From assembly GCA_000165425.1 (NCBI GenBank), contig CT868058.1, positions 186,001 to 212,273 on the forward strand: a DNA stretch of 26,273 nucleotides. Reading direction: 5' to 3'. Numbering within the stretch: the stretch's first letter is position 1; each line of letters starts with the position of its first letter. The notes under the pieces were generated by a model. That model worked only from the letters and a program-made list of their open reading frames with translations. It ran no database searches and was not told the origin of the DNA. The translations under genes and the position numbers were made by a program. Of the stretch, positions 1-26,273 are shown one piece after another. The DNA is from Paramecium tetraurelia (lineage: Eukaryota).

Positions 1-399
1 CAAAAAATACATTTAAAGGAGCATAGGGTTTTGTGTTGGTGTATGATATCACATCAAAAAGCACTTTTGAACATGTGGAAGATTGGCTAGAAGTAAAACT
101 TAAGTTAATCCAAGTCAATCAATGATAACATTGATACAAATACAGTTTCGATTGTTTTAGTTGGAAATAAGTCTGATCTGGATGAATTGAGATAGATTTC
201 TAGAGATCAAGGACAGGCTTTGGCCAACAAACATAATCTCAACTTTTTTGAGACTTCAGCCAAGTTGGGAATTAATTTAAGTGAGGTTTTCGTTTCACTT
301 GCTAGAAATATCAGGAAAATCATAAACTCAGCAAACAAAGACACTGAGATGCTCACTACAGACAAAACTAAAAGTAAAAAGAAGAAAGGTTGCTGTTGA
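1..399 (+). CDS. Rab-family small GTPase, 3' part (5' end outside window)
   Basis: Code 6 translation gives ..FKGAQGFVLVYDIT..WLE|SINDNID..IVLVGNKSDL..FFETSAK..KKKKGCC*. It has the G4 NKxD and G5 ETSAK motifs and a terminal CC prenylation motif. 22-nt intron 93-114; TGA at 397-399. Confidence 0.95.
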
Positions 400-423
400 T
401 ATTCCATATACTAAGTTAATATA

Positions 424-885
424 TCAATATTATTCAATTTTGTTTCTGCAAGTGGGACACTCTGCTTTTATTATCAGCCAATCCTTTATACATTCATTAT
501 GGAAGTAATGATTGCATTTTAGAATTTTGATTAAGTTTTTGTCATTTATCTCTGATAAACATATTGCGCAAATTCTATTCTTCTTTATAAATATTTACTC
601 TGGCTGTGGGATTTCATCCACTCCTACCAAAATCGGTATGTCATCAAACCAATTTTTCGGCTTCCTTGCCTTCACTACCTTTAGATAAGATGGAATCGCT
701 TGAGGTATTTAAGTTAAATTCAAGTTCATGTAAATTTTGTAAAGGAACCTTTCTTCATAACACATTAATTACATAAGTTGCCAAGGGAATCGCGGTTATT
801 CGGTTTAACTCTTTTGAATCTTTTTCTTTATTTCCTACACTCTCTCATAAGCATTGTTCAATTATAATTATCTTCTTCTATTCAT
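424..885 (-). CDS. RING-H2 finger protein (putative E3 ubiquitin ligase), ~145-153 aa
   Basis: C-terminal CAICL..C-N-H-Y-F-H-N-E-C..W..C-P-T-C-R (C3H2C3 pattern). ATG 885, TGA 424-426. Possible in-frame 24-nt intron 575-598. Confidence 0.9.
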
Positions 886-968
886 TTGATTATTTATTTC
901 TCATTATTTTACTATAATCCAAACTAGATTTATACGAGATAAAATCTTCTATTTTAAAGAGTTATAAA

Positions 969-1470
969 TCACAATAATAATTATAATTCACTAGACAAAT
1001 CAAGAATTTATGATAAGTATTAAATTTTCTAATTATCCATGTACTTCAAAGATTGTTATCTATGTTGCTGTAACTCACTACTCAACTGCTCTATTATTTT
1101 ATCCCTATTCCTCAACAAATTTTGACAATTCTATATATCTTGTGCATATTGATTCTTTAATTTGGCCACTTCCTACTCCTTCTCCAATTACAAAGCATTC
1201 AAATACTCCTTCTAATATTGTTTCTCAGCCTCCAAATCCTTCTAACTCTACTCAGTCTTCACCTTGTTTACGCCTTAATTTTATTAACTAAATTGCATTA
1301 TCTCCTGATCCTTCTTGCTCACCTCTTTCGTCAATAATTACAACTTTGTATTCAAATAATTGATCTTCACTGTTAAAATTCAATATCTTTACTTTCTACT
1401 CATATACTTATTGCATTAATTGAATTTCAGCTTGCTTTAACTCTTCCAAACGAGCAATCTCCGAATTCAT
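969..1470 (-). CDS. Small coiled-coil protein of unknown function (~157 aa)
   Basis: MNSEIARLEELKQAEIQLMQQVYEQK|INYLNTKLQLLTKEVSKKDQE.. is E/Q/K/L-rich. One 28-nt GT..AG intron (1365-1392) restores the frame; TGA 969-971. Confidence 0.7.
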
Positions 1471-1881
1471 CTAATCGTTATTTAAATTAAATATTTTATA
1501 TAATATTTATACTCATCCTTTTCTTATACATTAACTTAAAATAATTAACTCACTCAAGTGTTCTAATTACTATATTTACACCACTGTTCCAATAATATAA
1601 TTTCCCTATTCATTTAAATACATTCTCTAGCATGCTCGGCTTATGATTTTTGTTTGGATTCAACAATTTGATTTTACTCTACACCGCTATTGCTCTGGTG
1701 AATCAGAAACAACTCTATGTATTTCATATTAATTTAAAATCATTTGGGAATCTATTTTCATAGATCTTCATTTTTGATTTCAAAAATCATATATAAATTG
1801 ACCAAAAACAATACATCATCCCTTGTTTAAGTATAATTTTAATTAGCTTTCTTCCTTATTTTATAATGTATTAGTATGCCG

Positions 1882-2331
1882 TCAATTTTAATACGAAACA
1901 CATATTGGATTTTCAATAATTCTCATAAAATCTGCAATGTATTTTATACCCTAAACATTTCTGATTTCCTCATAACTATCGTCTTTTTCATCTGTCATAC
2001 ATTAGCCATTTTTCAATGAACTCTATAAAAGAGAGTACGTACAGATATCACAACACTCTATCTACTAAATTTTTTGTAACAAAGGTATCAATGATTTGTT
2101 GGCTAAATAAATTGCATTCAGAATTTCCTTTTTATGCTTATCAATATTTAAACAGTATTTCTCAATTCAATAGATTTCCTTATACGTTTTTATATGATTT
2201 TTTTTGGTCATCATCCATTTCATCAAAATACTATGCAATTAATCCTCTACGACTCTCTCTTCTTATTAATAACCAAAGCACATTAAGTAATTAATGTAAA
2301 TAAAAGTTGACACAAACTCATCTCTAAGCAT
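1882..2331 (-). CDS. Possible hypothetical protein or decayed gene
   Basis: An ORF (MLRDEFVSTF..YFDEMDDDQKKSYKN|KYCLNIDKHKKEILNA..) can be built only by invoking two tiny introns. Downstream sequence to ~1513 gives only broken frames. No motif recognised. Confidence 0.3.
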
Positions 2332-2423
2332 TTATTATTGACATTATTTCTTAAGAAAAATTAATAAAGAAGGCAAGAAAAGGAAAGCAAAAAGTGCAAA
2401 TTGAATAATATAATTTTTAAAAT

Positions 2424-3016
2424 ATGTTAAAGGAATTAGAGAAATATCGTGTCCCAGATAATTTCACTGGAGCTCGTTTGTAGATTGCTTGTACTCAAAT
2501 AATCGAGAGTTGGGTAGCTTTGAAGCTTGCTTTTGAGCATTAAACTCAAACGATCCAGGAGAGTCCTGAGAATATCAAAAAGCTGATGTCTTACTAATTG
2601 GCAGCTTACATTTATAATTGCGAGACCGAAAAAGAGGACTTAGTATAATTTCTCTCAGTGTATTTGGAATAATACTTATAGTTGATAATTGAAGACAATT
2701 CAGATCAATATGTAAAATATTGATTTATTATAAGATTGCTGAGAGACTGTTGGATGTGTATAACGATTTGGAATAAGATAAGGAGGGTAAGTATTTGCAG
2801 TTGCTAGAAGATATCAGGTTGTATAATGAGCAGAATAAGAATCTTAAACATGTGGCTAATATTTAAGATTCAGATGAGGACTCTGAAAATGAGGAACCTC
2901 CTTAATTGGTTCAATAATAGCAGCAATAAATGCAAGTTGAGGAGGAGGAAGATAGTGTTGATTCGGATGGTTATGAAACAGTTAAACCAAAGAAAAGGTA
3001 CAATAAGCGTAATTGA
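2424..3016 (+). CDS. TSR2: Pre-rRNA-processing protein Tsr2-like (eS26 chaperone family)
   Basis: ..IIESWVALKLAFEH....LIIEDNSDQY|IAERLLDVY.. then an acidic tail ending VDSDGYETVKPKKR*, matching Tsr2 architecture. 23-nt intron 2712-2734. Confidence 0.75.
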
Positions 3017-3123
3017 TGAATGTTAGCTTTATATATATTAATTGTTTAATTGGGATTAATAATTATTGACAATATATTTTTTAATGCTAGAAAATACTAA
3101 TAATATATATATAATAATTTTAT

Positions 3124-4794
3124 ATGTAACCATAATCTAAATAGTAGGCAAAAGAGGAGGAATAGAAGAGGATGGAAAATCACATTTTGGAGAAGTTTGA
3201 ATTGCTGGAATTCAAGGGGAAAGGAGCATATGGAGTAGTTTGGAAGGCTCTTGATCGCAAGACTAATTAGGTAGTAGCACTCAAGAAAGTATATGCTATA
3301 AATAGGATTTAGATTTTTGATGCTTTCCACAATGACACTGATTCATAGAGAACATTTAGGGAGGTGATCTTCTTGGAGCAACTCAGGAATCATGAAAACA
3401 TAATCAGATTGACATCTGTCATAAAGGCAGAGAACAATAAAGATTTGTATATGGTATTCGATTACATGGAGACGGATGTGCACAATGTATGTATGCTTGT
3501 TAGAGAACTAGGTGATAAGAGGAAAGATTCTGCAACCCCTTCACAAAAAATATATAGTTTATCAAGTGTTGAAGGGTTTAAAATATTTACACACTGGCGA
3601 AGTAATCCATAGAGATTTGAAACCTTCCAATTTGTTGATCAATTCAGAATGCAAAGTCAAAATAGCGGATTTTGGATTGGCCAGAAGTGTAGCTAAGCCA
3701 GAGGACGACACAAATCCCATACTCACTGAAAGTGTAGCTACAAGATGGTATAGAGCCCCTGAGATATTGTTTGGATCTTCAACTTATTCCAAGGCAGTTG
3801 ACATTTGGAGCTTGGGATGCATAGTGGGAGAAATGTTATTAGGAAAAGCTCTCTTCCCAGGGAGCTCCAATTTGAATTAGATTGAAAAGATAATGGAACT
3901 CATAGGACGACCTACTCCAGAAGACCTAGAAGCCTTATGTGCTCCGATGGCAGAGCACATGATGCAGAACTTAACAATTAAGTAGATGATTGGTTTTGTG
4001 CAAACCTTTCCAACTGCTACTGAAGACGCTATTGATTTCCTCAAGTAAATTAATATGTATATACCTTTGCAGGAAGACTCTGGTCTACAATCCAAATAAA
4101 AGAATGACAGTGGAGCAGGCATTGGAACATAGCTATATCAAAGAGTTTAAGAATAAAGAGGTGGAGTCTAAGAGAGGTATAATAATTCATGGTATAAACG
4201 GTAGATACACCGTTGGAAACATTGATGGATGACAATCATAAGTATTCAACTAAGGATTATCAGAATTTTCTGTATAGTCGCATAGATCAAAAAAGGAGAA
4301 TTGAATAGAAATAGAAGCTCATCAAAAGTTAGAACAATAGTGTGAATACAAGTCTTGACAAGTCCTCATCTCCTACTAAAAAGGAATCTTCCACTGCAAA
4401 GAAGGATCCTGAGAAACCCAAAGTTGAAAATGATAGTCAACAGCCTCATAGAGGTCTTCATTGGAAATCTCAGTCCTACTCTTAAGGGTAGTTTATGCGG
4501 AGGACTGCTTCATAGGAGGATAATTAGTTTTAGGTCTCGATGTATCAAAGTCCCACTTAAAAGAAGCAACAGCAGATGTTTCCAATGGTCGATTCCAATA
4601 GTCCAATGAACAAGGGGAATAGGAGATCTTCATTGGACAAGAAGTTGCTGAGCACCTTGACTGCCACTCTGCAGAGTACTCTATCTCAATAGTAGTTTTC
4701 GAGAAAAGGAATGCAAGCTTCAGTATCTAAATCGAATGTTTTCAATAAATCAATGAACACACAGTACAATGCATTATTGCAGAAGAAGAAATGA
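3124..4794 (+). CDS. MAP kinase, ERK7/MAPK15-like, with long low-complexity C-terminal tail
   Basis: [33 protein letters not shown] (ERK7 signature), [27 protein letters not shown]. Introns 3289-3312, 3487-3511, 4045-4072, 4177-4204; TGA 4792-4794. Confidence 0.95.
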
Positions 4795-4859
4795 ACTTGA
4801 TATTTTACATATATCTATATACGAAATTAAATGGGGTGACAAATATTATTAATATTACA

Positions 4860-5935
4860 ATGAAAATTAACATTATTTTAAATCTAATCAAGTTAAAAAA
4901 AGAACGAGGATAAATATAAAAAATATTAGACAACCTCCATCCTGAAGAACAAGATTTTGCATCCAATAAGTAAGAGGAAATCCTTTATTTCAATATTTAC
5001 ATTTTGACCATCCTTCCTATATTGAGGATACTGGAGATTATTAAACATTCTCTCATTGAAAAGTTCATTACTAAAATACCAGCATTCTATCCCTTCTCTA
5101 AATAGTAGGTCGAAGAGGAATCCCTGCATATCTTCAACGACTTTCTCGAATCTCTTTCATAGAAAGGGTAGATGAATGTTAATAAATATATCCACAATGT
5201 CATCAAAAAGTAGATCACTTATCAAGAAGCCTTGAAGTTAGCCACAACTGCTAAAACTCATCTAGCATAGTCGAGTGATTTCCAAAGACAATCTTCAATT
5301 CAATTGAAACATATCAATGGGAATGTGAAGTCAAATCTAAAATGTCTGACTTTTATGAGAATACGGCTGATGATCATTTGTAAAGGAATGCTACCGAAAA
5401 CAGAACATTTGATTTTCTGTACATCTTTATAGGAGACATACACAATCATAAATTGCTTGAGGATCCAGAATACATTTAGAACCAAATCTAGCATATGAAT
5501 CCTGAATATTGGAAAATCAAATACACACCAGTTTTGAAGAAGATCAGCGAATGCATCGACGAAGATTTGGAGGATTTCATTAAGCAAGAGGATACTCAAA
5601 AGAAATAGGAACAATAATAATCAATATACGAGTATTGTTGTATCCTTAGATCAATTTGCTAATATGCGGTAGATCTATTAAAAAGTGTGAATGTGGCTAC
5701 GCTGTATTACTATTCTGTCATCTATTCATTTCAGAAGTTTGTGAACCGTTTGGATGGAGTTGAAGATCTGCAGAGAATATTGTATTTAACTTAGAATCAT
5801 ATTAAGGAGAGGAAGTACAAGTAACATGTGAGAGACTTTTTGAGAGGACGTTCAAATTTCATAAGGGAGATGCGAAATAAGTCTTTAGTTGATAAGGGAG
5901 AAAGAGAGTTGATTAAAATAATTTTAAATTTCTGA
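4860..5935 (+). CDS. Hypothetical protein (~358 aa if joined) with an apparent 1-nt frame break near 5280; possible pseudogene or assembly error
   Basis: Frame A is open 4860-5498 and frame B is open 5279-5935. No canonical 20-33 nt intron of suitable length links them. The start codon is uncertain. Confidence 0.6.
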
Positions 5936-5951
5936 TTTTTTTATTTATTTT

Positions 5952-6636
5952 ATGTTAAAACCACATAAAGTGCTGCTGCATGAGTTTGCTGAACTGATAT
6001 TGAATCAGAGAGTAGAGTAGAAACCCTCAAGTTTGAGACACTCGAATGTGTTGAATCTGTGGCAGATCAAGGGGATATGGGTGAATGAGAATTCGGATTT
6101 AAGATTGCAGATGAATTTCTACATTCAGAAATGGAATACTCGGATTCTAGTTGAAGTTTGGGTCTTAGAAGTAATCATAACAAACGAGTAATAGAACAAC
6201 ACTAAAAAGATAATTTAAGATTAGCGATCAGGCATTTAAGAAAACACAACGTCTAGCTCTTTTACAATCTAGGAGTATTCTAGGAATATTGGCCAATCTC
6301 CCACTTTCTCAAGAAATCCCCTCCTTCAACAAGCATATGAAGATAGCATACAATATTGAGAACTCTTCAATTCCACAACATTTTCAAACCATCAATTTTC
6401 CAGTGATCCCTTGTCCCAGCAAAAAGGTCACTTATTTGTACATCCAAGTCCATTACTAGAAGGAAATCGTATTCTCTCCACAACCAAAACTAGCCCAGAA
6501 ACCAATCACCTAAAGAGAAGATGCTGAAATGAACACTTTGCATCAGATTCAGAAGAGCTTCAGAAACAGAACCAAAGCTTCTTCTTAGATTGCTGAGACT
6601 CTTGAATACTTTAATTTAATAAATTAAACACTTTGA
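5952..6636 (+). CDS. Atg13-like HORMA-domain protein (~220 aa, essentially HORMA only)
   Basis: FAELILNQRV..LNL..ILVEVWVLEV..FKIS..RLALLQSRSILGILANLP..KIAYNI..FQTINF..LYIQVHY aligns by eye, in order, with Atg13 N-terminal HORMA motifs. One 22-nt intron 6188-6209. Confidence 0.65.
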
Positions 6637-6649
6637 AATGAATTATTAC

Positions 6650-6670
6650 TATATATATATATATATATAT
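6650..6670. repeat. (TA)n microsatellite, ~10 units
   Basis: Uninterrupted tatata.. run in the 48-nt spacer between TGA 6636 and ATG 6685. Confidence 0.95.
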
Positions 6671-6684
6671 TTATTAATAACTGA

Positions 6685-8715
6685 ATGATCATCGATTCAA
6701 CTTTGGTAGTCAAGATCACTTTCTATGCAAGCATGGTGATTTTCATTTCCCTAACATTCACAAGCATTCTCTTTGGTTAACCTGAAAAGCTGACAAGAGG
6801 ATTTGATCCAGATGGTAAAACACATATTAATATCTAGGCATTGCATGTGGTGCTGATTTTGGATCCAAAGAATACCCCTACATTTATTTCAGTAATCCCA
6901 CCCCTTCTACTTAGTATTAATCAGTTTGTGTGAAATCATGTCCCAAACCCGATCGCTAGAATACAAGTACATATAAAATTCAAATCATTAGTGCCCACAC
7001 AACTGGAATGTGTACCAAACTCTATTGTTCAGTAATGTAAGGCTAAATTCTCCATTGATAATCCAGACGACTAGTTTTTAATATATGATACTTTCCTTTA
7101 CAAAGGCAATATCTGTATGCCTAGAAATTTAGCCTATTATGAGGCGATCAAAGATATAGCAACTCCTCCATCTAGGTTAACAAATACAAGTGACGTGTTT
7201 TATAATAAATGGATGCTCCTCATCTATATTATCCTTGCTGGTATTGCTTCAAAATTACTGCTTGTCTAATTAAAGGCCAATACCTAATATAGTGTCTGGG
7301 GTTTGACCTTGGGATTATTTGTATTTGTGGGAAGTCTGGGAATTATTTTTATTTCCTAAGTAAGAGAAGCTATCAAAAACTCATTAGAAACTAATTCAAT
7401 ATCTTCCTTTTAGGTTGATGAAGAGTATATTTTGAAAATGACAAATGTACCAGATCCAATCAATTTAATATTTTTATCCTTTGTTTTTGTAATACTGACA
7501 TTTTATGGAGCTTATTTCCTATATAACAATTATGATAGAATCAAAAATCTGTCGGAATTATTTGAATAAGTGGAAAAGTTTATGGCTGAACACGAATACC
7601 TTCAAGAATTCTCATATCCTATGATTATAGTACTTAATTTCTTTCTATTTTTAACCATCTACACGGTTCTGTATTAATTCATATATTCACAGTAGATCAT
7701 TAAGAGCTTGTTTTGTGATTGATTTCCAATAGATTGGACCCTTTGAAAAGATCTAAGGAGGAGTTCTCTATTATTTCCAGTTCTTGATATATATCTTTTT
7801 CTTTTGGGGAGTCCAAGTAATCTTCGGATTGAATAACTACATCATATCATCATCCTTAGTATAATGGATTCAAGTGGGTCACGTACATAATCAGGAGTAA
7901 GAACTTCAATACAATCACAATTAATCTTCCCTTGTTTTAACCAGATACTTTTTGCAAGAAGCCTTCTACAACATAGGTAAGATAACTTTTGCCTCACTTC
8001 TACTACTGATTTCCCCAGTCAAGTTTGTGTGTGATGCTTTGAAGGATTGGGCAGTCAGGAGAAAAAATGAGAAGTTTAGAAATTTCCTTGTAAAATATTG
8101 CTGTTTGCCCTTCATTGAGATATACAATAAAACCAGACAAATCGAGGAAGTTGTTTATGTGGAATTAGCAATAAATAGAAAAAAAAATTTATCCATCAAT
8201 TTGTGCTTGAAATTCATTGATGAATATTTGGAACTGAAATAGGAGGATTCGAGCACTGCAGAAATCTTCGAATAATTAAGTAATTTTTCATTAATACAGA
8301 ATAGGAAATACCGTTGATTCATTCTTGTTGATAACCAAAATATTTATTGCCTTGTTTTGTGCAATAATCTGTAAGGTCATTTTGGGTTTCAAATACTTTT
8401 CAAAAGAGATGTATGAGACCAATCTCACTTGTTTGGTTGCTGCAATGATAGGATATTATGTTGCTTCATTGTACTTCTAAACCTATTCGATTGTTCTTTA
8501 AGGTTTTGGCTACATTTATTTGAGAACAATGAATATATGTAAAAAGAATAATGAAAATTTTGAGAAGAATCAATAGAAGAAGAAGGACAATGCGTTTGAT
8601 ACATTTAAGAATCTTTTTAAAGTATCTAATTATACTATTTTAGGAATTCTCTGATATCATGATTCAATATGAGAATAAACTGAAAGAATAGAAAAATGAG
8701 GAACTTCCAATTTGA
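6685..8715 (+). CDS. Choline transporter-like (CTL/SLC44 family) multi-pass membrane protein
   Basis: An N-terminal TM is followed by GQPEKLTRGFDPDG|IACG..YPYIYF..VCVKSCP..ICMP (CTL extracellular loop pattern) and many hydrophobic helices. Introns 6815-6837, 6967-6991, 7671-7695, 8280-8304, 8622-8643. Confidence 0.85.
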
Positions 8716-8810
8716 TAAAATATATATGTTTAGACAATTAGATATATATTATTTATATGTATGTATAATTATATATAAATATTATCAAAAATATAGGAAA
8801 AAAGCAAAAG

Positions 8811-11185
8811 ATGGATAAAATAATTGCTTCTGCTACAAGTGTCAAGGAGAAACTAAAAGCGCTTGAGTAGAGCTGTAAAGGGTTGAACTAACAAGAGATT
8901 GAAGGAGTATATAAACACATACACACTTTAGGAGAAGACTCTTTGGTGTTATTGGATTAGGCATAAAAAATCAATTTCGGAAATATTTTCAGTGATCTTC
9001 AATTATTTAAGAGAGTGAGAGAAAGCATAAGGGAATTGGATCAAATTTGCATCTACCTTAATTACTTGGATGACAGAATTTAAGGATATAGAGGATTTTT
9101 GAAAGAATTGGGATTCTAAAGTGAAAAGCTCATTATGGAATTCAGACAGAAAGGAAACATTCTATAAAAGCTGCATCTCGATACACAGGATCTAAATGTT
9201 CAGAGATAGATGATTGGATTGATCATTAAGTTGTGTCCGAAAGACTTAAGCTTTAATCCTGAGTTGTTTTAATTGATGCAAATCCCATTTAAATGTTTGA
9301 AACAATAAAATCGTTAAGATATCGAATTATTGGATAGTCTGGCAAGTGTTTTATTGCTACAATGCGATGGAAAAGGAGAGGCCGATCAAAATTAAGTGCA
9401 TGATTGGATGTGTCTCATTAGTGGGATTGTGTAGCATGCCTATGATGGAAACACAATGGGATTGAATATCTTACTAAGCAAAGTACTAGTATCAATATAT
9501 AATCATAGATAAAATTAGATTATTTGAGTGATTTGTTGATTAGCAACAAAAATTACATGTTGGACAATTACTTTAAGAACTCTCAAGATACAATCAAAAT
9601 ATTTCAAGGCTTGACATCCCATTGCATAAGCCAAGAAGCAATTTTCATCATCAAAACTGTTAGTCAAATGTTTTATGATATAGTAAAGGATCAAAATGAT
9701 GAGTAATATTTACACATACTAAGAGAAGTTTATTAGGAATTCATCCTCACTAAGATATTGGAAAATTTGTAAATTTTGAACCTGACTCATGAAATCATCG
9801 ATCTTTTACTCTTCTATATTATAGGAATGTCATCAATTGATTAAGAACCCTTTAAGCGATCAATTAAGCTCATGGTATCTAGATTAACATTGAATGCATC
9901 ATTGAAATTCAATACTGCAGATCACATAACTCCTAGATTTCAATTCCTGTAAATGATAAACTACAACTACAAAGCATTGAATTAAATTGAAGATTTCCAT
10001 AAGATTTACAGGTTTTTCGAAGAGAAATCATTAGAAAAAAATAAATACACTTAAATTAGTAAATGCTACCCTTGGGAATTCCAAACTGTCAAAAGTCAGA
10101 TTACTCCCAAGAGTTCTCTATAATAGAGAGATTCCAAAGACTTTGTAGGATTAGAGAATCTTACTAACACTTGCTTTATGAATAGTATCCTTCAAAGCTT
10201 ATACATGACTGAGAGTTTTAGAAAGTTCGTTTTGTAAATGTAAATTCCTAATTCAATTCTCCAACTAACACCTCAAACTTCTCTATGGAATTGTCTCAAA
10301 AAACTATTCACATAATTAACATATCAAAATTATGGCTATTGTTCCCCTTACGAATTGAAACGATCCTTGAGACAACCCTATTGTAACACCAACGACTAAT
10401 AGGATGTTGGGGAATTTGTTCATCATTTCTTGGAAGACTTATTTGAAGTAACTCCAAACGAAGCCTTTAAAACTACTATTGGAAACCAGTTCTTTGGGTA
10501 TCAAAGATAAATCATTAAATGTTATAATTGTGTCAAACCTCAACCAAATTACGGATACAAAGAAAAATTCTTAGGCATTGATTTGCATTTCAATAAATAA
10601 AATAACATAGACATTATAAGTATGATCAAGAAAGCCTACGAAGAAGAATAAATAGAATTTACATGTGAAAGATGTAGATAAAAGACAAATAAAATCTATA
10701 AATCTCAACAATTGCTACAATTACCATCAGTTTTATTTATGACACTCCATAGGTATCTCCTATCCTTGTATTTATAAGGTTCACATATGATCAGAATAGC
10801 CAAACAATGACCAAAATCTTAACTAAAGTTCCATTCCAATTTTAAATTGATTTCCGAGAAGCCTTCCCAAATAATCATCTTAATAGTTAAGATAGCGTTT
10901 ATAATCTTTATGCATTCATAGTTCATTTGGTATTACTTAACTACTAATTAATTTAAGGGTAAAAACAGTAACTCTGGTCATTACATTTGCTATGCCAGAT
11001 AACTAAATAAGCCTGACACCTGGATTGCCTTTGATGATACTATGATTTCGGTCTTTTAATTCAGTAGCAAACAATTGGATGAAGAATTGATGTATAAACA
11101 AATATATTTTAATAGAGTAGAGGAGTCACCTTATTTGTTGTTCTATTAAAATTTATCAGGATAACCATTGATATTTAATAATTGA
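8811..11185 (+). CDS. Ubiquitin-specific protease (peptidase C19) with long helical N-terminal region
   Basis: Cys box VGLENLTNTCFMNSILQSL, QQDVGEF, two CxxC pairs, His box YAFIVHL|GKNSNSGHYICY and WIAFDD. Introns 9483-9508, 10753-10778, 10930-10957 and probably 11092-11115. Confidence 0.95.
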
Positions 11186-11223
11186 TTTTATGATTATGAA
11201 TTCTTTAATATAAATAGATGAAG

Positions 11224-11696
11224 TCAAACTGTAGATTCAATTTAAACTTTAAAGCATCTGATGTCACCCGTTTATTTATAATATACATAATTTTTGAAAT
11301 TCTTGGTGTATTGATCCCACATCTACTTCTCCTTTAATTCATCTGTCACAATATACACTGTCGCATATGGTAAGCCAAAAATCATTAATTTCATCAAAAA
11401 TGATGTCCATTTGCCTTAAATTCTTGAAATCAAAGGGAGATTCTTATAAAAGTATATTGCAATTAAAGAGACACCAACTGAACCTATCAAACCATAATCT
11501 CGATATTTTTGTAATTCAACATGTTATTTGAAGAATTCATTCTTGAAAACATAATAATTAAGCAATTATTCCTTTAATAGAGTTAAATAGCAGATACATT
11601 CTTCATCATGTCTTTATAGAATTGATTATTATTAACCTTAGGATAGAATTTAACGGTATAATCGTGATTATAGAGATCTCTCTTGGGTAACAACAT
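11224..11696 (-). CDS. Small two-TM membrane protein of unknown function (~148 aa)
   Basis: MLLPKRDLYNHDY..|..YGLIGSVGVSLIAIYFY..WTSFLMKLMIFGLPYATVYIV..*. 26-nt intron 11572-11597. Confidence 0.75.
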
Positions 11697-11760
11697 TATC
11701 AATTTAATAAATATATTTAAATCCCATTCCAATTTGGTTACAAAATATTCTTATAATTAA

Positions 11761-13507
11761 TCATTTTATTAGAGCAGAATACATGACATTTAGATCATAA
11801 AGCTTATTTTCCAATTTTTGAGTTGATAATGAAATTATTTCGTTTTCTAAATTCTTTGGTTCAAATTCATTTTATATAAACTTCTAAGGATGAAGCGAGA
11901 AGTACATGTTAATTTATAATGTATAAATCTGTCTTAAAGTAGCTTCGTCAATGATTTACCTTTTTTTGATTGACTTGGTGATTTCATCTATAAATTAAAT
12001 GTACATTTTGTTAAAGATTTCCTGTGATCTTTTATTTTTCTAATTGGTTTGAACTAATTCAGCTATAATTTGTATCTAGGTATGATTAAATGAAATTATT
12101 TACAAGTGGATTATTCTAATCAGCTGCTTTTAATTTCACAAATTATGGTAATAATTTTTCATTATAAAATTAGTTCATTTATTCTTGATTGGTTTTAAAA
12201 TAGTTTAACACTTTGTAATATTTGGCTTAATCAGTTTAAAACATTTTGATGTCATTCTCCTTGAAATTGATTTCGCCTGGAGGAAGCTAAAAGTTTAAAT
12301 GATTATCAATACATTGCTCTGCAAGATTTACAAATAAAAATTATACTCATTTAACAAATACTTAGTTGATGTTAAACTAAACAATATTTACATAGATTGA
12401 TTGATTTAAAGTTTCTCTTGTAATGTAAAGAATAGTCGAGTAGTATTATTATTAGAAAATGAGATTATTCTTTGAACATAATCAAAGTAGTCCTTCATTT
12501 CATCAATCTTATTGATCTACTATTCAACCTTTTAATATTTGGTTTGAAAGCTTTCACTATCACTCATATGAGTAGATGCCATACTCAAATTTTCATTGGT
12601 CACAACCTGAAAAGGTGTGTCTTTTGATAAAAATAAGAATAAATCATCCCATCTGATTCTCATTTCTGGATCTACCTTTAGCATTTTTGTTAATAAAGTT
12701 TTGTAAGACTCATTTATTTGAACTTCTTGAGGAAATTTAAGTGGTTCTGTTGTTATCTTCTTATGCAATCTATTTGGATGATTGTCAATAAATGGAACAA
12801 CTCCATACAGCATTTCATAAAAGATGACCCCCAAAGACCAAATATCAACTTTAGATGAATATTTTGAACTAACCATCATCTCTGGAGCCTGATACAAGAG
12901 TGTGCCAACAACAGTTTAATCTACGGCTAAATCCATTTCCTCTATTATCTTCGCAAATCCAAAATCTGCTATTTTAGCTACACCCTTAGAGAATAGTATA
13001 TTTTCTGGCTTCAAATCTCGATGAAGAGTCTTCAAACTGTATAATGTTTTATAGCCCTCCGCTATTTGACAAAAGATTTGATAGGCACGTTCTTGGTGCA
13101 ATTGTCTCTTTTGTTATCGATTCAATAATTTATTTAGGTTTCCCTCCTCGCAAAGCTCTAATATTAAGTTTGTCGATTGATCACATACAACTACATCTAA
13201 CATTCTAATTACTATTTAAATTTGATACTTCACAACATGTTCGCTGTCTATATTGCAGTGAATCTCACGTTCTCTCTTATATAACGTCTTCATTTTTTCT
13301 ATTGTTTAACCCGGAGAATTAGCAGGCAAACTTTGGAGAACCTTTATGGCCACTTTCTCTTATGCTTTTCCTTTCACAAAACCTTCAAAAACTTAGGCAA
13401 AAGCGCCCTATTTTCAAAATATTCATTACTGCTCCTATCATTTTTTTCTTGTATAAAATATACTTTTCTCCTATTGGTTTTGTATCTAAATTTTAAGAAC
13501 TAAGCAT
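11761..13507 (-). CDS. Ser/Thr protein kinase, ULK/Atg1-like ciliate family (~548 aa) with helical C-terminal domain
   Basis: IGA|GAFAQVFEG, VAIK, LHRDLKPENILF, KIADFGFAK, GTLLYQAPE, YSSKVDIWSLGVIFYEMLYG. Introns 13408-13429, 13205-13228, 12287-12312, 12076-12103; TGA 11761-11763. The kinase call is firm; the subfamily is less certain. Confidence 0.9.
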
Positions 13508-14281
13508 AGTTTTTTTATTATTTTATAAATATTAATATCTACAAATCGAAATCTCAAATAAATAATTCAAGTTTGCATAAATGTCTATCTGAGATCTGCG
13601 AATGTCCATACGATTTATAAGTAGAATTATTTAAAATTCTAATTACTAACATTTTTTCTGGAATTATTTAAAATATATTTTTTAATTGAAAACATACCCC
13701 ATTCTAGAAAATTAATTTCTATTTTCTAAATTTAAGTGCGAATGAGGCTAGAAACATAATAAACAGAGTATAAGTTCAAAAGGGTTTAAATATCCTCTTA
13801 GCTCTAAATTGAAATAAATTTACAATAAAAATAGGAAAATTTCTGTAAATATACAAATTCCCAAGTTGATTATAATAAATGGTAAAGGAAAAATTAAAAT
13901 TATAGAATTTTGATAAATTTCCTATTCACGTTTAAGAATATGAATTTCTCCCAAATTAATATAAATTATTTATAATAGTCTTAAGAACTCATATGATATC
14001 TAAAAGAATACATATGTAAAGTATTGCTTAAATATAATAATATGATGAAGGAGGAGATATTAATAAAAATACTGTGATGCTTTCAATATAGAATCAAAGA
14101 TACATATAGATAATTCTGTAATTATAACAAATGATAATATTAAGAGGTTATCAAAGTTTTTAATCAAGTTGAAACTAGTTTAGTGTGATATTAAAATAAT
14201 ATAGTTATAAAAAATGAAAATTATATTATTATAAAACTTTTGGATATTAATTTAATACTAAATTATACCATTATCATAAAT

Positions 14282-17200
14282 TCAATAATGGCTACTCTAA
14301 AGAAATCTTTGCATAGTTACTTTGTCAGGTTCTTAGAGATCTAGTTTGGTCTCTTTTCTCTAATACCCTTAAGAATCAATAATTTCACTAATTTTAAATC
14401 TTTTGTAATTTTCAATTGATTAATTTTTTTATTCAATTATTCTTTTTGCCAAAGTTATGCCAAACACTCTCAATTTTTTGAATGCTTTTTAAACTCTTTC
14501 CTTTTCTTAGGTTTTGTTTTTTAGTAGGTTCTTGAAATATCTTGAATGCTGTAAATTTGGTAATTTGGATTTAACTATTTCTTTTAATTTATCAAATGCA
14601 AATTAATAAGCCTTTGAATACTCTGCTATTATTTTAGTAATTATCTTATACAGGAAAAGAAAATTAAAGAGGGCCATCATGATAAAAAATAATATTTAAA
14701 GTCCAGATATATCTGAAGATTAGGCTAAATATGCTCCAATGGCTAGGCTGATGGTAATCATACATATATTTGCAGAATAATAATCTAAATTGTTGAGACT
14801 ACTTAATTTGTAGGGTCTGTAATTGCTATTGAGTTCTTAATAGAGATAAGTGATGAAAAGTACTAGGATACCTTTAACTGCTATGCTATCCTAATAATAA
14901 ATCAGAGATAAGATGATTAATTCTTTTTAAACTATCTTTATCAATTCCCAAAAGTAGGCTTCTTCTTTGTATTCATGATATAAATAACCCCAATGAAGTC
15001 GAGTAGATCTTTGATCTTAGACTCTTCTGCATTTATAAAGTCCATATAATAAATAGAATGGGATTAAGATACCCAAAATTAGTAAAAAAGGTAGACAGAA
15101 ATAAACCATCCATTTAATGTGAATAATCGTATCATACCGTTCTGATACATTGGCTTGTATCCATTTAAATCCTGAAATTTACCTATAGGATGCCAATTAA
15201 ACTAAGCCATCTGCTAAATTGGGAGAGAAATAAAGGTACCCATAAATCAAGGATGTAGTGGGAACACTGGAATTGTACGATGCTAATTTAAAATGAGCTG
15301 CCATCAAATAGAATCCCAGAAAGAAATTAATATACAGAAAAGGCATGATGATTTGCCATATCATCCTACTATATTGAATATCTACATGAATTATATTTAC
15401 TAAAAAGCAATCAAGAGAATGAGTAACTGTTTATAAAGGATTTCCTACTGCAGATATGGTACGATTCAACTCTTATGGGAAATTAAGTTAAAATGTAGTT
15501 ATGGTAACAATGATTTAGAGATAAGTTGTTAACATCTTAATCAATATGCCCGACTATGCTTTATTTAAAAAGTTTGAGATTCTCATGTTTTTGAATGGCT
15601 AACCTCGAGTGTGTTACTCAACTGTTTTTATGTTACCAGAGACTGAGATAACAATAAAGATCATAGTCATGATAATTACACCTACAATCATAATTACATT
15701 TCTGCCCTGATCCAAACAAGTTCCACAGGTATATTATTCAGTCACTGAAAATGAACCATCTCCTCTGATATTGTATAAATCACATTATTCACAAAGAGCT
15801 CCTAGATGTCCAATATAGCAAGAAGTATCACCTTCATTCCATCCACCATTGCAATTCTTTGGTAAATTGATGCAATAACTGATTAATTTTGTATCAAAAT
15901 TAGGTCTCCAATATCCATTCCTTAATTGTATTTAATTATTCTAAACAGCAATAGATGACATATCATCCTTTACATCACACTTTTATGCATTCACTTCTAA
16001 TGAATAGAGTCCTTGAGTTGAATCACATTGTTCACAAGAGAAATTAGTTATGTTTTTGATTTCCCCAAATTAACATTCGAAAGTCTTAACATTAATCCTT
16101 AGTTTATAGTTATCATGATAACTTTCAACAAAATATGGATATTCTAAACCAAAAATAGGCACCTTAATTGTCTCACACATGAATTCAAGTTGAAGTACAA
16201 TATCTTCTGGTACTTCATTATTAAAATACACAATTAATTCATCTAAATTATAATCTAAAGTATCTGAATTAAATTTAATTGAGTTAAGATTTGTGTAATT
16301 GTTAGTGAATAATTAATCCTCATCTTCCTTAGAAATATTATATTCTCTGCTCTGAATAGTACATATTGACCTTTCAATTGATGGATTTAGATTGATAGTC
16401 TAATCTCTGTTTAATGTTAATATTCGAAATATCATTTTAGCATTTATGAATACTTAATTCTTCCAATCAAAAAATTGATATTTAGATATCGATTGTCCTG
16501 TTGGCAATTGAACATATTTAGAATACTTTCCATTGATAAGTTAAAATGGTTAAACCATAATTTCATCAATTTTCATTGTTTTATTGTCAATATAATTAAC
16601 TGTATTCAACATAGCCAAATCATCCTTTAATTAAATTGACAATCTTTCAGGATTCGAAGCGATATTATTACCATATAAAATAGCTGAATTCTTCTAAAGT
16701 ATTGTATGAGTTTATTCGTAATTCATCGATAATTAATCTTGAAGATAAATGCCCCCTCCAACATTTGCTCTATTATTTACAATCATACTGTTTTCAACTA
16801 AAAGAGGTTGGTCTCCTAAGATATACAGAGCTCCACCATTATTTGAAGCATTATTTGATTAAAATGTTGAAAATTGTATCATAGTTTTAATTTAGTTCAA
16901 ATAGAGGCAAGTTCCATCTTTACCAAGATTAAGGAAACATAAATAGTTAGAAATTTGTAGATCATATTGTAACTACGACTATATCTCAATCAAGTTTCTT
17001 CTACTTAATAATTAGATCCTCTCGACAACTATACACCCTTTTTAACCACAATTTGAGTTTAGTACTTTTATTTGATTTAGTTATTAGCTATAGGCTTTCC
17101 ACTCCTGTAAATTTGAATCTTAAAGTTATAGAGAAATCAATCCTGAGTTACAAACCTTACAGTCTACTTATCTGAGGAAAACAACATACATTTCTAATTA

Positions 17201-20200
17201 ACACTGGAGAGTAGAATATTTGAAAACTATCAATCCTGAATTAGAAACATCTAATTGTTTCCTTAATGATATATACAAACATTGTCCAATCAATTCGTAG
17301 TTATCATCATCCTGCTCGAGAGAATTAGGGGCCCTTTAAGATACCATTGGGCATTCATAGAAAGCATCTTATACTGTGGATGTTGAATTTGTACAAGTCA
17401 GATTTTTAAATTCAAATCCTACAAAAATAAACTCTATGTTGAAGTTACGTAGCCTTATTGTAACATTCTTATCTATTAATTTAAATTAGATAAATACATA
17501 AAACGGGATTTATTGAGATCAATTAATTACTGATATAACTATTTTATATATTTATTGTATCCATATAAATATTCCTTGTGTTTTACAAATTTAGAAAAGA
17601 TTCTTGAATTAGGTAATATGAAGATATATTTTACAATGTAAGAGAGGATCCATATTCCACAAAAAATAATGTTCTATTATTAATTACATAGTATTTTTCA
17701 AATTCATTAGCAACTATTGTAAATTTATTTAAAAATTGAAAATAGCCATTTTGAGAGTTTGTAATTTCTAATTTTTAGATGAAAATAGTTTATTGATCCT
17801 CAACTAATCTCGAATAGGATATGAACACAACAGATCCTTGTTATGCATAAATGTCTCTTAGAATAATGTCGCTTATTGTGAGATTAGTTTAAGAGTTATT
17901 AGATTTTAGATACAGAAATCCTCCATATTATCTGCAATGTACATTTTCAACTTTTGTGTTTTTTATGAAAATTTCAAGAGCTGCTGCAGAAGAACCTTCG
18001 ATGTAAAGGACTCCTCCTTGTTCAATTTCTTAATAAAACTAGGTCGACAAATTGTAAAATGAGTTATTTTCAATTATCATTCGAGATGATCCTTAAGCAA
18101 ATATAGAGAAACAACCGCCTAATTATCCGATTGAATTGAAGAATTTACTATTAAGTATATTCAATGATTAAACCCAAATTTATCCATTTCCAGACAACGA
18201 TTTTACTTAAAAGACTTTATTGATAATTTTTTAAGTTAAAGGTTGAGTAAATCCCCACAATAAATGAGGTTTTAAGACATCATAATTAAAGATATTGTTA
18301 CTTTCGAAACTACAGTTTGTTAATTCAAAAGATTTAGTTACTATTGATAAAATAGTTCCACTACTATTCGTGACAATATTATTGTTGAAAATCGAATTCA
18401 ATAATCGGATTTAACAGTTTGGACAATTAATTAATAGCAGTCCAGTTTATTTTACTAAATCATCTTAAATGTATTCGTGGAGAACATTAAGTTGAAATGT
18501 TAGATTATTGATTACGATTATACTTTCTTAAAGAGAATCAATTTAAATCAAAGAAGGTGAAAATTATACTTTACTTAATAGTAGTAAATTTTATTAAAAA
18601 AAAATATTCTCTAAAACAAGATTTTCCAAAATTCTTCTTTGACTCAATAAGGCTGATTGAATCTTGATAATTGGAAAATTGTATGTTGAAGCCTATATTA
18701 TTGAGACATTCTAAAATGAAGCATTCTAAAAAGATCCAATATTTATTGAAGAAGGATATAATTGACCTTTAACTTATTTTAATTGGCAATTTAAATTCTT
18801 ATGCAATCCCAAGAACTAAAATTATTCTTACCTTATTTTTCCATTTATTATTGATAAAACCTTTGATTCTTATAATGAGAATTCAATTAATCCAAAGCCT
18901 CTATTAATGAAAAAGTTGATTATCGAAATCTCGTCAAACTGAATTAAGACTAAAGAAGAATCAATCTGTTATTAGTTATACTCTAGGGCTTCATCTACTA
19001 AATAATTATTAATAAGCTTAATTTCTTCAATTTTAACCCGTTAAATTGAACTCTAATATTTGTTGAATTCAATGAATTTAATGACATTATTATATTTATT
19101 GTTTTCAAATTAGACATTATTAAATTAGTAATCATAATCCAAATAAGATAATTAGTTCATATTAATAATTCCAAAGCTACTAGATATAAAAGAATTACTT
19201 AGAAACTGTACATTATTTAATAAAGCATCATTGTTCAGAATGAGAATTGTTGAACTATTTATGACTGTTTACATTATACTAAAATTTGTTATTTCTATTT
19301 CCTTAAAGGATTATAACGCAAAAAAGGTTTTGCTATCAGATATTTCACTCTCGATTTCTATGTTTTTTAATATTAAATATCCTGCTGGAGCCAAAGTGTC
19401 GATTTAAATAAATGTTATATTGTTGAATTATGAATTTTATACAGTAACTTTATCAAACTCAATCACATCATTTTCTTACAATTCTATCCGAAATATAATT
19501 GAATTTGAAAATTAACAGTTTGTTATTTCTAAATCTTTAAAAATAATAGATTTATTAGCATTTGATCCAGATATCGTAAGAAACTAATCTACACTTGTTT
19601 AACCAAATGAAATAAGTTTAAGTCCATTGGCAAAGAGGTTTTGTAGATTTTATATTTAAATCTTGAAATAATCAAAATATGATGGCTCGTATATTTGTTA
19701 GATTGTAATTTAATTCAAAGTAATAATTTACGGGAATACACTATCAAAAATAAGGTTTATCTAAGAATTACAAGGAACACATGCATCAAAAGTAATATTA
19801 ATTAGTAAAATCTTGTTGAAATTACTGAACTACACTAATTCTTTTATAGATATTACAGTTCCTTAAGGCATTTCAAAAATTAGTTCAACATTTCTTTCTA
19901 TAATAAATAATAATTTACATAACTGAGAAAATGTTATTGCAAAATTTTTGACTAAGAATACCAGTAATACTAGCATTACTAATTAGAACACTAACAACTT
20001 TTATTACAATAGATTTAATTTATTTCATATTGGCCAGTGTGTAGAATTCTTCATTTTCAAACTAAAATACATTTACTTAAATACTTCACCAAATAACATA
20101 TCAAATGAATTAAAACTTTAGAGATAGGTGTTTCTTTTTTTGAATTCAATTCTACTATCTTCATCTTATAATTTATTCAAATCATCAAAATAAAGAAATT

Positions 20201-23200
20201 AATCCTAATATAAATTTAATTCTATAATTAATTATTTATAACATCCATTTCCATTTGAAGTTTATTAACATTCTACATATAATCCTAAATCTTTATCATA
20301 ATAATAACTTTAGTCATCATAACTCTTAACGCATTGATTAGTGTACTTTTAATATTTCTAATTGTTGAATAATGGATTAATTGCTTCAATCTCTTAGGCT
20401 GACCTTGGCCTACATAACTGACAATTTTCTGGGCATTCAATACATTCATTATTGATAATAGATTATTTTCTTCCTTTTTAATCCTTAAAGCACTTTACAC
20501 AATAATATTAATCATCTTTTAATAAGGATTCAATGCAAGAATCTGAAAAATTTTTTATGCATTTATTTTTATATTCTCTATATCCATTTTAGCACACTTA
20601 ACAAACAAATTCATAATCATTTACATTTTAACTCTGAGCATTTAGAGTAAATTAATGAGTATTTGTTATTTCTATGTATCTTCTATAAAATGCTCTAACA
20701 TCTTTTTTCCAATGATCTTTTGAAATAGAATGTTGCTAATAACATTAAATACAATTCAGCTCATATGGACATTAAATACACTAACCAGACGCTTATTCTG
20801 CATAATATCCAGTTTGACACTCTAAACAAAGAAAATAATTTTGAATGTTAGTCTCAAGACAAACCTAACAATACATTACTTTTTTGCTGCAGTTTTCAAT
20901 AAATTCAACAACTTCTTTTTCATACTTATCTGACTTTATACATGATAATAATTCTAAGGTTTGATCACTTCTGAACTATCCAATCCCTGTATAACAATTT
21001 TCAGTATTATCATAATAAATGCATTATTAGCTTCCAAAAACAAATAAATAATTTGGTTCACATTTTGCACATAATAATTTAAATTTACTTTAATCAAACT
21101 ATGGTGTGAAATTGATATCCAGAGAGTTTATAGTATAATCATCATCTAATGTTTAAAATGCATACTCACAATGAAGAATGTCATTTAATATGCAATTAAT
21201 ACCATCAAGAGAAATTAGGTATTGAGAATCATCAATACATTTCAAACATTTCAAATAACTTTATCCCAGATTATCATCATAAGTATCTTTACAAATTTCA
21301 CAATCACTACCACATTTAATACATGCACCATTTTTAATAGCATATTATTCAATACATGTTTAACACATCAATCTATTTAATTGATCTCTTTAGCATGAAG
21401 TGCAAGACTTAGGGCATGAAGAACAAAAGTAAAAAATTAAGTACATGCCTAATGGACAATCAACACAATATCCAAAAATATCATATGTCTTACAAATATA
21501 ATCACTTTTCAAACACAATTAATTATCCATATCAAATAAATAATTATATTTGCATTTTAAAGTAGCTTAAGACCCGAGATGGGAATGAGCTGTTTTATGA
21601 CAGTAACTGTTTATATTTATAGAATACTAACAATAATCTTCGTATTCTGTATATAAATGTATCTATTTATCATTCCCAATCAGATAAACATCATTTTAAG
21701 CAGGAATCCTCTATTTAAGGACTAAAGTTTCATCATGATATTTTTAAAATATTTATTGATAATCTTATTTACATTACTGGGTTTAGATACCATGTTTTTG
21801 GATAGAACAAACAATCAACACATTAAATTGATGTAGTTCTCTTCAAAGATGGACTACATTAAATATTAATCATACCATTCTAGACAATCATAATTACTTC
21901 CTATCTCATCAGGTAACATAAAATATCCAAAAGGACATTTATCTTCTAACTCTATTGCAATTTCTTCTTGAATTATTGAAAAGTATAATTAATTCTCACA
22001 TTTAATATTACCCTTTTCAACGGAACCTGAGAAACACTCGCATATTTTTAATTCATCCTAATAATATCTATTCGAATTAGGATCACAAGTTAAGCAATTT
22101 TTTTCCAATGGTCCAAAACAAGTCAAACATGTGTAATGGCAATCAACATTAAACAGTTTTTCTTCGTTATAATTGTACTGCATCTTAAAATTATAAATTT
22201 GAGCATTGAGAAAATTATTATTAATTACATTATTTAAGTTATCTCCACCAAAAAATAGATTAAATTTAGAATTCGTAAATGTTCCACTAAATATATCATT
22301 TCCTAAATTGTCCTTTAAAAGTCCTAATTCATTTGAAAATTTAATGATTAATAACATTCTTTCATCAAAGCTGCTCCTTCCATACTCATACTAAATAAAA
22401 TGCCATTCTTATAATCCATCATAATAAAGCTACGAATTTAAATCCTAATACTTTTTTCTTGTCTGTAATACACTATAATCAGGATTTGATGATCCTTAAA
22501 AAATTAAATCATATTGAGATTGAAATGATTATTAAACTGGCATACCATATGCATCAACATTCACCATCATATATGTTTATTCTGGTATATTTTAAGATAC
22601 AAATACATCCACCTTGAATAATTCATCTCCTAAAGTTTTTTCTTATTCAAAGTTAGAAATCCCCTTTAATTTTAATAAAGTATATTTTTGATCACTTACA
22701 GTTGTCAATGTGTATTTAACCCATCCTTGTATACAATATTTATTTCCATATTGATCGATTAGCATCTATAGAACTTGGTTTCCTTCAAATAACTTTAATC
22801 CTTGTACAATGTTGATGGTCTATTCAAGTCCTATTTTTTAAGGAATCTAGCATTCATTCATTAGTTCTTAAGTAATAACATTTGAATAATCAATAGAAGA
22901 TTTGAATATTAATTTACTTTATATTCCTTTAAAATAGTTAAGATTTAAATTGTTGATCTATATTTTTAGAAATAATTACATATCCTTTTCCACCAATTAT
23001 TATTTCTAAATTTAATAGGTTTTAATAACTAAAGTCTGCTGATTATGCATCCTATTAATTTACTTTAACCATCATTTTTTTTTATTAATTCTCCAAAACC
23101 ACTAAATGAAACACCCATATTCCTTCATATTGTAATGAATTGAAATCAAAAATGAATTTAAAATTCCCCAAACCATTTTCTAACAGAAATATATGTTACA

Positions 23201-23558
23201 CTTTTTATTAAACATAATCAAAAGACTTATAACAAACTATTAAATTGTCATTTGTTTCAGTATTTTTTAGTAAAAAGAGGAATTCTCCAGTCTAAAGTTC
23301 ATTAATTTTAAATTCTTCACCAACATTTACATTATCAGTTTGAATTAACAATGGAATGCTGAAAGTCCAAAATCCAAATATAAATACATCTCCATTTGAC
23401 TTATTATCAATTTCTAAGGATTTCATCCATTTTTAGCTACCACTATTTATTATTGCCTCTTGATAAGTACTAAAGGGGCAAGCCAGAGCATTTTTAATAA
23501 AATTAAGGTTTAGTATCAATGTTAAGATGGACAAGAAATAAATTCTGTGATTTAACAT
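14282..23558 (-). CDS. Giant (~3050 aa) surface/transmembrane protein: signal peptide, beta-sandwich-like region, furin-like Cys-rich repeats, pectin-lyase-like beta-helix, C-terminal multi-TM domain; one +1 frame break at ~21774
   Basis: Traced codon by codon in code 6 from ATG 23558 to TGA 14282-14284. Introns 22958-22979, 21854-21875, 20062-20084, 19894-19918, 17473-17497. Motifs: CHYTCLTCFGP..CLTC, NNASNNGGALYI, NNRANVGGGIY, GYWRP, CYIGHLGALCEQCD, IKMLTTYLQII, WGYLYHEY..YFWELIKI. Confidence 0.9.
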
Positions 23559-23660
23559 ATTTATTTGTGTCGAATTAAAATCTTTAATAAATGAGAATTG
23601 AAATCAATCCGGAATAAAGGAAAATAATTACTTATTCTTGAATAGCTCAAAGAATAAGCT

Positions 23661-23691
23661 AAGATGATCTAAGATGATCCAAGATGAATCC
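23661..23691. repeat. Short tandem repeat, 3 x ~10 bp (AAGATGATCY)
   Basis: aagatgatct aagatgatcc aagatgaatcc, about 100 bp upstream of the giant gene's ATG. Confidence 0.8.
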
Positions 23692-25230
23692 TCTTTGATT
23701 CTTCATCAATAACATCAAATATCTTTCAGACAATTAAGATTATTTTTAAATATATAATTAATTTGTATTATCTCAAGATATAATAAGATAATGTTATTTT
23801 ATGTAAGGATTGGATATAAAAGATTTAATACAATCATTACTATTTAATTCTTATCATCGAATATTCAAATTCAATATTTAGATAGCGAAATTGATTAACA
23901 AACTAAATCAGTAATTTGAGAAATCATATAACCATTTAAATATTTCTCACAAATCTGAAATAATCAAATCTTGGAAATTTATTAGACATTATTTATATGT
24001 CAATTTATTAATTAATTTAATTATTTGTATAATTGAGATTTTTAATTTGAATATTTTTAAGTTATTTTGTGAGATTAGCAAATAGGATGACCAATTCTAG
24101 TTATTATTTGTAATTTAACTTCACTCGGAGTCAATTAAGAATAGAACAAAAGATATATAGAGCCTCTTTGTTTTAGGAGAAGGCGTTTTATAATTGATTA
24201 TTAGTAAAGGTTATAAGGAAATCATCAAAATTATTATGTATAAATTGCCATTTTTTAAAGCAAAAACTTGGCAAAATAGGTTTAGTAAATTTAATTACTT
24301 TTTATTAAAATTATGATTAAAATGAGAAAAATTCAATCAAAATAAATTAATCAAAGAAAAAATAATGGACTCTGATTAAAAATCATTTGAAGATTTACAG
24401 ATATATGTGAAATGTGACTAAATTTGTAAAATAAAAGTAAAATGAGTAAAAGAAAAAAGAGCATTGCAGGTAATAAATGTTTTAATCCTCAAATAATTTA
24501 ATTTCAAATTCTCTATTATCTTTCTATTTAAAAAGCTTAAATATTAATTTGAAGAAATGAACCATAGAATTTTAGGCAGCATTTCTATCTTTTTAGAGCA
24601 GTTATTAAAGACTCTATGCATTGATTGAGAGTTTAAATTGCAAGTTTTCATTTTAAAGAAAGTTGAACTTCTAAGAAATTAATTTCTTAAAATTAACTGA
24701 TTTTTATGGATCTTAACTTTCTTAATCAGACATTCCTAAAAGAATATATTAAATAATTTGGAAACTCTACTCAGACTAATTTAATTCCATTATTATTGTA
24801 AAAAAATTGTCAATTGCTTATTTATATTACATGAATAATTGCAATTTTGGGATATGTTTAAATCATATGAAATATAAAATAGCAAATTCTAAAATTTGAT
24901 TCTAATAAGAGTTTTGAATTAAACTAGCAGTTCTTTTAAAGACTTATCATTAATAGATTTATTCTCCTGACATTATAATCACTAACTAATTCATATTAAT
25001 ATTGAAACAGATATATAATATTTTGGATATCTAATTTTGCAACAAAATATCATTATATTTTCTTGACAAAAATTATTAAAATAAAAATTTAATGATATAA
25101 TTTATATAAATAAATTTTAGCTTAACACTTTGTGATACTAGGCTATAAAAGCAAATATAGAAATTATTAATTGACATTATATATTAATAACGTTGTTTTT
25201 GAAATAACCAATTTTATTACTAATCTTTTA

Positions 25231-26273
25231 TCATTTATAAATCAAACTCCCTTTTGATTTGAATAATTAACTTAAATCTACACCTTGAAAATTAACAAAG
25301 TCTCCTTTCAGGATTAATGCTCCTTGCGCCTCTACATAAGGAGTTTAGGAAATGTGAAGTATAGAAACATAAGGTGAAGCTAAATAAGATCATATATTAA
25401 TACTTCTTTCTGTAAAAATAGGTGATTTGGATTATAATTGAGTATCTTTTTACAGATTATTTTAAGTTAATTTTTCTTGTCCAGATTTTACATCCCATAA
25501 ACGGATAGACTCATCAGCACTACCAGATGCTAATGTAGTACCATCAGGAGAGTAAACAGACAGAATTAACCGAATTTTAATGATCACTTAATTTGGCTAT
25601 TTATGATCCTGTCTTAACATCCCATAAACGGATAGAGTTATCAAAACTACCAGATGCTAATGTAGTACCATCAGGAGAGAATGAGACTGATCTAACAACA
25701 CTCGAATGACCATCTAATTTGGCTTTTTATTATCCTGTCTTAACATCCCATAAACGGATAGACCTATCCCAACTACCAGATGCTAATGTAGTATCTTCAG
25801 GAGAGAAACACACTGATATAATTGGGTCTTCATGACCTTTGAATTCAAGCATTGATTATCCTATTTTGACATCCCATAAACAGATAGACTCATCTAAGTT
25901 GTCGTAAGCTAATTTAGTACCATCAGAAGAGAAACAAACAGAACTAACTGAATATTAGTGACAATCTATTTTGGCTTTTTATTATCCTGTCTTAACATCC
26001 CATAAACGGATAGTGTTATCGCTACTACTAGATGCTAATGTAGTACCATCTGAAGAGAAACAGATTGAATCAACCTCACTAGTATGACCATCTAATTTAC
26101 CTATTTATGATTCTGTCTTAACATTCCATAAACGGATAGTTTTATCTCTACCACCAGATACTAATGTGATACCATCAGGAGAGAAACAGATTGAATTAAC
26201 TGCACGAGTATGACCATCTAATTTGACTTTTTGTGATCCTGTCTTAAGATCCCATAATCGGATAGACATATCT
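25231..26273 (-). CDS. WD40-repeat protein of the expanded Paramecium family, 3' part; 1-nt insertion in last repeat (truncated allele, pseudogene or assembly error)
   Basis: Units such as [38 protein letters not shown], then a C-terminal [29 protein letters not shown] motif. 24-nt intron 25380-25403; TGA 25231-25233. The frameshift at ~25553 gives a premature TGA at 25544-25546. Confidence 0.92.
25494..26273 (-). repeat. Tandem 126-nt coding repeat (six full WD40 units visible)
   Basis: The Trp-Asp anchor recurs at 25494, 25621, 25747, 25873, 25999, 26125 and 26251. The spacing is exactly 126 nt except for one 127-nt interval. Confidence 0.95.

Follow-up and report, generated by a model that had tools for sequence, protein, structure and literature searches.

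A likely divergent, compact ATG13-like gene of Paramecium tetraurelia and its candidate partners in autophagy initiation

A short gene of Paramecium tetraurelia likely encodes a divergent ATG13, in which a conserved tail of two helices would follow a predicted HORMA domain (residues ~5-162) almost at once, the long disordered region being absent. The gene is found on the plus strand at positions 5952-6636 of the window, that is, of the whole 26,273-nt stretch of DNA analysed here (G000:C75:186001-212273; NCBI table 6, very short introns). We file it as ATG13-like rather than canonical ATG13, given that its fold is a prediction and that it lacks the long disordered tail. The same genome likely holds, judging from profile matches, ATG101 and ATG11/FIP200-type genes, and from this ciliates probably keep a compact initiation complex of ATG13, ATG101 and an ATG11/FIP200-type protein.

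The published picture is a different one. According to the accessible part of PMC5244887, a PSI-BLAST survey (E 0.001) of five ciliates, including P. tetraurelia, reported Atg13, Atg101, Atg17, Atg11, FIP200, Atg9 and a typical Atg1 as absent, found no ciliate kinase with an Atg1 C-terminal domain and concluded that ciliates start autophagy without the Atg1 complex. The statement in an earlier, sequence-only reading of this DNA that surveys had not detected Atg13 in ciliates is thereby confirmed, and ATG13 identity of the present gene would contradict that survey. A later review also describes ATG13 and ATG17 as not found in many protists (PMC8161075, in part), and none of the ciliates examined is reported to have RAPTOR, hence TORC1 (PMC12467227, in part). 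No PTET or TTHE labels occur in the text of Fig. S1F, a HORMA tree supplementary to PMC6601020, and the available portions of PMC10104450, PMC12153319, PMC5579357 and PMC12482441 contain nothing on ciliate ATG13. Among the titles searched, none reports Atg13 or ATG101 in Paramecium, ATG101 in Tetrahymena, or the gene identifier.

Gene model, transcription and relatives

The gene is composed of two exons, read with code 6 from ATG 5952 to TGA 6636. The ATG and the TGA lie in different frames, so one intron of 3n+1 length is needed to connect them, and among introns of 18-45 nt there are six GT-AG candidates that leave the reading frame open. The most likely intron, as judged from sequence comparison, is the 22-nt GTA...AAG at 6188-6209, giving a 220-aa protein that agrees in length and junction with the P. 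octaurelia model P0008, which is 97% identical to the public P. tetraurelia model P0003. The latter (GSPATT00037090001, UniProt A0CBY9) represents the same gene and differs by a 37-nt intron and a length of 215 aa. We prefer the better-supported 22-nt intron since the TAG acceptor of the 37-nt one is GAG in the duplicate copy (L002 on C78), in which the AAG acceptor is kept. Exon 1 (5952-6187, residues 1-79) would thus carry the predicted first helix with Arg20 and the predicted strands with Glu68-x-Trp70, while exon 2 (6210-6636, residues 79-220 and the TGA stop) is supported by its frame and by RNA-seq. As no spliced joint was listed for the gene in three RNA-seq runs of 58-nt reads, the junction itself is deduced. 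Models P0004 and P0009 begin further upstream, in the frame of exon 2, a start that was ruled out by an in-frame TGA in the window copy. The sequence-only reading had described a 220-aa code-6 gene absent from the track of open reading frames: the gene, its coordinates and its length stand, whereas the absence is explained by code 6 together with an intron, and the gene is in fact annotated.

The ATG13-like gene is real and transcribed. In the three runs, which were oligo-dT-based, reads cover most of it at low depth (at most ~12 per bin), with a gap at 6110-6314 in one run; exon 1 has a depth of 0-7 per bin, partly from reads of the duplicate copy. First mates map to the minus strand, which in most stranded libraries means plus-strand RNA. 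Since the depth drops to 0-0.15 at 5905-5945 and to 0 at 6643-6683, we consider the gene to form its own transcript; with the stop at 6636, the RNA-free 6643-6683 and the next gene from 6685, there is no space for a longer tail. This next gene (6685-8317, plus strand) is choline-transporter-like (PF04515) and begins 48 nt past the ATG13-like stop. On the other side, the stop of the upstream gene lies 16 nt before ATG 5952, and the region of the junction at 5933-5952 is 38/40 identical between the copies.

Either exon matches two copies in the genome, the second being the genome-duplication twin already mentioned. They differ in 87 columns (55 at third, 22 at first and 10 at second codon positions), and both appear to be expressed, since some exon-1 reads carry the letters of the duplicate. 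An 80-nt run at 6142-6221 of the plus strand, including the whole 22-nt intron, is identical in both copies (post hoc permutation p 0.003), whereas the intron of the neighbouring gene has diverged. This identity might stem from regulated splicing or from gene conversion. Mis-spliced models from three other species translate through the intron with the same residues. The second intron of the ATG101-like gene pair described below is also near-identical (24/26 nt), so intron conservation is not unique to the ATG13-like gene.

Named orthologues come from P. octaurelia, P. pentaurelia, P. primaurelia and P. sonneborni, and the 197-aa orthologue of P. bursaria (P0012) aligns end to end at 27% identity (pairwise E 1e-17). 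A search of 1.84 billion representatives (6 matches), further searches with 8 near-length matches and 1 longer match, and metagenome contigs named no relative outside Paramecium. The one longer match is a model fused with the downstream gene, and the P. sonneborni model P0010 carries such a fusion with the choline-transporter-like gene, probably an annotation error; match P0013 proved to be a repeat artefact and match P0011 a 53-aa fragment. As the protein is short in two distant Paramecium species, down to the 197 aa of P. bursaria, the short length is real and old within the genus.

Evidence for ATG13 identity and for a HORMA domain

The gene had been presented as perhaps overlooked, which by databases it is not: A0CBY9 already bears the UniRef name 'Autophagy-related protein 13 N-terminal domain-containing protein'. 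We infer from the protein's lack of a Pfam match that this name was machine-assigned, perhaps with a similar language model, and so may not be independent of the evidence that follows. In the ESM Atlas, the top match of P0003 was an ATG13 cluster (score 0.91, 198/256 features in common, PF10033 on 63% of its members), 25 of the 30 matches belonged to the ATG13 family set, and the generic HORMA family ranked 29th with 0.76; shuffled proteins used as a control reach a score of 0.9 in 4-10 of 100 cases. The P. bursaria protein found no ATG13 neighbour there, its best match (0.79) being unrelated. Thus, ATG13 is nearest by language-model features for one of the two proteins.

Alignment-based searches gave no such signal. 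The comparison with the Pfam ATG13, ATG101 and HORMA profiles that the sequence-only reading had proposed came back empty, with no PF10033 or PF02301 match for the exons and, at E up to 10 with HMMER filters on, no PF10033, PF07855 or PF02301 match for P0003, P0008, P0005 and P0012. A search of PDB sequences with the ATG13-like protein returned no match, and PADLOC returned nothing. All six Paramecium motifs quoted earlier are present and in the order given. Of the human motifs set beside them, alpha-C alone could be checked, by way of a mutagenesis primer in the available part of PMC6070014, and no sequence search gave a significant match to ATG13. Aligned by eye to residues 100-112, the human alpha-C segment derived from that primer is identical at 4/13 positions in P. 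tetraurelia and 5/13 in P. bursaria; in the same by-eye alignment, the human ATG101-binding hot spots I131, R133, V134 and Y138 are identical at 1/4 and 0/4, respectively.

An Arg and a Glu are invariant in HORMA domains, as stated in the accessible part of PMC4657174. Going by sequence motif and by secondary-structure prediction, R20 (alpha-A) and E68 (core strand) fit this pair; P. bursaria has retained the two residues, and one further fragment has the Glu. AlphaFold2 models built from the single sequence and from a 7-row alignment have mean pLDDT of 42.3 and 44.1, respectively, which is too poor for use, and four fold searches with them listed no HORMA, an uninformative outcome that is no evidence against a HORMA fold. 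Both models give the order helix-strands-helix-strands, but the stretch that leads from the first helix to the main strands is free of helices in both, which speaks against ATG13. The proposed check by structure prediction and fold search has yielded the element order, but at pLDDT 42-44 it could not demonstrate the HORMA fold. The long helix predicted at residues 85-107 (6226-6294, plus strand) in these low-confidence models, which partly matches the human segment, is likely the HORMA alpha-C and would form the ATG101-facing surface. As for the claim of a 'minimised autophagy-initiation subunit', its ATG13-like part is supported by the ESM Atlas, the UniRef name, the Arg/Glu pair and the partner genes, while its HORMA part stays at the level of a prediction.

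Two other readings must be weighed against this evidence. The protein might have no relation to HORMA and be an alpha/beta protein specific to Paramecium, its ATG13 label being an artefact shared by language models. Such a view would agree with the blank Pfam and PDB sequence searches and with the failure of P. bursaria to repeat the Atlas signal, but we regard it as improbable, given that the 10 best family-assigned Atlas matches all share one family or clan, with 198 features in common, and that, even at 27% identity, the Arg, Glu-x-Trp and an R-S-[IL]-L...P segment matching the human alpha-C segment are among the conserved residues. Highly improbable, in our opinion, is another kind of HORMA protein (p31comet, Rev7, Mad2 or Hop1-like) that would have a role in checkpoint, repair or meiosis and use the tail as a closure motif. 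A length of 197-220 aa does suit single-domain HORMA proteins, every HORMA family has the Arg/Glu pair, and the ATG101-binding hot spots are poorly kept; yet PF02301 is not matched, the Atlas HORMA family stands behind the ATG13 clusters, and an ATG101-like gene implies an ATG13 partner, for which an insensitive genome search found no other candidate. A divergent ATG13 is the reading that we retain as likely.

The C-terminal tail and candidate partner genes

Some 55 aa were said to follow the domain, and this agrees with a tail at residues 166-220 (6469-6633, plus strand), comprising a linker and then a pair of helices predicted to be amphipathic. The accompanying label of a 'HORMA-only' protein is probably wrong, since this tail is conserved: its similarity to the P. 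bursaria tail lies above that of all 5000 shuffles, and identity amounts to 11/29 aligned residues in 186-220 versus 45/137 in 1-165. The amphipathic segments are present in both species, and both low-confidence models place helices at 186-197 and 202-219, each with a Phe (F196 and F213) kept in P. bursaria. In human ATG13, ULK1 is bound by tandem MIMs that span 462-517 and include F470 and F512, as described in the available part of PMC12187132; the Paramecium tail resembles this region in its length and its layout. It is tempting to suppose that the two tail helices are a MIM pair docking a tandem-MIT kinase, a proposal that we hold as slightly short of an even call.

ATG101 is a known partner of ATG13 (PMC4657174, in part), and a genome search with its profile (PF07855) gave two loci, on C225 (L003:1438-2015, plus strand) and C236 (L004, minus strand). 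The exons of the first match profile positions 4-39 and then 54-150 (21.5 + 18.5 bits) and those of the second 4-36 and then 54-150 (18.9 + 23.1 bits), each exon alone falling below the cut-off of 26.5 bits. Both genes have two inferred introns and, by inferred placement, LLQFFK where the WF finger is expected. Profile comparison of the ATG13-like protein with ATG101 exon 2 revealed no similarity, and exact look-up of the unspliced ATG101 frames found 0/7. The presence of ATG101-like genes makes it more probable that an ATG13 exists, and the ATG13-like gene is the sole candidate found.

The ATG11/ATG17-type profile (PF04108) gave three matches, two of which (L009 and L010) were discarded as unrelated, being small coiled-coil genes of signal-peptide-like character. 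The third (L011 on C51, ~145200-148400, plus strand) covers profile positions 20-180 and then 234-355 in consecutive frames with a best E of 4.9e-8, to be read with the facts that PF04108 is also matched in 8/14 control genomes and that each exon alone is below the Pfam cut-off. This gene consists of the PF04108 region, a long coiled-coil-like stretch and a short C-terminal domain; a further copy lies near 417100 on C413. No match to the ATG11 claw (PF10377) was found in it, and for this reason we name it ATG11/ATG17-like.

Overall, three of the nine families searched in the genome were matched (PF07855, PF04108 and PF21127). The PF21127 (ATG1-like MIT2) match (L005:1477-2228, minus strand; E 1.25) is in a small gene that is not a kinase gene, its frame ends in a Cys-rich tail, and it is probably noise. 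In this insensitive search, PF10033, PF02301, PF12063, PF04109, PF10377 and PF14538, among them the families of ATG9, the Atg1 MIT1 domain, ATG11 and RAPTOR, gave no candidates; such blanks do not show absence, since even PF02301 matched nowhere. In the window itself, ~11780-13413 of the minus strand encodes a Ser/Thr kinase (PF00069) followed by a helical-looking C-terminal region of ~250 aa. The scanned part of this kinase has no MIT family match, and it is possibly one of many tandem-MIT kinase candidates.

The tail might also serve an ATG13 orthologue in another way. If the link to Atg1 had been lost, the ATG13-ATG101 HORMA dimer would act alone, with the tail packed against the domain or bound to some other partner. 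We take this view, which corresponds to the minimal subunit of the sequence-only reading, to be possible, if rather doubtful. It draws on the statement in the accessible part of PMC5244887 that no ciliate kinase has the Atg1 C-terminal domain, on a Phe spacing unlike the human one (17 versus 42 residues) and on a tail profile that matches no ATG13 chain in the PDB. However, the tail is conserved as much as the domain, has two amphipathic helices and equals the human MIM region 462-517 in length (55 aa), and the same survey, as far as its accessible part goes, also missed ATG101, which is detectable here.

A putative compact complex and its comparison with known systems

Returning to a divergent ATG13 with a candidate MIM pair, we can outline how such a protein might work. 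By analogy with other eukaryotes, its HORMA domain would probably pair with ATG101 via alpha-C. A kinase of the tandem-MIT type might then dock via the tail, a step that we put forward tentatively, not quite reaching even likelihood. The missing disordered region corresponds to the TORC1-phosphorylated switch and to the cross-linker to the scaffold (Atg17/FIP200). Losing it would accord with the absence of RAPTOR/TORC1 reported for ciliates and might leave a complex that is stably assembled or switched by another input, although this last step is on the unlikely side. That a regulator was lost along with its substrate region makes a coherent, if hypothetical, account. The scenario as a whole is an Atg1/ULK-type complex rebuilt without TORC1 from a HORMA plus MIM-pair ATG13 with the phospho-switch region deleted, ATG101, an ATG11/FIP200-type scaffold and an unrecognised tandem-MIT kinase; we present it as speculative and, in all its parts together, unlikely.

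If the scenario were true, a natural minimal complex would initiate both the autophagy of starvation and the elimination of nuclei, and would do so lacking the disordered, phase-separating region to which a central role is ascribed. A tail-less ATG13 in a TORC1-less lineage would be a natural experiment on whether the disordered region serves initiation or just TORC1 control. With three candidate subunits in one ciliate genome, the claim that no Atg1 complex exists becomes directly testable by RNAi. The surprise is lowered by the ATG13 name already present in the database and by later work: Zhang, Hama and Mizushima reportedly carried out an HMM-based survey in 2021, and its tables, like those of Lai et al., may already list a ciliate ATG13 or ATG101.

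With Mad2, Rev7, HORMAD and p31comet (PF02301 and kin), the protein shares a similar size and the invariant Arg/Glu, but PF02301 is not matched and the Atlas score is far below that of ATG13. Like ATG101 (PF07855), it would be a small HORMA protein of the one complex; unlike it, the protein has no PF07855 match, such matches being carried by the separate genes on C225 and C236. From ATG13 itself (PF10033; human, yeast), it differs in having no long disordered region, with ~20 linker residues here against some 250 disordered residues in human ATG13. The mapped FIP200/Atg17 sites and TOR phosphosites are without counterpart, the ATG101 hot spots appear to have diverged, and the protein lies below Pfam detection. 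What it has in common with ATG13 is an N-terminal domain, likely of the HORMA type, that has the invariant Arg/Glu, co-occurrence with ATG101-like and ATG11/ATG17-like genes, and a C-terminal end formed by a ~55-aa segment, predicted to be helical and comparable to the human MIM region.
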